From contig JANMLN010000192.1 in the NCBI GenBank assembly GCA_031372565.1, positions 1 through 64,000 of the forward strand: 64,000 nucleotides of DNA, written 5' to 3'. Numbering within the stretch: position 1 is the stretch's first letter; every line of letters starts with the position of its first letter. Below, one piece after another: positions 1 through 64,000 of this stretch. The translations under genes and the position numbers were made by a program. Source of the stretch: Gemmatimonadota bacterium. GTDB lineage: Bacteria; Gemmatimonadota; Gemmatimonadetes; Gemmatimonadales; Gemmatimonadaceae. Below the pieces are notes generated by a model that did not search any database, had not been told where the DNA came from, and saw nothing but the letters and a program-made list of their open reading frames with translations.

Positions 1-8
1 GCTCTACG

Positions 9-74
9 CCTGAGCGAAGCGACGGACCTGCTTTTCGCGAGAGACGCGGGTCCTTCGATTTGCTCAGCACGACA
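9..74. repeat. REP-like palindromic repeat, degenerate copy 1
   Basis: cctgagcgaagcgacggacctgc...gcgggtccttcgatttgctcagcacgac matches the element at 39153, 40043, 42578 and 62680; it overlaps the photolyase stop codon. Confidence 0.7.
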
Positions 75-1689
75 GCGGGGGGGTGCGGAAGAACGCTCCC
101 GGCGCCTCCCACGGCACCTCCGAGCGGAACGCATCCGCCGCGCGCCGCAGCTGCACCAGCTCCCCGGCGGGGATCCGGTCGAGATTGCGGATCATCATCG
201 CCATGCGCGGGTGATTCGCGAACCGCTCGCGGTGCCGCGCGAGGAAATCCCAGTAAAGGATGTTCACCGGGCAGGCGTCCTCGCCGCTCTTGCGCGACAC
301 GTCGTACGAGCAACTAGAACAATAGTTGCTCATGCGGTTGATGTACGCCCCGCTCGCCACGTACGGCTTCGACGCCATCACGCCGCCATCGCCCCAGGTG
401 CCCATGCCGACCACGTTGGGCAGCTCCACCCACTCGTACGCATCGGTGAAGCCGGCCCAGAACCAGCGCGAGAGTGCTTCCGGGGTGACGCCGAGCAACG
501 TGGCGATGTTGGCCTGCACCATGAGACGCGGGATGTGGTGCACGCGGCCATGATCGCGGACCGACCGCACCGTGTCGGCCAAACAGTGCATCCGGCAGGC
601 CCCGTGGCTGCCCGTGCCAGCGTAGCCTGCTTCGCCGTCGGGGGCCCAGAACCAGAGCGGTAGCGTGCGGTCCGCGCCCAGCGCATTGGCGGTGCGCAGC
701 CCCGGCATGAGCCGCCAGTAGATGCCACGCACGAACTCCCGCCAGCCGAGGATTTGGCGAATGAACCCCTCGGCGCTCGCGAGCGGTACCGCGCCGGCGC
801 GATACGCGCGCTCGGCCCGCCGCACGACTTCGAGCGGATGCAGCAGCCCGACGTTGAGCGCGGAGGAGAGGGTGGAGTGCAGCAGGTCGGTCTCGCCCGC
901 CTGCATCGCGTCCTCGTAGGGGCCGAACTCGGGCAGTCGTTCGGTGATGAACCGTTCGAGCAAAGTGAGCGCGTCGGCCCGGGTGACGGGCAGGCTGAAC
1001 CCCTCGACCGAGCCCCATCGCCCCGACCAGCGCGCGACCTGGGCCATGACGTCGCGGGTGAGCGCGTCGGGAGTGAAGGTCAGGCGCGTCGGCGCTCCGC
1101 GCCCCTTGGGCCACGGCTTCCGGTTCTCCGCGTCGAAGTTCCAGGTGCCGCCGGTGGGCGTGCCGTCGGGCTCCATGAGGACGCCGTGCGTGCGGCGCAG
1201 CTCCCGATAGAACCACTCCATGCGCATCTCCTTGCGCCCCTCAGCCCACGCGTCGAAGGTGGCGCGAGGCGCGATGAACCCCGGATCCTCGCGTCGCTCG
1301 AACGAGATGCCGGCCTCGTTCAGGCGTGGCGCGAGTCGCGTGAACTCCTCGAGCAGCTGCCACTCGCGCGGTTCCGACGCCACGACGCGCCGCGCGCCAT
1401 GCTCGCGCGCCGACTCGACGATCGCCTCTTCGTACGTGGTGGCGATGCGATGATCCACCCGGTAGCCGGCCGCGCGCAGCTCAGCCGCGAAGTGACGCAT
1501 CGTGCTGAGAATGAGCACCAGCTTCTGTCGATGCCACGGCAGCTCGGCGCCCTTGGTGACCGATTCGACCAGCAGGACGACGACATCGGGACGCGGCGTG
1601 CGCGGAATGCGCGCCACGGCACGCGAGCATTCCCATGGCGCGATGAAGGTGACGGTCGGGCGCTGGGGACGTGCCACGCTGGTGTTCAC
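64..1689 (-). CDS. Cryptochrome/photolyase family protein, FeS-BCP ((6-4) photolyase PhrB/CryB-like)
   Basis: HRQKLVLILSTMRHFA, RMEWFYR, GGTWNFDAENR, FGPYEDAM, RQILGWRE, HHIPRLM, DAYEWVELPNV and KPYVASGAYINRMSNYCSSC..ACP motifs; four Cys for a 4Fe-4S cluster; GTG start. Confidence 0.92.
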   Translation of the reverse strand: MNTSVARPQRPTVTFIAPWECSRAVARIPRTPRPDVVVLLVESVTKGAELPWHRQKLVLILSTMRHFAAELRAAGYRVDHRIATTYEEAIVESAREHGARRVVASEPREWQLLEEFTRLAPRLNEAGISFERREDPGFIAPRATFDAWAEGRKEMRMEWFYRELRRTHGVLMEPDGTPTGGTWNFDAENRKPWPKGRGAPTRLTFTPDALTRDVMAQVARWSGRWGSVEGFSLPVTRADALTLLERFITERLPEFGPYEDAMQAGETDLLHSTLSSALNVGLLHPLEVVRRAERAYRAGAVPLASAEGFIRQILGWREFVRGIYWRLMPGLRTANALGADRTLPLWFWAPDGEAGYAGTGSHGACRMHCLADTVRSVRDHGRVHHIPRLMVQANIATLLGVTPEALSRWFWAGFTDAYEWVELPNVVGMGTWGDGGVMASKPYVASGAYINRMSNYCSSCSYDVSRKSGEDACPVNILYWDFLARHRERFANHPRMAMMIRNLDRIPAGELVQLRRAADAFRSEVPWEAPGAFFRTPPLSC

Positions 1690-1697
1690 CCCGTATC

Positions 1698-3410
1698 ATG
1701 ACCCGGATGCGACGAATCGTTCCCGCTTTCGTGCTGGCGGCCCTGGGGGCGGTGCAGCCCTCCGCGCTCTCGGCGCAACGGGTGGTGGGCCGCGTGCTCG
1801 AGTCGGACGGCCGGACGGGGATCACCGGCGTGGTCGTGTCGCTGGTGCAGGATTCGCTGCGCGTGGCGCCGGTGCTCTCGGGCGCAGATGGGAGATTTGC
1901 CCTGCGGGCGCCGGGTCCGGGGGTGTGGGTGGTGCGCGCCGACGCGATCGGGCGCGCATCGCAGCAGTCGACGGCGCTCGCGCTCGCGGCAACCGATACC
2001 GCGCGCGTGGAGCTGCGCTTTCCCCCGTTCGCGCCGACGCTCGATGCCGTGCGCGTGGTGGCGGAGCGCAGCTGTCGGCTGCGACCGGACGACGGCGACC
2101 GGATGGCCGAGGTGTGGCAGGCGATTCGGACGGCGCTCGAGGCCAGCAGCGCGACCGAGCGGGAGCGGCGGACGCCGCTGGAGCTCGAGGTCACGGACTA
2201 CCGGCTCGACCTGTTCAAGCAGCGCACGAGCGCCATGAAGCTGACGCTCCGCAGTTGGAGCGGCGCGGGGTTCCTGTCAGCGCCTCCGGACGAGCTGGTG
2301 GCCCGCGGCTACGTGCGGCAGGTGGGGGATTCGGTGGCGTACTTCGCGCCGGACGCGAGCGTGATCACGTCGCCCTCGTTTCTGGCCACGCACTGCTTTC
2401 GCGTGGAGGAACGGGCGCCGATGTTCGGGGCGCGCCAGGTCGGGCTGAGCTTCCAACCGCTCACGACGCAGGCCGTGGGCGATGTGCGCGGCACGCTCTG
2501 GCTCGACGCGCAGAGCGCGGCGCTCCGCAAGCTGGAACTTGAGTACGTGGTGCCGGGGCGCACGTCGAGCTTGCCCAATGCGGACGCGAGCATCGAGTAC
2601 GCGCGCCTCCCGAACGGGCGCTGGTTCGTGTCGCGGTGGATGCTCAACATGCCGGTGGTCCGCGAGATCGGGCCTGCGGTGGACGGCATCGCCTCTGTGG
2701 CCTTCTCGGGGTGGCGCTCGCGCGAAGGGTTGGCGCGCGCCATGAGCCTGCGCGATGCGCAGCGGTTGGCGCCGCCGGCGGTCGTCATGGGTCGTGCGAT
2801 CGACAGCACAACGGGGGCGCCGATCGCCAAGGCGCGCGTGGTGCTCGAAGGGGTGGGCAGCACGGACACGGACTCGCTCGGGCAGTATCGGTTTGAGGTG
2901 CGGGACCCGTTCAGCATTCCGCTGCCGACGTCACTCTCGCTCGAGTCGCCGCGCGCCGGGGCGCTGGGGCTCGCGGCCCCGGTCCGCGAACTGGCGGTGG
3001 TGGCCGGGGACAGTGTGCGCGCCGACTTGTCGATTCCCGCCCCCGAGCGGGTACGCGACGCGCTGTGTGCAGTTGGCGGCGGCGCGAAAGTTCGTGGCGG
3101 GGTCGTTGTTGGTTTCGCCAAACTCGGAGAATATGGATCAGAGTTCCAAAATGACCTGAAAGTGGCGCTGTTATACGCTATTACTGACGCTAAATCACTC
3201 GATGATTCTGAACGAGCGATTCGACCCAGACCGGTGCGTGTGACCGCAGGCGGGCGCTTCGTGCTGTGCGGTGTACCGACCACCGGGTCGGCCTCCGTGC
3301 GCGTCACGTGGGGCGACGGTCGACACCACGATCACCCGCTCCCCGCCACCCGTGGTGCGCTCTCCGAGGTCCGCGTGGTTGTGCCGGCGGCGCTGCTGGA
3401 GTCGCCGTGA
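1698..3410 (+). CDS. Exported protein with carboxypeptidase-regulatory-like (transthyretin-like beta-sandwich) domains, paralog A
   Basis: Signal peptide ending ALSA-Q; GRVLE..GVVVSL..DGRF.L, YFAPDA..F...HCF and GRFVLCGVP motifs; start may be 1698 or 1707. Confidence 0.75.
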   Translation: MTRMRRIVPAFVLAALGAVQPSALSAQRVVGRVLESDGRTGITGVVVSLVQDSLRVAPVLSGADGRFALRAPGPGVWVVRADAIGRASQQSTALALAATDTARVELRFPPFAPTLDAVRVVAERSCRLRPDDGDRMAEVWQAIRTALEASSATERERRTPLELEVTDYRLDLFKQRTSAMKLTLRSWSGAGFLSAPPDELVARGYVRQVGDSVAYFAPDASVITSPSFLATHCFRVEERAPMFGARQVGLSFQPLTTQAVGDVRGTLWLDAQSAALRKLELEYVVPGRTSSLPNADASIEYARLPNGRWFVSRWMLNMPVVREIGPAVDGIASVAFSGWRSREGLARAMSLRDAQRLAPPAVVMGRAIDSTTGAPIAKARVVLEGVGSTDTDSLGQYRFEVRDPFSIPLPTSLSLESPRAGALGLAAPVRELAVVAGDSVRADLSIPAPERVRDALCAVGGGAKVRGGVVVGFAKLGEYGSEFQNDLKVALLYAITDAKSLDDSERAIRPRPVRVTAGGRFVLCGVPTTGSASVRVTWGDGRHHDHPLPATRGALSEVRVVVPAALLESP

Positions 3411-5152
3411 CTCGTCGAGCGCCGCTGCCCCTCCACCGCGCTGCCCGTGCGGTCGCCACCCTGGCCGTGCTCAGCTGGGCGGCGGTGCCCGTGCGCGCCC
3501 AGGTCGTCCGCGGACGCGTGACCGAGGCCGACGGCCGCACCCCGGTCACGGGCGTGGTCGTCTCGCTCGTGCGCGGTGCCACGCGCGCGAGCCCTGCGCT
3601 GACTGCCGAAGACGGGTCGTTTCTGCTTCGGGCACCGGAACCGGGTGACTGGCGCGTGCGGGCCGACGCCGTCGGGTACGCCAGCGTGCTGGCCGGGCCC
3701 TTTGCGCTGCAGGTCGGAGACACGGCCCAGGCCGAGGTGCGGATGACCGATCGGGCCCAGGCGCTCGCGGCGGTGCGCATCGAGGGCGAAACGCGCTGTC
3801 AGCAGAACCCGCAGGATGGGCTGCGCACGGCACGCATCTGGGAGTCGATTCGCACCGCGCTCGATGCCAGCCGCGCGACCGAGCGCGAGCGCCGCACCCC
3901 GCTTGAGTTGCTCATTGCCGATCACCTGCTCGACATGGCGGGGCGCCGTCGCACCTCGCGCCGCATGACCGCCCGCAGTTGGAGCGGCGCCGGGTTTGAG
4001 TCACTCCCGGCGGAGGATCTCGCGGCCAACGGCTACATCCGCACCTCGGGCGATTCGGTCGACTACTTCGCCCCCGATGCGACCGTGCTCACGTCCAGCA
4101 GCTTTCTCGACGCGCATTGCTTTCGCGCCACCGAGCGCAAGCCGCTGTTCGGTCGGCGCGAGATCGGCCTCGCCTTCGAGCCACGCGCGGGTCACACGGT
4201 TCCCGATGTCGAAGGGAGCATCTGGCTCGACGCGGAGACGTCGCGCTTGAGGCAGATCGAACTCGCCTTTCGTGTCCCCGGGCGCGAGAGCCCGCTGCCG
4301 CTGGGGGGCGCGCGCATCGAGTACGAGCGGCTGCCGAACGGTCGCTGGTACGTCTCGCGCTGGTCGCTCCGCATGCCGATCCTGCGCGAGATCAAGGATG
4401 CGGCCACCGGGAGCACACGGCAGGTGTTGCTGGGCGGCCGCGAACGCGAGGGCGAAACCCGCGTGCTCACCGGGCGCGATACGCTCACCGCGCCGCGACC
4501 GGCCCTGCTCGCGGGACGCGCCTTTGACAGCACGACGGGGCGTCCGTTGGTGCGCACCGTGGTCCGCCTCGCGGGGGTTGGCGACGCGCTCACCGACGCC
4601 GATGGCCGCTACCGGTTCGCGCTGAACGACGCGCGCCTCGTCCCCTTTCCGGCGACGCTCACCCTCTTGGCGCCGCGCGCGGAAGATCTGGGCCTGCCGC
4701 CGCTCACGCACGAGGTCACGCTGGCCCCCGGAGACACGCTGCGTCGCGACTTCGCCATTCCATCGTTCGCACGCGTGCGCAACGCACTCTGTAGCGCGCT
4801 CGGCGACTCCGTGGCGACCAAGCGCCTGTGGGCGGGGGCGCTCGTCGGCAAGGTGATCGTCGACGAGACGCTGGCGCGCGTGGCCGATGCCACCGTGCGC
4901 GCCGAATGGGGGATCGACCTCGGCGCCGTGCCGTCCGATGGACGGCGCGGAGGCGTCCGTGCGCGCCAGGCGGTGGCCGATGCGAACGGCCGCTATGTGC
5001 TGTGCGGCCTGCCGTATGACGTGACGATCACCGTGACCGCGCAAGCGGGGAGCACGGTGGGTCCACCGATCGAAGTACGCCTGGTCGACGGGTGGATCGG
5101 TGAAGAGACGCTCTCCGTGCCGAACCTCGGGGCCCGACCGCCCGAGCGCTGA
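3407..5152 (+). CDS. Exported carboxypeptidase-regulatory-like domain protein, paralog B
   Basis: GTGA overlap with the upstream stop; signal peptide ending VRA-Q; colinear similarity to paralog A (ERERRTPLEL, RSWSGAGF, YFAPDA, RLPNGRW, LCG). Confidence 0.75.
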   Translation: MTRRAPLPLHRAARAVATLAVLSWAAVPVRAQVVRGRVTEADGRTPVTGVVVSLVRGATRASPALTAEDGSFLLRAPEPGDWRVRADAVGYASVLAGPFALQVGDTAQAEVRMTDRAQALAAVRIEGETRCQQNPQDGLRTARIWESIRTALDASRATERERRTPLELLIADHLLDMAGRRRTSRRMTARSWSGAGFESLPAEDLAANGYIRTSGDSVDYFAPDATVLTSSSFLDAHCFRATERKPLFGRREIGLAFEPRAGHTVPDVEGSIWLDAETSRLRQIELAFRVPGRESPLPLGGARIEYERLPNGRWYVSRWSLRMPILREIKDAATGSTRQVLLGGREREGETRVLTGRDTLTAPRPALLAGRAFDSTTGRPLVRTVVRLAGVGDALTDADGRYRFALNDARLVPFPATLTLLAPRAEDLGLPPLTHEVTLAPGDTLRRDFAIPSFARVRNALCSALGDSVATKRLWAGALVGKVIVDETLARVADATVRAEWGIDLGAVPSDGRRGGVRARQAVADANGRYVLCGLPYDVTITVTAQAGSTVGPPIEVRLVDGWIGEETLSVPNLGARPPER

Positions 5153-5175
5153 GGAGCGCCGGAGCGGTTGATCGC

Positions 5176-7188
5176 CTACGCGCGCATCAGCGACTTGGCC
5201 CGCTCACACACCTTCTCGACGGTGATGCCGAACTGGCGATAGAGCTCCTGATATGGGGCACTCGCGCCGAACCGTTCGATGCCGATGATCGCGCCGTTGT
5301 CACCAACCCACCGATGCCAGCTCATGGGGTGTGCGGCCTCGATGGCAATCCGCGGCACGCCGGCCGGCAGCAGGGCACTCCGTGCACTCGGTGACTGCGC
5401 CGCGAGCAATTCCATTGACGGCACGCTCACCACGCGCGCGCGAATGTTCTCCTTGGCAAGCCGGGCCTGCGCATCCACGGCAATGCTCACTTCGGACCCC
5501 GACGCCATGAGGACGACCTGCGGGGCGCCACCGTCGGCGTCACGCAAGACATAGGCGCCCTGCTGTGCGCCCGCGACCGCATTGAAGCCCGCCGACCGAT
5601 CGAAGCACGGCAGCTTCTGGCGCGTGAGCACGATGGCCACCGGGCCCGTCGTGTGGGCAATGGCCGTGCGCCACGCTTCGCTCACTTCGTTCGCGTCGGC
5701 CGGGCGCAGCACGAGCAGGTTCGGAATGATGCGCAGCGACGCGAGGTGCTCCACGGGCTGGTGCGTCGGGCCGTCCTCGCCCAAGCCGATCGAGTCGTGC
5801 GTGAACACGTAGATCGCGCGCACCCCCATGAGCGCCGCGAGGCGAATGGCGGGGCGCATGTAATCGGCGAACACCAGGAAGGTGCCGCCATACGGGATGA
5901 AGCCGCCGTGCAGGACGAGGCCATTGAGGATGGCTCCCATGCCGAACTCACGGATGCCGAAGTGCAGGTTGCGTCCGGCAGGCGTTGCCCGCGTGAACTT
6001 GGGCACATCCTTGAGCATCGTGAGGTTCGACCCGGCGAGATCGGCCGAGCCGCCGATCAGTTCGGGCAACGCGGGCGCGATGGCATTGAGCACGATGCCG
6101 CTCGCGTTGCGACTGGCGATCGCGCCCGACTCCGGCGTGAAGCTCGGCAGGAGCGCCTCCCACCCGGCGGGCAGCGTGCCGGCCCAGCGGCGCTCGAGCT
6201 CGGTGGCCTCACCCGGGAACGCGGCGCGGTACGCCTCGAATGCGGCCTTCCACTGGTCCTGCATCGCGGTGCCACGCGTCCGTGCTTCGCGCATGTGGGC
6301 GAGCGCGTCGTCGGGAATGAAAAACGGTTCGGTGCTCGGCCAGTCGTACGCAGCCTTGGTCAGCGCAATCTCGCTGGTGCCGAGCGGCTCGCCGTGCGCC
6401 TTGGCGGTGTCCTGCTTGTTGGGCGACCCGAAGCCGATGTGCGAGCGGGTGACGATGAGCGTCGGTCGTGCGGGATCGGCCTTGGCCGCGGCAATGGCCG
6501 CGTCGATCGCCTCGAGATCGTTGGCATCGGCGATGTGCAGCACCTGCCAGCCGAGCGCGGCAAAGCGCGCGCCCTGATCGTCGGAGCAGGTGAGATCGAC
6601 GGCGCCGTCGATGGTGATCCGGTTGTCGTCCCAGAAGACGATGAGGCGGCCCAGGCCGAAGTGTCCGGCAAAGCTCGCGGCCTCGTGGGAGACGCCTTCC
6701 ATGAGGTCGCCATCGCCGGCAATCACATAGGTCCAGTGGCGCACCACCGCATGACCGTCGCGATTGAACGTGGCGGCGAGGTTGGCTTCGGCCATCGCCA
6801 GACCGACGGCCGTGGCGAGTCCCTGGCCGAGCGGGCCGGTCGTGGTTTCGACACCGGGGGTGTGGCCGACTTCGGGATGGCCCGGCGTGGGGCTTCCCCA
6901 CTGACGGAAGTTCTTGAGGTCCGCGAGCGAGAGCGCGTAGCCCGTGAGGTGCAGCAGGGCGTACTGCAGCATGCTGGCGTGGCCCGCCGAGAGCACGAAG
7001 CGATCGCGGTCGGGCCAGTGCGGGTCCGCCGGATTGTGGCGGAGGTGCTTGGTGTAGAGGCGATACCCGAGTGGCGCGAGCGCCATCGGGGTGCCTGGGT
7101 GGCCGGACTCTGCCTTCTGCACCGCATCCATCGCGAGGGTGCGGACGGTGTTGATGCAGAGAAGGTCGAGTGACGTCTGGGTGGCCAT
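5176..7188 (-). CDS. tkt: Transketolase
   Basis: [34 protein letters not shown] (TPP-binding), GIREFGM and [15 protein letters not shown] motifs. Confidence 0.98.
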
Positions 7189-7234
7189 GCGGGAGGCGCG
7201 CCCCTCTTTCGATTGCGAGGACGAATGCAGCGAA

Positions 7235-7402
7235 CTAGCGGATCAACTCCTCGATCTCGGCGGCCTTGCAGTTCTTCTCGTGGCCAGGGTACGCGTGGCC
7301 GCAGTGCAGGCAGTGCTCACCGAAACCGGTGCGCTTCCAGATGAGGTAATACATGGCGCGCTGGAGGTTCGCGATCTTCTTGTCGGTATCAGGCGTGCTC
7401 AT
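7235..7402 (-). CDS. 55-aa hypothetical microprotein with a C-x2-C-x6-H-x3-C motif
   Basis: Translated by hand: [62 protein letters not shown] 7 nt upstream; GC3-rich codons; below the ORF-track cutoff. Confidence 0.75.
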
Positions 7403-7541
7403 GCGGGGACTCCGGGGCGGTGGTGGGGCGGGTGGGCCAGAGCGACGCGCTCGGAACGTCCAAGACGGCGTCGGAGCGGCGACGAGTAAGGTATCGGTCG
7501 GGGGCGCGCTTCGCGATGCCTGCGGGAGCGGGACCTGCCCG

Positions 7542-9584
7542 TCAGGCCGGGCGGGTACGCGCCATCATCCGTTCGGTCAGGACGGTCGTCACCGCCATGA
7601 TCGTCTCTTGCGGGTTCACGCCGAGCGCCGTGGGCAGGAACGACCCGTCGAGGACGTAGAGCCCGCGCACGCCGTGCCGCTCGCCGTCCGGGGTGACGCC
7701 GCTCGTGCGCGGATCGGTGCCCATGCGCGCCGTGCCGTTCACATGCGCGCTGAACAGGGTCAGGTCGTTGGGCGCCGTGGACGCCGAGCGGATCTTGGCC
7801 AGGTCGGCTTCGGTGCGCACCCGCACGGGGGAGGTGTGCAGGGTGACGGCTTCGCGGGCGCCATTGGCCAGGTGCAGCCGAGCCGCAGCCACGATCCCTT
7901 CGGTCACGTGCTTGGCGTCGGCCGCGCCGAGGGTGTAGCGGATGTCGCTGCCGCTCTCGCCGCGCGGCTTGACGCTGCCGTTGGAGCGCTCGCGGTCAGC
8001 ACCGTCGCGGGTGAGCGCGATGATCGTGCCGACGTTCCGGAACTGCGTCATGAACTGGCGATGCTCCGCGCCGTACCCGGCCGTGGCGGCCGAGGCGATG
8101 GACGGGTGCATGGGCGGATTCTCGATCCAGAAGCCGTACCCGTTCGGGTCCGACTGGCTGAATTCGTCGCAGATGCTGGAAAGCGGGATGCCGGCGGCGC
8201 CGTACATCTCGCGGTCGTAGATGGCGGAGACGGCGGTGGTGGGGTGGACGCGCAGCCACTGCCCCACGCCGCCGCCACCCAGCCCCGAGCGCTGCAGGAT
8301 GAGCGGCGTCCCGATGGCGCCGCCGCTCAGGATGACGATGCGGGCGTCGATCGTGTGCTCGCCCGTGAGCGCCCCGGTGACCGGATCTCGGCGGCGCACG
8401 GTGACGCGCTTGCGCGGCACACCGGCGCTGTCGGGGCGCACGTCGAGCTTGACCACCGACGCGTCGGCGATGAGTGTCGCCCCGGCCTTGAGCGCGCGTG
8501 GCAGCCAGACCATGAGCGCGCCCTGCTTGGCGTCGTAGCGGCACCCGGCGCTGCAGAAGCCCGATCGCACACACCCCTTGGCGTTGATCATGGCGCTGCG
8601 AGCGCGCCAACCAAGCTTGGCCGCACCGTCGAGGGTGAGGCGATTGTTGGGGGAGTGCGCCTCGTCGGGGACGACCCGCGCGTGCACCTCCTGCTCGATG
8701 CGCTCGAAGACCGGGCGCATCTCGGCCGGCGACATCCCGGTGACGCCATGGCGCGCCGCCCACTCCTCGAGCACGTGGTCGGGGGTGCGCAGCATGATGA
8801 GCCAATTGACCGTCGTGCCGCCGCCCACCGTGGCGCCCTGGAAGAGCGAGACCGCCTGATCGCGCGAGGCGCGCAGTCCCTGGTCGGCGAAGAGGCGCTC
8901 GGTACCGATCGCTTCCTGCTCGTCGAAGGCGTCTCCCTGCACGAGGGAGCCCTCTTCGAGAATGGTCACCTGATAACCGGCTTCCGCGAGTCGGGCCGCC
9001 GCCACCGAGCCGCCCGCACCCGAGCCGACCACCAGCACGTCGGTGGTGGTGGGCAGTGTGTCGGCGGGCACGATGAGATGCCGCGCGCCGATCAGCGGCG
9101 GTGCTGCCATGGGATTCGCCACGCGCGCGATGGGCTCATCGTCGGACGGCGACCCGGCCATCGCGCCCTCCCACGAGACGCCCGGCGTTCGCTCGAAGAG
9201 CGGCCCGCGATACCCGATGTCGCGCTGCGCGGCCGGGGAGCCGTAGTAGGCGAAGAGCACCAGTCGGCGCACCGACTGGGCAATGGTGCGGAGGGGGGCG
9301 ACGCGCGACGCGAGCCACCCGTCGAGGAACCGGTCCTGCGCCTCGGGGGTGCGGCGGTGGAACGGCGTCGGGTTGCCCGTGGTGAGCAGCGCGGCGAGCC
9401 CCGAGCCGAAGATCGAGAAGGCGAGCGTGAGGTCGCCCGCGATCAGGGGGGGCATGCGCGCGATGCGTCGCTCGACGACGTCGGTCAGGGCGACGGCGGC
9501 CGGCCCCGGTTCGAAGGCCACAGGGACGATCCGGCGGGCGGCGGCATCGAGGGTGGCGCGCTGGCGGGCAGAGAGCGTAGTCAC
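7542..9584 (-). CDS. GMC-family FAD oxidoreductase (long-chain alcohol oxidase-like) with an N-terminal gluconate-2-DH-subunit-3-like domain
   Basis: VVGSGAGG dinucleotide motif, GATVGGGTTVN, GCVRSGFCSAGC, SAHVNGTARMG, GVNPQET. Confidence 0.9.
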   Translation of the reverse strand: MTTLSARQRATLDAAARRIVPVAFEPGPAAVALTDVVERRIARMPPLIAGDLTLAFSIFGSGLAALLTTGNPTPFHRRTPEAQDRFLDGWLASRVAPLRTIAQSVRRLVLFAYYGSPAAQRDIGYRGPLFERTPGVSWEGAMAGSPSDDEPIARVANPMAAPPLIGARHLIVPADTLPTTTDVLVVGSGAGGSVAAARLAEAGYQVTILEEGSLVQGDAFDEQEAIGTERLFADQGLRASRDQAVSLFQGATVGGGTTVNWLIMLRTPDHVLEEWAARHGVTGMSPAEMRPVFERIEQEVHARVVPDEAHSPNNRLTLDGAAKLGWRARSAMINAKGCVRSGFCSAGCRYDAKQGALMVWLPRALKAGATLIADASVVKLDVRPDSAGVPRKRVTVRRRDPVTGALTGEHTIDARIVILSGGAIGTPLILQRSGLGGGGVGQWLRVHPTTAVSAIYDREMYGAAGIPLSSICDEFSQSDPNGYGFWIENPPMHPSIASAATAGYGAEHRQFMTQFRNVGTIIALTRDGADRERSNGSVKPRGESGSDIRYTLGAADAKHVTEGIVAAARLHLANGAREAVTLHTSPVRVRTEADLAKIRSASTAPNDLTLFSAHVNGTARMGTDPRTSGVTPDGERHGVRGLYVLDGSFLPTALGVNPQETIMAVTTVLTERMMARTRPA

Positions 9585-9724
9585 GCGGGAAATCGTCGCC
9601 CGTGGAACGGCAAAAGTCCATGCCCCGCAACGGGTTCGCGAAGGCGTAACGCGCTCTTTCCGCGCCCCGTGGCAGGGGTGATATTGGCAGGGTAGGCCCC
9701 TGAGCGTCCTCTCTTCGGAGACCG

Positions 9725-11818
9725 ATGAGCACTATCGGCGGCGGCGAAAGTACCGCGCTCTCGCGCGAACTCGCCGACTTCCTGATCGAGTTCTCGATCG
9801 CGTTGCACAAGAACGCGATCTACCCTGCGGGCCATCCGCTCCTGTCGCAGGCGGTGCGCGGGCTGCTGTCGCGCATGGGGGCGTTGCTCAAGGAAGAGCG
9901 GGCGACGCTGTCGATCGGCGTTGCCCGCCGCCAGCTCATCATCGAAGGGGTCGCGACCGACCCGAACCATCCGCTGCTGCGTGAGCTCGCCCAGCGGCTG
10001 CATCGGCACCAGCTCGGCGCCGTGCGCTTCTCGGCCGGCATCACCAACGACGAGCTGAGCGATTTCCTCGCGACGGTGGCCGTGGATGCGTCGCGGATGG
10101 AGCTGCCGCTGGGGCTCGGCGATCCCGAAGTGCTCCAGCAGTGGCCGCACGCGCGGCTCTTTCCGCTGACATTCGAGCAGCTCGAACTGCTCGATGACGA
10201 CGGCAGCGAGGACGACGACGATCTGGACGGACGGAGCGCGGGCGGCGCGCGCTCGGCCGCGCTCTGGATCGGCCTCGCGCGCGCGGCACTGGCCAAGGAA
10301 GTGGCCAGCGATGAGGAGCTGCCGAGCACCGACCCTGTGGTCGTGGCACAGGCGATCGACGACCACGGCAAGGACGTGGCGTACGACCAGGTGGTGGTGG
10401 GCTACCTGCTGCAGATCGCCGAGGAGCTCAAGAGCAAGCAGGGGAAGGAAGCGGCGGCGCTGCAGAAACGCATTTCGCGCCTGGTGGCATCACTCAACCC
10501 GGCCACGCTGCAGCGGTTGATGGACATGAGCGGCGACACGGTGCAGCGGAACAAGTTCGTGCTGAACGCCACGGCCGGGATGTCGGTGGACGCGGTGGTG
10601 GACATCGTGCAGGCGGCGGCGGACACCTCGCGGCAGACGATCTCGCACTCGATGATGCGCTTGCTCACCAAGTTCGCGGCGCATGCGGAAATGGGGCAGG
10701 ACGTGGTGCGTCCGCAGATGGACGAGGCGCTGCGCGAGCACGTGCAGCGGCTGATCGGCGAGTGGTCGCTGGACGACCCCAATCCGGATGCGTACCGGGT
10801 GGCGCTCGAGGGGATGGCCAAGGCGTCGCCGATGTTCTCGGGGGTCGACCGGTATCCCGCGGAACCGCGGCGCATGGTGGCGATGTCGCTCGAGGTGCAG
10901 AGCGCGGGTGATGCCGTCTGGCGCGCCGTGGACGGCCTGACGCAGAACGGCGAGTTGGGCGTGGTCTTCGATCTGGCCGATCAGGCGCTGGAGAGCTATG
11001 CGCGCGACTCGATGCTCGAGTACATCGCGACCCCCGAGCGGCTGCACGCGCTGCTGGCGGCGGACAGCTTCGACCTGCCCCTGCTGGAGCGCGTGGTGAC
11101 GCGCCTCAAGCACGCGGCGGTGGAGCCGTTGCTCGACACACTCGAGATCGCGGACGATCGCAAGGCGGGCGCGCTGGTGGAGCTGCTGGCCTCGGTCGGC
11201 ATGGAGGCGGCGTCAACGATTCTGGTCCGGCTTCCCCTCTCGCGCTGGACGACGCAGCGGTTGCTGCTCGTGACCATTGCCCGGTTGCCGGTGTGGCCGG
11301 ACGGGTTCACGCCGCTGGACTATGCGCGGCATCCCGATGCACCGGTGCGGCGCGAAGCGCAGCGGATGATGTTCAAGGAGCCGATCCTGCGCGACGAAGG
11401 GATCAAGATCGGGCTGCTGGATGGCGACGAGCGCAACGTGTCGAATGCGCTGGGCGCTGCGGCGCGCGGCTGTCCGCCGGATGCGGTGCGCATCGTGATG
11501 GAGCGGATCGACGACAACTCGCTGTCCGAAGCGATCAAGCCGCTGGCGGTCAAGGTGGCGGCGAGCACGCGGAGTCCGTCGCTGCTGCCGTGGCTGCTGG
11601 CGCGCGTGGAGGGCAAGAAAGGGCTGTTCGGCCGCCGCCTGGCCGAGACGACCCCGCTGATGCTGGCCAGCCTCGAGGCCATCGCGCAGTTCTACGCCGA
11701 TCGTCCCGATACGGCCGACGTGCTGGCGCTGGCGTCCAAGTCGCGCGACGACGAGGTTCGTACAGCCATGACGCGCCGTGCGTCGGTGGCCATGCGCGCG
11801 ATCCAGGACCCGACATGA
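9725..11818 (+). CDS. Hypothetical helical (HEAT-repeat-like) protein
   Basis: GGAG RBS; long GC3-rich ORF; N-terminal YPAGHP domain; C-terminal repeats such as HPDAPVRREA and DGDERNVSNAL. Confidence 0.75.
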   Translation: MSTIGGGESTALSRELADFLIEFSIALHKNAIYPAGHPLLSQAVRGLLSRMGALLKEERATLSIGVARRQLIIEGVATDPNHPLLRELAQRLHRHQLGAVRFSAGITNDELSDFLATVAVDASRMELPLGLGDPEVLQQWPHARLFPLTFEQLELLDDDGSEDDDDLDGRSAGGARSAALWIGLARAALAKEVASDEELPSTDPVVVAQAIDDHGKDVAYDQVVVGYLLQIAEELKSKQGKEAAALQKRISRLVASLNPATLQRLMDMSGDTVQRNKFVLNATAGMSVDAVVDIVQAAADTSRQTISHSMMRLLTKFAAHAEMGQDVVRPQMDEALREHVQRLIGEWSLDDPNPDAYRVALEGMAKASPMFSGVDRYPAEPRRMVAMSLEVQSAGDAVWRAVDGLTQNGELGVVFDLADQALESYARDSMLEYIATPERLHALLAADSFDLPLLERVVTRLKHAAVEPLLDTLEIADDRKAGALVELLASVGMEAASTILVRLPLSRWTTQRLLLVTIARLPVWPDGFTPLDYARHPDAPVRREAQRMMFKEPILRDEGIKIGLLDGDERNVSNALGAAARGCPPDAVRIVMERIDDNSLSEAIKPLAVKVAASTRSPSLLPWLLARVEGKKGLFGRRLAETTPLMLASLEAIAQFYADRPDTADVLALASKSRDDEVRTAMTRRASVAMRAIQDPT

Positions 11819-13083
11819 CCCCGGCCGCGATCTTTCTCACGAACTTTGCGCAGGCGCTGAGCACGATGGTGCTCTACCGCGACGGGCATCCGGCACGCGA
11901 GCGTGCAACGGACAAGGCGTACGGGCGGCTGCGCGACCTCCAGTCCAAGGACGTGAAGCCGCTCTTCTCGTTCCTCGGCAACGAGGTCGTGTACGGCAAC
12001 GTCTCGATGCGGGAGTTGACGGACTGGGACTGGGGGACGCGGCTCGCCAATGCCGGGATCCAGCGGCTCGAGTTCGAGCCGGACGTGACGCGCGAGGATT
12101 TCGAGTATTTCCTCAGCGACGTGCTGGCGCGGCTCACGATGCAGGCGATCGACACGGCGGGAACGCGCACGGAGCGGCGTACCGGGATCAAGTTCGGCGC
12201 GATTGGCGTGCGGGGCGAGCAGGGGACGCTCAAGCCCGAGTCGCAGATGCTGCCGACCGCCACGATTGCCTACACGCTGGGCGAGGAAGCGGAGACGATC
12301 CGCTGGATGCACGACGAGGTGATGACCAAGGGGGAACTGCCGCTCATGGAAGCGGAGACCGTCGTGCGGTCACTCTCCATGGCGATGCACGGCGACAACC
12401 AGATCGTCATTCCGCTCCTGCAGCTGCGCGAGTTCGACGAGTACACCACGACGCATTCGCTCAACGTCTCGGTGCTGAGCATGGCGCTTGCCGAGTTCAT
12501 GGGGATGGGCGCCAAGGACGTGCGCTCCTTTGGCGTGGCCGGGCTGCTGCACGACCTCGGCAAGGTGCGTATCCCCAAGGACATCCTGAACAAGCCGGGC
12601 AAGCTGTCGGACGCGGAGTTCGCGGTCATGCGCCGACACCCGGTGGATGGCGCCAAGATCATCGTGGAGAGCGACCGGCAGCTGGACATCGCGGCGATCG
12701 TCGCCTACGAGCACCACATCATGCTCAACGGCGGCGGCTACCCCAGCATGCGGTTCCGCCGCGACACGCATCAGGCGAGCAAGATCGTGCATGTCTGCGA
12801 TGTGTATGACGCGTTGCGCACCAACCGTCCGTATCGCGAGGCGTGGGACGCGGAACGCGTCGTGAGCCATATCCAGAAGGGCGCGGGGCACGACTTCGAC
12901 CCCGACGTGGTCAAGGCGTTCACCGGGATGATCAACACCTGGGAGAAGCGCGTGGCGGTGGTCGACGAGAGCATGGAGCTCAAGGCGCCGTCGGCGGATC
13001 CGCACGCGGACCGCCAGCCGATCGCGCCGGGGGCGGCGCCACCGGTGCTCGCGCCGCCACCGCCGCCTCCCCATTCTTCCTGA
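11815..13083 (+). CDS. HD-GYP domain cyclic-dinucleotide phosphodiesterase
   Basis: ATGA overlap; DEYTTTHS, LLHDLGK, ILNKPGKL, EHHIMLNGGGYP, DVYDAL..RPYR motifs. Confidence 0.9.
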   Translation: MTPAAIFLTNFAQALSTMVLYRDGHPARERATDKAYGRLRDLQSKDVKPLFSFLGNEVVYGNVSMRELTDWDWGTRLANAGIQRLEFEPDVTREDFEYFLSDVLARLTMQAIDTAGTRTERRTGIKFGAIGVRGEQGTLKPESQMLPTATIAYTLGEEAETIRWMHDEVMTKGELPLMEAETVVRSLSMAMHGDNQIVIPLLQLREFDEYTTTHSLNVSVLSMALAEFMGMGAKDVRSFGVAGLLHDLGKVRIPKDILNKPGKLSDAEFAVMRRHPVDGAKIIVESDRQLDIAAIVAYEHHIMLNGGGYPSMRFRRDTHQASKIVHVCDVYDALRTNRPYREAWDAERVVSHIQKGAGHDFDPDVVKAFTGMINTWEKRVAVVDESMELKAPSADPHADRQPIAPGAAPPVLAPPPPPPHSS

Positions 13084-13141
13084 CGTCGCCTGGACGCGCG
13101 ACCCTGCCTCGCCACACGACCCACCGTCTCTCGAGCATTCC

Positions 13142-13717
13142 ATGGCCAATCACGCAAACGACAAGAAGGGCGCCGCCGCTGTCGACGCCGAGCCGACCCC
13201 CGAAAGTCTCGACGCCGTGCGGGATATCCTCTTCGGTGGCCAGATGCGGACCGTCGAGACGCGCCTGCGCAACATCGAGGACCGGTTCCAGCAGGAGTTG
13301 GAATCGCTGCGCGGCGAGTTCCAGAAGCGCGCGGCCGAACTCGACCAGTTCGCGAAGAAGGAGACGCAGGCGCTGCACGAACGGGTCGCGGCCGAGAACG
13401 ATGCGCGCGTACAATCGCTGCGCGAACTGGCGGGCGAAGTGAAGGACGCCTTCAAGCAGGCGAACCAGCGGCATGTCGCGCTCGAGCAGAGCACCTCGCT
13501 GTCCGATGCCGAGCTCCGCGATCAGCTCATCGCCCAGGCCAAGGCCGCCGCCGCCGAACTCAACCGGATTCACGAGAAGCTCTCGGCCGAGCTCGCCAAG
13601 TCGCACGCCGATCTCTCGCACGCGAAAACCGACCGCAGCCAGATTGCGGCGTTGCTCGGCGAGATGGCACAGCACATCGCGAACAACGCCGGCACGCCCA
13701 AGGGTCAGAAGGGTTAG
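13142..13717 (+). CDS. Coiled-coil hypothetical protein
   Basis: LDAVRDILFG start motif, E/K/Q/L-rich heptad-like body, KTDRSQIAALLGEMA end; 3 nt upstream of the OmpA gene. Confidence 0.8.
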   Translation: MANHANDKKGAAAVDAEPTPESLDAVRDILFGGQMRTVETRLRNIEDRFQQELESLRGEFQKRAAELDQFAKKETQALHERVAAENDARVQSLRELAGEVKDAFKQANQRHVALEQSTSLSDAELRDQLIAQAKAAAAELNRIHEKLSAELAKSHADLSHAKTDRSQIAALLGEMAQHIANNAGTPKGQKG

Positions 13718-13720
13718 CGG

Positions 13721-15634
13721 ATGGCTGATGTGACCGCGGCGTCGCGCGCGAGCGACGTGCCCCGCGGCACGGGCGCGGAGGCCACACTCACGCCACCGAG
13801 TGTGCCACTCGTGGACGGCGCACCGGTGCCGCTCGCGCCGTCGGCAGCGGCTGGGTCAGCCACACCGGCCGCCGACCCGCGCACCGTCGAGCTCGCCGAG
13901 CTTCGCCGATTGTTGTTGGGCGCAGAGCAGGCGCGACTCGACGAGCACGACCGGCGCATCCGCGACAACGAAATGAGTCCCGAGCACCTGGCATCACGAC
14001 TGCCCGAGGCCATCGTGCTGCGCGCAGGTCAGGACAAGCAGCTCGCGCGCGCGCTCGCGCCCACCGTGGAAGCGGCCATCAGCGAGTCGGTGCGGCGGAA
14101 GCCGGGTGAATTCGCCGACGCGATCTTCCCCGTGCTCGGTCCCGCCATCCGGAAGGCGATCGCGGAGACGATGGCCGAGTTGGTGGGGTCGATCAACCGG
14201 GCGATGCAGCACTCGTTCTCGGCGCGCGGGCTCTCGTGGCGCATCGAGTCCTGGCGCACCGGTGTGCCGTATGCACAGGTGGTCATCAAGCATGCGCTTG
14301 TCTATCGCGTCGAGCAGGTGTTCCTGGTGCACCGCGAAACGGGGCTCCTCCTCGCGCAGGCGCATCCGCCGCACCTGGAGGTGCCCGACGCCGATCTCGT
14401 GAGCGGCATGCTCACGGCCATCCGCGATTTCGTGGGCGATTCATTTGCCGGCGAGAAAGAGGTGGGCGGGCTGCGCACGTTCAGCGTGGGCGAGCTGACC
14501 GTGATGGTGGAGCAGGGACCACGCGCGCTGCTCGCGGCGGTCGTGCGCGGGCAAGCGCCGGAGTCGTACGTGCGTCGGTTACAGGAGACGATCGAAGGGG
14601 TACACGCGCAGTTTGCGAGTGTGCTCGCGGACTTCGACGGCGATACAGCGCAGTTCGGCCCGGTGCAGCCGTTGCTCGAGGATTGCCTCGTGACCGTGCT
14701 CGCGACCGATGCACCGGCGGGCACGAAGGTGAACACGACGCCGTATCTGATTGCGCTTGGTGCCGTGGTCGTGCTCACGCTGGCGTGGAGCACCTGGCAG
14801 ACGATGCGCTGGTCGCGCGTGATCGGTGCCTTGCGCGCGACGCCGGGGATCGTGGTCATGGAATCACAGCGCGGGTGGCGGACGCACACCGTGCGCGGGC
14901 TGCGCGATCCGGATGCGATCCCGCCCAATGCGTTGTTCGCGTCGGCCGGCTACGACAGTGTGCGCGTCGAGCAGCAGTGGGAACCGTACCTCTCCCTGGA
15001 ACCGTCGCTAGTGTTGAAGCGTGTGCAACGTCGACTCGGCGCTCCGCAGCCCGGCACCCCCACGTACTCGCTTCGCGGCGACACGGTGGTGGTGGGTGGT
15101 GCGATCGATGCGGCGTGGTTGGCGCGGGTGGCGCGGCGTACCGGTTGGCCGGCGGGGGTGGCGACCGCGGACGTTCGCTCGGCGGAGCCGATCGTGCCGG
15201 CGTCGCTTGCCGCGGTCGCCGACTCGATGACGTCGGTGCGGGTGCTCTTTGCGGCAGGGTCATCGGAACTGGACGGCGCGGCGCGGTCCGCCATACGCAG
15301 TGCGGCGCGACAGGCGCGACAGGTGGCCGTGGCGCTGGCCGCCGATGGTGTGGTCGCCACGGTGACACTGGCCGGTCGCGCCGACGTGACCGGGACCGAG
15401 GCGACCAATGCAGCGCTCAGTCGCGAGCGCGCCGACCGCGTTCGTGGCGCGCTGGATGCCGCACTGCGCGACGGCGCGGCCAAGGGGCCGGTCGTCCGCT
15501 TCGATCCGCGAGGACTCGGGACCGCCGAGCCGATCGCCGCCGGCGATTCCGTGGCTCGCGCTCGGCTGAATCGCAGCGTATCGTTTGGCATTCGCCTCGT
15601 GATCGACGCCCTGTCCGGAGCCCGGCCGCAATGA
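13721..15634 (+). CDS. Membrane-anchored OmpA-family protein with a cytoplasmic longin/roadblock-like domain
   Basis: Single TM segment (YLIALGAVVVLTLAW); C-terminal VLFAAGSSEL..GRAD..N..LSRERA..V..GLG..P..NRSV OmpA-like motif; N-terminal VFLVHRETGLLL..DLVSGMLTAIRDF. Confidence 0.85.
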   Translation: MADVTAASRASDVPRGTGAEATLTPPSVPLVDGAPVPLAPSAAAGSATPAADPRTVELAELRRLLLGAEQARLDEHDRRIRDNEMSPEHLASRLPEAIVLRAGQDKQLARALAPTVEAAISESVRRKPGEFADAIFPVLGPAIRKAIAETMAELVGSINRAMQHSFSARGLSWRIESWRTGVPYAQVVIKHALVYRVEQVFLVHRETGLLLAQAHPPHLEVPDADLVSGMLTAIRDFVGDSFAGEKEVGGLRTFSVGELTVMVEQGPRALLAAVVRGQAPESYVRRLQETIEGVHAQFASVLADFDGDTAQFGPVQPLLEDCLVTVLATDAPAGTKVNTTPYLIALGAVVVLTLAWSTWQTMRWSRVIGALRATPGIVVMESQRGWRTHTVRGLRDPDAIPPNALFASAGYDSVRVEQQWEPYLSLEPSLVLKRVQRRLGAPQPGTPTYSLRGDTVVVGGAIDAAWLARVARRTGWPAGVATADVRSAEPIVPASLAAVADSMTSVRVLFAAGSSELDGAARSAIRSAARQARQVAVALAADGVVATVTLAGRADVTGTEATNAALSRERADRVRGALDAALRDGAAKGPVVRFDPRGLGTAEPIAAGDSVARARLNRSVSFGIRLVIDALSGARPQ

Positions 15635-16137
15635 TCCAGAAGAAAGTGTGCATGGTCGGGGTCTTCGGCACCGGCAAGACCAGCCTCGTGCAGCAGTACG
15701 TGCACACGAAGTTCACCGACAAGTACCACAGCACGGTGGGGGTCAAGATTGACCGCAAGGTCGTGAACGTCGACGGCACCGATATCACGCTCGTCCTGTG
15801 GGATCTGGCGGGCCGCGACCCGCAGCAGGATGTGGGCTCGAGCTACCTCAAGGGGGCGCACGGCGTGATCTACGTGGGCGACGGGACACGCCGCGAGACG
15901 GTGTCGGAGCTGGACGACTTGCTCCGCGTGGCGACCGCGGCGGCCGGGCCCGTGCCAAGCGTGACAGCGATCAACAAGATCGACCTCACGGAGCAGTGGG
16001 CACTCACCCCCGAGGACTATCAGGCGCTGGTCAAGCGCGGCGGGCTGTTCCGCACGAGCGCCAAGACGGGTGAAGGGGTGGAGGCGATGTTCCTGCAACT
16101 GGCACGCTTCCTCACGGTACCGAAGGCGGGCGCATGA
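15631..16137 (+). CDS. Rab/Ras-like small GTPase (168 aa)
   Basis: ATGA overlap; G1 GVFGTGKT, G2 YHSTVGV, G3 WDLAG, G4 NKID, G5 TSAK. Confidence 0.93.
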   Translation: MIQKKVCMVGVFGTGKTSLVQQYVHTKFTDKYHSTVGVKIDRKVVNVDGTDITLVLWDLAGRDPQQDVGSSYLKGAHGVIYVGDGTRRETVSELDDLLRVATAAAGPVPSVTAINKIDLTEQWALTPEDYQALVKRGGLFRTSAKTGEGVEAMFLQLARFLTVPKAGA

Positions 16138-16964
16138 GCGCGATCTTCAGCGGCGGCATCGACGTCTTCGGTCTGTCGGACGTCGGTCGGAAGCGTACGC
16201 GCAACGAGGATCACTTCGTGATCGCGACGTTGCGCAAGGAGATCCTGCTGCGGCAGAGCAATCTCGCGGACACCTCGGTGTTTGACGCGGCGCGTGGTGT
16301 CGAGGCGCAGCTGTTGGCGGTGGCTGATGGCGTGGGCGGGCAGGCCGGCGGGGACGTGGCGAGTCGCACGGCCGTGACCGCGCTCGTGGGGTACCTGAAT
16401 ACCACGATGACCTGCTTCAACAATCTCGACGTGGATGCGGAGCACGAGTTTCTGGAGAAGCTCGAGGCCGGCGTGCACGCGGCACACCAGCAGGTGCGCG
16501 ACGCGCACGGCCGCGACAGCCGCCCGCCGGCGACCACACTCACGATGATCACGCTGCTCTGGCCGCGCGCGTATGTGGTGCATGTGGGCGATAGCCGGGC
16601 GATGTACTTGCACAACGGGTGGCTGCGTCCGCTGACGCGCGACCAGACGATGGGCGAGGCCATGGTCGATGCCGGTGCGATGACCGAGGAGCAGGCCGCG
16701 CGGTCGTCGCTCTCGCAGACGCTGTACAGTGCGTTGGGCGCACAGGACATGTTGCCGAGCGTGGGGCTCGTGGACTTTGCGGCGGGCGACGTGCTGCTGA
16801 TGTGTTCGGATGGCCTGACCAAGCACGTGAACGATACGCGGATCAGTGAAGTGCTGAGCCAGCCGTGGACCGCGGAGATGATGACGAAGACGCTGGTGCA
16901 GGACGCGCTCGAGGGTGGGGGCAGCGATAACGTGACGGTGATCGTGGCGCGGATGATCGGGTAG
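16134..16964 (+). CDS. PP2C-family Ser/Thr protein phosphatase
   Basis: ATGA overlap; DVGRKRTRNEDH, VADGVGG, HVGDSR, CSDGL and GGSDNVT motifs. Confidence 0.93.
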   Translation: MSAIFSGGIDVFGLSDVGRKRTRNEDHFVIATLRKEILLRQSNLADTSVFDAARGVEAQLLAVADGVGGQAGGDVASRTAVTALVGYLNTTMTCFNNLDVDAEHEFLEKLEAGVHAAHQQVRDAHGRDSRPPATTLTMITLLWPRAYVVHVGDSRAMYLHNGWLRPLTRDQTMGEAMVDAGAMTEEQAARSSLSQTLYSALGAQDMLPSVGLVDFAAGDVLLMCSDGLTKHVNDTRISEVLSQPWTAEMMTKTLVQDALEGGGSDNVTVIVARMIG

Positions 16965-16990
16965 CGTTGGCTAACACGATGTAGCACAAC

Positions 16991-17015
16991 AACTTGCACA
17001 AGAGGTGTGCAAGTT
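16991..17015. promoter_or_regulatory. Perfect 10-bp inverted repeat (terminator or operator) upstream of the VIT-ECF operon
   Basis: AACTTGCACA-agagg-TGTGCAAGTT followed by TT, in an AT-rich intergenic stretch. Confidence 0.5.
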
Positions 17016-17067
17016 TTCGATCGACCGACGTCTCCTTGGCGTCCCACCAACCCAAGGAGTTCGTCCC

Positions 17068-19311
17068 ATGCGTACATCCGTTCTCACCCTCGCGCTGGCC
17101 GGCGCGTCCCTCGCTCCGCTCGCCGCACGCCACGCCGACGCGCAGGGCATTGTCATCGATCGTCCGCCGTCGTGCGGTCCCACCCAGAACTGCGGTTTCG
17201 TACCCGGAGTGCCGCAGGTCGAGCGCGCCTCCAGCACGGTGCGCATCGACCTGGTCAACGGGGTCGCGCGCTACGAAGTCACCGAGACGTTCATCAATCG
17301 CGGCGGTCGCGTCGGCGAAGCCGACTACCTCTACCCGATGCCCAAGGGCGCCGCGTTCCAGGACCTCAAGCTCTCGATCAACGGCGAGCTGGTCAGCGGC
17401 GAAACGATGAACGCCCAGCAGGCCCGCCAGATCTACGAGCAGATCGTGGCCAAGCAGCGTGACCCCGCGCTCGTGGAATGGATGGGCTATGGCCTGCTCC
17501 GCACGCGCATCTTCCCGATCGCACCCGGTGAAGAGAAGAAAGTCGTCGTGCGCTTCTCGCAGGTGGCCGAACGCGAGGGCGATGCGCTGCGGCTCGACTA
17601 CTTCCGCGGGCCCACGACCAACGGGCCGCGGGAACGCTCCAACGCCGCACCGACCGGCCGCATGCGCTTCGTGCTGTCGTACAGCAACGACGCCCCGTAC
17701 GGCCGTCCCTACTCGCCGACGCACGACGTGAATCCGCGACGCGAAGGCGACAAGCAGGTGGTGGACATCGAAGGCGGCGCGCGCGAACTCACGGTCCTGC
17801 TCCCGGTGCGCACCGCCCGCGACGCCGCGATTGCCATGTTGCCGCAGGCCGAAGGTGGCGACGGCCGCTATGCCCTCGTGACGCTCACGCCCCCCGTCAT
17901 GAACGCGCGTCGCACCCCGCGCGACATGACGTTCGTGATCGACATCTCGGGCTCGATGAGCGGGCGAAAGCTCGAACAGGCCAAGGCGGCCGGCCGCCAG
18001 CTGCTGGCCACGCTCGGCGAGGGGGACCGGTTCCGCATCGTGCCGTTCGCCAGTGATGTGCGATCGTTCCGCGATGGTTGGAGCGATGCCACCAGGGATG
18101 AATTAGGGGCAGCACGCAACTATATCGATGGCCTCGAAGTGGCGGGCGGCACCAACATCATCGGCGCGCTCCGCGAAGCCACCCGGCTGCCCAGTGCGGA
18201 CGGACGGCTGCCGATCGTCATCTTCATGACCGACGGTGCGCCCTCCGTGGGCGAGCAGCGGCCTGCCGTGATCGCCGACTCGGCGCGCGCATGGCGCGGT
18301 GGTCGTCGTATGTTCACCTTCGGGCTCGGGAGTGATGTCAACGTGTCGCTGCTCGAGCAACTCGCCCTCTCCGGGCGGGGTACCGCACAGTTCGCGCGTC
18401 CAGAGGAGGATGTCGAGCGCATGGTCGGGATCACCGCGAGCCGCCTGATGGCGCCGATCGTCACCGACCTCCGCATCCATGCGGAGGGGGTGCGACTGCT
18501 GCGCACCATGCCGCAGGACGCGCAGGATCTCTTTGCGGGCCAGGACCTCGTGGTGCTCACGCAGTACGAAGGGACCGGGCGCGGTACGATCGTGTTCGAG
18601 GGGCGTACGTCGAGCGGCCCCGTGCGGTGGACGCAGAACGTGAACTTCCCGGACCGCGAGACGGGCAACGCCTTCGTGCCACGCCTCTGGGCCACGCAGC
18701 GGATAGGCTGGTTGGCAGCGGAGAAGCGCCGCACCAACACGACCGAGCTCGACAGCGAGATCCGCGGCCTCGGCGAGAAGTTCGGCATCCCGACCGAGTT
18801 CACCTCGTACCTGGTGCTCGAGCCCGGCATGGTTGCCAACCAGCCCGGCCTCATGGGCGACGTCCGTCGGGAAACGGTGAACCGCGTCGGCGCTGGCGCC
18901 GCTGCGGCAGCCGCTCCCGCGATGGGAGCCGAGTCGCGGTTCGACATGGCGAAGGCGGCATCGGCGCAGCGCGCGACCAAGAGCCTGGCCGCACTCGACG
19001 ACGCGTCGAACAGCATGGGCAGCGCAGACAAGAAGATGCGCTCGGGCTCGGGCCGCACCTTCGTGCTGCAGGGCGACAGCTGGACCGACACGCGCTATCG
19101 CCGCGATGCGAAGCTGGCCGTCATCAAGGTGAAGGGCTACGGCGAAGCGTACTTCGCCCTGCTCCGCGCGCTCCCGCAGCTCAAGGACGCGTTTGCGCTC
19201 GGTGACAAGGTGACCATCGTCGGAAAGGGACTCGTGCTCGAGGTGGCCCCCGATGGGGCGGCCGTGCTCGTCAGCGCGGATCTCGACCGGGTGCGCAAGG
19301 CCATCGAGTGA
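17068..19311 (+). CDS. Exported VIT and vWA domain protein
   Basis: AAGGAG RBS; signal peptide ending ADA-Q; VIT-like EVTETFIN..EADYLYPMP..RDPALVEW; MIDAS DISGS, GGTNI, MTDG; TEFTSYLV. Confidence 0.9.
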   Translation: MRTSVLTLALAGASLAPLAARHADAQGIVIDRPPSCGPTQNCGFVPGVPQVERASSTVRIDLVNGVARYEVTETFINRGGRVGEADYLYPMPKGAAFQDLKLSINGELVSGETMNAQQARQIYEQIVAKQRDPALVEWMGYGLLRTRIFPIAPGEEKKVVVRFSQVAEREGDALRLDYFRGPTTNGPRERSNAAPTGRMRFVLSYSNDAPYGRPYSPTHDVNPRREGDKQVVDIEGGARELTVLLPVRTARDAAIAMLPQAEGGDGRYALVTLTPPVMNARRTPRDMTFVIDISGSMSGRKLEQAKAAGRQLLATLGEGDRFRIVPFASDVRSFRDGWSDATRDELGAARNYIDGLEVAGGTNIIGALREATRLPSADGRLPIVIFMTDGAPSVGEQRPAVIADSARAWRGGRRMFTFGLGSDVNVSLLEQLALSGRGTAQFARPEEDVERMVGITASRLMAPIVTDLRIHAEGVRLLRTMPQDAQDLFAGQDLVVLTQYEGTGRGTIVFEGRTSSGPVRWTQNVNFPDRETGNAFVPRLWATQRIGWLAAEKRRTNTTELDSEIRGLGEKFGIPTEFTSYLVLEPGMVANQPGLMGDVRRETVNRVGAGAAAAAAPAMGAESRFDMAKAASAQRATKSLAALDDASNSMGSADKKMRSGSGRTFVLQGDSWTDTRYRRDAKLAVIKVKGYGEAYFALLRALPQLKDAFALGDKVTIVGKGLVLEVAPDGAAVLVSADLDRVRKAIE

Positions 19312-19826
19312 GTGCTGACGTCGAGCGTCTGTTCAAGACCTATCACGTGACGCTCGTGCGGTACCTGACGCGGCGTCTGGGCGATCGCGACTGGGCGGAG
19401 GAAGTGGCTCAGGAAACGTTCGTCCGGGCGCTGCGACAGGAGACCATCATGAATGAACGCGCCTGGATCTTTGCCGTGGCGACCAATCTCGTGCGCGATG
19501 AGGCTCGCAAGGATGCGCGGCGGCGGCGTCACCTCGAGCTGCTCCGCGCAGAAGCCGAGCAGGATGCTGAACCGGAACCCGAAGGCCTATCGGCTGAACG
19601 CGCCGAGGAAGCGGCGATGGCGCGCACGGCGCTCGACGCACTGGCTGAACGCGACCGGAACGCATTGTTGATGAAGGAAGAAGGGCTCGACTATCACGAG
19701 ATTGCCGCGGCGCTCGATCTGTCGTTCGGGAGCGTGGGCACCACGCTGGCCCGTGCGCGCCGCAGGCTCGCCGAAGCGTACGAAGCGCTCCAACGCGAAG
19801 GAGGACGCGGCCATGCCGCCAGTTGA
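19308..19826 (+). CDS. ECF RNA polymerase sigma factor
   Basis: GTGA overlap; AEEVAQETFVRA, AWIFAVATNL, GLDYHEIAAAL..SVGTTLARARRRL. Confidence 0.93.
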   Translation: MSADVERLFKTYHVTLVRYLTRRLGDRDWAEEVAQETFVRALRQETIMNERAWIFAVATNLVRDEARKDARRRRHLELLRAEAEQDAEPEPEGLSAERAEEAAMARTALDALAERDRNALLMKEEGLDYHEIAAALDLSFGSVGTTLARARRRLAEAYEALQREGGRGHAAS

Positions 19827-20958
19827 TGAGGGGATGATCCACGCCTGGCTCGACGGCGCCCTGAGCGCCGATGAGGCCGCGCGGATCGAAGCGCTGGTGG
19901 CGAGCGATCCCGCGTGGAGCGCAGCGGCCGCCGAAGCGCGCGGTCTGATGGCCGCGAGTTCGCGCATTCTGTCGTCGCTTGATGCGGTGCCGGCCAACGT
20001 GCTGCCTGCCTCGATTCCCACCGTGCGTGCAGCGCACGAAGCGCCACGCGTGACAGCAACGCCAAGGGTGACGACGCGTCGGTGGCGCACGCCACAGTGG
20101 GCAGCCGCGGCCACCCTTGTGATGGCCGTTGGCGCCGGCGTCTTGTGGCGCAGCACGCCGGAAGCGGAGCGGCCAGCGGTCGCGATCGCCACCGACGCGT
20201 CCAAGAGCGCTCCCGGCGCATCGGTCGCACCGGCCGCGTCGACCGCGCCAGTCGCGCCAGTCGCGCCAGCCACACCGAGCGTTGCCGCGCCCGCCGCTGG
20301 CCGTGCGAACGCGACGGAGCTCGCGAAGCTGGAGCAACGCGAAGCTCCCGCGGCAGTGGCGACGCGCGGTACGGCATCACCTGTGGCCGCGGCACCGAGC
20401 ATGCCCACCGAGGCGATCGCTCGTTCAGTACCCGAACCCGCCGCAAAGGCAGCCATGGCCGAGGCGGTGGCGGACGAGCGGGCAGAGAATGCGGTCGCGC
20501 TCACGGCGCGGGCACGCCGTACCGACGCGCCGATGGCCGCACGTGCGATGGCTGCCCCGGCTGCCGCAGCTACGATGGGTGCCATGGACGCGGCGGGTGC
20601 GAGCCAGTCGGTACGCGTGGTCACCCCCGTGTGCTGGACCGTGCGGTTGAGCGGCTGGACCCCACCGCCAACTTTCGTGGCACCGATCGGCGTCCTGCTG
20701 GACTCGACGCGCGCTGGCTCGGCACGCGAGGCGGTCGCGCTTATTGGGGGGGAGGCCCCGCCCGCCGCCAAGGGGCAGTGGACCGAGACGGCCGATTCGC
20801 TCCGCGTGACGGTTGATCGCGTGGTGCTGGGTTACACGCTGCGCGTGGCAATGGCGCGCAGCACGATGGCGGGCCGTGCTGCACTCGGCGACGCGGCGAC
20901 ACCGCTCAAGGCCACCGCCACGGCGACGATGCTGCCGTCGCGGTGCGCGGTGCCGTAG
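19813..20958 (+). CDS. Putative anti-sigma factor (single TM, Ala/Pro-rich linker)
   Basis: Overlaps the sigma gene; GGAGG RBS; DEGMIHAWLDGAL anti-sigma-domain-like N-terminus; WAAAATLVMAVGAGVLW TM segment. Confidence 0.8.
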   Translation: MPPVDEGMIHAWLDGALSADEAARIEALVASDPAWSAAAAEARGLMAASSRILSSLDAVPANVLPASIPTVRAAHEAPRVTATPRVTTRRWRTPQWAAAATLVMAVGAGVLWRSTPEAERPAVAIATDASKSAPGASVAPAASTAPVAPVAPATPSVAAPAAGRANATELAKLEQREAPAAVATRGTASPVAAAPSMPTEAIARSVPEPAAKAAMAEAVADERAENAVALTARARRTDAPMAARAMAAPAAAATMGAMDAAGASQSVRVVTPVCWTVRLSGWTPPPTFVAPIGVLLDSTRAGSAREAVALIGGEAPPAAKGQWTETADSLRVTVDRVVLGYTLRVAMARSTMAGRAALGDAATPLKATATATMLPSRCAVP

Positions 20959-20991
20959 GACCGACCGCCGCGCGACCCCAGCTGCCGCGGG

Positions 20992-21876
20992 CTACACGCT
21001 CTCTTCGAGCTCCAGTGCCAGCGCTTCGGCCGCGGCCGCATCATCGGCCAGGCCCGCCGCCGCCATGAACTGCTGGTAGGCGCCGATCGCGTAGGCCTGC
21101 AACTGGTCGATGTTGACGAGTGGCTGCGGGTAGTCGAACGTGGCGACGGTACCGAGCACGTTGGGGAGGTGGCGTTCGAAGGTCTGCTGCACGATGGCGC
21201 GCATGCCATGGTCGGCGGCACACGCGTCGGCCACGAAGTGGATGCCGAACGCCACATGGCGCCCTTCGTCGCGGCGGATCAGCCGGAACCCTTCCTGCAG
21301 ACCCGGGAGCCATCCGCGCAGCGTGAGCGCCTCGTGCGCGCCGCGATACCCCGTACGCGCGAGCATCGCTTCGACCACGCCCATGTAGTGGGTGATCGCT
21401 TCGAGGAAGGTCGCGCGCAGGAGCACGGGGTCCTCTTCGCGCCGAAGCCGATCGGCCACGGCCGCGAGGTCATCGATGAGCACCTGCTGCGGCGGCCCAG
21501 GGAGGAACCGCTCCATGTCGACCGCATCAGGGCCGAGCACTTCCTTCACATAGCGATCGAAGAACTCGAAGTGCTTGGCCTCTTCATAGACCTGCGACGT
21601 GAGGAACATCTCGACGTCGAGGCCCGCCTTCGTGCGCGCGGCAGCGCCCAGGTACGGCGCGAGCGTGGTGGTGACGGATTCTTCACCAGCGTGGAAGAGG
21701 GCGATCAGCTGCAGGATCTGCGTGGCCGCATCGATATCGGCGTGCTCGGTCTTGATGCGCTCCCACTGCGCAATGTCGGCGCGCAGGTCCACGGCGGCGG
21801 GGTCCCAGGCGAGCCGCTTGGAGTTGGTGTAGAGCTGGAAGTACTTGGAGCGGGACTGCGCGAGGGAGAGCGGCAT
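20992..21876 (-). CDS. R2-like ligand-binding oxidase (Mn/Fe ferritin-like, R2lox)
   Basis: AGGAG RBS; WDPAAVDL, GEESV, EEAKH, YMGVVEAMLA and DEGRH di-metal motifs. Confidence 0.88.
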   Translation of the reverse strand: MPLSLAQSRSKYFQLYTNSKRLAWDPAAVDLRADIAQWERIKTEHADIDAATQILQLIALFHAGEESVTTTLAPYLGAAARTKAGLDVEMFLTSQVYEEAKHFEFFDRYVKEVLGPDAVDMERFLPGPPQQVLIDDLAAVADRLRREEDPVLLRATFLEAITHYMGVVEAMLARTGYRGAHEALTLRGWLPGLQEGFRLIRRDEGRHVAFGIHFVADACAADHGMRAIVQQTFERHLPNVLGTVATFDYPQPLVNIDQLQAYAIGAYQQFMAAAGLADDAAAAEALALELEESV

Positions 21877-21953
21877 GGCGAGCTCCTGAAAGGCGTACGG
21901 GAGGAATGCTACAAGCGCGCAGCGCGCGATGCGTCCGCGGCGTATCGCGGCAT

Positions 21954-22376
21954 CTACACCGCTTCGTCCGGAAACGCGGTGGGCACCAGTCGGGCCGCGC
22001 CCACCAGTGCCTTGGCCGCGCCCACATGCAGCAGCAGCGTCGTGAGTGCACCCGTCAGCTTGACCTGGCCCATGGTCACGGCGGTGACCGCGTCGAGCGA
22101 CCCGGTCACGATCAACTTCCACGTGACATACGGCGCGCGCAACGTGAAGGGCGCCGTGACGGCCGCAGGGTCGATGAGCATGGCACTGTGGCAGGTGCCG
22201 CGATCGAGCGCGAGCTCGATGGCCACCGGCCCGTCGTAGCCGAGCGCCGGACTCGCGTCCAGCACCAGTGCCACGGGCCAGGTCCACTTGGTCGCGGCGC
22301 TCTTGTAGTTCGCGTCGGCGTTGATCGCGTCGCGGAGGGCATGGGCCCATTCGGCGGTGAACGGACGATGCATCAC
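21954..22376 (-). CDS. SCP2 sterol-carrier-like lipid-binding protein
   Basis: FTAEWAHAL..IN....Y..AA..W, G.CH.A, APYVTWK, LDAVTAVTMGQVKLTG. Confidence 0.82.
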   Translation of the reverse strand: MMHRPFTAEWAHALRDAINADANYKSAATKWTWPVALVLDASPALGYDGPVAIELALDRGTCHSAMLIDPAAVTAPFTLRAPYVTWKLIVTGSLDAVTAVTMGQVKLTGALTTLLLHVGAAKALVGAARLVPTAFPDEAV

Positions 22377-23479
22377 GATTCCTTGGGTGTCTTGATGATG
22401 CGGCTTGCGCGCAGGAAGCCACTCGATCGGGGACTCGGCGGGGCCTCCGGCGGCACCCCCGGGCGGTGCACGACGCCGCGCTTCTTCTCATCGGCCTGCC
22501 GTCGCATGGCGCGCAGCACGGTCGCGCCAGCGGCGACGCCACCGAGCAGTACGTAGATGTAGTAGGTGTAGAAGCGCCACCAGATGAGCGAGGCGCCCAG
22601 GATGTTGGCCGGAATGATCGTGTGCAGCACCTTCTTGAAGCCGAGCTCGACAACGCCGCCGCCGCCCGGCGCGGGCGCGATGGGGCCGCCGTACAGCAGC
22701 ATGATCGGCCACATCACGAGCTGCGCGAGCTCGGCATCCACGGCGCCGAGTGAATACACGAGGATCGGCAGGACGGTGAGCCGGAAGGCGACATGCACGA
22801 TCGATGCGAGGAACGAGAGCGTCATCATGCCGACGCGCGCGTGCTTGAGCTGGTCGATGGAGATGCGCAGCTGGCGGAGCTGCATCTGCACGCGGCGCCA
22901 GCGGCCGGCCTTGAGCCCGACCCTGAGCGCCCAGCCCGGTGGCGGGCCATGCGCGCTGCGGTGCGCCAACAAATAGCCGATGACGCCCACGGCGATCGCG
23001 AAGAACGCGTAGCCACCCACGACCGCCACCAGCGCCTTCACCACCGTGCCCGCACCGGGGAACAGGAAGTACAACACCACGGCGACCACGGCCAAGGATC
23101 CCGTCTCGAGGAAGATCTCCATGAAGAGGACCATCAACACGTCGGCCGGCTTGAGGCCACCCTCGGCCAGGATGAGGAACCGCGCCGGCTCCGCGCCCGA
23201 TCGCGACGGCGAGATCGTGGCGCCGAAGTCGCCGCCCAGGCAGGTGCGAATCGAGAGCCCGATGGGAAGCTCGATGTTGAGCGCCTTCGCACTCCATCCG
23301 ATCTTGTATGCGCGCGTGATGACTTCGCCGGCCATCGCGCCGAAGGCGAGCAGGTGCGCCCACCACGGCAGATGCACCTTGATCGTGTCGGGGGGGATGC
23401 CGGCGCGCGCGATCCAGATCGACAGGCCGATCATGGACGCGAACGAGAGGATGACGACCAGCCAGCGTTTGGTGCTCAC
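22373..23479 (-). CDS. Lysylphosphatidylglycerol-synthase TM / flippase-like (UPF0104) membrane protein
   Basis: Multiple TM helices; ISPSRSGAEPAR, PAPGGGGVVELGF and WWRFYTYY motifs; GTGA overlaps on both sides. Confidence 0.85.
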   Translation of the reverse strand: MSTKRWLVVILSFASMIGLSIWIARAGIPPDTIKVHLPWWAHLLAFGAMAGEVITRAYKIGWSAKALNIELPIGLSIRTCLGGDFGATISPSRSGAEPARFLILAEGGLKPADVLMVLFMEIFLETGSLAVVAVVLYFLFPGAGTVVKALVAVVGGYAFFAIAVGVIGYLLAHRSAHGPPPGWALRVGLKAGRWRRVQMQLRQLRISIDQLKHARVGMMTLSFLASIVHVAFRLTVLPILVYSLGAVDAELAQLVMWPIMLLYGGPIAPAPGGGGVVELGFKKVLHTIIPANILGASLIWWRFYTYYIYVLLGGVAAGATVLRAMRRQADEKKRGVVHRPGVPPEAPPSPRSSGFLRASRIIKTPKES

Positions 23480-25962
23480 CGCGTGCGTGCCAACTCCTGA
23501 GTCGAGATCCGGCGCGCCCCCGGGTACGGCGTCGCGCCCTTGAGCATCTGCCAGAGGACGCGCTGGCCCGCTTCATCCGGCACCGCATCCTCACGCGACA
23601 GGTCGAAGTTCCGGCTCTCGCGCTCTCCGGGTCCGGTGGCGGGGTTCACATCCGTGAGCGGCGTGATCGGCGTCAGGGCGACATACGGCCGCAGGTCCGG
23701 GGCGTCACGCCAGATCTCACGCAACGGGCGCCCGAAGTGATCGAACTGGGACAGCGAGCCGAGGCCGAGCAGCTCCTCGATCGTGGCAATCACGTCGGTC
23801 GTGTTGGCAAAGCGGTGCGAGACACCGCCCTTGGCCCACGGCGAGATCGTGAGCAGCACGGAGCGGTGCGAATCGACGTGATCCGCGCCGCTCTGCGCGT
23901 CGTCCTCGAGCACGAACACCGCCGTCGAGGCCCAGAACGGCGATCGCGACAACGCCTCGATGATGCGACCCAGCGCGAGGTCGTTGTCGGCCATGTGGGC
24001 GTACGGCGTGGGCGTGCCGGCGCGTCCGTACGTGGTATGATCGTTGGGCAGCCGCACGATCTGCAGCTTGGGCATGGCACCTGCCGTGACCCACCCGTTG
24101 AACTCGGCGAGCCAGGCATCGGCGCGCACCTGATCCTTGATCCCCGTGTTGTACGGCGGGAACGCCGGACTGGTATGCTCGCGCTGGAAGCGCTTGAGCC
24201 CGATCACACCGCTGCCTTTCGCGGTGCCGTACTCACCAGAGGGAACGGCATACTCGCCGAAGTTCCGGAAGGTCACGCCGGCGCGCTGCGCCAGGTCCCA
24301 CAGATACCCGTTGGCGGGGGACGCGACGTCATCGTCGTCGTCGCCGGCTGCCTTCTCCCGGTTCGTGCCCTCGTAATCGTACGAACGCCCGCGGCGTGAG
24401 TAGTTGCTCGGGATCGTGCGCTCGGCGTAGTCGGTGACGTACGCCGCCATGCTCCAGTTGTGACCGTCCGGGCTGACCTCGGCATTCACGAAGAAGCGGT
24501 CGTACAGCCCGAACCGCTCGGCGAGCGCATGATGGTTGGGGGCGCGGGGCCGCGGAAAGAAGAGCAACGACGTGTCGCCATCGCCCTGCGGCAAGTCGGC
24601 GAGCACCTGATCGAAGGTGCGATTCTCTTTCACGATGTAGATGACGTGCTGGATCGGCGGCCCGCGAAAGGTGCCGCGCGCCTCGCGCGGACGGTCCCAC
24701 CCGTTGGCGCGCACGACGCGCGCCGTGGTCGCCTGCAGCGCGTCCGCATTGGCACGGGCGAGCGGTGCGATCATGAACGATCCGCTCAGTTGCCCCAGCG
24801 TGTACTGGCGCCCGCCATCGACTGCGGAACGATCGCCGACGTAGTCGAGGCGCGGCATCGCGGGGTTGGCGCTCGTGCCGCGTCCCTTGCCGCTCACGAC
24901 GTACAGGGTGTCGTTCACGGCGGCCACCGCGGTGGGGTACCACTGCGTGGGGATGCGACCGATGAGCGTGTCGCGGGTGCTGCCCGTGGCGGCGCCGGAC
25001 GTCGCGGCCGTCAGGTCGAACACCGCCACCGCGTTGGCGTCGCTCTCGGCCACGAGCAGCCGCGTCCCGCCATTCGCGAAGGCCAGCGCCGACGGCGTGC
25101 TCCCCTCGGCCGGCCCGCTCGGCGGCGGATCAGCCAGCGTGGCGACCACCGTACGCGTGCGCGGATCGACGACGGTGATGCGATCGGTGCTGGCGCTGGC
25201 AATGAACAGGCGCGTACCGGCGTCGTTGAGGAGGAGCGCCGAGGGGTGCCGACCGCCGGGGATGCGGCCACCCGGCGCGAGTCGCCCGTCGGCACTGCGC
25301 GGAAAGACGGAGACGGTCGTGCCGCCCCATGCAGCGACGTACACCGTCCCCGCACGGTCGACCACAACGGACACCGGGTACTTCTCGGTGGCGAGTCGCT
25401 GCACGATGCGGCCGGTGGCAACGTCGAGCACGGCGAGCGAGTCGCCGAGGTTCTCGGCCACGTAGAGGTGCGCGCCATCGGCGCTGATGGCCAGGCCTGC
25501 CGGGTAGCGCGTGCCGCTCCGGTTGGCGGCCTTGGCGGCGAGCACGAGCGAGTCGCGGAGGGCGGCCGTCCCGTTGCTCCAGGCGTACCGATAGACGACG
25601 TCCTGATTGCCACCGGAGACGAAGAGCGTGCGGCCATCGGGTGCGAAGGCGGCACCCTGAAAGGCGGCTGGTTGGCGCACGTCCTGCAGCAGCTTGCCGG
25701 TGTGGCGATCGACGACTTGGAAGCCCTGCTCGCGCCAGCCGCTCAGGACGACGATGTACTGATTGCCATCGGGGGCGAGGACAAGCGACACCGGCATCGA
25801 CCCGAGCGGCGTGATGGCGCCTGCCGGGTCGAGGCGGGCCCCCGTGGGTAGCCTGGCTTCGCCGGACAGGGCATCGCCGGCGTCGCCGCCCGATGACGGA
25901 CGGCACGCGGCGGCCAGATATCCGGCGACAGCGAGAACAGCAGAGAGGCGCAATCGAGTCAC
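23476..25962 (-). CDS. Lipoprotein, YncE/YVTN beta-propeller fused to a phosphoesterase (alkaline phosphatase-like) domain
   Basis: LAAAC lipobox; propeller repeats; HVIYIVKENRTFDQVL, VSPDGHNW, LPNDHT, ADNDLALG, EDDAQSGADHVDSHRS. Confidence 0.9.
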   Translation of the reverse strand: MTRLRLSAVLAVAGYLAAACRPSSGGDAGDALSGEARLPTGARLDPAGAITPLGSMPVSLVLAPDGNQYIVVLSGWREQGFQVVDRHTGKLLQDVRQPAAFQGAAFAPDGRTLFVSGGNQDVVYRYAWSNGTAALRDSLVLAAKAANRSGTRYPAGLAISADGAHLYVAENLGDSLAVLDVATGRIVQRLATEKYPVSVVVDRAGTVYVAAWGGTTVSVFPRSADGRLAPGGRIPGGRHPSALLLNDAGTRLFIASASTDRITVVDPRTRTVVATLADPPPSGPAEGSTPSALAFANGGTRLLVAESDANAVAVFDLTAATSGAATGSTRDTLIGRIPTQWYPTAVAAVNDTLYVVSGKGRGTSANPAMPRLDYVGDRSAVDGGRQYTLGQLSGSFMIAPLARANADALQATTARVVRANGWDRPREARGTFRGPPIQHVIYIVKENRTFDQVLADLPQGDGDTSLLFFPRPRAPNHHALAERFGLYDRFFVNAEVSPDGHNWSMAAYVTDYAERTIPSNYSRRGRSYDYEGTNREKAAGDDDDDVASPANGYLWDLAQRAGVTFRNFGEYAVPSGEYGTAKGSGVIGLKRFQREHTSPAFPPYNTGIKDQVRADAWLAEFNGWVTAGAMPKLQIVRLPNDHTTYGRAGTPTPYAHMADNDLALGRIIEALSRSPFWASTAVFVLEDDAQSGADHVDSHRSVLLTISPWAKGGVSHRFANTTDVIATIEELLGLGSLSQFDHFGRPLREIWRDAPDLRPYVALTPITPLTDVNPATGPGERESRNFDLSREDAVPDEAGQRVLWQMLKGATPYPGARRISTQELARTR

Positions 25963-26502
25963 GGGCCGTTCGCTGCGGTGGAGAAGACGACGGTGCAGCT
26001 GGAAGTTACCCCTCGGCGCGTGGGGCGGCAGGCAGGTGTTCAGCGGCGGGGATGACGTGCCCCGCCTGATGCCTCTCGCCTACGCCTTGCGCTTTGCCAC
26101 GGCGCCGTCGGCCGCTTCGCGCAGCGCCTGTCCGCGGTGCACCAGCTCTGCCCGAGCCCGATCACCGGCTCGTCGCGCCGGTGCCGCATGCATGTCCAGC
26201 GTTTGCGCCATGGCGGCGTTCCCCTCACGGCCACGCACGTCGAGTTCATGCAGCTTGGCGCCGAGCTTGTCTGTCTGTGAGGTCATGGTATACCGACCAA
26301 TCATGGGTGGGCGTGGATGAACAGGAAGGATGCAGGGCGCGCGGCATCATCCGCCATCGCTCGGAGGGACTAAGACCATGGTGTCGCTGCGCCTGCAGGG
26401 TGCACTCCGTACGCTTGAACCATGGACCAGCCCGGCCCCGCGAATGACGGGCGACTGCCAAACGGCCGATCCAGGTTCGTGAATCCCCAGAGAGGAGCTC
26501 CC

Positions 26503-26991
26503 ATGCGCGCCATCGCTTTCCGACTCGACCTCGCCACGTTCGCGATGCTCGGGCTTGCCGCCTGCAATCCGTTCAACCGCGAGCCTGTCACCAGCGTGTC
26601 GCGTGATGCCATGGTCAACAGTCGGTGGCGCGCCGCGCTCGTCACTCCCTCCTCGCTCGTTGGCGCCATCCAGATCAACGGCTCGGCCACGATGCAGCCC
26701 GGCAAGAACACCTCCTTGACGGACGCGTTCGTCACGATCGCGAATGCAACGCCCGGCGGGCGGCATCCGTGGCACGTGCACCGCGGGCAGTGCGGGATGG
26801 ACGAGGGGATGATCGGGGATCCCGCTGCCTACGCACCGCTCCAGGTGGGTGACGAGGGGCGCGGTGGTGCCAACGCCACGCTCTCGCTGCCGATGCCGAC
26901 GAGTGGCAGCTACTTCGTCATGGTACAGGCGTCCGCTGCCAATCCAGAGACGATCATCGCCTGTGGCAATCTCGCGCCGCCGGCCCAGTGA
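26503..26991 (+). CDS. Lipoprotein with a Cu/Zn-SOD-like/CHRD-like beta-sandwich
   Basis: GAGGAG RBS; LAAC lipobox; HPWHVHRGQC, YAPL.VG..G.G, IACGNL. Confidence 0.7.
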   Translation: MRAIAFRLDLATFAMLGLAACNPFNREPVTSVSRDAMVNSRWRAALVTPSSLVGAIQINGSATMQPGKNTSLTDAFVTIANATPGGRHPWHVHRGQCGMDEGMIGDPAAYAPLQVGDEGRGGANATLSLPMPTSGSYFVMVQASAANPETIIACGNLAPPAQ

Positions 26992-27034
26992 CGTCGGCAC
27001 CCCCCGACCTGGCGTCGTCGCGTATCACGCGATG

Positions 27035-27676
27035 TCAGGTTGGATCGCTGCCGTGCGCGTAGGCCGCGATCTGCAAGCGGGTGTGCAGCGCGAGCTTCTC
27101 CATCACGTTGCGCACGTGACTCTTCACGGTGTGGGTCGCAATCTCCAGCTCGGCGGCAATTTCCTTGTTGGAGTGCCCGCGCCCGATCATGTCGATGACC
27201 TCGCGCTCGCGCGGGGTCATGCGCAGATCCGGATCTGACACCTGGCGGCCCTTCGCGAGGGCCTCGCCGGCGATCTGCGAGAACAACGACGAGGTCATCG
27301 CCGCCGGCAGCACGTGTGCGCCCTCGTCCACCGCGCGGATCGTCTGCAGGAGCTCTTCAAAGGACGCATCCTTGAGCACGAACCCCGCGACACCGGCATT
27401 GACGAACTCGACGATGTCGTCGTGCGCAGGCAAGACATCCATGACGATGACCTTGGCACTGGGCACATGCTCCCGGACGTCGGCGGCGACGCGGACGCTG
27501 TCATCGTCACGCAGCCCCACGTCGAGCAACACGACACGCGGTGCCGTGCGCTTGAGCAGGGCCGTATCGGCAGACTCGGCGGTCGCGACGACGCGCATAT
27601 CCGGCGTCCGAGTGATGAGAGCGGAGATGCCCTCGCGCACGAGCCGGTTGTCGTCGATCAGGGCAACAGAGATCAT
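27035..27676 (-). CDS. NarL/LuxR-family response regulator
   Basis: AGGAG RBS; LIDDNRLVREG, VLLDVGL, GFVLKD and HTH TPREREV..G.SNKEIA..L.IA.HTVKSHV. Confidence 0.92.
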   Translation of the reverse strand: MISVALIDDNRLVREGISALITRTPDMRVVATAESADTALLKRTAPRVVLLDVGLRDDDSVRVAADVREHVPSAKVIVMDVLPAHDDIVEFVNAGVAGFVLKDASFEELLQTIRAVDEGAHVLPAAMTSSLFSQIAGEALAKGRQVSDPDLRMTPREREVIDMIGRGHSNKEIAAELEIATHTVKSHVRNVMEKLALHTRLQIAAYAHGSDPT

Positions 27677-27842
27677 GCGCGCACACGGCTCCTGAATCAG
27701 ACGGGGAGCGGACCACCTGTCACGACGAAGCTACTCGCCTACCGTTCGTCGATACAAGGAACCGGTCGACCAGCGCCACGCACCGCCACGCCCGCCGTCA
27801 TGATGTCGACCCTTCCCGCGGCGACGACCGTCCTTCCCCGGA

Positions 27843-29153
27843 TCAGCTCGGCGGATCCTTCTGGCCGGTTTGGCTCACGCCGCTCGGGTGCTCAGCGCCC
27901 GCGAGGACCGCGTCGGCATCGTCCTTCTTCCGTTCGTCGGCCTGCTCCACGGCGATCGCGGCCGCCTGCTCCGCAGGCATCCCTCGCGTCAGGTCATGGT
28001 AGAGCCAGTTGCCGTGCTCGTCGTCCTTGCGGCGGCGGTTGCCCACGGCGGGCACGGGCTCCCCAGGCAGCTCGAAGCGCAACTCTTCCATGAGCATCAC
28101 CAGCGCCGCGGCCACCGGTAGCGCGAGCAAGGCACCGACGACTCCCATGAGCGTCGCTCCCACCAGCAGCGCGACGATCACGACCGTGGAGGGAAGGCGC
28201 AGGGCGCGCCCGTACACCACCGGGATCAGGACGCGGCTCTCGAACTCTTCGTACACGAGCATGAGGATGAGGACGACTCCGACGGTGAGCGGCCCCTGCT
28301 GGATGGATGCGATCACGGCGGGCCCGATGGTCAGGAAGGGCCCGATATAGGGCAGTACGTCAGCGGCGCCGCCGATCACCGCGAGCGCCAGCGCACTGGG
28401 CACGCCGCAGGCCGTGAGCAGCACGAACATGAACACGGCCATGAGCGTGCTCGTGAGCAGCTGCCCGCGGATGTAGCCACCGACGATCGTCTCGAGGCTG
28501 AGCATGATCCGTGACAGCCGCATGTGCCGCTCGCGCGGGACAATCGCGAACAGCATGCCGCGCAGGCGGTCACGGTCGATGAGACCATACAGGGCGAGGA
28601 AGATCGCCGCCATGCTGTAGGCGAGGAACTCGCCGATGCGCGCCGAGAAGGCCAACGCCGTCGTGGGCGACAGGTTGACCCACGATGCGATCTGGAGGTC
28701 GCGGAGTCCGTTGGCCACGGGCAAGCCCAAGGGTGAGCGCGCGATCCACTCGACCAGGCGGGCCCGCCAGACCGGTTCCTGCGCCTGGAGCTCTTTCGCC
28801 TGACTGAACAGCTCGGGAATCGTGAGCCCGATGATGAGCACGGTCGCGATCAGCAGGAGGCCGAACACGAGGGTGATCGCCACGCCGCGCCAGATCCCAC
28901 GGGTCTCGAGCCACGCGATCACCGGGCTCAGGGTACCGCCGATGAAGAGAGCGGCGACCAGTACCAGCACCACGGGCAGCAGTCGCCCGATCAGCCACAC
29001 GGCGGCCAACGCGAGCAAGATGCGCGCGATGCTCGCAAAGCGGATGTCGACGTGCAACACCCGCGCCTCCGGCGGCGTGACGGCGACGGGAAGCGGTGGC
29101 GTGCTGGCTCGATGCTCCGGTGTCATCCTCTCCATGCGCAAGCGCCGCCCCAT
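27843..29153 (-). CDS. AI-2E family (PerM/UPF0118) transporter
   Basis: Multiple TM helices; GGYIRGQLL, LPYIGP, ESRVLIPVVYG, GVVGALLALP; start uncertain (29126-29153). Confidence 0.88.
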   Translation of the reverse strand: MGRRLRMERMTPEHRASTPPLPVAVTPPEARVLHVDIRFASIARILLALAAVWLIGRLLPVVLVLVAALFIGGTLSPVIAWLETRGIWRGVAITLVFGLLLIATVLIIGLTIPELFSQAKELQAQEPVWRARLVEWIARSPLGLPVANGLRDLQIASWVNLSPTTALAFSARIGEFLAYSMAAIFLALYGLIDRDRLRGMLFAIVPRERHMRLSRIMLSLETIVGGYIRGQLLTSTLMAVFMFVLLTACGVPSALALAVIGGAADVLPYIGPFLTIGPAVIASIQQGPLTVGVVLILMLVYEEFESRVLIPVVYGRALRLPSTVVIVALLVGATLMGVVGALLALPVAAALVMLMEELRFELPGEPVPAVGNRRRKDDEHGNWLYHDLTRGMPAEQAAAIAVEQADERKKDDADAVLAGAEHPSGVSQTGQKDPPS

Positions 29154-29368
29154 GCGGCTTCACGGAGCCTATCACGGCCGACCGCGCGTTCCCATCGCCC
29201 GAAGGTGGCAGGACCGGGCGGTTGTGACACACGGCGCTTGCGCCACCGGCCTGTCGCGCGCGTGACCGTCTGTTCATCGTGCCCTCACACCGATCATGCC
29301 GATTCGCGACCGTTGGTCTAGTCCTTTCGTGCGATGGGCCGACGCCGATGGGTGAGACAGAATTCATC

Positions 29369-31900
<2,532 letters not shown>

Positions 31901-31901
31901 C

Positions 31902-32276
31902 ATGGCCACCATCCTGCTCATCGAAGACAACCCGACCAACATGCGACTCGCCGTCTTCCTGTTGGAATCGGCAGGGCATGTGGCACAGTGCGCGGTGGAC
32001 GCCGAACAGGGGCTCACCATGGCGCGCGCCAACCACCCCGACCTGATTCTCATGGACATCCAGCTGCCCGGCATGGATGGCCTCGAGGCGACCGGCCTCC
32101 TCAAGGCGGACCCGCTGACCGCCTCGATTCCGATCATTGCCCTGACGTCGCTGGCGATGAAGGGGGACGAGGAGCGGATCCGGGCAGCGGGGTGCGATGG
32201 CTACATCGCCAAGCCGCTCGCGTACAAGGATTTCCTCACCGTGATCACGGCGCAGCTCGTCGCCGGGAAGGTCTAG
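31902..32276 (+). CDS. Single-domain response regulator (DivK-like)
   Basis: IEDNPTN, LMDIQLPGMDG, ALTSLAMKGDEE, GYIAKP. Confidence 0.92.
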   Translation: MATILLIEDNPTNMRLAVFLLESAGHVAQCAVDAEQGLTMARANHPDLILMDIQLPGMDGLEATGLLKADPLTASIPIIALTSLAMKGDEERIRAAGCDGYIAKPLAYKDFLTVITAQLVAGKV

Positions 32277-32280
32277 TAAA

Positions 32281-33081
32281 ATGCCACATCGCAACGATTC
32301 CGACGGCACGGGCCGTGGCAAGGGCGGCGGCGTGAGCACCGGGCCCATGGTGCGGTCGCGGGCGCCCATGGCCGTGCGCGCGCTTGATATCGAGAGCGAG
32401 GTCACCGCCATTCTTCACGCGCGCACCGGCGGTCCGACCGCGCTCATCGCGGTCGCCCTCATCGAGAACAACCGGATGGTGCGCGACGGCATGACGGCGC
32501 TGCTGCGCGAGTCTGCCGACTTCACCGTCGAGTCCAGCGAGGCGTCCGGATGCCGACCCATGCTGGCGCGGTCACAACCGAACGTGATCCTGATGGATGT
32601 CGGACTGTGGGCGGATGGCGCGCACAACCTTGCCCAGTTGGTCACGACGGAGTATCCCCTGGCTGGCGTGGTCATCACCGACATGCTGCCCAAGAACGAG
32701 GAGTTGATCACGTACGTGAACGATGGTGTCTGCGGCTTCACGCTCAAGGACGCGACCCGCGAGGAACTGGTCGCGACCGTGCGCACGGTGGCCGCGGGCG
32801 ATCATGTCCTCCCGCCCGCGATGACCTCCACGCTCTTCTCGCAGATCGCCAAGGAAGCGCTGGTCCGCGGGCGTGCGGTGGCCGGGTCAACCGTGCGCAT
32901 GACCTCGCGTGAGAAGGAGGTCATCGGGCTCATCGGCGAGGGGCTGAGCAACAAGGAGATCGCGGCGCGACTCACGATTGCCACGCACACGGTCAAGAGT
33001 CACGTGCGGAATGTCATGGAGAAGCTGGCGCTCCACACGCGGCTGCAGATCGCCGCCTTCGCGCACGGCCGCCCGCACTAG
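32281..33081 (+). CDS. NarL/LuxR-family response regulator, paralog of 27035-27676
   Basis: LIENNRMVRDG, LMDVGL, GFTLKD; HTH nearly identical to the paralog; true start may lie downstream. Confidence 0.88.
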   Translation: MPHRNDSDGTGRGKGGGVSTGPMVRSRAPMAVRALDIESEVTAILHARTGGPTALIAVALIENNRMVRDGMTALLRESADFTVESSEASGCRPMLARSQPNVILMDVGLWADGAHNLAQLVTTEYPLAGVVITDMLPKNEELITYVNDGVCGFTLKDATREELVATVRTVAAGDHVLPPAMTSTLFSQIAKEALVRGRAVAGSTVRMTSREKEVIGLIGEGLSNKEIAARLTIATHTVKSHVRNVMEKLALHTRLQIAAFAHGRPH

Positions 33082-33091
33082 GCGCGGCTGA

Positions 33092-33463
33092 TCACGGCGT
33101 CACGGCGTCGTCATCGTCGGGCAGGACGCTGACTGGAGCGGAGCGCGAGACCTCGCATTGCAGGTCGCGCAGGGAGGCCTCCAGCTTCAGGTTCACGGGG
33201 TGGCGCGGGTCGGGGTCATCGCTGACGACGAGGATCCGCGTCACCTGCGGCTCGAACATGAGTCGTGCTGACCAGATGTGGCCCGCTGCCCTCGCCTTCT
33301 CGTGTTCTGCGTCGAGCAGGTGCTGCACGTCCCGCTGCCACCGCTTGGTCTGCGGCGGCACGATCTGGTAGGCAAATGCGAATCTGCCGGCATCGGCGCG
33401 CGTGCTCTCCGCCGCGCCGATCGTGCTGGCGGGGGACGAGATTGCATTCGGTTCTTCGTTCAT
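33092..33463 (-). CDS. Hypothetical protein
   Basis: AAGGAG RBS before the ATG at 33463; GC3-biased codons; no recognisable motif. Confidence 0.6.
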   Translation of the reverse strand: MNEEPNAISSPASTIGAAESTRADAGRFAFAYQIVPPQTKRWQRDVQHLLDAEHEKARAAGHIWSARLMFEPQVTRILVVSDDPDPRHPVNLKLEASLRDLQCEVSRSAPVSVLPDDDDAVTP

Positions 33464-33586
33464 GGTGCGCTCCTTGCGCGCGCCCGACGGTGGGCATGCC
33501 GTAGGGTATTGGTGGGCTTGGCTCGCCACCATCGCTCGTATGAGCGAGAGCCCATGACCGCCGCAGCGCGCGGCGGCGCAGGGTGG

Positions 33587-34036
33587 CTACGGATGCATAC
33601 CGTTGGGGCGCGGTGCGTCGTCCAGACTGAATGGCACGGGCTCGTCGTCCGCGAACTGGTCCGTGAAGCCCGGCACGACCTCGGCGGCAAAATCGAACGC
33701 CTTGGTCAGCGCCACGCCCACGAGCGCGTTCACCATGCGGTCGATCGCGGGATGACTCGGCGCCGGTCGGTCCAGATCGGCGAGGCGGTTCCCGTTCGCG
33801 CTGTCGCGCATGCCGTCGTGACCTCCCCGGCGTCGCGCCGGTCGGCGGTCGGTGATCATCGCCAGCAGCAGTCCCGCGCTGGCCGCGATCCCGACGGCCG
33901 CCAGCGGGTGTTGTCCGACCTGCACGCGCCAGTCCGTGAGTTCGCGCGTCTTGTCGGCCAGGAAGGCGAGGTTCTCGGAGAGGGCGTTCTTCTCGGCTTC
34001 GAGCGTGCGCTGGAGGTCGGATGTGAGGTCGCTCAT
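33587..34036 (-). CDS. Hypothetical protein (DUF3618-like partner of the holin-like gene)
   Basis: ATGA overlap; LSENL..L..K.RE.TDWR.QV.QHPLAAVGIA..AG motif. Confidence 0.7.
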   Translation of the reverse strand: MSDLTSDLQRTLEAEKNALSENLAFLADKTRELTDWRVQVGQHPLAAVGIAASAGLLLAMITDRRPARRRGGHDGMRDSANGNRLADLDRPAPSHPAIDRMVNALVGVALTKAFDFAAEVVPGFTDQFADDEPVPFSLDDAPRPNGMHP

Positions 34037-34410
34037 GCGGCGGGTTCCGGTGGAGAGAGGACCGCGGGGGTGCCATGCAGCATGGCGTGCGGCAGTTGGG
34101 CACGGCCCGCGATCATGAGCAGGGTGGCACCACCGAGGACGATGCCGCCGATCAGCAACGCCGCTGCCCAGATCGGCATCACGAGTGCGAGCGCGAACAT
34201 CGCGCCGAGGAGCAGGAAGAGCAGCCCGAGGGCAACCAGCGCGAGTCCCCCGAGCAGGAGCACGAAGGCGCCGCCCGCCGCCCGCATGCCTTCGCGCACC
34301 TCGGCGATCGCAATGCGAAGTTCGGCGCGGACGATCCGGTCGACGTTGCCGCCGATGTCCCGGACCACCGTGCTGAACGACCGCTCACCTGCCGCCTGCG
34401 CGGGCGTCAC
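34033..34410 (-). CDS. Phage_holin_3_6/YhjD-like 2-TM membrane protein
   Basis: ERSF..VV.DI..NV..IVRAELRIA.AE followed by two TM helices. Confidence 0.8.
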   Translation of the reverse strand: MTPAQAAGERSFSTVVRDIGGNVDRIVRAELRIAIAEVREGMRAAGGAFVLLLGGLALVALGLLFLLLGAMFALALVMPIWAAALLIGGIVLGGATLLMIAGRAQLPHAMLHGTPAVLSPPEPAA

Positions 34411-34411
34411 C

Positions 34412-34741
34412 CTAGTCGCGACGGAACGCGCGACCGGCCATGAAACCGACCACGAGGGCGCCGATGAGGAACTTGCCCGGATTCGCCTTGATCATGGACT
34501 CGATGTCGCCGACCATGGCCTTTGCGCCGTGGTCGCGCACATACGCGGCCGACGCGCCGAGACGGTCAGCGGCGGCATGTCCCGCATGCGCGAGACTGTC
34601 GGTGCCGGCGTTCATGCGCGTTGCCGCGCCGTCGAGCGCGTCAGCCGTCGCGGTGCGGCCGGTCCGGAACGCTTCCGAGGCGAGATCCTGCGCGCGAATG
34701 GCGCCGTCCTGGAGGTTGGTGCTGAGTGTGGAGCTGGCCAT
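34412..34741 (-). CDS. ElaB/YqjD/DUF883-like tail-anchored protein
   Basis: Helical Ala-rich body and C-terminal IKANPGKFLIGALVVGFMAGR motif. Confidence 0.75.
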   Translation of the reverse strand: MASSTLSTNLQDGAIRAQDLASEAFRTGRTATADALDGAATRMNAGTDSLAHAGHAAADRLGASAAYVRDHGAKAMVGDIESMIKANPGKFLIGALVVGFMAGRAFRRD

Positions 34742-35026
34742 GGGATGCTCGCGTGGCAAGGGGAGAGTGCAGCAGTGGAACCGGTGGTGTGCGTGCAGGT
34801 GCGCGCCATCGAAGGCGCCGACCGTGATCGCTGCACCAGCGACTCTCAAGCTTGCCCGCGTGGCATGCCGTCACTATCGCACGAAGGGATGGCATCCATG
34901 CCCCTGCCCAGAAGGAGTAGCCCGCGGTTCACCCACGCGAGCGATGGTTGTCCGAACCCGGTGCAGGCAACGTGTACGGAGCGATACCGCCCGTTCGTTT
35001 TGCCCCCCGTGATCGAGGCCCGACCG

Positions 35027-35176
35027 ATGCTCTGGACCATTGCCATGATTCTGCTCGTGCTCTGGATTCTCGGACTGGTGACGGCCACCACGCTCGGTGG
35101 GTTCATCCACGTCCTGCTGATGCTTGCGATCGTCGCCGTCCTGGTGCGCGTGATCCAGGGACGTCGGGTCATCTAG
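35027..35176 (+). CDS. lmo0937-family small membrane protein (49 aa)
   Basis: MLWTIAMILLVLWILGLVTATTLGGFIHVLLMLAIVAVLVRVIQGRRVI; GAGG RBS. Confidence 0.88.
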   Translation: MLWTIAMILLVLWILGLVTATTLGGFIHVLLMLAIVAVLVRVIQGRRVI

Positions 35177-35264
35177 CGCTTCCATCGGTCGCACGCACCG
35201 TGCGACCACGCACACCGTCCGCGCTGTCCCCACCGAACACCTCTCCCCAATCAGGAACACCCCC

Positions 35265-35582
35265 ATGTCGAACACCATGCGCTTGATGCTGACCGCCTCC
35301 CTCTGCGTTGCCCTTCCCGCGATGGCTCCCGCACAGAGCGTGACCAACCCCGTACGCGTCGAGGCATCGGCGCCCAGCGCGCCCTCGTCCGCCGCGATGC
35401 CGCAGAGCGGCCCCCGGGCGACCAAGTCGCACTTCGTGACCGAGCCCGCGGTGCAGCTCCCGCAGTCTGCGCTGGCCAAGCTGGCCAACCCGCTGGATGA
35501 AGGCGGCAGCAACACCTTCACGATCACGACGCTCGCCCTGATCCTCGGCATCATCCTGATCGTGGTGCTCGTGGCCCGGTAG
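35265..35582 (+). CDS. Small exported protein with a C-terminal TM anchor
   Basis: AGGA RBS; signal peptide ending APA-Q; C-terminal TITTLALILGIILIVVLVAR. Confidence 0.7.
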   Translation: MSNTMRLMLTASLCVALPAMAPAQSVTNPVRVEASAPSAPSSAAMPQSGPRATKSHFVTEPAVQLPQSALAKLANPLDEGGSNTFTITTLALILGIILIVVLVAR

Positions 35583-35732
35583 GCACGGCCCTCGATCCGG
35601 CACGGTAACGGCAACGTCGGGTCCGGTCGCTGCGTTATGCAGAGACCGGATCTGGTGTTGCTCGCCCCTTGCCACGACCGCTTCGACGGGCGCAGGATTC
35701 GGGAACTCATCGTTCCTCTTTTGGAGTCCTGC

Positions 35733-38700
35733 ATGCCCCTGCGGTCCCTTGCCGCCCTCGCGCGCCTCGCCACTCGAACTGCGACGCGTACTGCCACCCG
35801 ACTCGTCCCGCTCGTCCTCCCCGTCGTCGCACTGAGTGCGCAGCGCGGGGTCCGCGTCGAGCCCAAGATGCCCATCCTGCAGATGCCGGCGGTCGCCTAC
35901 GCCAAAGCGCTCGACACGAGTGCCTTCTCGGCGCTGCGGTACCGCGAGATCGGCCCGTTCCGTGGCGGTCGCTCCGTGGCCGCCATCGGCTCGGCGTCCC
36001 GACCGCTCGAGTACTGGATGGGTACCACGGGCGGTGGCGTCTTCAAGACCGTCGATGCCGGCATGAACTGGGCGCCCGTCACCGACAAGTACTTCGGCGG
36101 CACGATCGGCGCGATCGGCGTGAGCGAGACCAATCCGGATATCGTGTATGTGGGCACGGGCGAGTATCCGATCCGCGGCAACGTGGCGCCGGGCGACGGC
36201 GTGTGGAAGACGAGCGATGGTGGCAAGACGTGGAGCTTTCTGGGGCTCCGCGAGACGCAGCACATCTCGCGCGTGAAGGTGCACCCGACCAATCCCGACA
36301 TCGTGTGGATCGGCGCGCAAGGCAAGGCGTTCGCGAATTCCACGGAGCGCGGCGTCTACAAGACGACCGACGGCGGCAAGACGTGGAAGCGGACGTTGTT
36401 CGTGGGCGACTCGGCCGGTGTCACGGATCTCGTGCTCGATCCCACCAATCCGATGGTGCTCTACGCCGCCATCTGGCAGGTGTATCGCCGGCCGTGGAAG
36501 CTCTGGAGCGGCGGCGGCGCGAGTGGATTGTGGAAGAGCATCGACGGCGGCGAGACGTGGGTCGAGCTCACCCGCAATCGCGGCCTGCCGCGCGGCCTCT
36601 GGGGCAACAGCGGCATCACGGTGAGTGCGGCCAATCCACGGCGCCTCTGGGCGTTGATCGAAGCGGACGAAGGCGGCGTGTATCGCTCCGATGATGCGGG
36701 CGAGAGCTGGACCAAAGTCAACGAGCAGCGCATGCTGCGCCAGCGCGCCTGGTACTACTCGCGCATCTTCGCCGACCCGAAGGACACCAACACGGTGTAC
36801 GCGCTCAACACGGGGCTCTATCGCAGCACGAATGGCGGCAAGGCGTTCACGCCGATTCGCGTGCCGCACGGCGACAACCACGACTTGTGGATCGCGCCCA
36901 ACGATCCGACCCGCATGATCAACGCGAACGATGGCGGCGCCAACGTCTCGTTCACGAGCGGGCGCACCTGGACCGATCAGGATTTCGCGACGGCGCAGTT
37001 CTATCATGTGAGCACCACCAACCACTTCCCGTACTGGGTGTGTGGCGCGCAGCAGGACAACTCGACGCTCTGCGGCCCGAGCCGCAAGCCGGGCGGCATC
37101 AGCATCGCCGATTGGCAGGACGCGGGCGGTGGCGAATCGGGGTATGTGACCGCACTGCCAACCAATCCGGACGTCGTGTTTGCCGGCTCCTACGGCGGGC
37201 TGCTCACGCGCAAGGACTTCAAGACCGGCTTCAGCAAGAACGTGTCGCCGTGGCCCGACAACCCGATGGGGTACTCGTCGGAAGACATCAAGCACCGCTT
37301 CCAGTGGACCTTCCCGATCGTCGTGTCGCCGCACAACCCGAAGGTGCTCTACGTGGGCGGCAGCGAACTCTGGCGCTCGACCAACGAAGGGAACAGCTGG
37401 ACGCAGCTCTCACCGCCATTGGCGCGCAACGACCCGAAGACGCTTGGGCCCTCGGGTGGCCCGATCACCAAGGACCAGACCGGCGTCGAGACGTACGGAA
37501 CGATCTTCGCGATGGCCGAGTCGCCGGTGAAGGCGGGCGTGTTGTGGTCGGGGAGCGATGATGGCTGGGTGCAGCTGTCGCAGGACAACGGGAAGTCGTG
37601 GGCCAACGTGACGCCCAAGGACCTGCCCGAGTTCGCGCGCATCAGCATCATCGAGCCGTCGTCGTACTCGGCGAGCACGGTGTACCTGGCAGCCAACCGG
37701 TTCCAGCTGGATGACTGGACGCCGTACTTGTATCGCTCCAACGACTACGGCAAGAGCTGGACGCGGATTACCACGGGGATCGATGCGCGGCAGTTCACGC
37801 GCGTCATTCGCGAGGATCCCGTGCGCCGCGGCCTGCTGTTCGCGGGCACGGAACAGGGGGTGTGGATGTCGTTCAACGACGGCGACAGCTGGCAGCCGCT
37901 CCAGCGGAACCTGCCACCGGTGCCCGTGCACGACCTGGCGATCAAGGAGGGTGATCTGGTGGTCGGGACGCACGGCCGCTCGTTCTGGATTCTGGACGAC
38001 ATCTCGGTGCTGCGCCAGGTGACGACCGACGTGATGGCCAAGAATGCGCACGTGTTCCAGCCGCGCGATCCGTATCGTGAATCGCTCGGCGGCGGCTTCG
38101 GCGGTGGTGGCGGCGGGCAGAGCCCCGTCGGGCAGAATCCGGCATCGGGTGCGGTGCTCCGCTACTGGCTCAAGAGTGCGAACCAGACGGTGACCGTCGA
38201 CATCACCGACGCGAAGGGGAACGTGGTGCGGCGCTTCACGTCGGCGCAGGATTCGGCGAGCGCGGCCGATTCGGTGCGCGCGGATACGCGCCGGATGGCG
38301 CGGCGCGATTCGCTGGTGAAGGCGGGCTGGAGTGCCGATAGCGCGGCCAAGCGCACGCCGTACGTGGCGCCCGGTGGTCCCGTTGTGTCGTTCGACGATG
38401 ATGACGAGACACCGTTCCGCGCGCCGCGGCCACCGCGCGTACCGAACAAGGCGGGGATGAACACCTTCGTGTGGAACTTCCGGTATCCCGAGCCGACGAG
38501 CTTCGACGGGATGATCCTGTGGGCGGCCGGGGTGCAGGGGCCGCTCGCGACGCCGGGCAAGTACGTGGCCAAGTTCACCGTCGGTGGCGAGGTGATCGCG
38601 CGGACGTTCGAACTCAAGAAGGATCCGCGTTCGACCGCGACGCAGGCGGAGTTGGAGGAGCAGTTCCGCGTGGCGATGGCGGTGCGCGACCGGTTCTCCG

Positions 38701-39134
38701 ATGCGAATGATGCGGTGCGTGGCGTGCGCGGCGTGCGCGCGCAGATGGCCGACCGGGCGCCGCGGTTGCGCGGGACTGATTCGAGTCTCTTCAACGGCAT
38801 CCAGCAGCGGTTCGGCACGCGCATGGGTGGCGTGGAGGGCGAGGTGTACCAGGTGAAGAACCAGAGCTCGCAGGATCCGCTCAACTACCCGATCAAGCTC
38901 AACAACAAGATTGGCGCGCTGGCGGGGGTGGTCGGCTCGGCCGACGGGAAGCCGACGGCGCAGAGCTACGACGTGTTCAACATCCTGTCGGATTCGCTCG
39001 AGACGGCGATCACGAGCCTGCGACTGATCGTGAACGAGGAGCTGCCGAAGGTGAACGAGATCCTGAAGCGGAACGGGCTGGCGCCGGTGACAGCGAATCT
39101 GCCGGGTCCGAAGAAGGTGAAGTTCACGCCGTAA
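35733..39134 (+). CDS. VPS10/sortilin-like BNR-repeat protein (glycosyl hydrolase-like)
   Basis: YREIGPFRGGRS, repeated Asp-box S/TxDGGxTW, HGDNHDLWI, GAQQDNS, RFQWTFP, GTHGRSFWILDD. Confidence 0.9.
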   Translation: MPLRSLAALARLATRTATRTATRLVPLVLPVVALSAQRGVRVEPKMPILQMPAVAYAKALDTSAFSALRYREIGPFRGGRSVAAIGSASRPLEYWMGTTGGGVFKTVDAGMNWAPVTDKYFGGTIGAIGVSETNPDIVYVGTGEYPIRGNVAPGDGVWKTSDGGKTWSFLGLRETQHISRVKVHPTNPDIVWIGAQGKAFANSTERGVYKTTDGGKTWKRTLFVGDSAGVTDLVLDPTNPMVLYAAIWQVYRRPWKLWSGGGASGLWKSIDGGETWVELTRNRGLPRGLWGNSGITVSAANPRRLWALIEADEGGVYRSDDAGESWTKVNEQRMLRQRAWYYSRIFADPKDTNTVYALNTGLYRSTNGGKAFTPIRVPHGDNHDLWIAPNDPTRMINANDGGANVSFTSGRTWTDQDFATAQFYHVSTTNHFPYWVCGAQQDNSTLCGPSRKPGGISIADWQDAGGGESGYVTALPTNPDVVFAGSYGGLLTRKDFKTGFSKNVSPWPDNPMGYSSEDIKHRFQWTFPIVVSPHNPKVLYVGGSELWRSTNEGNSWTQLSPPLARNDPKTLGPSGGPITKDQTGVETYGTIFAMAESPVKAGVLWSGSDDGWVQLSQDNGKSWANVTPKDLPEFARISIIEPSSYSASTVYLAANRFQLDDWTPYLYRSNDYGKSWTRITTGIDARQFTRVIREDPVRRGLLFAGTEQGVWMSFNDGDSWQPLQRNLPPVPVHDLAIKEGDLVVGTHGRSFWILDDISVLRQVTTDVMAKNAHVFQPRDPYRESLGGGFGGGGGGQSPVGQNPASGAVLRYWLKSANQTVTVDITDAKGNVVRRFTSAQDSASAADSVRADTRRMARRDSLVKAGWSADSAAKRTPYVAPGGPVVSFDDDDETPFRAPRPPRVPNKAGMNTFVWNFRYPEPTSFDGMILWAAGVQGPLATPGKYVAKFTVGGEVIARTFELKKDPRSTATQAELEEQFRVAMAVRDRFSDANDAVRGVRGVRAQMADRAPRLRGTDSSLFNGIQQRFGTRMGGVEGEVYQVKNQSSQDPLNYPIKLNNKIGALAGVVGSADGKPTAQSYDVFNILSDSLETAITSLRLIVNEELPKVNEILKRNGLAPVTANLPGPKKVKFTP

Positions 39135-39135
39135 G

Positions 39136-39214
39136 GTCGTGTTGAGCGGCCAGTCGTCCTGAGCGCAGCGAAGGACCTGCTTGTCCCGCCCTCCCGGCGG
39201 CAAGCAGGTCCTTC
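39136..39214. repeat. REP-like palindromic repeat copy 2 (truncated right arm, degenerate tandem 5' unit)
   Basis: gtcgtgttgagcggcca + gtcgtcctgagcgcagcgaaggacctgcttg...caagcaggtccttc, starting just after the TAA. Confidence 0.8.
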
Positions 39215-39233
39215 CTTGCATCCACCCAACCTA

Positions 39234-39279
39234 TTGACACAATCTAACTGTTGTCAAAACAATTAGAACAGAATACTCT
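39234..39279 (+). promoter_or_regulatory. Sigma70-type promoter with an overlapping palindromic operator upstream of the carbonic anhydrase
   Basis: TTGTCA(39251-56)-17 bp-TACTCT(39274-79); palindrome TCTAACTGTT-n5-AACAATTAGA (39243-39267); extra TTGACA at 39234. Confidence 0.55.
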
Positions 39280-39312
39280 CCACGTGTCGTCCACCCCGAC
39301 CTGGAGCTCGCC

Positions 39313-40041
39313 ATGTGCCGTCCCGCTGACTCTGCCGATACCCCTGACCTCTCGCGCCGTCGTGCCCTGATCACCACGGCGGGGGCTGGACTGGCCGCAC
39401 TCGCGGCGTGGCCGACCGCCGCCCGCGCCGCCTCGTCGCAGACGGGCGCTGTCGACACCCTCTGGCCCGACGCCAACACGCCCGACGAGGCGCTCGCCCG
39501 GCTCCGCGCCGGCAACCAGCGCTTCGTCGCCGGCAACGTGCAGGCGCCCAACCGCAACATGGCCCGCCTCAAGGAAGTCGCCGCCGGTCAGAAGCCGTTC
39601 GCGGCCTTCCTCGGCTGTGCCGACTCGCGCGTGCCGGTCGAGATCGTGTTCGATCAGGGGTTCGGCGACGTGTTCGTCACGCGCATCGCGGGCAATGTCG
39701 CGGACCCGGCCGTGATCGGGTCGCTCGAGTTCGGGACGCTCGTGCTTGGCGCCAAGGTGCTCTACGTGCTCGGTCACTCCAGGTGCGGCGCGGTCGATGC
39801 GACGATCAAGGGCAATGAAGTGCCCGGGCAGATCAGCACGCTGTACCAGCACATCCGACGCGCGGCCAAGGAAGCGAAGGGCGATCTCAACGGCGCGATC
39901 CGTCGCAATGTGCAGATCCAGGCCGAGATCCTCGAGGAGGCGTCGCCGGTGATCGCGCGGCTCATGCGTGAGGGGCAACTCAAGGTGGTCGGCGGGGTGT
40001 ATGACCTCGACACGGGTATCGTGACCGAAGTCCCGCTCTGA
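39313..40041 (+). CDS. Beta-class carbonic anhydrase with a Tat signal peptide
   Basis: SRRRALI twin-arginine motif; GNQRF, GQKP, CADSRVP, RIAGN, HSRCGAV zinc ligands. Confidence 0.93.
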   Translation: MCRPADSADTPDLSRRRALITTAGAGLAALAAWPTAARAASSQTGAVDTLWPDANTPDEALARLRAGNQRFVAGNVQAPNRNMARLKEVAAGQKPFAAFLGCADSRVPVEIVFDQGFGDVFVTRIAGNVADPAVIGSLEFGTLVLGAKVLYVLGHSRCGAVDATIKGNEVPGQISTLYQHIRRAAKEAKGDLNGAIRRNVQIQAEILEEASPVIARLMREGQLKVVGGVYDLDTGIVTEVPL

Positions 40042-40042
40042 C

Positions 40043-40122
40043 GTCGTCCTGAGCGAAGCGAAGGAGCTGCTGGTGGCTGGTCACACGAGCAAAAGCAGGT
40101 CCTTCGCTTCGCTCAGGACGAC
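40043..40122. repeat. REP-like palindromic repeat copy 3 (complete)
   Basis: gtcgtcctgagcgaagcgaaggagctgct...agcaggtccttcgcttcgctcaggacgac; 29-bp arms with one mismatch. Confidence 0.88.
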
Positions 40123-40267
40123 AGGGCGCGGGTGGCGCACGCGGACAACGTTTGGCGCAATGCCTGCGTAGTGCTCGGCGCGGTTGCGGTGTCACGCGCG
40201 CGTTGCAGCTTTCCCGCTGCGCGCCGGGTCTCTCCGCCCGGCACCGCGGCCATTGTCGCTGAGTCTC

Positions 40268-42577
40268 ATGTCGCATCGCCTGTTGTACCGCCGTTCCATC
40301 GTGCGCAGCCTGAACGCCCTCGCGCTCGGGATCGCCGCCGTCCCGCTCGCGCTTCATGCGCAGAACCGCGATGCGACGATGGCGCCCAGCGTCGCACCGG
40401 CACCGCCGCGTACCGCCGCACCGGGTACGTCAGGACCTCGCATCGCCACCGCGACACGTTTTTCCGGCGCGCCGCCTGTCGTTGATGGCAAACTGGACGA
40501 CGCCGCGTGGGCGCAGGCGGCGCCGATCGGCACGTTCGTGCAACGCGAGCCGTTCGAGGGCACGTCCTCGAGCGAACGCACGGAAGTCCGCATCATGACC
40601 GATGGGGAAGCGCTGTATGTGGCGGCGTGGTGCTTCGATCGGAACCCGGGGCTCATCGTGCCGGGGGAGAAGATCCGCGACGGCCTGCTGACCAACTCCG
40701 ACTACTTCGCGATCGTCCTCGATACGTACCACGACAAGCAGAACGGCTTCCTCTTTGCCACGACTCCCGCGGGCATCGAGTACGACGGGCAGATCATTCG
40801 CGAGGGCGAAGGTGGTGGCGTCACCACCGGCACGCAGGGGCGCGCGCAGTCGGGCGCCATGGGCGGGTTCAACCTGAATTGGGACGCGAGCTGGACCGTC
40901 GCCGCCCGGCAGGACTCGGCGGGCTGGTACGCGGAGATGCGCATCCCGTTCAAGACGCTCCGCTATGGCAGCGGCGACGTGCAGACATGGGGCCTCCACC
41001 TCGTCCGCATGATCCGGCGGCACAACGAGGAAGTCTTCTGGGCGCCGGTGGCACGCCAGTTCAACCTCTATCGCCTCTCGCTGGCGGGCGACCTCAGCGG
41101 CGTGTCGGTCCCGCAGCAGCGCATCGCGCAGATCACGCCGTACGCACTCGCCTCGACGCAGCGCGACTATCTCGCGAGCAGCAACTGGAGCCAGCCCACG
41201 GCGTACGGCGCCGATGCCAAGTTCGGCATTACGCCGGCGCTCACCGCCGATCTCACGGTCAATACCGATTTCGCGCAGGTCGAGGTCGACCAGCAACAGG
41301 TCAACCTCACGCGCTTCCCGCTCTTCTTCCCTGAAAAGCGCCCGTTCTTTCTCGAGAACGCAGGGGTCTTCTCGGCGGGCACGCCGCAGGCCGTGGACTT
41401 CTTCTTCACGCGGCGCATCGGCATCGACGGCAGCGGGAATCCCATACCGCTCATCGGCGGTGGGCGCGTCACGGGTCGCATCGGCGAGACGACCGTGGGC
41501 GTATTGCACGCGGCCACCGACCGGACCGCGCTGGTCGATGGACAGACGTACTCCGTCGTGCGTGCGCTCCAGGAGACGGGACGTCGGTCGCGGTTCGGGA
41601 TCATCGGCGTGCGTCGGCAGTCGCGGGACAACGCCGGCAGTCAGAACCACACCGTGGCGCTCGATGGCCGTCTGGGCATGGGTGACGACTGGACCTTCGA
41701 TGCGTGGAGTGCCAAGACGTGGACGCCCAACCGGACGGGCGACGACTATGCCTTCAGCGTGCGCGGCGCTTATGCCACGCGGACCTGGCAGAACTCGCTT
41801 CGTGTCGTGCGGGTCGGGAGCGACTTCAATCCGGAGGTCGGCTTTCTCAACCGGTCGGGCGGCTACAACTACGTCGAGGCGATGATCTTCCGTTCGATCC
41901 GCGACACGTCGTGGACACGCGTCCGCGAGTGGTATCCGCATGTCAGCATCCGCGAGTACTTCACGCCGAACGGGACCTGGCAGAGTGGCTGGATCCACGC
42001 CGACTTCGGCGAAGTCGGGTTCTACAATGGTGGTCGCTTCGGCCCCGAAGTGGACCTCTACCATGAGGGGCTGGTTGCCCCCTTCACCATAGCCCCCGGC
42101 GTCACGCTGCCGGCCGGTTCCTACGATTACGCGCAACTGGCGGTCGATCTCGATACGGACCCGAGCGAACCGCTGTCACTCTCCTTCCGCGGCGACTACG
42201 GCCCGTTCTACAACGGCAACATCGCGGGCAGCGGTGGAACGCTGACCTATCGCTACGGCGCGACGTTCAGCACCTCGGCGAGCCTGACCTACAACCAGGT
42301 GCACCTCGCGCAGGGCGACTTCCAGACGACGCTCGTCGGCACGCGCATCGCGTGGTTCTTCTCGCCGCGCATCTTCCTGCAGTCGCTCATCCAGTACAAC
42401 AACCTGGCGCGCGCCTGGTCGGCGAACATCCGCTTTGCGGCGCTGGAAACGGCGAGCACCGGGTTGTTCGTCGTGTACAACGAGGGGCAGGAGGCCGACG
42501 GCTTCCTGAGCTGGGCTCGGCCGCTGTCGCGGTCGCTCACGGTGAAGTACACGCGGCAGATCGGCTGGGGGCCGTGA
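40268..42577 (+). CDS. DUF5916-type protein (CBM9-like domain plus putative outer-membrane beta-barrel)
   Basis: Signal peptide; VDGKLDDAAW, AEMRIPFKTLRY, VNTDFAQVEVD..QVNLTRF.LFFPEKRPFFLE, FFTRRIG. Confidence 0.87.
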   Translation: MSHRLLYRRSIVRSLNALALGIAAVPLALHAQNRDATMAPSVAPAPPRTAAPGTSGPRIATATRFSGAPPVVDGKLDDAAWAQAAPIGTFVQREPFEGTSSSERTEVRIMTDGEALYVAAWCFDRNPGLIVPGEKIRDGLLTNSDYFAIVLDTYHDKQNGFLFATTPAGIEYDGQIIREGEGGGVTTGTQGRAQSGAMGGFNLNWDASWTVAARQDSAGWYAEMRIPFKTLRYGSGDVQTWGLHLVRMIRRHNEEVFWAPVARQFNLYRLSLAGDLSGVSVPQQRIAQITPYALASTQRDYLASSNWSQPTAYGADAKFGITPALTADLTVNTDFAQVEVDQQQVNLTRFPLFFPEKRPFFLENAGVFSAGTPQAVDFFFTRRIGIDGSGNPIPLIGGGRVTGRIGETTVGVLHAATDRTALVDGQTYSVVRALQETGRRSRFGIIGVRRQSRDNAGSQNHTVALDGRLGMGDDWTFDAWSAKTWTPNRTGDDYAFSVRGAYATRTWQNSLRVVRVGSDFNPEVGFLNRSGGYNYVEAMIFRSIRDTSWTRVREWYPHVSIREYFTPNGTWQSGWIHADFGEVGFYNGGRFGPEVDLYHEGLVAPFTIAPGVTLPAGSYDYAQLAVDLDTDPSEPLSLSFRGDYGPFYNGNIAGSGGTLTYRYGATFSTSASLTYNQVHLAQGDFQTTLVGTRIAWFFSPRIFLQSLIQYNNLARAWSANIRFAALETASTGLFVVYNEGQEADGFLSWARPLSRSLTVKYTRQIGWGP

Positions 42578-42675
42578 TGTCGTCCTGAGCGTTTGTCGTC
42601 CAGAGCGCAGCGTAGGCCCTGCTTGTACGGCCCCCGACGCCACCAGCAGGTCCTTCGCTGCGCTCAGGACGACAA
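42578..42675. repeat. REP-like palindromic repeat copy 4 (tandem 5' unit; contains the fabI stop codon)
   Basis: tgtcgtcctgagcgtt-tgtcgtccagagcgcagcgtaggccctgct...agcaggtccttcgctgcgctcaggacgacaa between convergent genes. Confidence 0.85.
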
Positions 42676-43563
42676 CGCGTTCGCGGGCATCCCCATCGCG
42701 TGATACCCCTTGTCCACGTACACCGTGGACCCCGTGATCCCGCTCGCCAGCGAACTCGAGAGGAACGCGGCCGTTGCGCCGACCTCCATCGCATCGAGCG
42801 CCTGCGGCAGCGGCGAGTTGGCGGCACAGTACGTCACCATCTTCTCGATGATCCCGATCGCGCTCGCCGCGCGCGATGCATACGGGCCCGCCGAGATCGT
42901 GTTCACGCGCGCGCCGAACTTGCGCCCCGCCTCGAACGCGAGCAGGCGCGTGTCGCTCTCGAGCGCTGCCTTCGCACTCGACATGCCACCGCCGTACCCC
43001 GGGATCACGCGCTCGCTCGCCATGTAGGTGAGCGACAGCACCGACGCATTGGGCCGAAGCAGCGGCCCCAAGGCCTGCACCAGCGCCACGAGCGAATAGG
43101 CGCTCACCCCGACCGCGCTCAGGTACCCGTTGCGGCTCACCTCGAGCAACGGCTTCTTGACCTCGCTGCCATTCGCCAGCGAATGCACGACGATGTCGAG
43201 CGGCTGCTCGCCGAAGTCGGCCACCAATTGCGCGCGGAGCCCCGCGATCGAGAAGTCACCGGTGTCCTTGTAGCGCTTGTTGGCCCGGATCTCCTCGGGC
43301 GCCGCGTCCAGCGTGTCAAACGCCGCGTCGAGCGGATAGATCTTCTCGAACTGGAGCAGCGAGCCGTCGGGCAACTTGCGAGACTCGTCCATCTTCCCGC
43401 GCTCGATCAAGTTGAGGAAGATGTTGAGCGCGGGCGGCCAGGTCCCCACGCACACCGTGGCACCCGCCATGGCCAGGCTCTTCGCGATCGCGAAACCGAA
43501 TCCGTGGTCGTCGGCCACGCCGGCAACGAATGCGCGGCGGCCAGTCAAGTCGATATTCAGCAT
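42664..43563 (-). CDS. fabI: Enoyl-ACP reductase, plastid/Chlamydia-type FabI
   Basis: AFVAGVADDHGFGFAIAK, VGTWPP, IYPLDAAFD, HSLANGSEV, PGYGGGMSSAKAALESDT, ISAGPYASRAA. Confidence 0.93.
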   Translation of the reverse strand: MLNIDLTGRRAFVAGVADDHGFGFAIAKSLAMAGATVCVGTWPPALNIFLNLIERGKMDESRKLPDGSLLQFEKIYPLDAAFDTLDAAPEEIRANKRYKDTGDFSIAGLRAQLVADFGEQPLDIVVHSLANGSEVKKPLLEVSRNGYLSAVGVSAYSLVALVQALGPLLRPNASVLSLTYMASERVIPGYGGGMSSAKAALESDTRLLAFEAGRKFGARVNTISAGPYASRAASAIGIIEKMVTYCAANSPLPQALDAMEVGATAAFLSSSLASGITGSTVYVDKGYHAMGMPANALSS

Positions 43564-43590
43564 GAGCGAAATCAAGCGTCTGACGCAGGG

Positions 43591-43625
43591 AAGAAAAGGG
43601 GGCGGCACCCCGTGGCGCCGCCCCC
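43591..43625 (-). terminator. Intrinsic terminator-like hairpin after the M16 peptidase pair
   Basis: Minus strand gggggcggcgcc-acgg-ggtgccgccccc followed by TTTTCTT. Confidence 0.65.
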
Positions 43626-43683
43626 CCTGGTACCCTGCGCACCGGCCGTCGTTCACCACGGCTCGGCGCGCCAGCGCCCGTGA

Positions 43684-45078
43684 CTACGGCACCGTGCCGA
43701 GCACCTGCTTGAGCTGCTCGTCAATCACCTTCCGGTCGCCCACGACCACCACCGACATCTTCTCCGGCGACAGGTACTGCTGCATCGTCCGCTGGATGTC
43801 GGCCGGGGTCACGCCAAACACCTGTGTCACGAAGGTGCCGAGGAAGTCCTCGCCGAGGTTGTAGGTATCGACGTTCGCGAACTGCGCCGTGATGCCGCCG
43901 CGCGAACCGTTCTGCAACACGAAGGTGCCCGCGAGGCCGCGCTGGATCCGTTCCAACTCCTCCTTGGGCGGGGCCTCGTTGCGCAGCTTCTCGACTTCCT
44001 TGAAAATCTCGGTGATCGAGGGCCCCGTCACGTTGGTCGTCACGTCCGCGATTTCCACCCACGTCGCCACCTTGTTCCGCGTGCTGATCGTGCTGAATGG
44101 CGAGTAGGTGTATCCCTTGTTCTCGCGGATGTTGGCCGTGATGCGAGACCCGAACGAACCGCCGAGGATCGCATCGGTGACCGCGAGCCGCACATGGTCC
44201 GGATGTGACTGGTCCGCCACGGGCAGTCCCAGGTACAGGGTGCTCTGCACCGCGGAAGGGCGGTCGATGACCGCGACCTGCCGCTCCTTGGGCATGGTGA
44301 CCGGCTTGACCGACGGCGCCGGACCGGCCGCCCAGTCGCTGAATGCGGCGCGCGCCGCCTTCTCGGCGGCCGCGGCATCGAAGACACCGACGACGTACAG
44401 ATGCGCGCGGGCTGCGCCGACGTTCGCAGCGTAAAACGCCTTGATCTGCTCCGTGGTATATCCCTTGAGCTGGTCATCCGTCGGCAGGCCGCGGCCGTAC
44501 GGATGATCGCCATACATCATCTGGTTGAACCTGGTGCTGGCCTGCGTGCCTGGCTGGGTGCGGGCGATCGCCAAGTTGCGAAGTCGCGAGGTCTTGAGAC
44601 GGGCCAGCTCGCTTTCGGGGAAGCGCGGCTGCCGCGCCACCTCGGCCACGAGCGTCACCAGATCAGCGGCGTATGCGCTGAGCACATCGGCGCCGATGGA
44701 CGATTGGTCGCTCCCCATGCCGATGCCGAGCGCGCCGCCCATGCCCGCCATGGTCTGCGCAATGGCGCGGGAGTCCTTGGTCACGGTACCCTCGTTCCAG
44801 AGGTCACCCATGAGTCCGGTGAGATTGAGCTGCTCGGCCGACTCATCGATCGAGCCGGTGCGCAGGATGAGCCGCACCGTGACCTTGGGGGTGATGCCGA
44901 ACGGGACCATCGAGATCTTCATCCCGTTGGCGAGCGTGATCGTCTTGCGCTTGGGCAGGTTGAACGGCTTCGGCTTGCCCGGGACGGGCGGCGTGCTCGG
45001 GAACTGCGCAACCGCCGGGGCGGTCGCGAGCGTCAACAGCGCAGCGGCCGCGGCCGCGCGCACATGCATGCGGCGCAT
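43684..45078 (-). CDS. M16 (pitrilysin) family peptidase, non-catalytic subunit
   Basis: Signal peptide; TLANGM, GGSFGSRITANIRENKGYTY; no HxxEH motif. Confidence 0.88.
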   Translation of the reverse strand: MRRMHVRAAAAAALLTLATAPAVAQFPSTPPVPGKPKPFNLPKRKTITLANGMKISMVPFGITPKVTVRLILRTGSIDESAEQLNLTGLMGDLWNEGTVTKDSRAIAQTMAGMGGALGIGMGSDQSSIGADVLSAYAADLVTLVAEVARQPRFPESELARLKTSRLRNLAIARTQPGTQASTRFNQMMYGDHPYGRGLPTDDQLKGYTTEQIKAFYAANVGAARAHLYVVGVFDAAAAEKAARAAFSDWAAGPAPSVKPVTMPKERQVAVIDRPSAVQSTLYLGLPVADQSHPDHVRLAVTDAILGGSFGSRITANIRENKGYTYSPFSTISTRNKVATWVEIADVTTNVTGPSITEIFKEVEKLRNEAPPKEELERIQRGLAGTFVLQNGSRGGITAQFANVDTYNLGEDFLGTFVTQVFGVTPADIQRTMQQYLSPEKMSVVVVGDRKVIDEQLKQVLGTVP

Positions 45079-45080
45079 GG

Positions 45081-46496
45081 TCAGTTGCCTCCGGTGGCGG
45101 CCGGCTTGGGCGCCGGGACGAGGGTGAGGATCGAACGATTGGTGCGGCGAAGCCATTCCTGGGCCGCCTTGCGGATCAGCTCCGGCGTCACGGCATCCAT
45201 CCCCTTCTCGATCTCGTTGATGCGCGCGGGGTTGTCATCGAAGAGCGCGAGCGACGCGAGGATGTCGGCCTTGCCGAAGCCGTTGAGGTTCTCGATGTAG
45301 CTGTAGAAGCCTGAGCGCCAACGCGTGCGGGCACGCTCGAGCGTGGGAGCGTCCACGAGATCGGTGCGCAGCTTCTCGATCTCGACGTCCATCGCGGCGA
45401 GGATCGTGTCGGGGCTCGTCCTGGCGTCGTGGAAGAGGTTGATCGTGTAGAGCATGGGGCCCGCGTAGTTCCACTGGTTGCCGAGTCCGGGGTTGATGCC
45501 CGCGCTGACGCCACCGGTGTACCCCTTCGTGCGCACGAGCGCATCGTAAAGGCGCGAGTCGCGTCCTTGTGCGAGCAGCTGGTCGACGAGCCCGAACGCG
45601 AACCACTCGGGGGTCCAGCGCGGCGGCACGTGCCACGCCACGGCGAGCGCGGGGCGCGGGGCCAGCTTGTCTTCCTTGGTGGCGCGCTTTTCCATCTCCT
45701 GACGCGGCTCGGACAGGTCTTCACGCGGCGGCTGCGGCTGCGACGCGATGTCGCCGAACAGCTTCTCGACCATCGCCTTCACCTGCCTCACGTCCACGTC
45801 GCCCGCAACCACGAGCGAGGCGTTGTTGGGCGCGTAGAAGGTGGTGAAGAACTGCTGCACGTCGGCCAGCGTCGCGGCATCGAGCTCGGCGAGGTCGCCG
45901 TAGAAGTTGTGCGCGTTGTGCCAGTTGGTGTTGGCCAGCTGCGGCATGTCGAGCCACGGAAAGCCGCCGTACGGCTGGTTGAGCACGTTCACCTTCACCT
46001 CGTTCTTCACCACGCCCTGCTGGTTGACGAGGTTCTCCTGCGTGATGGCGAGGCCGCGCATCCGGTCGGCTTCGGCCCAGAGCGCCGTCTCGAGCGCGTT
46101 GGCCGGCACGACCTCGAAGTAGTTGGTGTAGTCGAAGCGCGTCGAACCGTTGAGGATCCCGCCCGACCCTTCGATGAGCTTGATGAACTGCATCTTGCCG
46201 AGGTTCTTCGAACCCTGAAACATCATGTGCTCGAAGAGGTGCGCGAAGCCGGTGCGCCCCTTCGGTTCGACGCGGAAGCCGACGCCGTAGTACACAGCCA
46301 CGGCCGCGGTCGGCACCGACTTGTCGGGTGCGACGACCACGCGGAGTCCGTTCTTGAGGTGCCAGTAGGTGACAGGGATCTGGAGCCGCGGCGTGGCGGC
46401 GGGCGCCTTGGCCGGCTTCTGTGCCGAGACGGCGGCTGGCAGCAGCGCCAGTGCCGCGGCGAGCAGCGCCCGGGAGGGGGCGGAGAGACGGGGCAT
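45081..46496 (-). CDS. M16 (pitrilysin) family zinc peptidase, catalytic subunit
   Basis: Signal peptide; LKNGLRV, GRTGFAHLFEHMMFQGS (HxxEH), NGST..DYTNYFE, EADRM. Confidence 0.92.
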   Translation of the reverse strand: MPRLSAPSRALLAAALALLPAAVSAQKPAKAPAATPRLQIPVTYWHLKNGLRVVVAPDKSVPTAAVAVYYGVGFRVEPKGRTGFAHLFEHMMFQGSKNLGKMQFIKLIEGSGGILNGSTRFDYTNYFEVVPANALETALWAEADRMRGLAITQENLVNQQGVVKNEVKVNVLNQPYGGFPWLDMPQLANTNWHNAHNFYGDLAELDAATLADVQQFFTTFYAPNNASLVVAGDVDVRQVKAMVEKLFGDIASQPQPPREDLSEPRQEMEKRATKEDKLAPRPALAVAWHVPPRWTPEWFAFGLVDQLLAQGRDSRLYDALVRTKGYTGGVSAGINPGLGNQWNYAGPMLYTINLFHDARTSPDTILAAMDVEIEKLRTDLVDAPTLERARTRWRSGFYSYIENLNGFGKADILASLALFDDNPARINEIEKGMDAVTPELIRKAAQEWLRRTNRSILTLVPAPKPAATGGN

Positions 46497-46623
46497 GTCG
46501 GTCACGCTGAGAATGGGGTCAGGGGGTCGCGGGGGCGGGTCGCGCAGTATCGGACGTGCAGGGACGGTACCAACACGAGAATGACGGATCAAGCGACGTG
46601 CGGGTTTCGACGTGCGGGCGCCC

Positions 46624-47604
46624 CTACTCCGGCGTCGCCGCGCGCATCAGCCGATCACGCACCGCCGCCCATGCGTCGCCCTCAGGCGGGTTCTCCACGA
46701 ATACGGTCGTGCAGCCAGCGTCATCAACCGCGTGGAGTGCGGCGTACAACTCGCGCGCGTACGACTCCGGATCGGCCGGCATCACGCGCGCCAACGTGGC
46801 ATCCGGCGCCGTGGCGCTGAGCAGGAGCGCCGCCCACGGCCCATCGGGTGCCGCGGGGAGGACTCCGCTGAACCGCACCACCGTCGCGCGCGGCGCGTAG
46901 TGGCGCGCCATCATCCCCGGCGACAGGCGCGCCTCCCCCTCGGCCACGCGTGCATCGCGCACATCGACGCGACCCAGCGCGGCACGCAATGCGTGTACGC
47001 TCACCCCGCCTGGGCGCAGCACGATCGGTACCGGCCCCGTCAGATCGAGCACGGTGCTCTCGAGTCCGACATGGCTCGGGCCGCCGTCGAGAATGAGGCC
47101 GACCTGATCGCCCATCCCCTTGGCCACGTGCTGCGCCGTGGTGGGCGAGAGTTCGTTCGAGCGATTCGCGCTCGGTGCCGCGATCGGTCGTGCCGCGGCC
47201 GCAATCAGTGCGCGTGCCACGGGGTGTGCCGGCAACCGGATGGCGACGCCATCCATCCCCGCCGTCACCACATCGGGCACGTGCGCTGCCTTGGGCAGCA
47301 CGAGCGTGAGCGGACCCGGCCACCAGATGGCAGCGCAGCGACTCGCGACCTCCGGCCACTCGCGAACGAGCGCGCGCGCTTCGGCTTCGGCGTTCACGTG
47401 CACGATCACCGGGTTGGTACTGGGTCGCCCCTTGGCCGCGAAGATGCCACGCACCGCCTCGGCATCGAGGGCGTTGGCACCGAGTCCGTAGACCGTCTCG
47501 GTCGGAAATGCGACCACACCGCCGGCGCGAATGATGGCAGCGGCCTCGTCGATGGCAGGCCCTGCAGGCGACGACGGATTGACGACGCGGATCCGGGCAC
47601 TCAT
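46624..47604 (-). CDS. sua5: L-threonylcarbamoyladenylate synthase (Sua5/TsaC with SUA5 domain)
   Basis: VAFPTETVYGLGA, AKGRPSTNP, WPGPLT, AAPSANRS, GLESTV, SPGMMARHYAP. Confidence 0.95.
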   Translation of the reverse strand: MSARIRVVNPSSPAGPAIDEAAAIIRAGGVVAFPTETVYGLGANALDAEAVRGIFAAKGRPSTNPVIVHVNAEAEARALVREWPEVASRCAAIWWPGPLTLVLPKAAHVPDVVTAGMDGVAIRLPAHPVARALIAAAARPIAAPSANRSNELSPTTAQHVAKGMGDQVGLILDGGPSHVGLESTVLDLTGPVPIVLRPGGVSVHALRAALGRVDVRDARVAEGEARLSPGMMARHYAPRATVVRFSGVLPAAPDGPWAALLLSATAPDATLARVMPADPESYARELYAALHAVDDAGCTTVFVENPPEGDAWAAVRDRLMRAATPE

Positions 47605-47614
47605 GGCAGGCGTC

Positions 47615-50600
47615 TCAGTCGTGCGAGGGATCAGGTACGCCGACGTCGATGGGCGACCCCTCGTCGGTCCCGAAGAGGTCCAGGTCGCGGCCGATCTCGC
47701 CAACGCGTTCCACGCGAACGATTGTCCGAACGGAACGCGCCCCCACCTGGATGACGACGACATACTCGCCCGGATCGACGTTGCGCTGCGGACGCGAACC
47801 GAAGTTGAAGCTGACGATCGTGCTCGTCGGCTCGGTCGATCGTGCGGGCGGCGTCCGCCCGGCCGCACGCTCGGCGCTATCACGGGCCGCGAGCGCCTTG
47901 GCCGAGTCACGGGCCGCATCGCGGCGGCGCGCGGCGACGATCGAGTCGCGCTGCTGCGACGGCGAGAGCGGCGCGAGATTGGTGCGCAGGTCCCAGACCG
48001 CACGGTGTACGCCGGGCCGCAACGGACCGGTGAAGGTCCGCACGGTGTCACCGCGCAACGTGAGGATCGTGATCTTCGCGGCTGCGATGGTGCCGGCAGG
48101 AACTGGAGCGACTACGCTGTCGGGCGCACCGACGCGGTACCAGATGAACGCGCCATACGGCGCCTGCGGCGTGCGGAAGGGCCGGTCTCCGATATAGGCC
48201 TGCTCGAAGCGTGAGGCGTACTGGAAGGCGGTCCGCGGCTTGAAGGCAAAGAGCTTGGTGGCCTGGACGCTGTCCGCCAACTGCTCGAGCGGCGCAATAT
48301 CGGCAATCCAGATCGAGCGACCGTGTGTGGCGGCAATCAGTTCGCGGTCGCGCGGATGAATGCGCAGGTCGTGAATCGGCACCGTGGGGAGCGCCGAGTT
48401 GAAGGGGCGCCAGTGCAGCCCCCGATCGACGGAGACGTACGGCGCGACATCGGTGCCCACGAACAGCAGGTGGCGGTTGTTCGGGTCTTCGCGCACGACA
48501 TGCACGAACGCGGCGCCCGTGCGCGGCAAGTCACTCGCAATCGACCGGAAGGTGCGCGCCCCGTCGTCCGAGGCGTACACATGCGGCGCGTAGTCGCCAC
48601 TGCGGTGCCCGTCAAAGGTGATGTACACCGTGGCGGTATCGAAGCGTGACGGTTCCACGCGACTGACCCAGGTGCCCGCCGGCAGGCCGGGAAAGCGCGC
48701 GCTCAGGTCGGTCCATGTGGCACCATCGTCGCGCGTCATCCACACCTTGCCGTCGTCAGTCCCGGCATAGAGCCACCCCGCACGCACCGGTGACTCGGCC
48801 AGCGTCGTGACCGTGCCGTGGGTCTCGGCGCCGGTGTTGTCCGCCGTGACGCCGCCGGTCGCGAACTGGGAGACGCGCACTTTCATCGTGTCGCCGCTCG
48901 ACAGGTCGGGCGAGATGATGCGCCAGTCGTCGCCGCGGTTGAGGGACTTGATGACCTTGTGGCCCGCGGCGTACACCACCTTCGGGTTGAACGACGACAG
49001 GAAGAACGGCGTCGACCAGTTGAAGCGCAGCTCGGCCGTGGAGTCGGCCCGCATGCGCGTGGCGATCCGGTCGAGCGCGGCGCGCATGGCCGGCGTCTCG
49101 GGCACGGTCGTATCGCCGCGGATGACCACGAGCGAATCCTGCCACGAACGCATGCCGCGATCGAGGGTCGAGCGACGAATCGTCTTGCTGAACCCCGTGG
49201 CGAGATCGAGCCGGTTGATGATCCCGCCCTGCGACTCGGCATAGATCACCGTCGGTTCATCGGGGTCCTGCGCCGTGTAGAAGCCGTCGCCGCCGCCCAC
49301 ATTGCTCCAGTCGCTGTTCTGCAGCGTGCGATTGCTGCGCAGGCGACTCGGTCCGCACCAGGAGCCGTTATCCTGCAGCCCTCCGCACACCCAATACGGC
49401 TTGCGGTAGTCGAAGCTCACGGCGTAGAACTGTCCGGCCGCCACGTTGTCGACAAAGTCGAAGGTGGCGCTGCGATCGCGGCTCACCGCAATGCCGCCAT
49501 CGCCGGCGATCATGAGATGCTCGGGGTCCGCGGGATTGATCCACATGGCGTGCCAATCCGTGTGAATGCTCCCGGCCGCGGGCCGCGGCGTCTTGCCGCC
49601 GTCGTCGGACACGCGGAAAGTCGAGCTCATCCAGTACACGCGATCCGGATTCTTCGGATCGACGCGCACCTGCGAGTAATAGAAGGGGCGTGCATCACCC
49701 AAGTAGCGGAACATCAGTGTCCAAGTCGCGCCGCCATCCGTGGTGCGATACAGTCCGCTCGGCGACTTGGCGCGCTTCGTACTGTCGGGCTTCTCGCCCG
49801 GAGCGAGCGCGCGCGGCGCCGTATCGGCCTCGACCATCGCATACACGACCTTCGGGTTCGACGCCGCAATGGCGAGTCCGATGCGTCCCTTGGTGGTTTC
49901 AGGGAAGCCGCCCCCCGTCACTTCGCTCCACGTGGTGCCGCCATCGGTGGTGCGCCAGAGCGCCGAACCCGGGCCACCGGAGTTGAGAAACCATGGACCA
50001 CGTACGCGCTCCCAGCTTGCGGCCCAGAGCACGTTCGGGTTGGTGGGATCGATGGCGACATCGACGAAGCCCGCCTTGTCCGACACGAACTTGCTCCGCG
50101 TCCACGACTTGCCGCCGTCGACCGTCTTGTACAGGCCGCGATCGGCGTTCGCATTCCATGTGGCGCCCACCGCCGCGACCCACGCGATCTCGGGGTTGGT
50201 CGGATGGATCACGATCCGGCCAATGGACTGCGTGGCCTCGAGACCCGATCGGGCCCACGTGGCGCCCCCGTCGACGGACTTGTAGACGCCGCCCCCGGGT
50301 GAAATCGAGTTGCGGGCGTCCTCTTCGCCGGTCCCGGCGTACAGCACGTTCGGATCGGACGGGGCGACCGCCAGCGCACCCATCGAGATGACCGCTTCGC
50401 GTTCGAACTGCGGCGTGAAGGTCGTGCCACCGTTGACGGTGCGCCAAATGCCGCCGGTGGCATACGCCACCCAGAACACGCGCGGATCGCGGCTGCTGAC
50501 CGCCAGGTCGGTGACACGACCGGCCATGTTGGCCGGACCGATCGATCGCCAACGCAGGGCGCCGAGAAGGGCCGTATCGGGGGCGGTGGTCATCTGGGCC

Positions 50601-50662
50601 CGCGCGGGGGCGGCAAGCACGAGTGCCAGCGACGCGGCGCGGGCAAGAGAGCGGAGGCGCAT
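47615..50662 (-). CDS. VPS10/sortilin-like BNR-repeat protein, second copy
   Basis: Signal peptide ending ARA-Q; WRSIGPANMAGRV, repeated Asp-boxes, GGLQDNGSW, GGDGF, RFNWSTP, ATHGRSIWI. Confidence 0.9.
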   Translation of the reverse strand: MRLRSLARAASLALVLAAPARAQMTTAPDTALLGALRWRSIGPANMAGRVTDLAVSSRDPRVFWVAYATGGIWRTVNGGTTFTPQFEREAVISMGALAVAPSDPNVLYAGTGEEDARNSISPGGGVYKSVDGGATWARSGLEATQSIGRIVIHPTNPEIAWVAAVGATWNANADRGLYKTVDGGKSWTRSKFVSDKAGFVDVAIDPTNPNVLWAASWERVRGPWFLNSGGPGSALWRTTDGGTTWSEVTGGGFPETTKGRIGLAIAASNPKVVYAMVEADTAPRALAPGEKPDSTKRAKSPSGLYRTTDGGATWTLMFRYLGDARPFYYSQVRVDPKNPDRVYWMSSTFRVSDDGGKTPRPAAGSIHTDWHAMWINPADPEHLMIAGDGGIAVSRDRSATFDFVDNVAAGQFYAVSFDYRKPYWVCGGLQDNGSWCGPSRLRSNRTLQNSDWSNVGGGDGFYTAQDPDEPTVIYAESQGGIINRLDLATGFSKTIRRSTLDRGMRSWQDSLVVIRGDTTVPETPAMRAALDRIATRMRADSTAELRFNWSTPFFLSSFNPKVVYAAGHKVIKSLNRGDDWRIISPDLSSGDTMKVRVSQFATGGVTADNTGAETHGTVTTLAESPVRAGWLYAGTDDGKVWMTRDDGATWTDLSARFPGLPAGTWVSRVEPSRFDTATVYITFDGHRSGDYAPHVYASDDGARTFRSIASDLPRTGAAFVHVVREDPNNRHLLFVGTDVAPYVSVDRGLHWRPFNSALPTVPIHDLRIHPRDRELIAATHGRSIWIADIAPLEQLADSVQATKLFAFKPRTAFQYASRFEQAYIGDRPFRTPQAPYGAFIWYRVGAPDSVVAPVPAGTIAAAKITILTLRGDTVRTFTGPLRPGVHRAVWDLRTNLAPLSPSQQRDSIVAARRRDAARDSAKALAARDSAERAAGRTPPARSTEPTSTIVSFNFGSRPQRNVDPGEYVVVIQVGARSVRTIVRVERVGEIGRDLDLFGTDEGSPIDVGVPDPSHD

Positions 50663-50740
50663 GAAGCTGGACGAGAGGGTCGGGCGAGCGGATCGACGAA
50701 CGTGGGTCATCCTACGCACTGCACACGAACTAGGCATGCA

Positions 50741-51127
50741 CTACGCAGTGGCGCGCTGCTTGATTCGCTTCTTGAGCCGCTTGCGCATGAGCTTGAGCTC
50801 CTCGGGGGTGGCTTCGCGCTCGCGCGCGAGCCGGTCCACCAATGCCGCCGGTGACCCCCCGAAGAACGGGCCGAGCAGCCGGTGGAGTTCCGCGCCGGCC
50901 GCTTCGTCGCGTGTGACCATGGCGCGGAACCGGTGGGCGCGTCCGTCGCGCCGATGCGCCACATGCCCCTTGGCGTCGAGGGTGCGCAGGATCGTGAGCA
51001 CGGTGGTGTAGGCGAGCGGATCGGTGATGGCGGCGCGGACATCGGCCACGGTGCTCGGACCCAACGTCCAGAGGGCCGCCATCACGTCGAGCTCGCGGCC
51101 AGTGAACAGGGGCAGGGGGCGGGCCAT
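50741..51127 (-). CDS. BlaI/MecI/CopY family transcriptional repressor
   Basis: RELDVMAALW..G..TVADV, LAYTTVLTILRTL..KG.V, GRAHRF, FFGGSPAALV. Confidence 0.92.
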   Translation of the reverse strand: MARPLPLFTGRELDVMAALWTLGPSTVADVRAAITDPLAYTTVLTILRTLDAKGHVAHRRDGRAHRFRAMVTRDEAAGAELHRLLGPFFGGSPAALVDRLAREREATPEELKLMRKRLKKRIKQRATA

Positions 51128-51163
51128 CACGGAATGTCGCCCGAGCACGGGCGCGGGTCAACA

Positions 51164-51177
51164 ACTAGATTGCTAGT
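51164..51177. promoter_or_regulatory. Candidate BlaI-type operator palindrome
   Basis: ACTAG-ATTG-CTAGT in the AT-rich gap between divergent blaI-like and 2H genes, next to a minus-strand TTGACC (51161-51156). Confidence 0.55.
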
Positions 51178-51179
51178 AG

Positions 51180-51797
51180 ATGCGGATGCCAGGCAAGGAC
51201 GATGATGCAGCATGGGAGCTCCCACCGGACGACGACATCCCTGATTCGGGGGTCGATTGGCGCCGGGCGGCTGGCTCGTTCGTGCTCGTGCCGATCCTCG
51301 GTGCCGCCGGGATGGCGCTGGATGCCATGCGGCGCACCTTCGACCCCAAGCTGGCCAACAGCAACGCGCCACACCTGTCGCTGATCGGTTCGTCCGGTGC
51401 AGGGCCGATCTTGCCCGGTGAGCCAACCGACCAGATCCGCGCGGCCGTGCACGCGGTGGCCGCCCGCGTGGCGCCGTTCGAGGTGGCGGCTGGGCTCCCG
51501 ATGCGCTTTCCCGGCACCGACATCATCTCGTTCGAACTCGATCCGCACGGACCACTGCGCGCGCTGCACGAAGCGGTCAAGGCGAGCGGATTGCGGTTCG
51601 GTCCGGTGCGGTTCCCCTTCTCGCCGCACCTCACCATCAACTTCTACCGGACGCTGGACCGGGCCCGCGAGCGCGCGCTGCTCAAGCTGCGCCTTGAGGT
51701 TCCGATCGTGATCGATCGGCTCGAGCTCTCGCGTACGAACGACCCGCAGCCGCCGTCGGCGCTCTTCACGGTGCCGCTCAGCGGCCCTCGCGCGTGA
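51180..51797 (+). CDS. 2H phosphoesterase (2'-5' RNA ligase family)
   Basis: Two HxS/T motifs: PHLSL and PHLTI. Confidence 0.8.
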   Translation: MRMPGKDDDAAWELPPDDDIPDSGVDWRRAAGSFVLVPILGAAGMALDAMRRTFDPKLANSNAPHLSLIGSSGAGPILPGEPTDQIRAAVHAVAARVAPFEVAAGLPMRFPGTDIISFELDPHGPLRALHEAVKASGLRFGPVRFPFSPHLTINFYRTLDRARERALLKLRLEVPIVIDRLELSRTNDPQPPSALFTVPLSGPRA

Positions 51798-53467
51798 GCC
51801 CTAGCTTTCGCATCATGAGCGTTGCCCTGCGTCGCGCCCTGCACGTGCCCCTGGTTGCCGGATGGCTGCTCGCGATCGTGGCGGCGCCGCTCGTGGCGCA
51901 GCTCTCCTTGCTCAAGGCCCGGCCAGCGGACGACACGACGCGTCCGCGCGCGCGCACAGAAGAGACCGAGGGGGTTGATCCGGATTCACCACGGGCGGCC
52001 GTGCGCGATTTCGAGCGCGCCGCGCGCCGGGGCAACTGGACGGAGGCGGCGCGCTATGTCGTTGTTCCAGCCGAGTCCGCGTCGCGCGCGCCGGAGCTCG
52101 CCCGTCGTCTGGCCGCCGTGCTCGATCGCCACATCGAGATCCGGCTCGACCTGCTCTCGCCCCGCGCGGCGGGGGATACGGCCGACGGCCTGAGCGCCGA
52201 TCGCGAACAGATCGGTCGCATTCCATCGGCGGAGCTGGGCACGCAACCGGTGCGCCTGACCCGCCTGGAACAGCCGCCGCCCGCGCATTGGGTGTTTGCG
52301 CCACGCACGATCGCCAACATCGACGGATGGTACGATGAACTCGAGGACCGGTGGCTGCGCGACCGGCTACCCGACTGGCTCTTTCTGGCGGGGCCGTTGC
52401 AAGTCCAGTGGTGGCAGTGGCTGGCGGTCCTGCTCTTCCTGCCACTGGTGGCGCTGCTGACCTTCCTGCTGCGCCCCGTTCTGCGCGCGGCGGTGCATGC
52501 GCTGCCCATCACGACCGAGCGGACAGCCGAGGTGCTGGTCGCGGTGCTGGGAACGCCGACGCTCACGGTGATCGCCGCCTTCCTGCTGCAACAAGCGGCG
52601 GCACCGGTGTTGGTCACAGCGGCTGGCCGCCGGGTGATCGGCGCGACGGTCATGGCGTTGATCATCGCCGCACTGACCTGGTGGGTCCTGCGCGCGGTGA
52701 CGGTCGTCGTGCACCTGGTCCCGGATGCCGACATCACCACGGGTCGTCCCGGCATGCGGTCGGCGCTGCAACTCGGCGGGCGCGTGGCCAAGGTGCTGGT
52801 CGTGTTCGCCGGCATCGTCGCCATCTTCGCGGACTTCGGCTATCCGGTCGGGACGCTCCTCGCCGGCCTCGGCATCGGTGGTATTGCCGTGGCCCTTGGC
52901 GCGCAGAAGACGCTCGAACACTTCTTCGGGTCGGTCTCCATCGGCATCGACCAGCCGCTCCGAGTGGGCGACTGGGTCAAGATCGAGGAGTTCGAGGGCG
53001 AAGTGGAGTACATCGGGCTGCGCTCCACGCGCATCCGCACGCTCGAGCGCACCCTGATCTCGTTGCCGAACGGCAAGCTCGCCGAGATGCGGACGGAGAA
53101 CTTTGCGCAGCGCGACCGGATCCGCTTCTTCACGCTGCTCGGCGTCGAATACACCACACCGCCGGCGCAGCTCCGCGCGGTACGCGATGCGCTCGAAGCG
53201 GCACTGCGCGCGCATCCGGGCATCTGGCAGGACCGCGTGGTGGTCCGCATCAAGGAGTTCGCGGCGTACGCCATCAACATCGAGATCATGGCCTGGTTCG
53301 TCACGTCGGAGGTCGATGACTTCCGCGCGGCGCGCGAGGCGATGCTGCTGCGCTTCCTGGATCTGTTGGCCGCGCACGACGTGCGGCTGGCCTACCCGAC
53401 GCAGACGATGCAGGTGATCGGGACGAACCCGGTGGCGACGGACGCCGGAGCGCCGCCCGCGCCCTGA
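51794..53467 (+). CDS. MscS-family mechanosensitive channel with a periplasmic N-terminal domain
   Basis: DSPRAAV, LLAGLGIGGIAVALGAQKT, DQPLRVGDWV, GEVEYIGLRSTRIRT, AYPTQT. Confidence 0.92.
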   Translation: MSPSFRIMSVALRRALHVPLVAGWLLAIVAAPLVAQLSLLKARPADDTTRPRARTEETEGVDPDSPRAAVRDFERAARRGNWTEAARYVVVPAESASRAPELARRLAAVLDRHIEIRLDLLSPRAAGDTADGLSADREQIGRIPSAELGTQPVRLTRLEQPPPAHWVFAPRTIANIDGWYDELEDRWLRDRLPDWLFLAGPLQVQWWQWLAVLLFLPLVALLTFLLRPVLRAAVHALPITTERTAEVLVAVLGTPTLTVIAAFLLQQAAAPVLVTAAGRRVIGATVMALIIAALTWWVLRAVTVVVHLVPDADITTGRPGMRSALQLGGRVAKVLVVFAGIVAIFADFGYPVGTLLAGLGIGGIAVALGAQKTLEHFFGSVSIGIDQPLRVGDWVKIEEFEGEVEYIGLRSTRIRTLERTLISLPNGKLAEMRTENFAQRDRIRFFTLLGVEYTTPPAQLRAVRDALEAALRAHPGIWQDRVVVRIKEFAAYAINIEIMAWFVTSEVDDFRAAREAMLLRFLDLLAAHDVRLAYPTQTMQVIGTNPVATDAGAPPAP

Positions 53468-53470
53468 CGC

Positions 53471-55750
53471 CTACCCGCGCGTGCGGCGCAGCGTGGCCTT
53501 GACGCGACCGAGGAAGCGGCGCGGGTCGTACGGCTTGCGGATGTAGTCGTCGGCGCCGTCGTCGAGCAGCCCCGTTTCGAGCGCCTCGTCGCTGCTACCG
53601 GTCAGGATGATGATCGGTACCCCGGCGGTCAGGACATCGGCGCGCATCTCGCGCAGCACGTCGTGGCCACTCACGTTCGGCATGTCGAGGTCGAGGACCA
53701 CGAGATCATACGTGATCCCCGAGCGTATGCGCTCGAGCGCCTCGGCGCCGTCGGTCGCCTCATCGACCTCGAACTTCTCGGACATGAGCAGCGCGCGCGC
53801 GATCATCCGGTTGGCGCCATCGTCATCGACCACCAGGACGCGCGGCACCGCGTCGGGCCGCGCATCCTCGGCGATGGCCGCGAGCACGCGCTCGGCCGCG
53901 AGTGCGATCGTGCCGCGCGGCGCAGCCACGGGTTCCGGAAGCTCGACCGACGGCCGCAGTTGCTGTGCGATCGGCGGTGTGCCAACCGGTGTCGTGCTCG
54001 CGGTCGACGGCTCGGCGGCGAGCGGCGGGAGTCCCTCGTGCGCCTTGTCGTCGACATCACCCAACACGCGCTCGAGTTCCTGCAGCGTCGTGTCGCCCAT
54101 CGCGACGCGATCCACGCCGGTGGCGCGCAGCGAGCGCATCCCGTTCTGGACCGCGACGGCCTCGATCTGGCCGATCGTCCTGCCCTGCGCGATCATCTCC
54201 GCAATGTCGGGCGTGACCTCGAAGACCTGCGCGAGCGGCAGCCGGCCACGGTAGGCTGCGTCCTTGGACGCTTCGCCCCCGCCGACGCGCACAATCGGGC
54301 GGACCTCGAACGCCTGCGCCAGCCGCTCCTCTTCGTCGGTCAGGGCACCGTCGGGCTCGATGAGCTCCGCGACGGCCGGGTTGATCCGCCGCACGAGGCG
54401 CTGCGCCACGGCGCCGCGCAGCGTGGTCGCGATGGTCGCGTTGTCGAGTCCCAGATCGGAGAGTCGCCGGATGGCGCTCGGGGCATCGTTGGTATGCAGC
54501 GTGGCCAGCACGAGGTGTCCGGTCAGCGACGCCTGCGCGGCCATGGCGGCGGTCTCCGGGTCGCGGATCTCGCCCACGAAGATCACGTCCGGGTCCTGCC
54601 GCAGGATGGCGCGCAACGCCGAGGCGAACGTGACCCCCTGCTTGGTTTCCACCTGGATCTGCGTGACCCCGGGCAGCTCGAACTCGATCGGGTCCTCGAC
54701 CGTCATGATGTTGATGTCGGGACCGTGGATCTCCTGCAACGCGGCGTAGAGCGTTGTGGTCTTGCCCGAGCCGGTGGGCCCGGTGACCACGACGATGCCA
54801 TCGCGATGCGTGAGCAGGCGCTTGAAGCGCAGCAGTTCGGGTTCCAGGAGCCCGACCTGCGAGAGCGGCACTGCGCGCTGCGTGTCGAGAATGCGGATCA
54901 CGCACTTCTCGGCACCACGCGCGGGAATCGTCGAGATGCGCAGGTCGTAGGTGCGGCCGTGCATGTGCACGCGGGCGCGTCCATCCTGCGGGCGCAGCCG
55001 GTCGGCGATGTCGAGCTTCGCCATGACCTTGATGCGCGAGATCACGCGACTGAGCGCCGGCAGCGGCATCTGCCCCGAGTTCACCAGCACGCCGTCGATG
55101 CGGTAGCGGACGATCCCCTGATTGCCGGCGGGCTGTAGGTGGATGTCGCTCGTGTTGCGCTCGATGGCGCGCTGCAGCACGAGGTTGACCAGCTGCACCA
55201 CCGGGCCGGAGGTGGCCTCATCGGCGCTGACGTTGTTCTGCGCGGCGATCTCGTCGTCGTCGATGACGCGAATGCCGGCACCGGCGTCATGCACGCCGCG
55301 CAGCATCTGCTCGATGGTCTGCTCAGGCGAGTAGGTGGCCTCGATCATCTCGTGCAGCGCGATCGGCGAGGCCACCTCGCACTTGACGGTGCGACCGGCG
55401 GCAAAGCCGACGTCCTGCTCCATCTGCATGTCGGTCGGATCGGCCGTCGCGACCGTGATGCTCCGATCGTCGCAGCGCATCGGGAAGATGAAGTGCCGTC
55501 GCACGAGACGCTCGGGCAACAGCTTCCGGGCGCCGGGTTCGGCACGTCCGAGATTCGCAACCGGCAGCCGGAAGTGCTCGCTCACGCGCCTGGCCAGCGT
55601 CTCGCCGTCGAGGGCGCACCCGTCCATCACCTGCTTCCACGCGTCCACGACGGTCGCGCCCACCGGCGTCTCGAGCGAGGCGGCGCCGAGGACGTCGGCA
55701 CGTCGCGCGACGCCGACAATCCAATGGGAGGGACGAATCAGGGTGCTCAC
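53471..55750 (-). CDS. PilB/GspE-family traffic ATPase with an N-terminal MshEN-type domain and a C-terminal receiver domain
   Basis: SDIHLQP, RYRIDGVL, RPQDGR, Walker A GPTGSGKTT, TVEDPIE, LRQDPDVIFVGEIRD, GHLVLATLH; REC VVDDD..LDLDMP..T..KP. Confidence 0.93.
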   Translation of the reverse strand: MSTLIRPSHWIVGVARRADVLGAASLETPVGATVVDAWKQVMDGCALDGETLARRVSEHFRLPVANLGRAEPGARKLLPERLVRRHFIFPMRCDDRSITVATADPTDMQMEQDVGFAAGRTVKCEVASPIALHEMIEATYSPEQTIEQMLRGVHDAGAGIRVIDDDEIAAQNNVSADEATSGPVVQLVNLVLQRAIERNTSDIHLQPAGNQGIVRYRIDGVLVNSGQMPLPALSRVISRIKVMAKLDIADRLRPQDGRARVHMHGRTYDLRISTIPARGAEKCVIRILDTQRAVPLSQVGLLEPELLRFKRLLTHRDGIVVVTGPTGSGKTTTLYAALQEIHGPDINIMTVEDPIEFELPGVTQIQVETKQGVTFASALRAILRQDPDVIFVGEIRDPETAAMAAQASLTGHLVLATLHTNDAPSAIRRLSDLGLDNATIATTLRGAVAQRLVRRINPAVAELIEPDGALTDEEERLAQAFEVRPIVRVGGGEASKDAAYRGRLPLAQVFEVTPDIAEMIAQGRTIGQIEAVAVQNGMRSLRATGVDRVAMGDTTLQELERVLGDVDDKAHEGLPPLAAEPSTASTTPVGTPPIAQQLRPSVELPEPVAAPRGTIALAAERVLAAIAEDARPDAVPRVLVVDDDGANRMIARALLMSEKFEVDEATDGAEALERIRSGITYDLVVLDLDMPNVSGHDVLREMRADVLTAGVPIIILTGSSDEALETGLLDDGADDYIRKPYDPRRFLGRVKATLRRTRG

Positions 55751-55835
55751 GGGGTGGGACCGGCAGGGGACTGAACGACGGACGACGCTTCCCTGCAAGT
55801 ATCGGCGGGCGCGCCGATATCGTGAGGTGACGCGG

Positions 55836-56555
55836 CTAGGCCGCGACTCGCCGAAGCACCGCCTGCACGCGGGCGAGAAACGCCTTCGGTTCGATCGGCT
55901 TGCTCACGAAGTCATCCACGCCGCCGGCGAGCAGGGCGTTCTCGAGCTCGTCGTCGCTCGAGGCGGTGAGGATGATCACAGGAAGCTCCGGTGCCACGCC
56001 CTCGATGCGCAGCTGACGGAACAGCTCGTGCCCGTCGACGTTGGGCATGTCCAGATCAACGATGGCGAGGTCCGGCGGCTCACCAGCTGCGAGCGCCGCA
56101 AGTGCCTCCGCACCGTCGCGCACTTCGGTGACCACGAAGCGCGATGCCTTCAACAAGGCACACACGATCATCCGCGTCGCGCCGTTGTCCTCGGCCACCA
56201 GGATGCGGGTCGGCCGATTAGCCGCTGGCGCACCCGGGGTTCGCGGACGGCGGAGACAGGCGCGCGTGTACGCCGTTGCGATGGCGGCCGCGATGTCATC
56301 GGGCGCGGCAATCTCGAGCGCGACGCTCCGGCCCGACAGATCCGCGATCTCGTGCAACATCAGTGCGTTGGTCGGGTCCGCGACGGCGACCGTCAACATC
56401 CCGCCATCGACGCGTACGGGGAACGCGCCGTGCCGCTGTGCCACGTGCGACGGCAGCATGGCGAGCGCCGCCGGGTCGGCCCCCCCCAGATTCGCCAGAC
56501 GCATGCGATAGCGCTGAGCGACGGCCGCTGCGGAGAACACGTCAACGACCGTCAT
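55836..56555 (-). CDS. MshEN-type domain plus receiver domain protein (no ATPase)
   Basis: ATGA overlap with the kinase; LP..VAQRH.AFP...DGG.LTVAVADP..IA..SGR.V.LEIA followed by REC AED..DLDMP..T..KP. Confidence 0.85.
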   Translation of the reverse strand: MTVVDVFSAAAVAQRYRMRLANLGGADPAALAMLPSHVAQRHGAFPVRVDGGMLTVAVADPTNALMLHEIADLSGRSVALEIAAPDDIAAAIATAYTRACLRRPRTPGAPAANRPTRILVAEDNGATRMIVCALLKASRFVVTEVRDGAEALAALAAGEPPDLAIVDLDMPNVDGHELFRQLRIEGVAPELPVIILTASSDDELENALLAGGVDDFVSKPIEPKAFLARVQAVLRRVAA

Positions 56556-59500
56556 GCCGCCTTCTCCTGGCGCGCCTGCTCCAACTGCGCGACGACCGCA
56601 CCCCACTCGCGCTCCACCGCCTCGCGCAGGGCGCGCGCCCCCGCGAGGTCACCCGCCTTGCCCGCGGCCTCCATGTCGCCGAACAGCGCGGCCACACGAT
56701 GTGCGTGCAGGCTCCCGGACGAACCCTTGAGCGCGTGGGCCGCCGATGCCACCCCGCGCGTGTCTGACGCATCGAGTGCCGCACGCAAGGCCACCATCCG
56801 CTCGGGCCCCTCGCGGAGGAAGGTCTCGATGGTCTGGTCCACGATGAACTCGATGCCGGCCTCCCGCATCGACTCACGGAAGGCGGCCACATCCACGGCC
56901 GGTTCCGCCGGCGCGACGGCCCCGGTGGCGTGAGGCGTGAGGCGCATGACCCCCGCCGGTAGCGCAGCCGGCTCGGACACAGCGGCAGCGGGTGCTGCCG
57001 CATCGGCGCGCGGGCTCCCGTCGGGCGTCCGGAAGATGATGGCGCTGACGCCACGCGGGCCCGGGACCGGCGGCGCCTGCGCGATGGCCTGCTCCACCAC
57101 ATGGCCGATCGTGCTCGTGTCGACCCACCCCTCGATGGCCGAGAACAGTTCGTGTGCCTTGAAGGGCTTGGTCAGGAACCCGTTCATGCCGGCCGCAGCG
57201 CATCGCTCGCGTTCCTCCTGGAAGGCATGCGCCGTGAGGGCAAGGATCGGCAGCTTGGCGAAGCGGGAGTCCTGCCGGATGCGCTTGGTGGCCTCGACGC
57301 CGTCGAGTTCCGGCATCTGGATGTCCATCAGGACAAGGTCGAACGTCCCGTGCATGACCGCCTCGACCGCCAGCGCGCCGTTCACCACCATCGTCACGTT
57401 GTGGCCTCGCTTCTGCAGCATCGACGACGCGACCTGCCGGTTCACTTCCCCGTCCTCGGCCAGCAGGATGTTGAGCGGTCGCAGCGCCTCGCGCACTTCG
57501 TATCGCGTGATGATCGACCGGAGCGGAACGCCGGGCATGCTCCGGCGCGCGAGCAAGGCCGAGGCGGTCCAGAGGTACTCGAACCGCGACACGGGCTTGG
57601 TGAGGTAGGCACCGATGCCCAGCTCGCGTGCCTGCTTCGAGTCGCCCGGCTTCCCGGACGACGTCAACACGAGCACGCGCGTCGCCTGGAGCTGCGGGTC
57701 ACGCGCCATCGAGCGCGCCAGCTCGAAGCCGGACACGTCAGGCATCATCAAGTCGAGCGACACGAACTGGAACGGGGCGCCGACCGACACGGCCTCATGC
57801 AGCATGACCAGGGCTTCCGCGACGGTGCCGGCTTCGGCCACCCTGGCGCCGGCCCCCTCGAGGAAATCGCGCACGAGCGCACGCGAGGCCACGCTGTCGT
57901 CCACGACCAGACAGTGCGTGCCACGGAGCGAGGCATGCGTCGGACCCTCCTCCGCCTTGGTCACGAGGTCGCGCTGCAGCGGCAACACGAAGAAGAAGGT
58001 CGAGCCGACGCCGAGCGTGCTCTCCAGCTCGAGGGCGCCTCCCATCATGCCGGTCAGCCGCCGCGAGATCGCGAGCCCGAGCCCGGTGCCGCCGTACTTC
58101 CGCGTGATGGACGAGTCGGCCTGCGTGAACTCGTCGAAGATCGTCTTCTGCACGTCCGGCGCGATGCCGATTCCGGTGTCGCGCACGGCAAAGCGGATGA
58201 GCGGACGGCCATCGCGCTCTCCCTCGACCGACACGGTCACCACGACCTCGCCCTCGTGCGTGAATTTCGAGGCGTTGCTCACGAGGTTGGTGATCACCTG
58301 CCGCAACCGGCCCGGGTCGCCCACCACGTTGGTCGGGACGTCGGGCCGGATGTCGAGCACCAGCTCGTTCGCGTGCTCCGCCGCCTTGGGCATCATGAGG
58401 CGCACGGCGGCCGACACGACCTTGCCGAGGTCGAAGGGCACGTGCTCCAGCTCCAGGTGCCCGGACTCGATCTTCGAGTGATCGAGAATGTCGTTGAGCA
58501 GGGCCAGCAGCGACTCGGCCGAGGTCTGACACAGCTCGGCCAGGCGGCGCTGTTCGATGTTGAGATCCGTGTCGAGCAACAGCTCCACCATGCCCAGCAC
58601 CCCGTTCATCGGCGTGCGGATCTCGTGGCTCATGTTGGCGAGGAAGGCGCTCTTCATCTTCGTCGCCGTCTCGGAACGATCGACCAACTCCCGCATGCGC
58701 GCGCCGGCTTCCTCGCGCGCGGTCAGGTCACGGGCAATGCCCACGAGGCCCAGCGGTTGCCCGGCGGCGTCGAAGTAGGCGGTGCGGACCGTCTCGAAGA
58801 AGATGCGGCGGCCATCGGGCATCTCCACCCATTCTTCCGACTGCACCGGGACGCGCGAGGTGAAGGCCTGCTGATCGAGCATGACGGCAGCGTCGGCCCG
58901 CGAGGCGTCGAAGATCTCCGCCGCGCGCCGCCCGACCACTTCGCTCTCGGTCCGGGCCACGCCTGCCGCGAATGCGTCGTTGCAGCCGCGATAGCTGCCG
59001 TCCGGTGCCAGATGGAAGATGCGGTCCGCGGTGCTGTTGAGCAGCGAGCGGAGCAGCGATCCCTGCCGCGCCAGATCCTCGAGCGTCTGTTCGCGCGCCA
59101 CCCGCGCGCTCACGTCGCGCGTCGTGCCCTGCACGCCGAGAATGGTGCCGTCGAGGTCGCGCAACAGCCGCGCCGACAGTGACACATGCACCTGCTTGCC
59201 CTGCGCGTCGAGGTGCACGCTGGCGTGATCGATCACCTCTTCGCCGGCCAGCACGCGCATCAGCACGCTCAGGTCGCGCCGCACGTAGTCGGGGTGCGTG
59301 CGATCGACGAACGGCAGTCCCACGAACGACTCGGCCGGCGTCTTGTAGACCGTTTCGGCGGCCCGGCTCACGAAGGTCCAGCGGCCGTCGAAGTCCATGC
59401 GCCAGAGCACGTCGCTCGCTTCGTCGACGAAGCGCCGCAACCGGTCCTCGGCAACGCCCACGCGCTCGCTCGCGTCGAGCGACGCCACCAGCTGCTCGTG

Positions 59501-60118
59501 CGCCCGGCCCACGAGCACCGACATCATCGGCCCGAACGCGAGGATCATCGCCAGCAAGGCCAGGCGCATGCCGTCGAGCCCGCCGATCGGGATCCCCACG
59601 AGGAAGGGCACGAGCATCACGAGCGCGAAGATCGTGAAGCTGCGTGGATGTGCGACGAGTGTGCTCGTTGCGCCGGCCACGAGGCCGGCCGCGCCCAGCA
59701 GGAGCAGCGCGAGATGCGCCGTCGACATCGTCAATGAACAGAGCAGGAACACCAGCCCCCACGCGACGCCCGTCGCGATCGTGCCGAGCATCAGGGCGTG
59801 GGTGATCTGGTCGGGATCCGTGAACGTGCGCGCCCGCGTCATCAGGGCGTAGCGCGCGCCGAGCCCTGTGAGCAGCACCGTGACCGTGCCCACGAGCGCC
59901 ATCGGCGACACGTTGCCCAGCAGCTCCGCCACCACGATGAACATGACGACGATCTGCCCCGGAAAGCCCGGGCCCACGTTGTGCAGATAACGTTGCGCCA
60001 GGAGGTGCCGGACCGCGGTGCGTACGCGCAGCCCCTCCAACGCCGTGTCGCCACCGAAGGTGGACGACGCAGGCGCTCGATCAGTCGCGGGGGTGCTGCG
60101 AGGTGGGGCGGAGGTCAT
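56552..60118 (-). CDS. Membrane-bound hybrid histidine kinase (multi-TM, PAS-PAS, HisKA, HATPase, REC, REC, Hpt)
   Basis: N-terminal TM bundle; [42 protein letters not shown] and MDIQMP receivers; AHALKGSS Hpt. Confidence 0.95.
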
Positions 60119-60201
60119 GGCGGAGTCTCAGGTCGTCCCTGCGTCGGGCCGGGAAACTCCTTCGGGTATCGACCGCCGACCGTCGATTCTTGTCTCGGGC
60201 G

Positions 60202-61443
60202 TTACAGCGCGGGATCGCGCCCAGCACCGCGCTGCACCGCCGTGTCACCGAACTTGCCTCGAATCACGTCCACCGCCTGCGACAACTTGCGGTCGCGGGC
60301 CGACTCGACCGCCCCCGCGTCGCCTGCGGACGCCGCCGCGTCGAACAGCCCCGGCTGCCGGTCGGCCGCGTCCGAGAGCCCCGACACCCCCACCCCGGCA
60401 AGCCGAACAGGCGCGCGCCGCCGTCGCCTGAGCGCCAGGAGGAGCGCGAGTGCGAGATCCGTGACCGCGCGATCGGACTCGATCGCATCCTGCACGGTGC
60501 GGCTGGCCGAGCGAACGGAGAAATCGGTGTACTTGAGCTTGACCGTGACGGTGCGCGCCATGAGGCGACTCCCCCGCAGATCGGTCGCGACGCGCGCGGC
60601 GAGCCCGGCCACCTCCCGCTGTATCGCGGATTCGCTCGCAATGTCGCGGCGGAAGGTGTCCTCGTGGCTCACGCTCTTGGCCGGCTCGCGCGCGGTGATC
60701 GTCGCATCGCCGATGCCGCGCACGCGCCTCCAGAGCCACCCCCCCGCGCGCGCGCCGAACCAGCGCTCGAGGGTGGTGATGTCATGCGGCAGCACGTCGG
60801 CCGCGCGCAGCAGCTCGCGTGCGCTGAGCGCCTGCTGGAAGCGCGGGCCGATCCCCGGGATATCGGCGAGCGCGACCTGCTCGGCCATGAAGCGTGCTTC
60901 GTCGCCCGGATCGACCACGAAGACGCCGGTGCGATTCGTGCCGGGCTTCGGCTTGCCGAACTCGACCGCGAGCTTGGCGATCAGCCGATTCGTGCCGCCG
61001 CCGAACGACACGGCGAGGCCGGTGGTTGCCTGCACGGCGGCCCGGATGCGCGCGGCCGTGTGGGCCAGCGATTCGTGCTGATACAGCGCCTCGGTACCCG
61101 AGAGATCGAGGTACCACTCGTCGATGCTCGCCCCGCGCACCACGGGGGTGAACTGCTCGAGCACGGCGCGAATGGCGCGACTCATCCGGGAACAGGCGCC
61201 GCGCGGCACGGGAATGCAGAGCGCGTCGGGGCAGAGGCGCAGCGCCCGCGCGATGGGCATGCCGCTGCGCACGCCGAAGGCCCGCGTCTCGTATGAGGCC
61301 GAGCAGACCACGCCACGACTGCCCGGTCGTCCACCCACGATCAGCCGGGTCGCTCGGCCCGCGCCTTCCGGATCGACGAGTCGCGCGACGGCCACGAAGA
61401 ACTGGTCGGCGTCAGCGAGGAGAATGCGACGCGGGGCGCTCAT
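60202..61443 (-). CDS. dinB: DNA polymerase IV (Y-family)
   Basis: DADQFFVAV, SASYETRAFGVRSGMP, ASIDEWYLD, IAKLA, IPGIG, KSVSHEDTF, TVTVKLKY. Confidence 0.93.
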   Translation of the reverse strand: MSAPRRILLADADQFFVAVARLVDPEGAGRATRLIVGGRPGSRGVVCSASYETRAFGVRSGMPIARALRLCPDALCIPVPRGACSRMSRAIRAVLEQFTPVVRGASIDEWYLDLSGTEALYQHESLAHTAARIRAAVQATTGLAVSFGGGTNRLIAKLAVEFGKPKPGTNRTGVFVVDPGDEARFMAEQVALADIPGIGPRFQQALSARELLRAADVLPHDITTLERWFGARAGGWLWRRVRGIGDATITAREPAKSVSHEDTFRRDIASESAIQREVAGLAARVATDLRGSRLMARTVTVKLKYTDFSVRSASRTVQDAIESDRAVTDLALALLLALRRRRRAPVRLAGVGVSGLSDAADRQPGLFDAAASAGDAGAVESARDRKLSQAVDVIRGKFGDTAVQRGAGRDPAL

Positions 61444-61465
61444 CCGGTCCGGGGCCGCCCGCGTG

Positions 61466-61981
61466 CTACCTGGGCGCGATCGCGCCCTTCACCGCGTCGA
61501 GGGTGGGCGTCAACGAGGCAAAGGTGTCGTGGTCGGCGCCCGCCGGGTACGGATTCTTCGACGCGATGATGCCGGCGTAGACGCGTCCGTTGGCGCGGGC
61601 GATCTCGACGCCAGCGGGCACCGGCTTCTGGCCAAGCTTTGCCGCGTCGTAGACCAGCACGGTCAGCAGTGACTGCGACTTGAGTGCCGAGGCCGTCGGT
61701 TGAAAGGCGAAGTGCACCACATGCCGCACGCCGGGCCAGGTGCCCGACGCACTGACCCCCGGTTCCTCGACGATGCGCACACGCGCCGACCAGGCGCCCG
61801 GCACCGCGTACTCGAAGTGACCCGTGAGCGAGGTGTAGACGCTTGGCGGTGCCTGCACGACCGCGCCGGCTGGCGCGTCGGTTGCTGGTGTGGCCGTGGC
61901 CTTGGCCTTGGGCTTGGGCGCATCGCACGCGGAGACGGCGAGCGTGGCCGCGAGCAGCGCGCCCCTCACGCGCGCGGTCAC
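61466..61981 (-). CDS. Hypothetical lipoprotein
   Basis: GTGA overlap; LAVSAC lipobox followed by a Pro/Ala/Lys linker. Confidence 0.72.
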   Translation of the reverse strand: MTARVRGALLAATLAVSACDAPKPKAKATATPATDAPAGAVVQAPPSVYTSLTGHFEYAVPGAWSARVRIVEEPGVSASGTWPGVRHVVHFAFQPTASALKSQSLLTVLVYDAAKLGQKPVPAGVEIARANGRVYAGIIASKNPYPAGADHDTFASLTPTLDAVKGAIAPR

Positions 61982-62484
61982 AGCGCCTTCCGGATGGCGT
62001 CCGCCAACTTCTGGTCGGCGCCCATGCCCGAGTACACGACCTTCCCCGTCTTGTCGAGGATCACGACATAGCTCGTGCCGGGCGCGTCGAACTTCTCGCT
62101 TGCTTCGCCCGAGCGGTCGTACAACACGTCGCCGACCAGCGGGTGGGTCGCGAGGTGCTTGATGACGACCTCAGGCGTCTCGTTGAACGAGACGGCAATC
62201 GTGAGGAACTTGATTCGACCGGCATGCCGCTTGGCGGCGGCGGCGATCTGCGGCGCGAGCGCGCGGCAATTGCCGCACCACGCGGCCCAGAACTCGATGA
62301 GGACCGGGCCCTTGCCGACGTACGTGGCGATGTCGGCCTTCTGCCCTTGCAGCGTTTCGAGCGGTGCCGACGTCGGCGCCATGGCGCCAACCTTGAGTCC
62401 TTCCTGTGCCTGCGCCCGTGGTGCGGCGGCCACGAGGAGGGCAGCGCACAGCGCCACAACGGTCGAGCTGCGATTTAGTATCAT
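61978..62484 (-). CDS. TlpA/ResA-family thiol-disulfide oxidoreductase
   Basis: Signal peptide; GLKVG..AP, KGPVLIEFWAAWCGNC, APGTSYVVILDKTGKV. Confidence 0.88.
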   Translation of the reverse strand: MILNRSSTVVALCAALLVAAAPRAQAQEGLKVGAMAPTSAPLETLQGQKADIATYVGKGPVLIEFWAAWCGNCRALAPQIAAAAKRHAGRIKFLTIAVSFNETPEVVIKHLATHPLVGDVLYDRSGEASEKFDAPGTSYVVILDKTGKVVYSGMGADQKLADAIRKAL

Positions 62485-62679
62485 GATGTCAACAATTGCA
62501 GCGAGGGTCGCATCCGGAGCGCTGGTCCCGTCATGCACGCGCGGTGCGTGCGACCAACGGGCCACGGGATCGCGACGATCCCGGACGCATCCTGTACCCA
62601 CCCCGACGCGGGGAGGTTCGTCGAATGTATCCCACGCTGCGCCACGCTGTGGAGTGGCCGACTCCCGGGCAAGGCGCCG

Positions 62680-62746
62680 TGTCGTCCTGAGCGCATCGTC
62701 GTCCTGAGCGCATTGTCGTCCTGAGCGCAGCGAAGGACCTGCTTTT
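62680..62746. repeat. REP-like repeat copy 5: three tandem 17-bp terminal units plus the left arm only
   Basis: tgtcgtcctgagcgcat-cgtcgtcctgagcgcat-tgtcgtcctgagcgcagcgaaggacctgctttt. Confidence 0.85.
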
Positions 62747-62851
62747 CCCCTTCTCCCCACCCCCCATCCACCGCCGACCCACCCGGCTAGATTCCCCGTC
62801 CGCCGCATTCGGCGCCCCGCACGCCTCAACCGCTTCTCTCCGACCCGATCC

Positions 62852-64000
<1,149 letters not shown>

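Follow-up and report, generated by a model that had tools for sequence, protein, structure and literature searches.

What kind of system do the four plus-strand genes at 13142..16964 of the window (the whole 64,000-nt stretch of Gemmatimonadota DNA analysed here) encode, and what is a Ser/Thr phosphatase doing at the end of it? The original prediction described four coupled genes joined by one 3-nt gap and two ATGA overlaps, and the coordinates (Table 1) and junctions agree with it. Three nucleotides (cgg) separate the TAG of the first gene, DUFY, from the start of DUFX at 13721, the ATG of the GTPase gene (Rup) at 15631 overlaps the DUFX stop, and the ATG of the phosphatase gene (PP2C) at 16134 overlaps the Rup TGA at 16135-16137. 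The HD-GYP gene that had been placed 58 nt upstream was found at that distance.

Table 1. Features of the four-gene locus and its upstream neighbour in the window
Feature	Coordinates	Strand	Description
HD-GYP gene	11815..13083	+	Pfam HD_5; local neighbour, outside the conserved cassette
DUFY (CC) gene	13142..13717	+	ORF for a 191-aa cytoplasmic helical (putative coiled-coil type) protein, TAG stop
DUFX:OmpA gene	13721..15634	+	637-aa membrane protein, stop TGA 15632-15634
DUFX Roadblock/longin-like alpha/beta domain	14270..14629	+	residues about 184-303, AF2 and Foldseek
DUFX membrane segment	14729..14794	+	residues 337-358, Kyte-Doolittle 19-residue mean 1.74, the sole one >= 1.6
DUFX periplasmic alpha/beta modules	14816..15193	+	between membrane segment and OmpA-like domain
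DUFX OmpA-like peptidoglycan-binding domain	15200..15604	+	Foldseek, Pfam, NCBIfam, conserved residues
Rup gene	15631..16137	+	168-aa Rab-like small GTPase
PP2C gene	16134..16964	+	stand-alone cytoplasmic PP2C (PPM) Ser/Thr phosphatase, cassette gene 4

We lean moderately towards reading the locus as a Group 1 Rup small-GTPase envelope cassette, in a lineage-specific version with a catalytically intact stand-alone PP2C as gene 4 and with the workings proposed below. Membership follows from gene order and domain content (Pfam and NCBIfam profile searches), which match the arrangement DUFY > DUFX:OmpA > Rup > output given in the accessible text of Wuichet and Sogaard-Andersen (2014, Genome Biol Evol 7:57, PMC4316618), and from homologues of the DUFY, DUFX and Rup genes that are co-linear in most of the best 80 of 117 loci, in at least eight phyla. 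This shared order is more than chance. The set was seeded with patterns from this Rup, the best 80 of 117 confirmed loci being kept, and favours close relatives. Common to the Group 1 system, as that text presents it, and this locus are a Rab/Ras-like single-domain GTPase that lacks the G3 glutamine, an adjoining coiled-coil-type protein, an adjoining protein with an uncharacterised domain, a membrane helix and OmpA, and a signalling gene in fourth place. The proposal of a Rup-type, non-MglA GTPase module with a peptidoglycan-anchored membrane partner agrees with the description there; the module is not an undescribed one, since the cassette type was catalogued in 2014, by genomics alone, and is not a new system. 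An experimentally characterised Group 1 member was found neither in the literature searched nor in the accessible text of PMC4316618.

Rup matches Pfam Ras with 94.5 bits, and its nearest solved relatives (best 60 of 493) are Rab4, Rab14, Rab23 and Rab1, at E about 1e-22. All five predicted motifs could be read from translation and alignment, namely G1 GVFGTGKT, G2 Thr35, G3 DLAGR, G4 NKID and G5 SAK. Arg62 replaces the catalytic G3 glutamine (Gln61-equivalent) and a Phe stands at the Ras-Gly12 position, so Rup is predicted to need a hydrolysis partner or to be a slow switch. Directly behind DxxG, 26 of 27 PP2C-linked Rups have R/K; of the other 54 (best 80 of 117 loci), 46 have E/D there and none has R/K, and an even phylum sample gave R/K in 17/17 PP2C-linked Rups and E/D in 30/30 others. 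Strictly specific to the PP2C clade are positions 34 (Ser, which is Thr in other Rups), 42, 62 and 77, while Q3, K5, T35-D41, S71, Y72 and G75, which form the Rup side of the modelled PP2C interface, are conserved equally in Rups without PP2C.

DUFX homologues gave tblastn matches in 75 of the 80 loci (best 80 of 117). As predicted, the protein has a single hydrophobic segment; DUFY, Rup and PP2C have none at or above 1.6 on the Kyte-Doolittle scale. The periplasmic OmpA-like domain was likewise recovered, through a near-threshold Pfam match (25.8 bits, slightly below the gathering score of 27.2), NCBIfam YiaD/YfiB matches and Foldseek matches to YfiB, Pal, the OmpA C-domain and MotB at E about 1e-7, and D190, G193, N198 and R205 (periplasmic-piece numbering) are invariant in 39 sequences. 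The AF2 model of the periplasmic part has a mean pLDDT of 93.6; Pfam BON gave no match in DUFX at E <= 0.01, and a weak whole-length match of the periplasmic piece to the two-domain Rv0899 (2l26, TM 0.27) is the one lead to the fold of its alpha/beta modules. The AF2 model of DUFX overall is of moderate confidence (mean pLDDT 68.7), with block values mostly of 66-94, and 48 in a loop block, for the Roadblock-like part (68 sequences). The best PDB matches of that part in Foldseek are to MglB (1j3w, 3t12), followed by TRAPP, Ragulator and Mon1-Ccz1. Pfam Roadblock has no match in the DUFX sequence, and the putative Roadblock-like identity is a likeness by fold alone (E 2e-4, target-normalised TM about 0.6). 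At residue 252 of this domain 89% of the PP2C clade have a basic side chain and 94% of the others an acidic one, a charge reversal that, in the aligned sequences, parallels the one at the Rup G3 position. DUFY homologues occupy the same place in 61 of the 80 loci (best 80 of 117), with no Pfam family above threshold for DUFY itself and weak sub-threshold matches to helical apolipoprotein families.

The assignment of gene 4 to the PP2C phosphatases was upheld by a Pfam PP2C_2 match of 56.1 bits and by intact metal-binding Asp26, Asp65, Asp226 and Asp265, invariant among 24-25 Rup-linked copies; the NCBIfam Stp1/IreP score, 163.8 bits, does not reach that model's cut-off of 230. PP2C follows Rup directly in 26 of the 80 loci and in none of the remaining 54 (best 80 of 117), and none was found among 125 downstream ORFs from 52 of these 54. 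Outputs of the latter are of kinase, cyclase, GGDEF-EAL or sigma-54 type and are built on two N-terminal domains, N1 (25 loci) and N2 (40 loci), at least one of which is present in 50/54. Both are absent from the PP2C loci (L001-L026), and their profiles found no match at E <= 10 in the 29,450 ORFs of this genome. A quick IQ-TREE analysis put all 27 PP2C-linked Rups on the same side of one branch (SH-aLRT 99), and the PP2C-linked loci are thus one clade whose co-occurrence counts are not independent events. Rup is present in 34 of 401 Gemmatimonadota genomes of the phylum sample, in which PP2C is carried by 17 of the 40 Rup places fetched and by 17/17 of those with Rup identity of at least 55%, several being the same records as L001-L026. 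The original prediction singled out the kind of fourth gene (PP2C as against a kinase or DGC) as telling, and PP2C lies beside Rup throughout its own clade (26/26, and 16/17 in the phylum sample) while the remaining flanking genes change, the cassette four being the only recurrent genes. Two loci (L015, L086) have a Rup-PP2C pair with no DUFX in the 6-8 kb upstream examined, and one hybrid (L094) has a PP2C upstream of DUFY together with an N1-N2 output protein. Going by these gene contents, this lineage has replaced the usual Rup output by PP2C, and the variant is real.

The suggested interaction between GTPase and PP2C passed its controls in complex prediction. The score, which is a measure of model confidence, was ipSAE 0.72, 0.66 and 0.71 (median 0.71) against 0.00 for the best of three controls; the mark used is reached by 116/157 solved complexes and 2/215 mismatched pairs, and is rough here because our own alignments were used. 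Contacts agreed between runs by at least 87%, with partner pLDDT of at least 84. The modelled surfaces are switch I, strand beta2 and switch II of Rup and residues 99-107, 160-169, 179-180 and 209-214 of PP2C, segments which we take, from bacterial PP2C structures, to flank and touch the flap sub-domain. The PP2C strand 211-214, (near-)invariant in Rup-linked PP2Cs and different in three paralogues of this genome, lines up with Rup strand 38-40 as a predicted strand pair, and the metal-binding aspartates lie outside the confident Rup contacts. All 18 PDB sequence relatives of PP2C are stand-alone phosphatases, and none of their entries is among the best 60 of 493 solved GTPase relatives, so a pass due to a memorised similar complex is unlikely. 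Conserved PP2C positions not common to the paralogues make up 4/6 in the interface and 23/92 elsewhere (one-sided Fisher P 0.047; three paralogues, one genome). On the Rup side, only 77 of the four clade-specific positions falls in the predicted interface (no enrichment, P 0.43) and Arg62 is missing from the confident contacts; conservation of this surface does not single out PP2C, since it is equal in Rups without PP2C, and the Roadblock domain may use this surface too. The models predict that PP2C binds the Rup switch I/II surface.

In the mechanism that we propose, DUFX is anchored on peptidoglycan through the OmpA-like domain in the periplasm and crosses the inner membrane once, an architecture evident from sequence and fold. 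Its cytoplasmic side presents a helical region and the Roadblock/longin-like domain, with DUFY as a probable companion, and the Roadblock-like domain, to judge by its fold, could be the docking or regulatory platform of Rup, GAP- or GEF-like. Rup is predicted to bind PP2C through its effector-type, nucleotide-state-sensitive surface (switch I/beta2/switch II), and an envelope signal might in this way gate the location or activity of PP2C on substrates of the many Hanks-type kinases in this genome.

The same interface would fit a Rup that is the substrate of PP2C and not its regulator, a Hanks-type kinase phosphorylating the switch region and PP2C reversing it, much as PPM1H acts on LRRK2-phosphorylated Rabs. 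The interface spans both switches, with invariant Ser71/Tyr72 and Thr35, Ser34 is confined to the PP2C clade, about 60 kinase-like places exist in the genome, and PPM1H, of the PP2C family, dephosphorylates Rab switch 2 and docks Rabs by its flap (accessible text of PMC8567228). We nevertheless consider this unlikely: with the metal-binding aspartates away from the contacts the modelled pose is no substrate pose, Ser71/Tyr72 and Thr35 are conserved equally where PP2C is absent, and the cassette has no conserved kinase neighbour (matches in 4/26 PP2C-clade loci, at variable distance and strand). Less probable still is that PP2C provides input or feedback by dephosphorylating the scaffold proteins (the DUFX cytoplasmic region or DUFY), Rup merely delivering it. 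The DUFX of the window bears a 59-residue Ser/Thr/Pro-rich N-terminal extension, the charge of DUFX 252 switches along with the partner change, and in L094 PP2C is not simply the output; but the extension lacks sequence conservation, homologue alignments beginning near residue 45-60, and L015 and L086 have the Rup-PP2C pair with no DUFX nearby.

The suggested tie to c-di-GMP turnover fared worse. The HD-GYP protein (Pfam HD_5, 77.3 bits), whose ATG overlaps the stop of an upstream 697-aa gene, would stand in for the GGDEF-EAL outputs found in 5/52 surveyed non-PP2C loci and also in the accessible text of PMC4316618. It is on the same strand close upstream, and a simple scan of the gap (13084-13141) found no promoter-like or plus-strand terminator-like site, although the promoter search was limited to sigma-70-type consensus sites. 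However, HD-GYP and its 697-aa partner adjoin the cassette in just 2/80 loci (L001, L002; best 80 of 117), plus L081, apparently the same contig as L001, these being the closest relatives, and the N-terminal 200 residues of HD-GYP match neither N1 nor N2; we regard the link as unsupported and improbable. That PP2C is a mere neighbour with no functional connection to the GTPase is very improbable given the ATGA overlap, the adjacency kept amid changing flanks and the complex prediction, even though PP2Cs are common in bacteria and this genome has at least five further PP2C-like places.

The preferred reading, a Rup cassette with PP2C as putative output, departs from the Group 1 systems in the accessible text of PMC4316618 in three respects: their outputs are diguanylate cyclase/phosphodiesterase fusions or histidine kinases and here there is a stand-alone PP2C; this PP2C lacks the N-terminal domain bearing an invariant glutamine; and the G3 residue is basic, not acidic. 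The words "PP2C" and "phosphatase" are absent from its main text and from the supplementary files searched (three of four), and Gemmatimonadetes account for 0 of the 27 Group 1 rows in its supplement table. The actinobacterial conservon CvnA-D is also a four-gene cassette of small GTPase, Roadblock protein, membrane sensor and signalling enzyme, but has an MglA-type GTPase and a histidine-kinase sensor, and neither OmpA anchor nor PP2C (same source, as accessible). MglA/MglB of Thermus thermophilus and Myxococcus xanthus share a bacterial Ras-superfamily GTPase with a Roadblock-fold partner (here by predicted fold); Rup, however, is Rab-like with a normal DxxG and outside the MglA family by the classification in the accessible PMC4316618 text, and the Roadblock-like domain of DUFX, unlike MglB, has no Pfam Roadblock match, a GAP role that is only putative, and a fusion to a membrane anchor and a peptidoglycan-binding domain. 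PstP, tPphA, Stp1 and MspP, the best PDB sequence matches of PP2C (E 2e-30 to 4e-13), share its catalytic fold and metal-binding aspartates, whereas PP2C falls below the Stp1/IreP cut-off, has no paired kinase gene and, where it is predicted to meet the GTPase, carries the clade-specific strand 211-214 and an acidic helix (99-111). A parallel for that contact is human PPM1H, which engages Rabs as substrates through switch 2 and its flap (PMC8567228) and has a second, allosteric site for non-phosphorylated Rabs that regulates the enzyme and aids its localisation (PMC12528898), as far as the accessible texts of both go. In both cases a phosphatase of the PP2C family touches a GTPase of Rab type, here by prediction and with a likeness taken from the common PP2C fold; PPM1H differs in its 110-residue flap insert and amphipathic helix, and here the partners are encoded by overlapping genes.

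ORF calls and family matches confirmed four coupled genes on the plus strand of the window (G+C content, ~68 to 70%) at the coordinates of the original prediction, as well as an HD-GYP gene that it had placed 58 nt upstream and that ends at position 13083. The GTPase (Rup) matched the Pfam Ras family with 94.5 bits and the fourth protein matched PP2C_2 with 56.1 bits against a cut-off of 24, while the C terminus of the membrane protein (DUFX) matched OmpA with 25.8 bits, slightly below the 27.2 cut-off; NCBIfam assignments were consistent with those of Pfam for the GTPase, the PP2C, and OmpA. Rup is a single-domain Ras-superfamily GTPase with eukaryote-like G1 to G5 motifs, and its closest solved relatives are eukaryotic Rabs (E about 1e-22, among the best 60 of 493 entries). 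Its G3 motif reads DLAGR (WDLAGR), with Arg62 occupying the Gln position, so the catalytic glutamine is absent. The N terminus, MIQKK(V/I)CM, is nearly invariant in the 81 Rups of the window and of the 80 related loci described below, whatever their phylum, an unusually strong conservation of strand beta1 for a small GTPase; two of its residues, Q3 and K5, fall in the predicted PP2C interface.

Genes and sites in and around the cassette (window positions)
Feature	Position	Strand	Length and junctions
697-aa gene and HD-GYP gene	9725-13083		ATGA overlap at 11815-11818
Helical protein (CC, DUFY)	13142-13717	+	191 aa; 3-nt gap after
Membrane protein (DUFX)	13721-15634	+	637 aa; ATGA overlap with Rup gene
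DUFX residue 252	14474-14476		in Roadblock-like domain
GTPase (Rup)	15631-16137	+	168 aa; ATGA overlap with PP2C gene
PP2C	16134-16964	+	276 aa
VIT-vWA protein, ECF sigma factor, and zf-HC2 anti-sigma-like protein	17068-20958		ECF GTG start (19308) overlaps stop of vWA gene

In the sections of Wuichet and Sogaard-Andersen (2014; PMC4316618) that deal with them, Group 1 Rups are Rab/Ras-like GTPases that lack the G3 glutamine, have no characterized member, and share a conserved neighborhood composed of a cytoplasmic coiled-coil protein (DUFY) and DUFX:OmpA (an unknown domain, a membrane helix, and OmpA). According to the same sections, the fourth gene is a signaling output, "typically" a GGDEF/EAL fusion or a histidine kinase, with an invariant glutamine in its N-terminal region. 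We found no membrane segment in DUFY by hydrophobicity scan, and DUFX combines a cytoplasmic domain conserved in 68 sequences with a single hydrophobic segment (residues 337 to 358) and an OmpA-like fold. Since its motifs, gene order, and domains match the published description, the cassette is, judged by motifs and neighborhood, a real and conserved member of a known, computationally defined kind. The fourth gene of the window has no N-terminal region with the invariant glutamine, and what appears to be new here, at the level of sequence, is the PP2C output, the charge of the G3 residue, and the absence of adaptor domains. An assignment of Rup to the MglA family, whose G3 reads TVPGQ or GTPGQ and which comes with a coupled stand-alone MglB (PMC4316618, section 15), was ruled out by the WDLAGR motif and by the lack of a stand-alone Roadblock gene in the cassette. 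A conflict or defense system was also considered and set aside, the relevant passages of a 2020 eLife article dealing with other GTPase systems.

A scan for relatives with one genome per species yielded 117 confirmed Rup loci, the best 80 of which were kept; they span Gemmatimonadota, Acidobacteriota, Verrucomicrobiota, Nitrospirota, Cyanobacteriota, Myxococcota, Pseudomonadota, Bacteroidota, and others. Using tblastn with the window proteins, we detected a DUFX homolog in 75 of the 80 loci and a DUFY homolog in 61, including cyanobacterial ones, upstream of Rup and in unchanged order; a contig end accounts for many of the misses.

The cytoplasmic part of DUFX was modeled with AF2 from 68 sequences (mean pLDDT, 68.7) as an alpha-beta-beta-alpha-beta-beta-beta-alpha domain preceded by long helices, the domain having block pLDDT values mostly of 66 to 94 and one low loop block. 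The closest PDB folds found by Foldseek for this alpha/beta domain were those of MglB (1j3w and 3t12; E 2e-4), followed by TRAPP, Ragulator, and Mon1-Ccz1 subunits (E range, 2e-4 to 5e-3). The domain thus seems to resemble Roadblock/LC7 (MglB-like) proteins, a likeness by fold only: Pfam gave no Roadblock match in DUFX, where OmpA was the sole family at E <= 1e-2 (0.01). Roadblock and longin platforms serve as GAPs, GEFs, or scaffolds for small GTPases. The periplasmic part was modeled with a pLDDT of 93.6 and contains two small alpha/beta modules, with no Pfam match to a BON domain at that threshold, followed by the OmpA-like domain. The latter matched YfiB, Pal, the OmpA C-domain, and MotB in Foldseek (E about 1e-7) and YiaD in NCBIfam (E 3e-8), and both the Asp and the Arg of its peptidoglycan-binding motif show no variation. 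By fold and motif it is a predicted peptidoglycan binder, with a Pfam score that falls slightly short of the cut-off.

The neighborhood survey bore out the claim that the PP2C is conserved beside homologous GTPases, since it lies directly after Rup in 26 of the relatives (L001 to L026); in the remaining 54 (L027 to L080), no PP2C is found directly 3' of Rup. A Pfam search of 125 ORFs 3' of Rup, from 52 of these 54 loci, found histidine-kinase ATPase domains at 19 loci, class III cyclases at 7, GGDEF-EAL at 5, sigma-54 activators at 4, and PP2C at none. The 27 PP2C-linked Rups, that of the window included, form one side of a branch with an SH-aLRT of 99 in a quick IQ-TREE analysis; most members of this clade are Gemmatimonadota, but a few records bear the label Acidobacteriota or Thermodesulfobacteriota. 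In a sample drawn evenly from the phylum, 34 of 401 genomes contained Rup (E <= 1e-25), all of them in 2 of 12 families. At the 40 places examined there, corresponding to 47 of the 52 matches, a PP2C was present in 17, in 16 of them right after Rup and in one, L094, ahead of DUFY, although several places are the same records as L001 to L026 and the two samples are therefore not independent.

Beyond the four genes, clustering of the ORFs flanking the PP2C clade retrieved no recurrent gene, the next cluster covering six loci, and the flanks are otherwise diverse (Pfam on L001 to L013, 68 of 142 ORFs). Hanks kinases were detected at 4 of the 26 PP2C-clade loci by tblastn over all loci. Neither the main text of PMC4316618 nor three of its four supplementary files contain the words "PP2C" or "phosphatase," and a full-text literature search found no paper on the PP2C variant.

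At the start of the outputs of the other Rups, or of small stand-alone proteins encoded before them, is one of two unnamed domains of ~140 residues, designated here N1 and N2. Searches with our own profiles placed N1 in 25 loci and N2 in 40, and 50 of the 54 loci L027 to L080 have one or both. In the ORFs immediately after Rup at L027 to L079, the two domains are found stand-alone, fused together, or joined to modules of the kinase, cyclase, GGDEF-EAL, PAS, or sigma-54 activator type. Pfam has no match for either family, and homology between the two could not be established (hhalign probability, 7.4%). N2 has one glutamine conserved at a level of at least 90% and is probably the "N-term" of PMC4316618. 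The same profiles matched nothing in L001 to L026, nor anything at E <= 10 among the 29,450 ORFs of the whole genome to which the window belongs. The window PP2C scored 163.8 bits with the Stp1/IreP model of NCBIfam (NF033484), below its cut-off of 230, and since the alignment covers residues 15 to 272, the enzyme has no adaptor domain. In Rup-linked PP2Cs, D26, D65, D226, and D265 are invariant; we take them to be the metal ligands, as in bacterial PP2C structures.

The change of output is accompanied by changes of charge. After the DxxG of G3, the 27 PP2C-linked Rups have Arg (24), Lys (2), or Gln (1), and the other 54 have Glu (35), Asp (11), or Thr, Ala, Ser, or Gln (8), with no basic residue; in the phylum sample, all 17 PP2C-linked Rups have Arg or Lys and all 30 others Glu or Asp. 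The strictly clade-specific positions of Rup (34, 42, 62, and 77) are all within or adjoin the switches. A parallel swap affects residue 252 of DUFX, which is basic in 89% of the PP2C clade, Arg being its residue there, and acidic in 94% of the rest. Since both reversals run the same way, Rup 62 and DUFX 252 are not complementary to each other; one way to explain them would be that both face the effector, N1/N2 having given way to a PP2C whose acidic helix (residues 99 to 111) is conserved. All these changes come from one clade and hence may represent a single historical event.

Some loci depart from the common arrangement. At L094 (G333:C10, 2739-8018), a PP2C 51% identical to that of the window is found upstream of DUFY, DUFX, and Rup, and the ORF after Rup carries both N1 and N2. 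The Rup of this hybrid locus has Lys at G3 and a switch II that otherwise resembles the non-PP2C type, and the locus possibly represents an intermediate in evolution. At L104, L105, L109, L110, L112, L114, L116, and L068 (8681-9181), DUFY-DUFX is followed by Rup genes duplicated in tandem; these are loci of several Gemmatimonadota genomes, most of which belong to a single genus, and one locus of Pyrinomonadaceae, and all have Glu at G3 and none has a PP2C. At L015 and L086 (G331:C10) there is a Rup-PP2C pair for which neither DUFX nor DUFY was detected in the 6 to 8 kb upstream, and genome G331 has a second Rup locus (L118), of the Glu type, with DUFY-DUFX. Lastly, the DUFX and PP2C matches of L010/L084 are broken over several frames, possibly by frameshifts, decay, or assembly errors.

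The interaction between GTPase and PP2C that the original prediction proposed was recovered by complex prediction with a 27-row alignment for Rup and a 24-row alignment for the PP2C. The runs scored 0.72, 0.66, and 0.71, against 0.00 for the best of three controls, with a contact agreement between runs of at least 87% and a partner pLDDT of at least 84. In the calibration of the tool, 116 of 157 solved complexes reach the mark, as do 2 of 215 mismatched pairs, counts that apply only roughly here since we used our own alignments. Considering that the 18 PDB sequence relatives of the PP2C are all stand-alone enzymes and that none of them is among the best 60 of the 493 entries for Rup, which are of the Rab type, it is unlikely that the pair passed through memory of a similar complex. 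The confident contacts of Rup (3, 5, 28-41, 55, 65, 69, 71-72, and 75-77) fall on the classical effector surface, made up of switch I, strand beta2, and switch II, and those of the PP2C are 99-101, 104, 107, 160-169, 179-180, and 209-214, with strand 209-213 predicted to pair with Rup 38-40. Strand 211-214 varies little or not at all among Rup-linked PP2Cs and is different in the three paralogs of the same genome; conserved positions unlike the paralogs make up 4 of 6 at the interface versus 23 of 92 elsewhere (one-sided Fisher P 0.047, a weak test with three paralogs). The predicted Rup surface is equally conserved in Rups without PP2C, and only one of the four clade-specific Rup residues is at the predicted interface, which is no significant enrichment (P 0.43).

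Outside the cassette, the 697-aa protein belongs to no Pfam or NCBIfam family, and an N-terminal domain that it seemed by eye to share with the HD-GYP protein was not supported by BLASTP (E 1.1). A scan of positions 9400 to 17300 found no promoter-like site and three terminator-like sites versus 2.7 expected by chance. The VIT-vWA, ECF, and zf-HC2 set that comes after the cassette is conserved with it only in L001/L081.

The most likely reading, in which we have a little more confidence than doubt, is that a DUFX/DUFY sensor regulates Rup and that Rup binds the PP2C through its switches. DUFX and DUFY would form a sensor tethered to peptidoglycan and crossing the membrane, whose Roadblock-like domain would regulate Rup; in one nucleotide state, Rup would bind the PP2C, so that the Ser/Thr phosphatase is placed or tuned. 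The gene structure, the domain folds, the conservation, and the clade pattern are established by the analysis and the contact of Rup with the PP2C is predicted, while we infer the direction of signaling, any GAP or GEF activity, and the substrates. More tentatively, the Rab-like Rup might directly gate the PPM phosphatase by its switch surface, with the anchored Roadblock platform, the GTPase, and the phosphatase as a charge-matched assembly whose reversals fit the acidic helix of the PP2C. The replacement of effectors with N-terminal domains by PP2C would then have led from Glu62 to Arg in the GTPase and from an acidic to a basic residue 252 in the platform. If true, this gating would be the first prokaryotic relay from a GTPase to a Ser/Thr phosphatase.

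That Rup is instead the substrate of the PP2C seems unlikely; there is a parallel in human PPM1H, which, in the part of PMC8567228 on this subject, dephosphorylates switch 2 of Rabs via flap docking, and in our predicted complex the catalytic aspartates of the PP2C lie outside the confident contacts. We give still less weight to an action of the PP2C on scaffold proteins. The HD-GYP neighbor could tie the module to c-di-GMP, but neither this gene nor the 697-aa gene lies beside the cassette outside its closest relatives (L001, L002, and L081), and we regard such a tie as highly improbable. A merely fortuitous adjacency of the PP2C is hardly credible.

No bacterial GTPases are closer to eukaryotic Rab, Ras, Rho, and Ran than the Group 1 Rups, none of which has been the subject of laboratory work. 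Their simplest form for testing is the PP2C version, with four small genes, no extra adaptors, and a soluble, easily assayed enzyme, and although the evidence is all computational, it offers a specific, falsifiable interface and two charge-swap positions that follow the change of effector. If the GTPase gates the phosphatase, the state of the envelope would be linked to Ser/Thr signaling by a route not known in bacteria, and one would gain a way to study the action of Roadblock platforms on Rab-like GTPases. Human PPM1H offers precedents for two of the readings, since besides acting on Rabs it has, in the relevant part of PMC12528898, an allosteric site for nonphosphorylated Rabs that regulates the enzyme and helps to localize it. 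Gating by Rup would provide a prokaryotic parallel to this regulation, a bacterial counterpart of Rab-PPM1H cross-talk within the very group of GTPases from which eukaryotic Rab, Ras, Rho, and Ran have been proposed to originate.

Follow-up and report, generated by a model that had tools for sequence, protein, structure and literature searches.

A predicted longin/roadblock-fold domain in the OmpA-type membrane protein of a Gemmatimonadota Rup1 GTPase cassette

Introduction

What might the cytoplasmic part of an OmpA-type membrane protein do when a Ras-superfamily GTPase is encoded directly behind it? The question is raised by a locus in a 64-kb window (the whole 64,000-nt stretch of Gemmatimonadota DNA analysed here), in which an earlier note had read positions 14303-14689 as a longin/roadblock-like domain and a candidate GEF or GAP for the adjacent GTPase. 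Dimers of longin and roadblock domains serve as GTPase platforms, GEFs or GAPs, according to the accessible parts of three papers (PMC3747258, PMC10933270, PMC12290439). PMC10933270, in its available part, describes archaea as rich in roadblock proteins and bacteria as having them sporadically, and reports that the roadblock and longin families are thought to have arisen in archaea.

Genes of this kind have been seen together before. Wuichet and Sogaard-Andersen (2014) described a Group 1 Rup neighbourhood comprising a cytoplasmic coiled-coil protein, a protein with an unknown domain, a TM helix and an OmpA domain, and the Rup GTPase (PMC4316618). In the available part of that paper, Group 1 Rup GTPases are without the G3 glutamine, the conserved domain of the OmpA protein is left as “Unc” with no Pfam match, an invariant glutamine in the N-terminal domain of the output protein is proposed to provide the GAP function, and Gemmatimonadetes are not named among the Group 1 taxa. 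Our literature searches found no publication assigning the conserved domain and, from 2015 on, no experimental study of the cassette; Kaur et al. 2020 (PMC7159879) is, as far as its accessible part goes, unrelated to it.

Organization of the locus

The segment 14303-14689 lies on the plus strand in the frame of the ORF 13721-15634, corresponds to residues 195-323 and translates into exactly the peptides quoted in the earlier note. The protein, P0001, and its neighbours are as follows:

13142..13717, + strand: coiled-coil protein, first gene of the cassette, 191 aa (weak coiled-coil-type Pfam matches, below cut-off)
13721..15634, + strand: P0001, 637-aa membrane protein, with the next four features as its parts
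13973..14296, + strand: conserved helical region, residues 85-192 (AlphaFold2 model and conservation)
14297..14680, + strand: predicted longin/roadblock-fold domain, residues 193-320 (AlphaFold2 model, VIA-align, Foldseek)
14729..14794, + strand: single TM helix, residues ~337-358 (crude hydropathy scan)
15233..15586, + strand: OmpA-like peptidoglycan-binding domain, residues ~505-622 (Pfam OmpA below cut-off, partial NCBIfam and PDB profile matches)
15631..16137, + strand: Rup1-type Ras-superfamily small GTPase, 168 aa (PF00071, E 6.4e-27; TIGR00231, E 5.7e-18)
16134..16964, + strand: PP2C-type Ser/Thr phosphatase, 276 aa, the fourth gene in this lineage (PF13672, E 4.8e-15; NCBIfam Stp1/IreP, E 4.4e-48, below cut-off)

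The P0001 start codon is 3 nt past the stop of the coiled-coil gene, the GTPase ATG overlaps the P0001 stop by 4 nt (ATGA), and the PP2C ATG overlaps the GTPase stop in turn (ATGA). From its N-terminus, P0001 consists of a variable stretch, the conserved helical region, the longin/roadblock-fold domain, one TM helix, a periplasmic linker and the OmpA-like domain.

The 14303-14689 segment belongs to a genuine coding sequence rather than a chance ORF. In a library clustered at 50% identity, 4,588 cluster representatives matched the cytoplasmic part of P0001 at E<=1e-3, and 1,622 did so at E<=1e-30. Near-invariant positions of the longin/roadblock-fold domain are R196 (63/69 loci), E198, H204, G208, S228, D236, D240, G266-P267, R276-G277 (R276 in 67/69 loci), P280, E292 and H295, and conservation peaks in the β1-β2 hairpin (H204-x-x-T/S-G208), helix α1 (S228...D236, D240) and the end of β5 (R276-G277). 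The helical region 85-192, which the structure search described below hardly probed, was modelled as six helices (pLDDT 56-91) with P137, G140-P141-A142-I143-R144, N159, W173, R174, E176 and R179-T180-G181 invariant or nearly so.

Predicted fold of residues 193-320

Residues 85-345 of P0001 were modelled with AlphaFold2 from an alignment of 122 family members (mean pLDDT 85.7, pTM 0.62; ten-residue blocks across the longin/roadblock-fold domain, 91-98). DSSP assigned strands to residues 193-204, 210-214, 253-256, 259-265 and 269-277, and helices to residues 224-241, 281-303 and 309-320. The β-β-α-β-β-β-α pattern claimed ahead of the TM helix is therefore seen in the model, extended by a second C-terminal helix. 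This order matches the longin topology β1-β2-α1-β3-β4-β5-α2-α3, and the β-β-α-β-β-β core of the predicted model can be superposed on MglB and other roadblock proteins.

The model was compared with 48,161 PDB chains using VIA-align, a structure search independent of Foldseek, and 59 chains reached Z>=8. The best 50 entries were all of longin/roadblock type by title (Z 13.3 to 8.1), led by Fuzzy in CPLANE (Z 13.3, 125 aligned residues, rmsd 3.0) and including VAMP7 (Z 12.8), Sec22 (12.4), TRAPP (11.9), Asgard Roadblock3 (11.7), Mon1-Ccz1 (11.4) and Ykt6 (9.8). MglB was matched by 3t1r_A (Z 11.8, 108 aligned, rmsd 2.4) and 6hjm_A (Z 10.9), and roadblock chains by Streptomyces 3kye_A (Z 10.6) and Asgard roadblocks (Z 9.5-11.7). 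Matches to longins ran to model residue ~242-248, over both C-terminal helices (model residues 112-242). Foldseek gave 19 matches at E<=1e-3 with MglB leading (E 2e-4, prob 1.00); MglB, Asgard Roadblock3, Ragulator, TRAPP and Mon1-Ccz1 took the first ranks, an outcome of an AlphaFold and Foldseek check that the earlier note had named as support.

Alpha/beta sandwich folds are similar in secondary-structure pattern and the sequence gives no family, which would suit a PAS-, GAF- or profilin-type small-molecule sensor domain taken for a longin. We consider such a mistake very improbable. No PAS or GAF entry was among the best 50 VIA-align matches, and the true PAS-like N-terminal domain of the usual output proteins of Rup systems, modelled and searched in the same way as a control, returned only PAS, LOV and phytochrome folds (top Z 10.1), indicating that the method tells these look-alike folds apart. 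Residues 193-320 are thus given a predicted longin/roadblock fold, which is a fold assignment as distinct from proven family membership.

Sequence searches with the domain pointed to no known family. Pfam, including Longin and Fuz_longin, gave no match to it even at E<=10, nor did Pfam match the cytoplasmic part of 70 relatives, and a PDB sequence search with the domain was likewise empty. A whole-genome scan with Robl_LC7 (PF03259) matched four other places and none at C185:14297-14680, and hhalign against 15 MglB-like proteins from related Gemmatimonadota genomes gave E 0.16 and a probability of 0.4%. Forty-nine matches among proteins of 78-249 aa were rejected as stand-alone copies of the domain. 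They had high identity at partial coverage, were mostly single-sequence clusters, with three named “partial” and several named OmpA, and carried no Pfam family; as apparent fragments of the P0001 family, they form no bridge to the known small roadblock or longin proteins. The description “longin/roadblock-like” held for the predicted fold (the top 50 VIA-align entries and Foldseek) and failed as a sequence link to the Pfam families. The resemblance to archaeal longin-like proteins suggested in the earlier note was weakly backed: Protein Atlas scores of 0.77-0.84 were below the 0.9 threshold for a lead, the weak lead at 0.77 being an Asgard cluster with Fuz_longin_1 in 22% of its members.

Membrane anchor and periplasmic part

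A crude hydropathy scan located one TM segment in P0001, starting at residue 337; of 150 family representatives put through the same scan, 125 showed a hydrophobic segment just past the cytoplasmic domain. The scan gave no N-terminal hydrophobic signal in P0001, from which an N-in/C-out topology is suggested. Pfam OmpA matched P0001 at E 1.4e-5, its 25.8 bits falling slightly short of the 27.2 cut-off; NCBIfam gave partial YiaD/YfiB/Pal matches, and the family profile matched Rv0899, PA0833, YiaD, YfiB and Pal in the PDB (E 4e-13 to 1e-8). Pfam OmpA was found at E<=1e-3 in 46 of the 70 family representatives scanned, and BON domains in 4 of 70 longer relatives.

The arrangement of a cytoplasmic N-terminus, a single TM helix and a periplasmic OmpA-like domain resembles that of MotB/TssL/ArfA-type proteins, and the family profile matches Rv0899 (ArfA), MotB, PomB and TssL chains. 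To our knowledge, none of these has a longin/roadblock-fold cytoplasmic domain or a Ras-like GTPase partner.

The Rup GTPase and its gene linkage

The GTPase carries G1 GVFGTGKT, switch-I T35, G3 WDLAG followed by R in place of Gln, G4 NKID and G5 SAK. Among 69 related GTPases, the residue after DxxG was E in 28, R in 15, A in 7, Q in 7, K in 5, D in 3, T in 2, N in 1 and S in 1. As the Rup GTPase is missing its catalytic Gln (DLAGR), a partner is expected to be needed. The residue after DxxG and the presence of both neighbour genes place the locus, at the level of sequence, in the Group 1 Rup (Rup1) cassette; all three proteins described in the accessible part of PMC4316618 are present in the same order. 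What the earlier note called a eukaryote-like arrangement in a bacterium is not a new cassette, having been described in 2014 (PMC4316618, available part).

We compared 80 related loci chosen by their OmpA-type gene (itself thus present in 80/80), which ranged over Gemmatimonadota, Acidobacteriota, Desulfomonile relatives, Dehalococcoidia, Nostoc, Nitrospira, Thiolinea, Verrucomicrobiales and Phycisphaeraceae. A GTPase homologue was present in 70/80, its start lying within 200 nt of the stop of the OmpA-type gene in 67 of the 72 loci that offered 560 nt or more of room; the two genes overlapped by 4 nt in 25/69. A coiled-coil homologue was directly upstream of the OmpA-type gene in 75/80.

We propose, with moderate confidence, that the longin/roadblock-fold domain of this Group 1 Rup membrane protein is a platform on which the translationally coupled Rup GTPase docks. 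Such a role is suggested by that of this fold wherever it has been studied. The linkage figures can also be taken to favour a domain that serves dimerisation or transmembrane signalling, or that has the coiled-coil protein or the output enzyme as its binding partner, with the GTPase regulated elsewhere: linkage is more consistent for the coiled-coil gene than for the GTPase gene (75/80 vs 70/80 loci), and the conserved helical region 85-192 offers an equally good candidate surface. We regard this as quite unlikely, since the fold pairs with a GTPase in every studied case found (PMC3747258 and PMC10933270, in their accessible parts), and the adjacency of the GTPase gene with its frequent 4-nt overlaps points to co-translation and a stoichiometric partnership.

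Two further lines of linkage were set aside. The switch-II residue after DxxG was compared with hairpin and helix positions 204, 205 and 235 of the domain; in the raw tables, Q at the GTPase site pairs with loss of H204 in 5/7 loci and with R235 in 6/7. The GTPase trait changes only one to two times on the tree, leaving one to two independent pairs (sign test p = 1), so that this co-variation is not evidence. A Rosetta-stone search, in which the GTPase was sought inside longer proteins, produced 39 matches at E<=1e-20, and the OmpA+Ras and Ras+PP2C “fusions” among them (single-sequence clusters) were rejected as frameshift or read-through artefacts: of five candidates inspected, P0269, P0288 and P0267 had garbled, out-of-frame-looking stretches, and P0274 and P0289 showed plain read-through junctions. 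No fusion to the coil or the GTPase was found among 264 P0001-family proteins.

The output gene

In 16 of the 69 GTPase-bearing loci, all in the Gemmatimonadota-type group, the gene immediately after the GTPase encodes a PP2C. In most other lineages the usual output protein is a kinase, cyclase, HD-GYP protein or sigma-54 activator with a PAS-like N-terminal domain. An HMM of the N-terminal Gln domain of these proteins, made from 22 related loci, matched 49 of the 69 GTPase-bearing loci and neither the 64-kb window nor the genome to which it belongs (95.85% complete). With the Gln-donating domain missing from both, the published GAP idea is inapplicable as stated in this lineage. The locus differs here from Group 1 Rup as set out in the available part of PMC4316618, since the fourth gene with a Gln-bearing N-terminal domain is missing and PP2C stands in its place.

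That the output Gln domain might be a second roadblock domain in a heterodimeric platform was rejected, as its model shows a PAS fold with a long helix after it. Also rejected as cassette members were the upstream HD-GYP and 697-aa proteins, whose conservation reaches no further than L001, the closest locus. Matches to the 697-aa protein came from 1/80 loci (L001) and those to the HD-GYP protein from 8/80, the other seven matches being downstream output proteins of other lineages; no similarity between the two upstream proteins was found.

Possible mode of action

In the proposed mechanism, P0001 would sit N-in in the inner membrane, with its C-terminal OmpA-like domain gripping peptidoglycan in the periplasm. 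The longin/roadblock-fold domain, probably dimeric, would dock the cognate Rup GTPase, serving as a platform that would retain it at the membrane and determine its nucleotide state. The Rup switch would then act on the cassette output protein, which is PP2C here and a kinase, cyclase, HD-GYP protein or sigma-54 activator in most other lineages. We infer GTPase binding by the domain, its dimerisation and sensing by the periplasmic part; a shared fold by itself shows no function.

Fold precedent and the very tight gene linkage suggest that the domain may be a GEF or GAP for the adjacent GTPase. We lean slightly, on receptor logic, towards an exchange factor, since PMC4316618, in its available part, assigns GAP function to the invariant glutamine of the output protein. 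Longin-domain GAPs of the FLCN, NPRL2 and SMCR8 type have a GP motif at the β1-β2 loop or the start of β2 and a neighbouring arginine finger (PMC12290439, accessible part). This GP motif was not seen at the β1-β2 loop of P0001, which reads H-x-x-T/S-G-L across the family, with the G kept and the P absent (T-G-L in P0001); a near-invariant Arg, R276, stands at the end of β5. A true membrane-integral longin-type GEF or GAP of a Ras/Rab-like GTPase, steered from the periplasm by a peptidoglycan-bound ectodomain, is a tentative reading, possible rather than probable.

The domain might instead be a passive anchor or effector: it would bind the GTPase, perhaps in the GTP form alone, and fasten it to membrane and cell wall with no part in catalysing exchange or hydrolysis, as the SRX domain does with SR-beta and Ragulator as a scaffold. 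SRX and Ragulator chains are among the VIA-align matches (6frk_y, Z 10.0; 5ck3_A, 8.5; 2zl1_B, 10.1), no catalytic-longin motif was identified in the domain, and the GTPase alignment has no C-terminal lipidation-type motif, so that the GTPase would need an anchor. We nevertheless hold a purely passive role to be unlikely. The near-invariant polar residues R196, E198, H204, D236, D240, R276, E292 and H295 seem to go beyond the needs of a scaffold, and a GTPase without its own catalytic Gln must be aided in hydrolysis by some partner.

Comparison with known systems

Next to the docking platform proposed here, MglA/MglB, in which the roadblock protein MglB acts as GAP on the bacterial Ras-like GTPase, offers a bacterial parallel, in that the domain model fits MglB structures and a cognate small GTPase gene adjoins. 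There is no sequence similarity, MglB is small and soluble whereas the P0001 domain shares its chain with a TM helix and a peptidoglycan anchor, and the GTPase is of Rup rather than MglA type. The MglB match also spans only model residues 111-220, and for the two C-terminal helices longin domains are the closer fit.

Eukaryotic and Asgard longins (Fuzzy/Inturned CPLANE, Mon1-Ccz1, TRAPP, VAMP7/Sec22/Ykt6, AP sigma/mu) are the best structural matches, with Z 13.3-10. P0001 differs in being bacterial and membrane-integral with a periplasmic cell-wall anchor, and has no detectable sequence relationship to them. Longin GEFs are typically heterodimers, whereas P0001 would need a putative homodimer instead.

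The actinobacterial conservon (CvnA-D; Mfp) likewise encodes a membrane sensor, a roadblock-fold protein and a small GTPase as one signalling unit, an analogy also drawn in the accessible part of PMC4316618; MfpD is reported to have a Roadblock/LC7 fold (PMC13015309, available part). The conservon sensor is a histidine kinase and its roadblock protein is separate, whereas here the domain lies within the membrane protein, and the GTPase there belongs to MglA group 2, compared with Rup here.

Biological significance

The finding is partly known: the three-gene cassette was described in 2014 (PMC4316618), and, relative to the available part of that paper, the predicted longin/roadblock fold of the “Unc” domain and PP2C as the fourth gene are new. 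A longin/roadblock fold is thereby predicted for a very large bacterial family (4,588 representatives), joined in one chain to a TM helix and an anchor in the cell wall and encoded beside GTPases of Rup, the bacterial group that falls together with Ras/Rab/Rho/Ran. Provided that the domain does bind and regulate its GTPase, the orphan Rup1 system would gain a mechanism, and the cassette would provide a simple bacterial model of receptor-coupled small-GTPase signalling and a new data point on the age of the longin/roadblock-GTPase partnership. Should the membrane-integral GEF/GAP reading be true, a bacterial receptor-to-GEF-to-Ras pathway would exist in thousands of lineages across many bacterial phyla, and the pairing of a longin fold with a Ras-like GTPase would not be an archaeal and eukaryotic speciality.

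Gene organization and distribution of the cassette

The window has a GC content of 0.66–0.72, and its closest homologues bear Gemmatimonadota names. Four genes that abut or overlap one another occupy positions 13142–16964, with ATGA overlaps at the P0001/GTPase and GTPase/PP2C junctions:

13142–13717, + strand, coiled-coil protein, 191 aa
13721–15634, + strand, P0001 (OmpA-type protein), 637 aa
15631–16137, + strand, Ras-family GTPase, 168 aa
16134–16964, + strand, PP2C phosphatase, 276 aa

A one-genome-per-species scan yielded 590 confirmed relatives, and 80 loci were kept, from Gemmatimonadota, Acidobacteriota, relatives of Desulfomonile, Dehalococcoidia, Nostoc and other cyanobacteria, Nitrospira, Thiolinea, Verrucomicrobiales, Phycisphaeraceae and others. 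The coiled-coil gene lies upstream in 75 of these loci, and 70 contain a homologue of the GTPase. Of the 72 loci in which at least 560 nt follow the OmpA-type gene, 67 place the GTPase start within 200 nt of it, and the two genes share a 4-nt overlap in 25 of 69 GTPase-bearing loci. Apparent gene fusions in the family were rejected as artefacts.

This arrangement corresponds to the Group 1 Rup GTPases defined by Wuichet and Sogaard-Andersen in 2014. These GTPases are described as lacking the G3 glutamine, with a neighbourhood that includes a coiled-coil cytoplasmic protein and an output protein, either GGDEF/EAL or a histidine kinase, with an invariant Gln in its N-terminal region; the authors speculated that this Gln serves in trans as a GAP residue, and stated that no member had been characterised (PMC4316618). 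A later preprint clusters bacterial Rup1 with eukaryotic Rab/Ras/Rho/Ran and Asgard RasL (10.1101/2024.02.28.582541). Outside subscription journals, we found neither papers on Rup GTPases from 2015 on nor a fold assignment for the unknown domain of the Group 1 Rup OmpA protein. The cassette itself is already in the literature; as far as these searches reach, the PP2C variant and the fold assigned here to the key domain are not.

The Rup GTPase system is single copy in this genome. The GTPases share GxxxxGKT, the switch-I Thr, WDxxG, NKxD, SAK and an invariant DGTR, and the residue after DxxG, the site of the Ras catalytic Gln, is variable. Proteins of about 315–360 aa combining TIR_2 (PF13676) with a GTPase (P0270, P0272, P0277, P0279–P0282 and others) were also retrieved; their GTPase part is 40–51% identical to this Rup GTPase, and they make up a fused family of their own that may be defence-related.

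Just upstream of the cassette, positions 9725–13083 encode an HD-GYP-type protein (PF13487, E 1.7e-21) and a 697-aa protein that matches no Pfam family. The 697-aa protein was otherwise matched only in L001, the closest locus. HD-GYP homologues match eight of the 80 loci, but apart from L001 they are output proteins encoded after the GTPase; neither upstream gene is therefore a conserved neighbour. The 17005–20958 region contains a VIT and VWA protein (PF08487, E 8.6e-21; PF13768, E 6.2e-20), followed by a putative ECF sigma factor recognized by eye (19308–19826) and a possible anti-sigma protein.

Architecture and topology of P0001

The first ~55 residues of P0001 are Ala/Pro-rich and lie outside the part matched in relatives, which starts near residue 88. 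Residues ~88–325 form a strongly conserved cytoplasmic region. In a library clustered at 50% identity it has 4,588 representatives at E ≤ 1e-3, of which 1,622 remain at E ≤ 1e-30, and the matches span query positions ~2–240. No Pfam family was detected on this region in the 70 family representatives scanned. A single hydrophobic segment starts at residue 337. The C-terminus is OmpA-like: the Pfam OmpA score is 25.8 bits, just below the 27.2 cut-off, NCBIfam gives partial YiaD/YfiB/Pal matches, and the family profile matches OmpA-like domains of known structure at E 4e-13 and below. Pfam OmpA was found in 46 of the 70 representatives, four of which also carry BON. Since there is one TM helix and no N-terminal signal, N-in/C-out appears to be the only sensible topology.

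The periplasmic linker (residues ~360–500) is also conserved. Longer family members (P0146, P0151, P0211, P0213 and P0289; ~880–916 aa) carry BON domains, and in P0289 the linker module that separates the TM helix from the OmpA domain is duplicated. Conservation is equally strong in the longin-fold domain and in the helical region that precedes it (13973–14296), which has an invariant P137 and near-invariant GPAIR (140–144), N159, W173-R174 and R179-T180-G181.

Predicted fold of the cytoplasmic domain

The segment at 14303–14689, for which an earlier note had proposed a longin/roadblock-like domain, corresponds to P0001 residues 195–323, and its peptide agrees exactly with the one quoted there. 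A structure model of residues 85–345, based on an alignment of this region with 121 diverse relatives (A1), had a mean pLDDT of 85.7, with 91–98 in the domain blocks. Residues 85–192 were modelled as six helices, with lower confidence in places; this helical region was barely covered by the structure search. The domain comprises b(193–204), b(210–214), a(224–241), b(253–256), b(259–265), b(269–277), a(281–303) and a(309–320).

Foldseek against the PDB placed MglB first (E 2e-4, probability 1.00), followed by Asgard Roadblock3, Ragulator, TRAPP Bet5/Trs23, Mon1-Ccz1, CPLANE and AP sigma subunits. A Foldseek-independent scan of 48,161 chains gave 59 chains at Z of at least 8, where by the tool's yardstick 7–8 is typical for unrelated models. 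Going by their titles, the top 50 entries consist entirely of longin or roadblock proteins and complexes; SRX and Ragulator also matched, at Z ~10.

Structural matches to the P0001 domain model (Z of 7–8 is typical for unrelated models)
Match; Z; aligned residues; rmsd
Fuzzy (CPLANE); 13.3; 125; 3.0
VAMP7 longin; 12.8; 118; 2.3
Sec22; 12.4; 123; 3.0
TRAPP; 11.9; 128; 3.5
MglB; 11.8; 108; 2.4
Asgard Roadblock3; 11.7; 103; 2.3
Mon1-Ccz1; 11.4; 118; 2.9

As a control, the unannotated ~130-aa N-terminal domain of the output proteins (model pLDDT 86.9), which the gene following the GTPase specifies in most related loci, was searched identically. The model of this "invariant-Gln" domain shows a PAS fold with a long helix after it, and its top 50 matches were all PAS, LOV or phytochrome (best match, ThkA PAS, Z 10.1). 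The method therefore separates similar alpha/beta folds, and the longin/roadblock call is no default answer. A confident model, searched against known structures with a good control, thus supports the proposed fold. Longin matches extend over both C-terminal helices (to model residue ~242), whereas roadblock matches end near residue 220, so the predicted topology is longin-like; longin and roadblock folds are closely related, however, and no finer distinction is drawn here.

At the sequence level, the domain matched no Pfam family even at E ≤ 10 and no PDB sequence, and no stand-alone homologue bridging it to known families was found. Profile-profile comparison with MglB-like proteins of related genomes gave E 0.16 (probability 0.4%). 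A language-model look-up returned only leads below threshold (0.77–0.84), one being an Asgard "Roadblock/LAMTOR2" cluster with Fuz_longin_1 in 22% of members. Because it matches no known family in sequence, the domain is filed as predicted to have the longin/roadblock fold, not as a member of a family. Pfam Robl_LC7 likewise did not match it, and across the genome detected four canonical MglB-like roadblock genes, two in tandem (C194:22458–22724, C175:8454–8717, C15:19079–19668), so the organism also has classical roadblock proteins.

Output proteins and the PP2C variant

An HMM of the output N-terminal domain matches 49 of the 69 GTPase-bearing loci, for example L022:7126–7575, L037:6470–6940 and L074:7144–7640, where it occurs in histidine kinases, HD-GYP proteins, cyclases and a sigma-54 activator; a near-invariant Gln (Q118 in alignment A3) lies inside its long helix. 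The HMM has no match in the window or in this genome (95.85% complete). In this lineage, a PP2C gene directly follows the GTPase in place of the usual output protein, as in 16 of the 69 loci, which all belong to the Gemmatimonadota-type group. The motifs DG(V)GG, GDSR, SDG and DN are visible, and from its sequence the phosphatase looks catalytically intact.

All 16 PP2C-type loci (GTPases among L001–L025) have Arg or Lys after DxxG, as does the window GTPase (15631–16137). In the 49 loci with an output-domain ORF, this residue is E (27), A (7), Q (7), D (3), T (2), K (1), N (1) or S (1). The Arg/Lys state arose once on the tree; it is therefore a lineage trait, with no demonstrated correlation, and may reflect plain ancestry. 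Co-variation analysis between this residue and longin-domain positions encountered too few independent events.

Proposed function

P0001 is a peptidoglycan-anchored, single-pass membrane protein. Its cytoplasmic side comprises a helical region, which is conserved, and the domain with the predicted longin/roadblock fold. It is encoded together with a Ras-like GTPase without a catalytic Gln of its own, and the two genes are often translationally coupled. Conservation among the candidate surface residues peaks at the b1–b2 hairpin (H204-x-x-T/S-G208), in helix a1 (D236, D240) and, where b5 ends, at R276-G277. Longin GAPs carry a GP motif in the b1–b2 loop, next to the arginine finger (PMC12290439); in P0001 the loop, though conserved, reads T-G-L.

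The earlier note had cast the domain as a candidate GEF/GAP for the adjacent, Rab-like GTPase. On balance, we lean towards the domain binding the GTPase. If it does, the exchange-factor and activator roles are about evenly matched, and a passive anchor is less likely. By analogy with MglB, Ragulator, TRAPP, Mon1-Ccz1, CPLANE, FLCN and SRX, where the same fold docks a GTPase, the domain would dock its partner, probably as a dimer. Docking would place the GTPase switch at the envelope and set its nucleotide state, and the switch would then act on the output enzyme, here the PP2C phosphatase.
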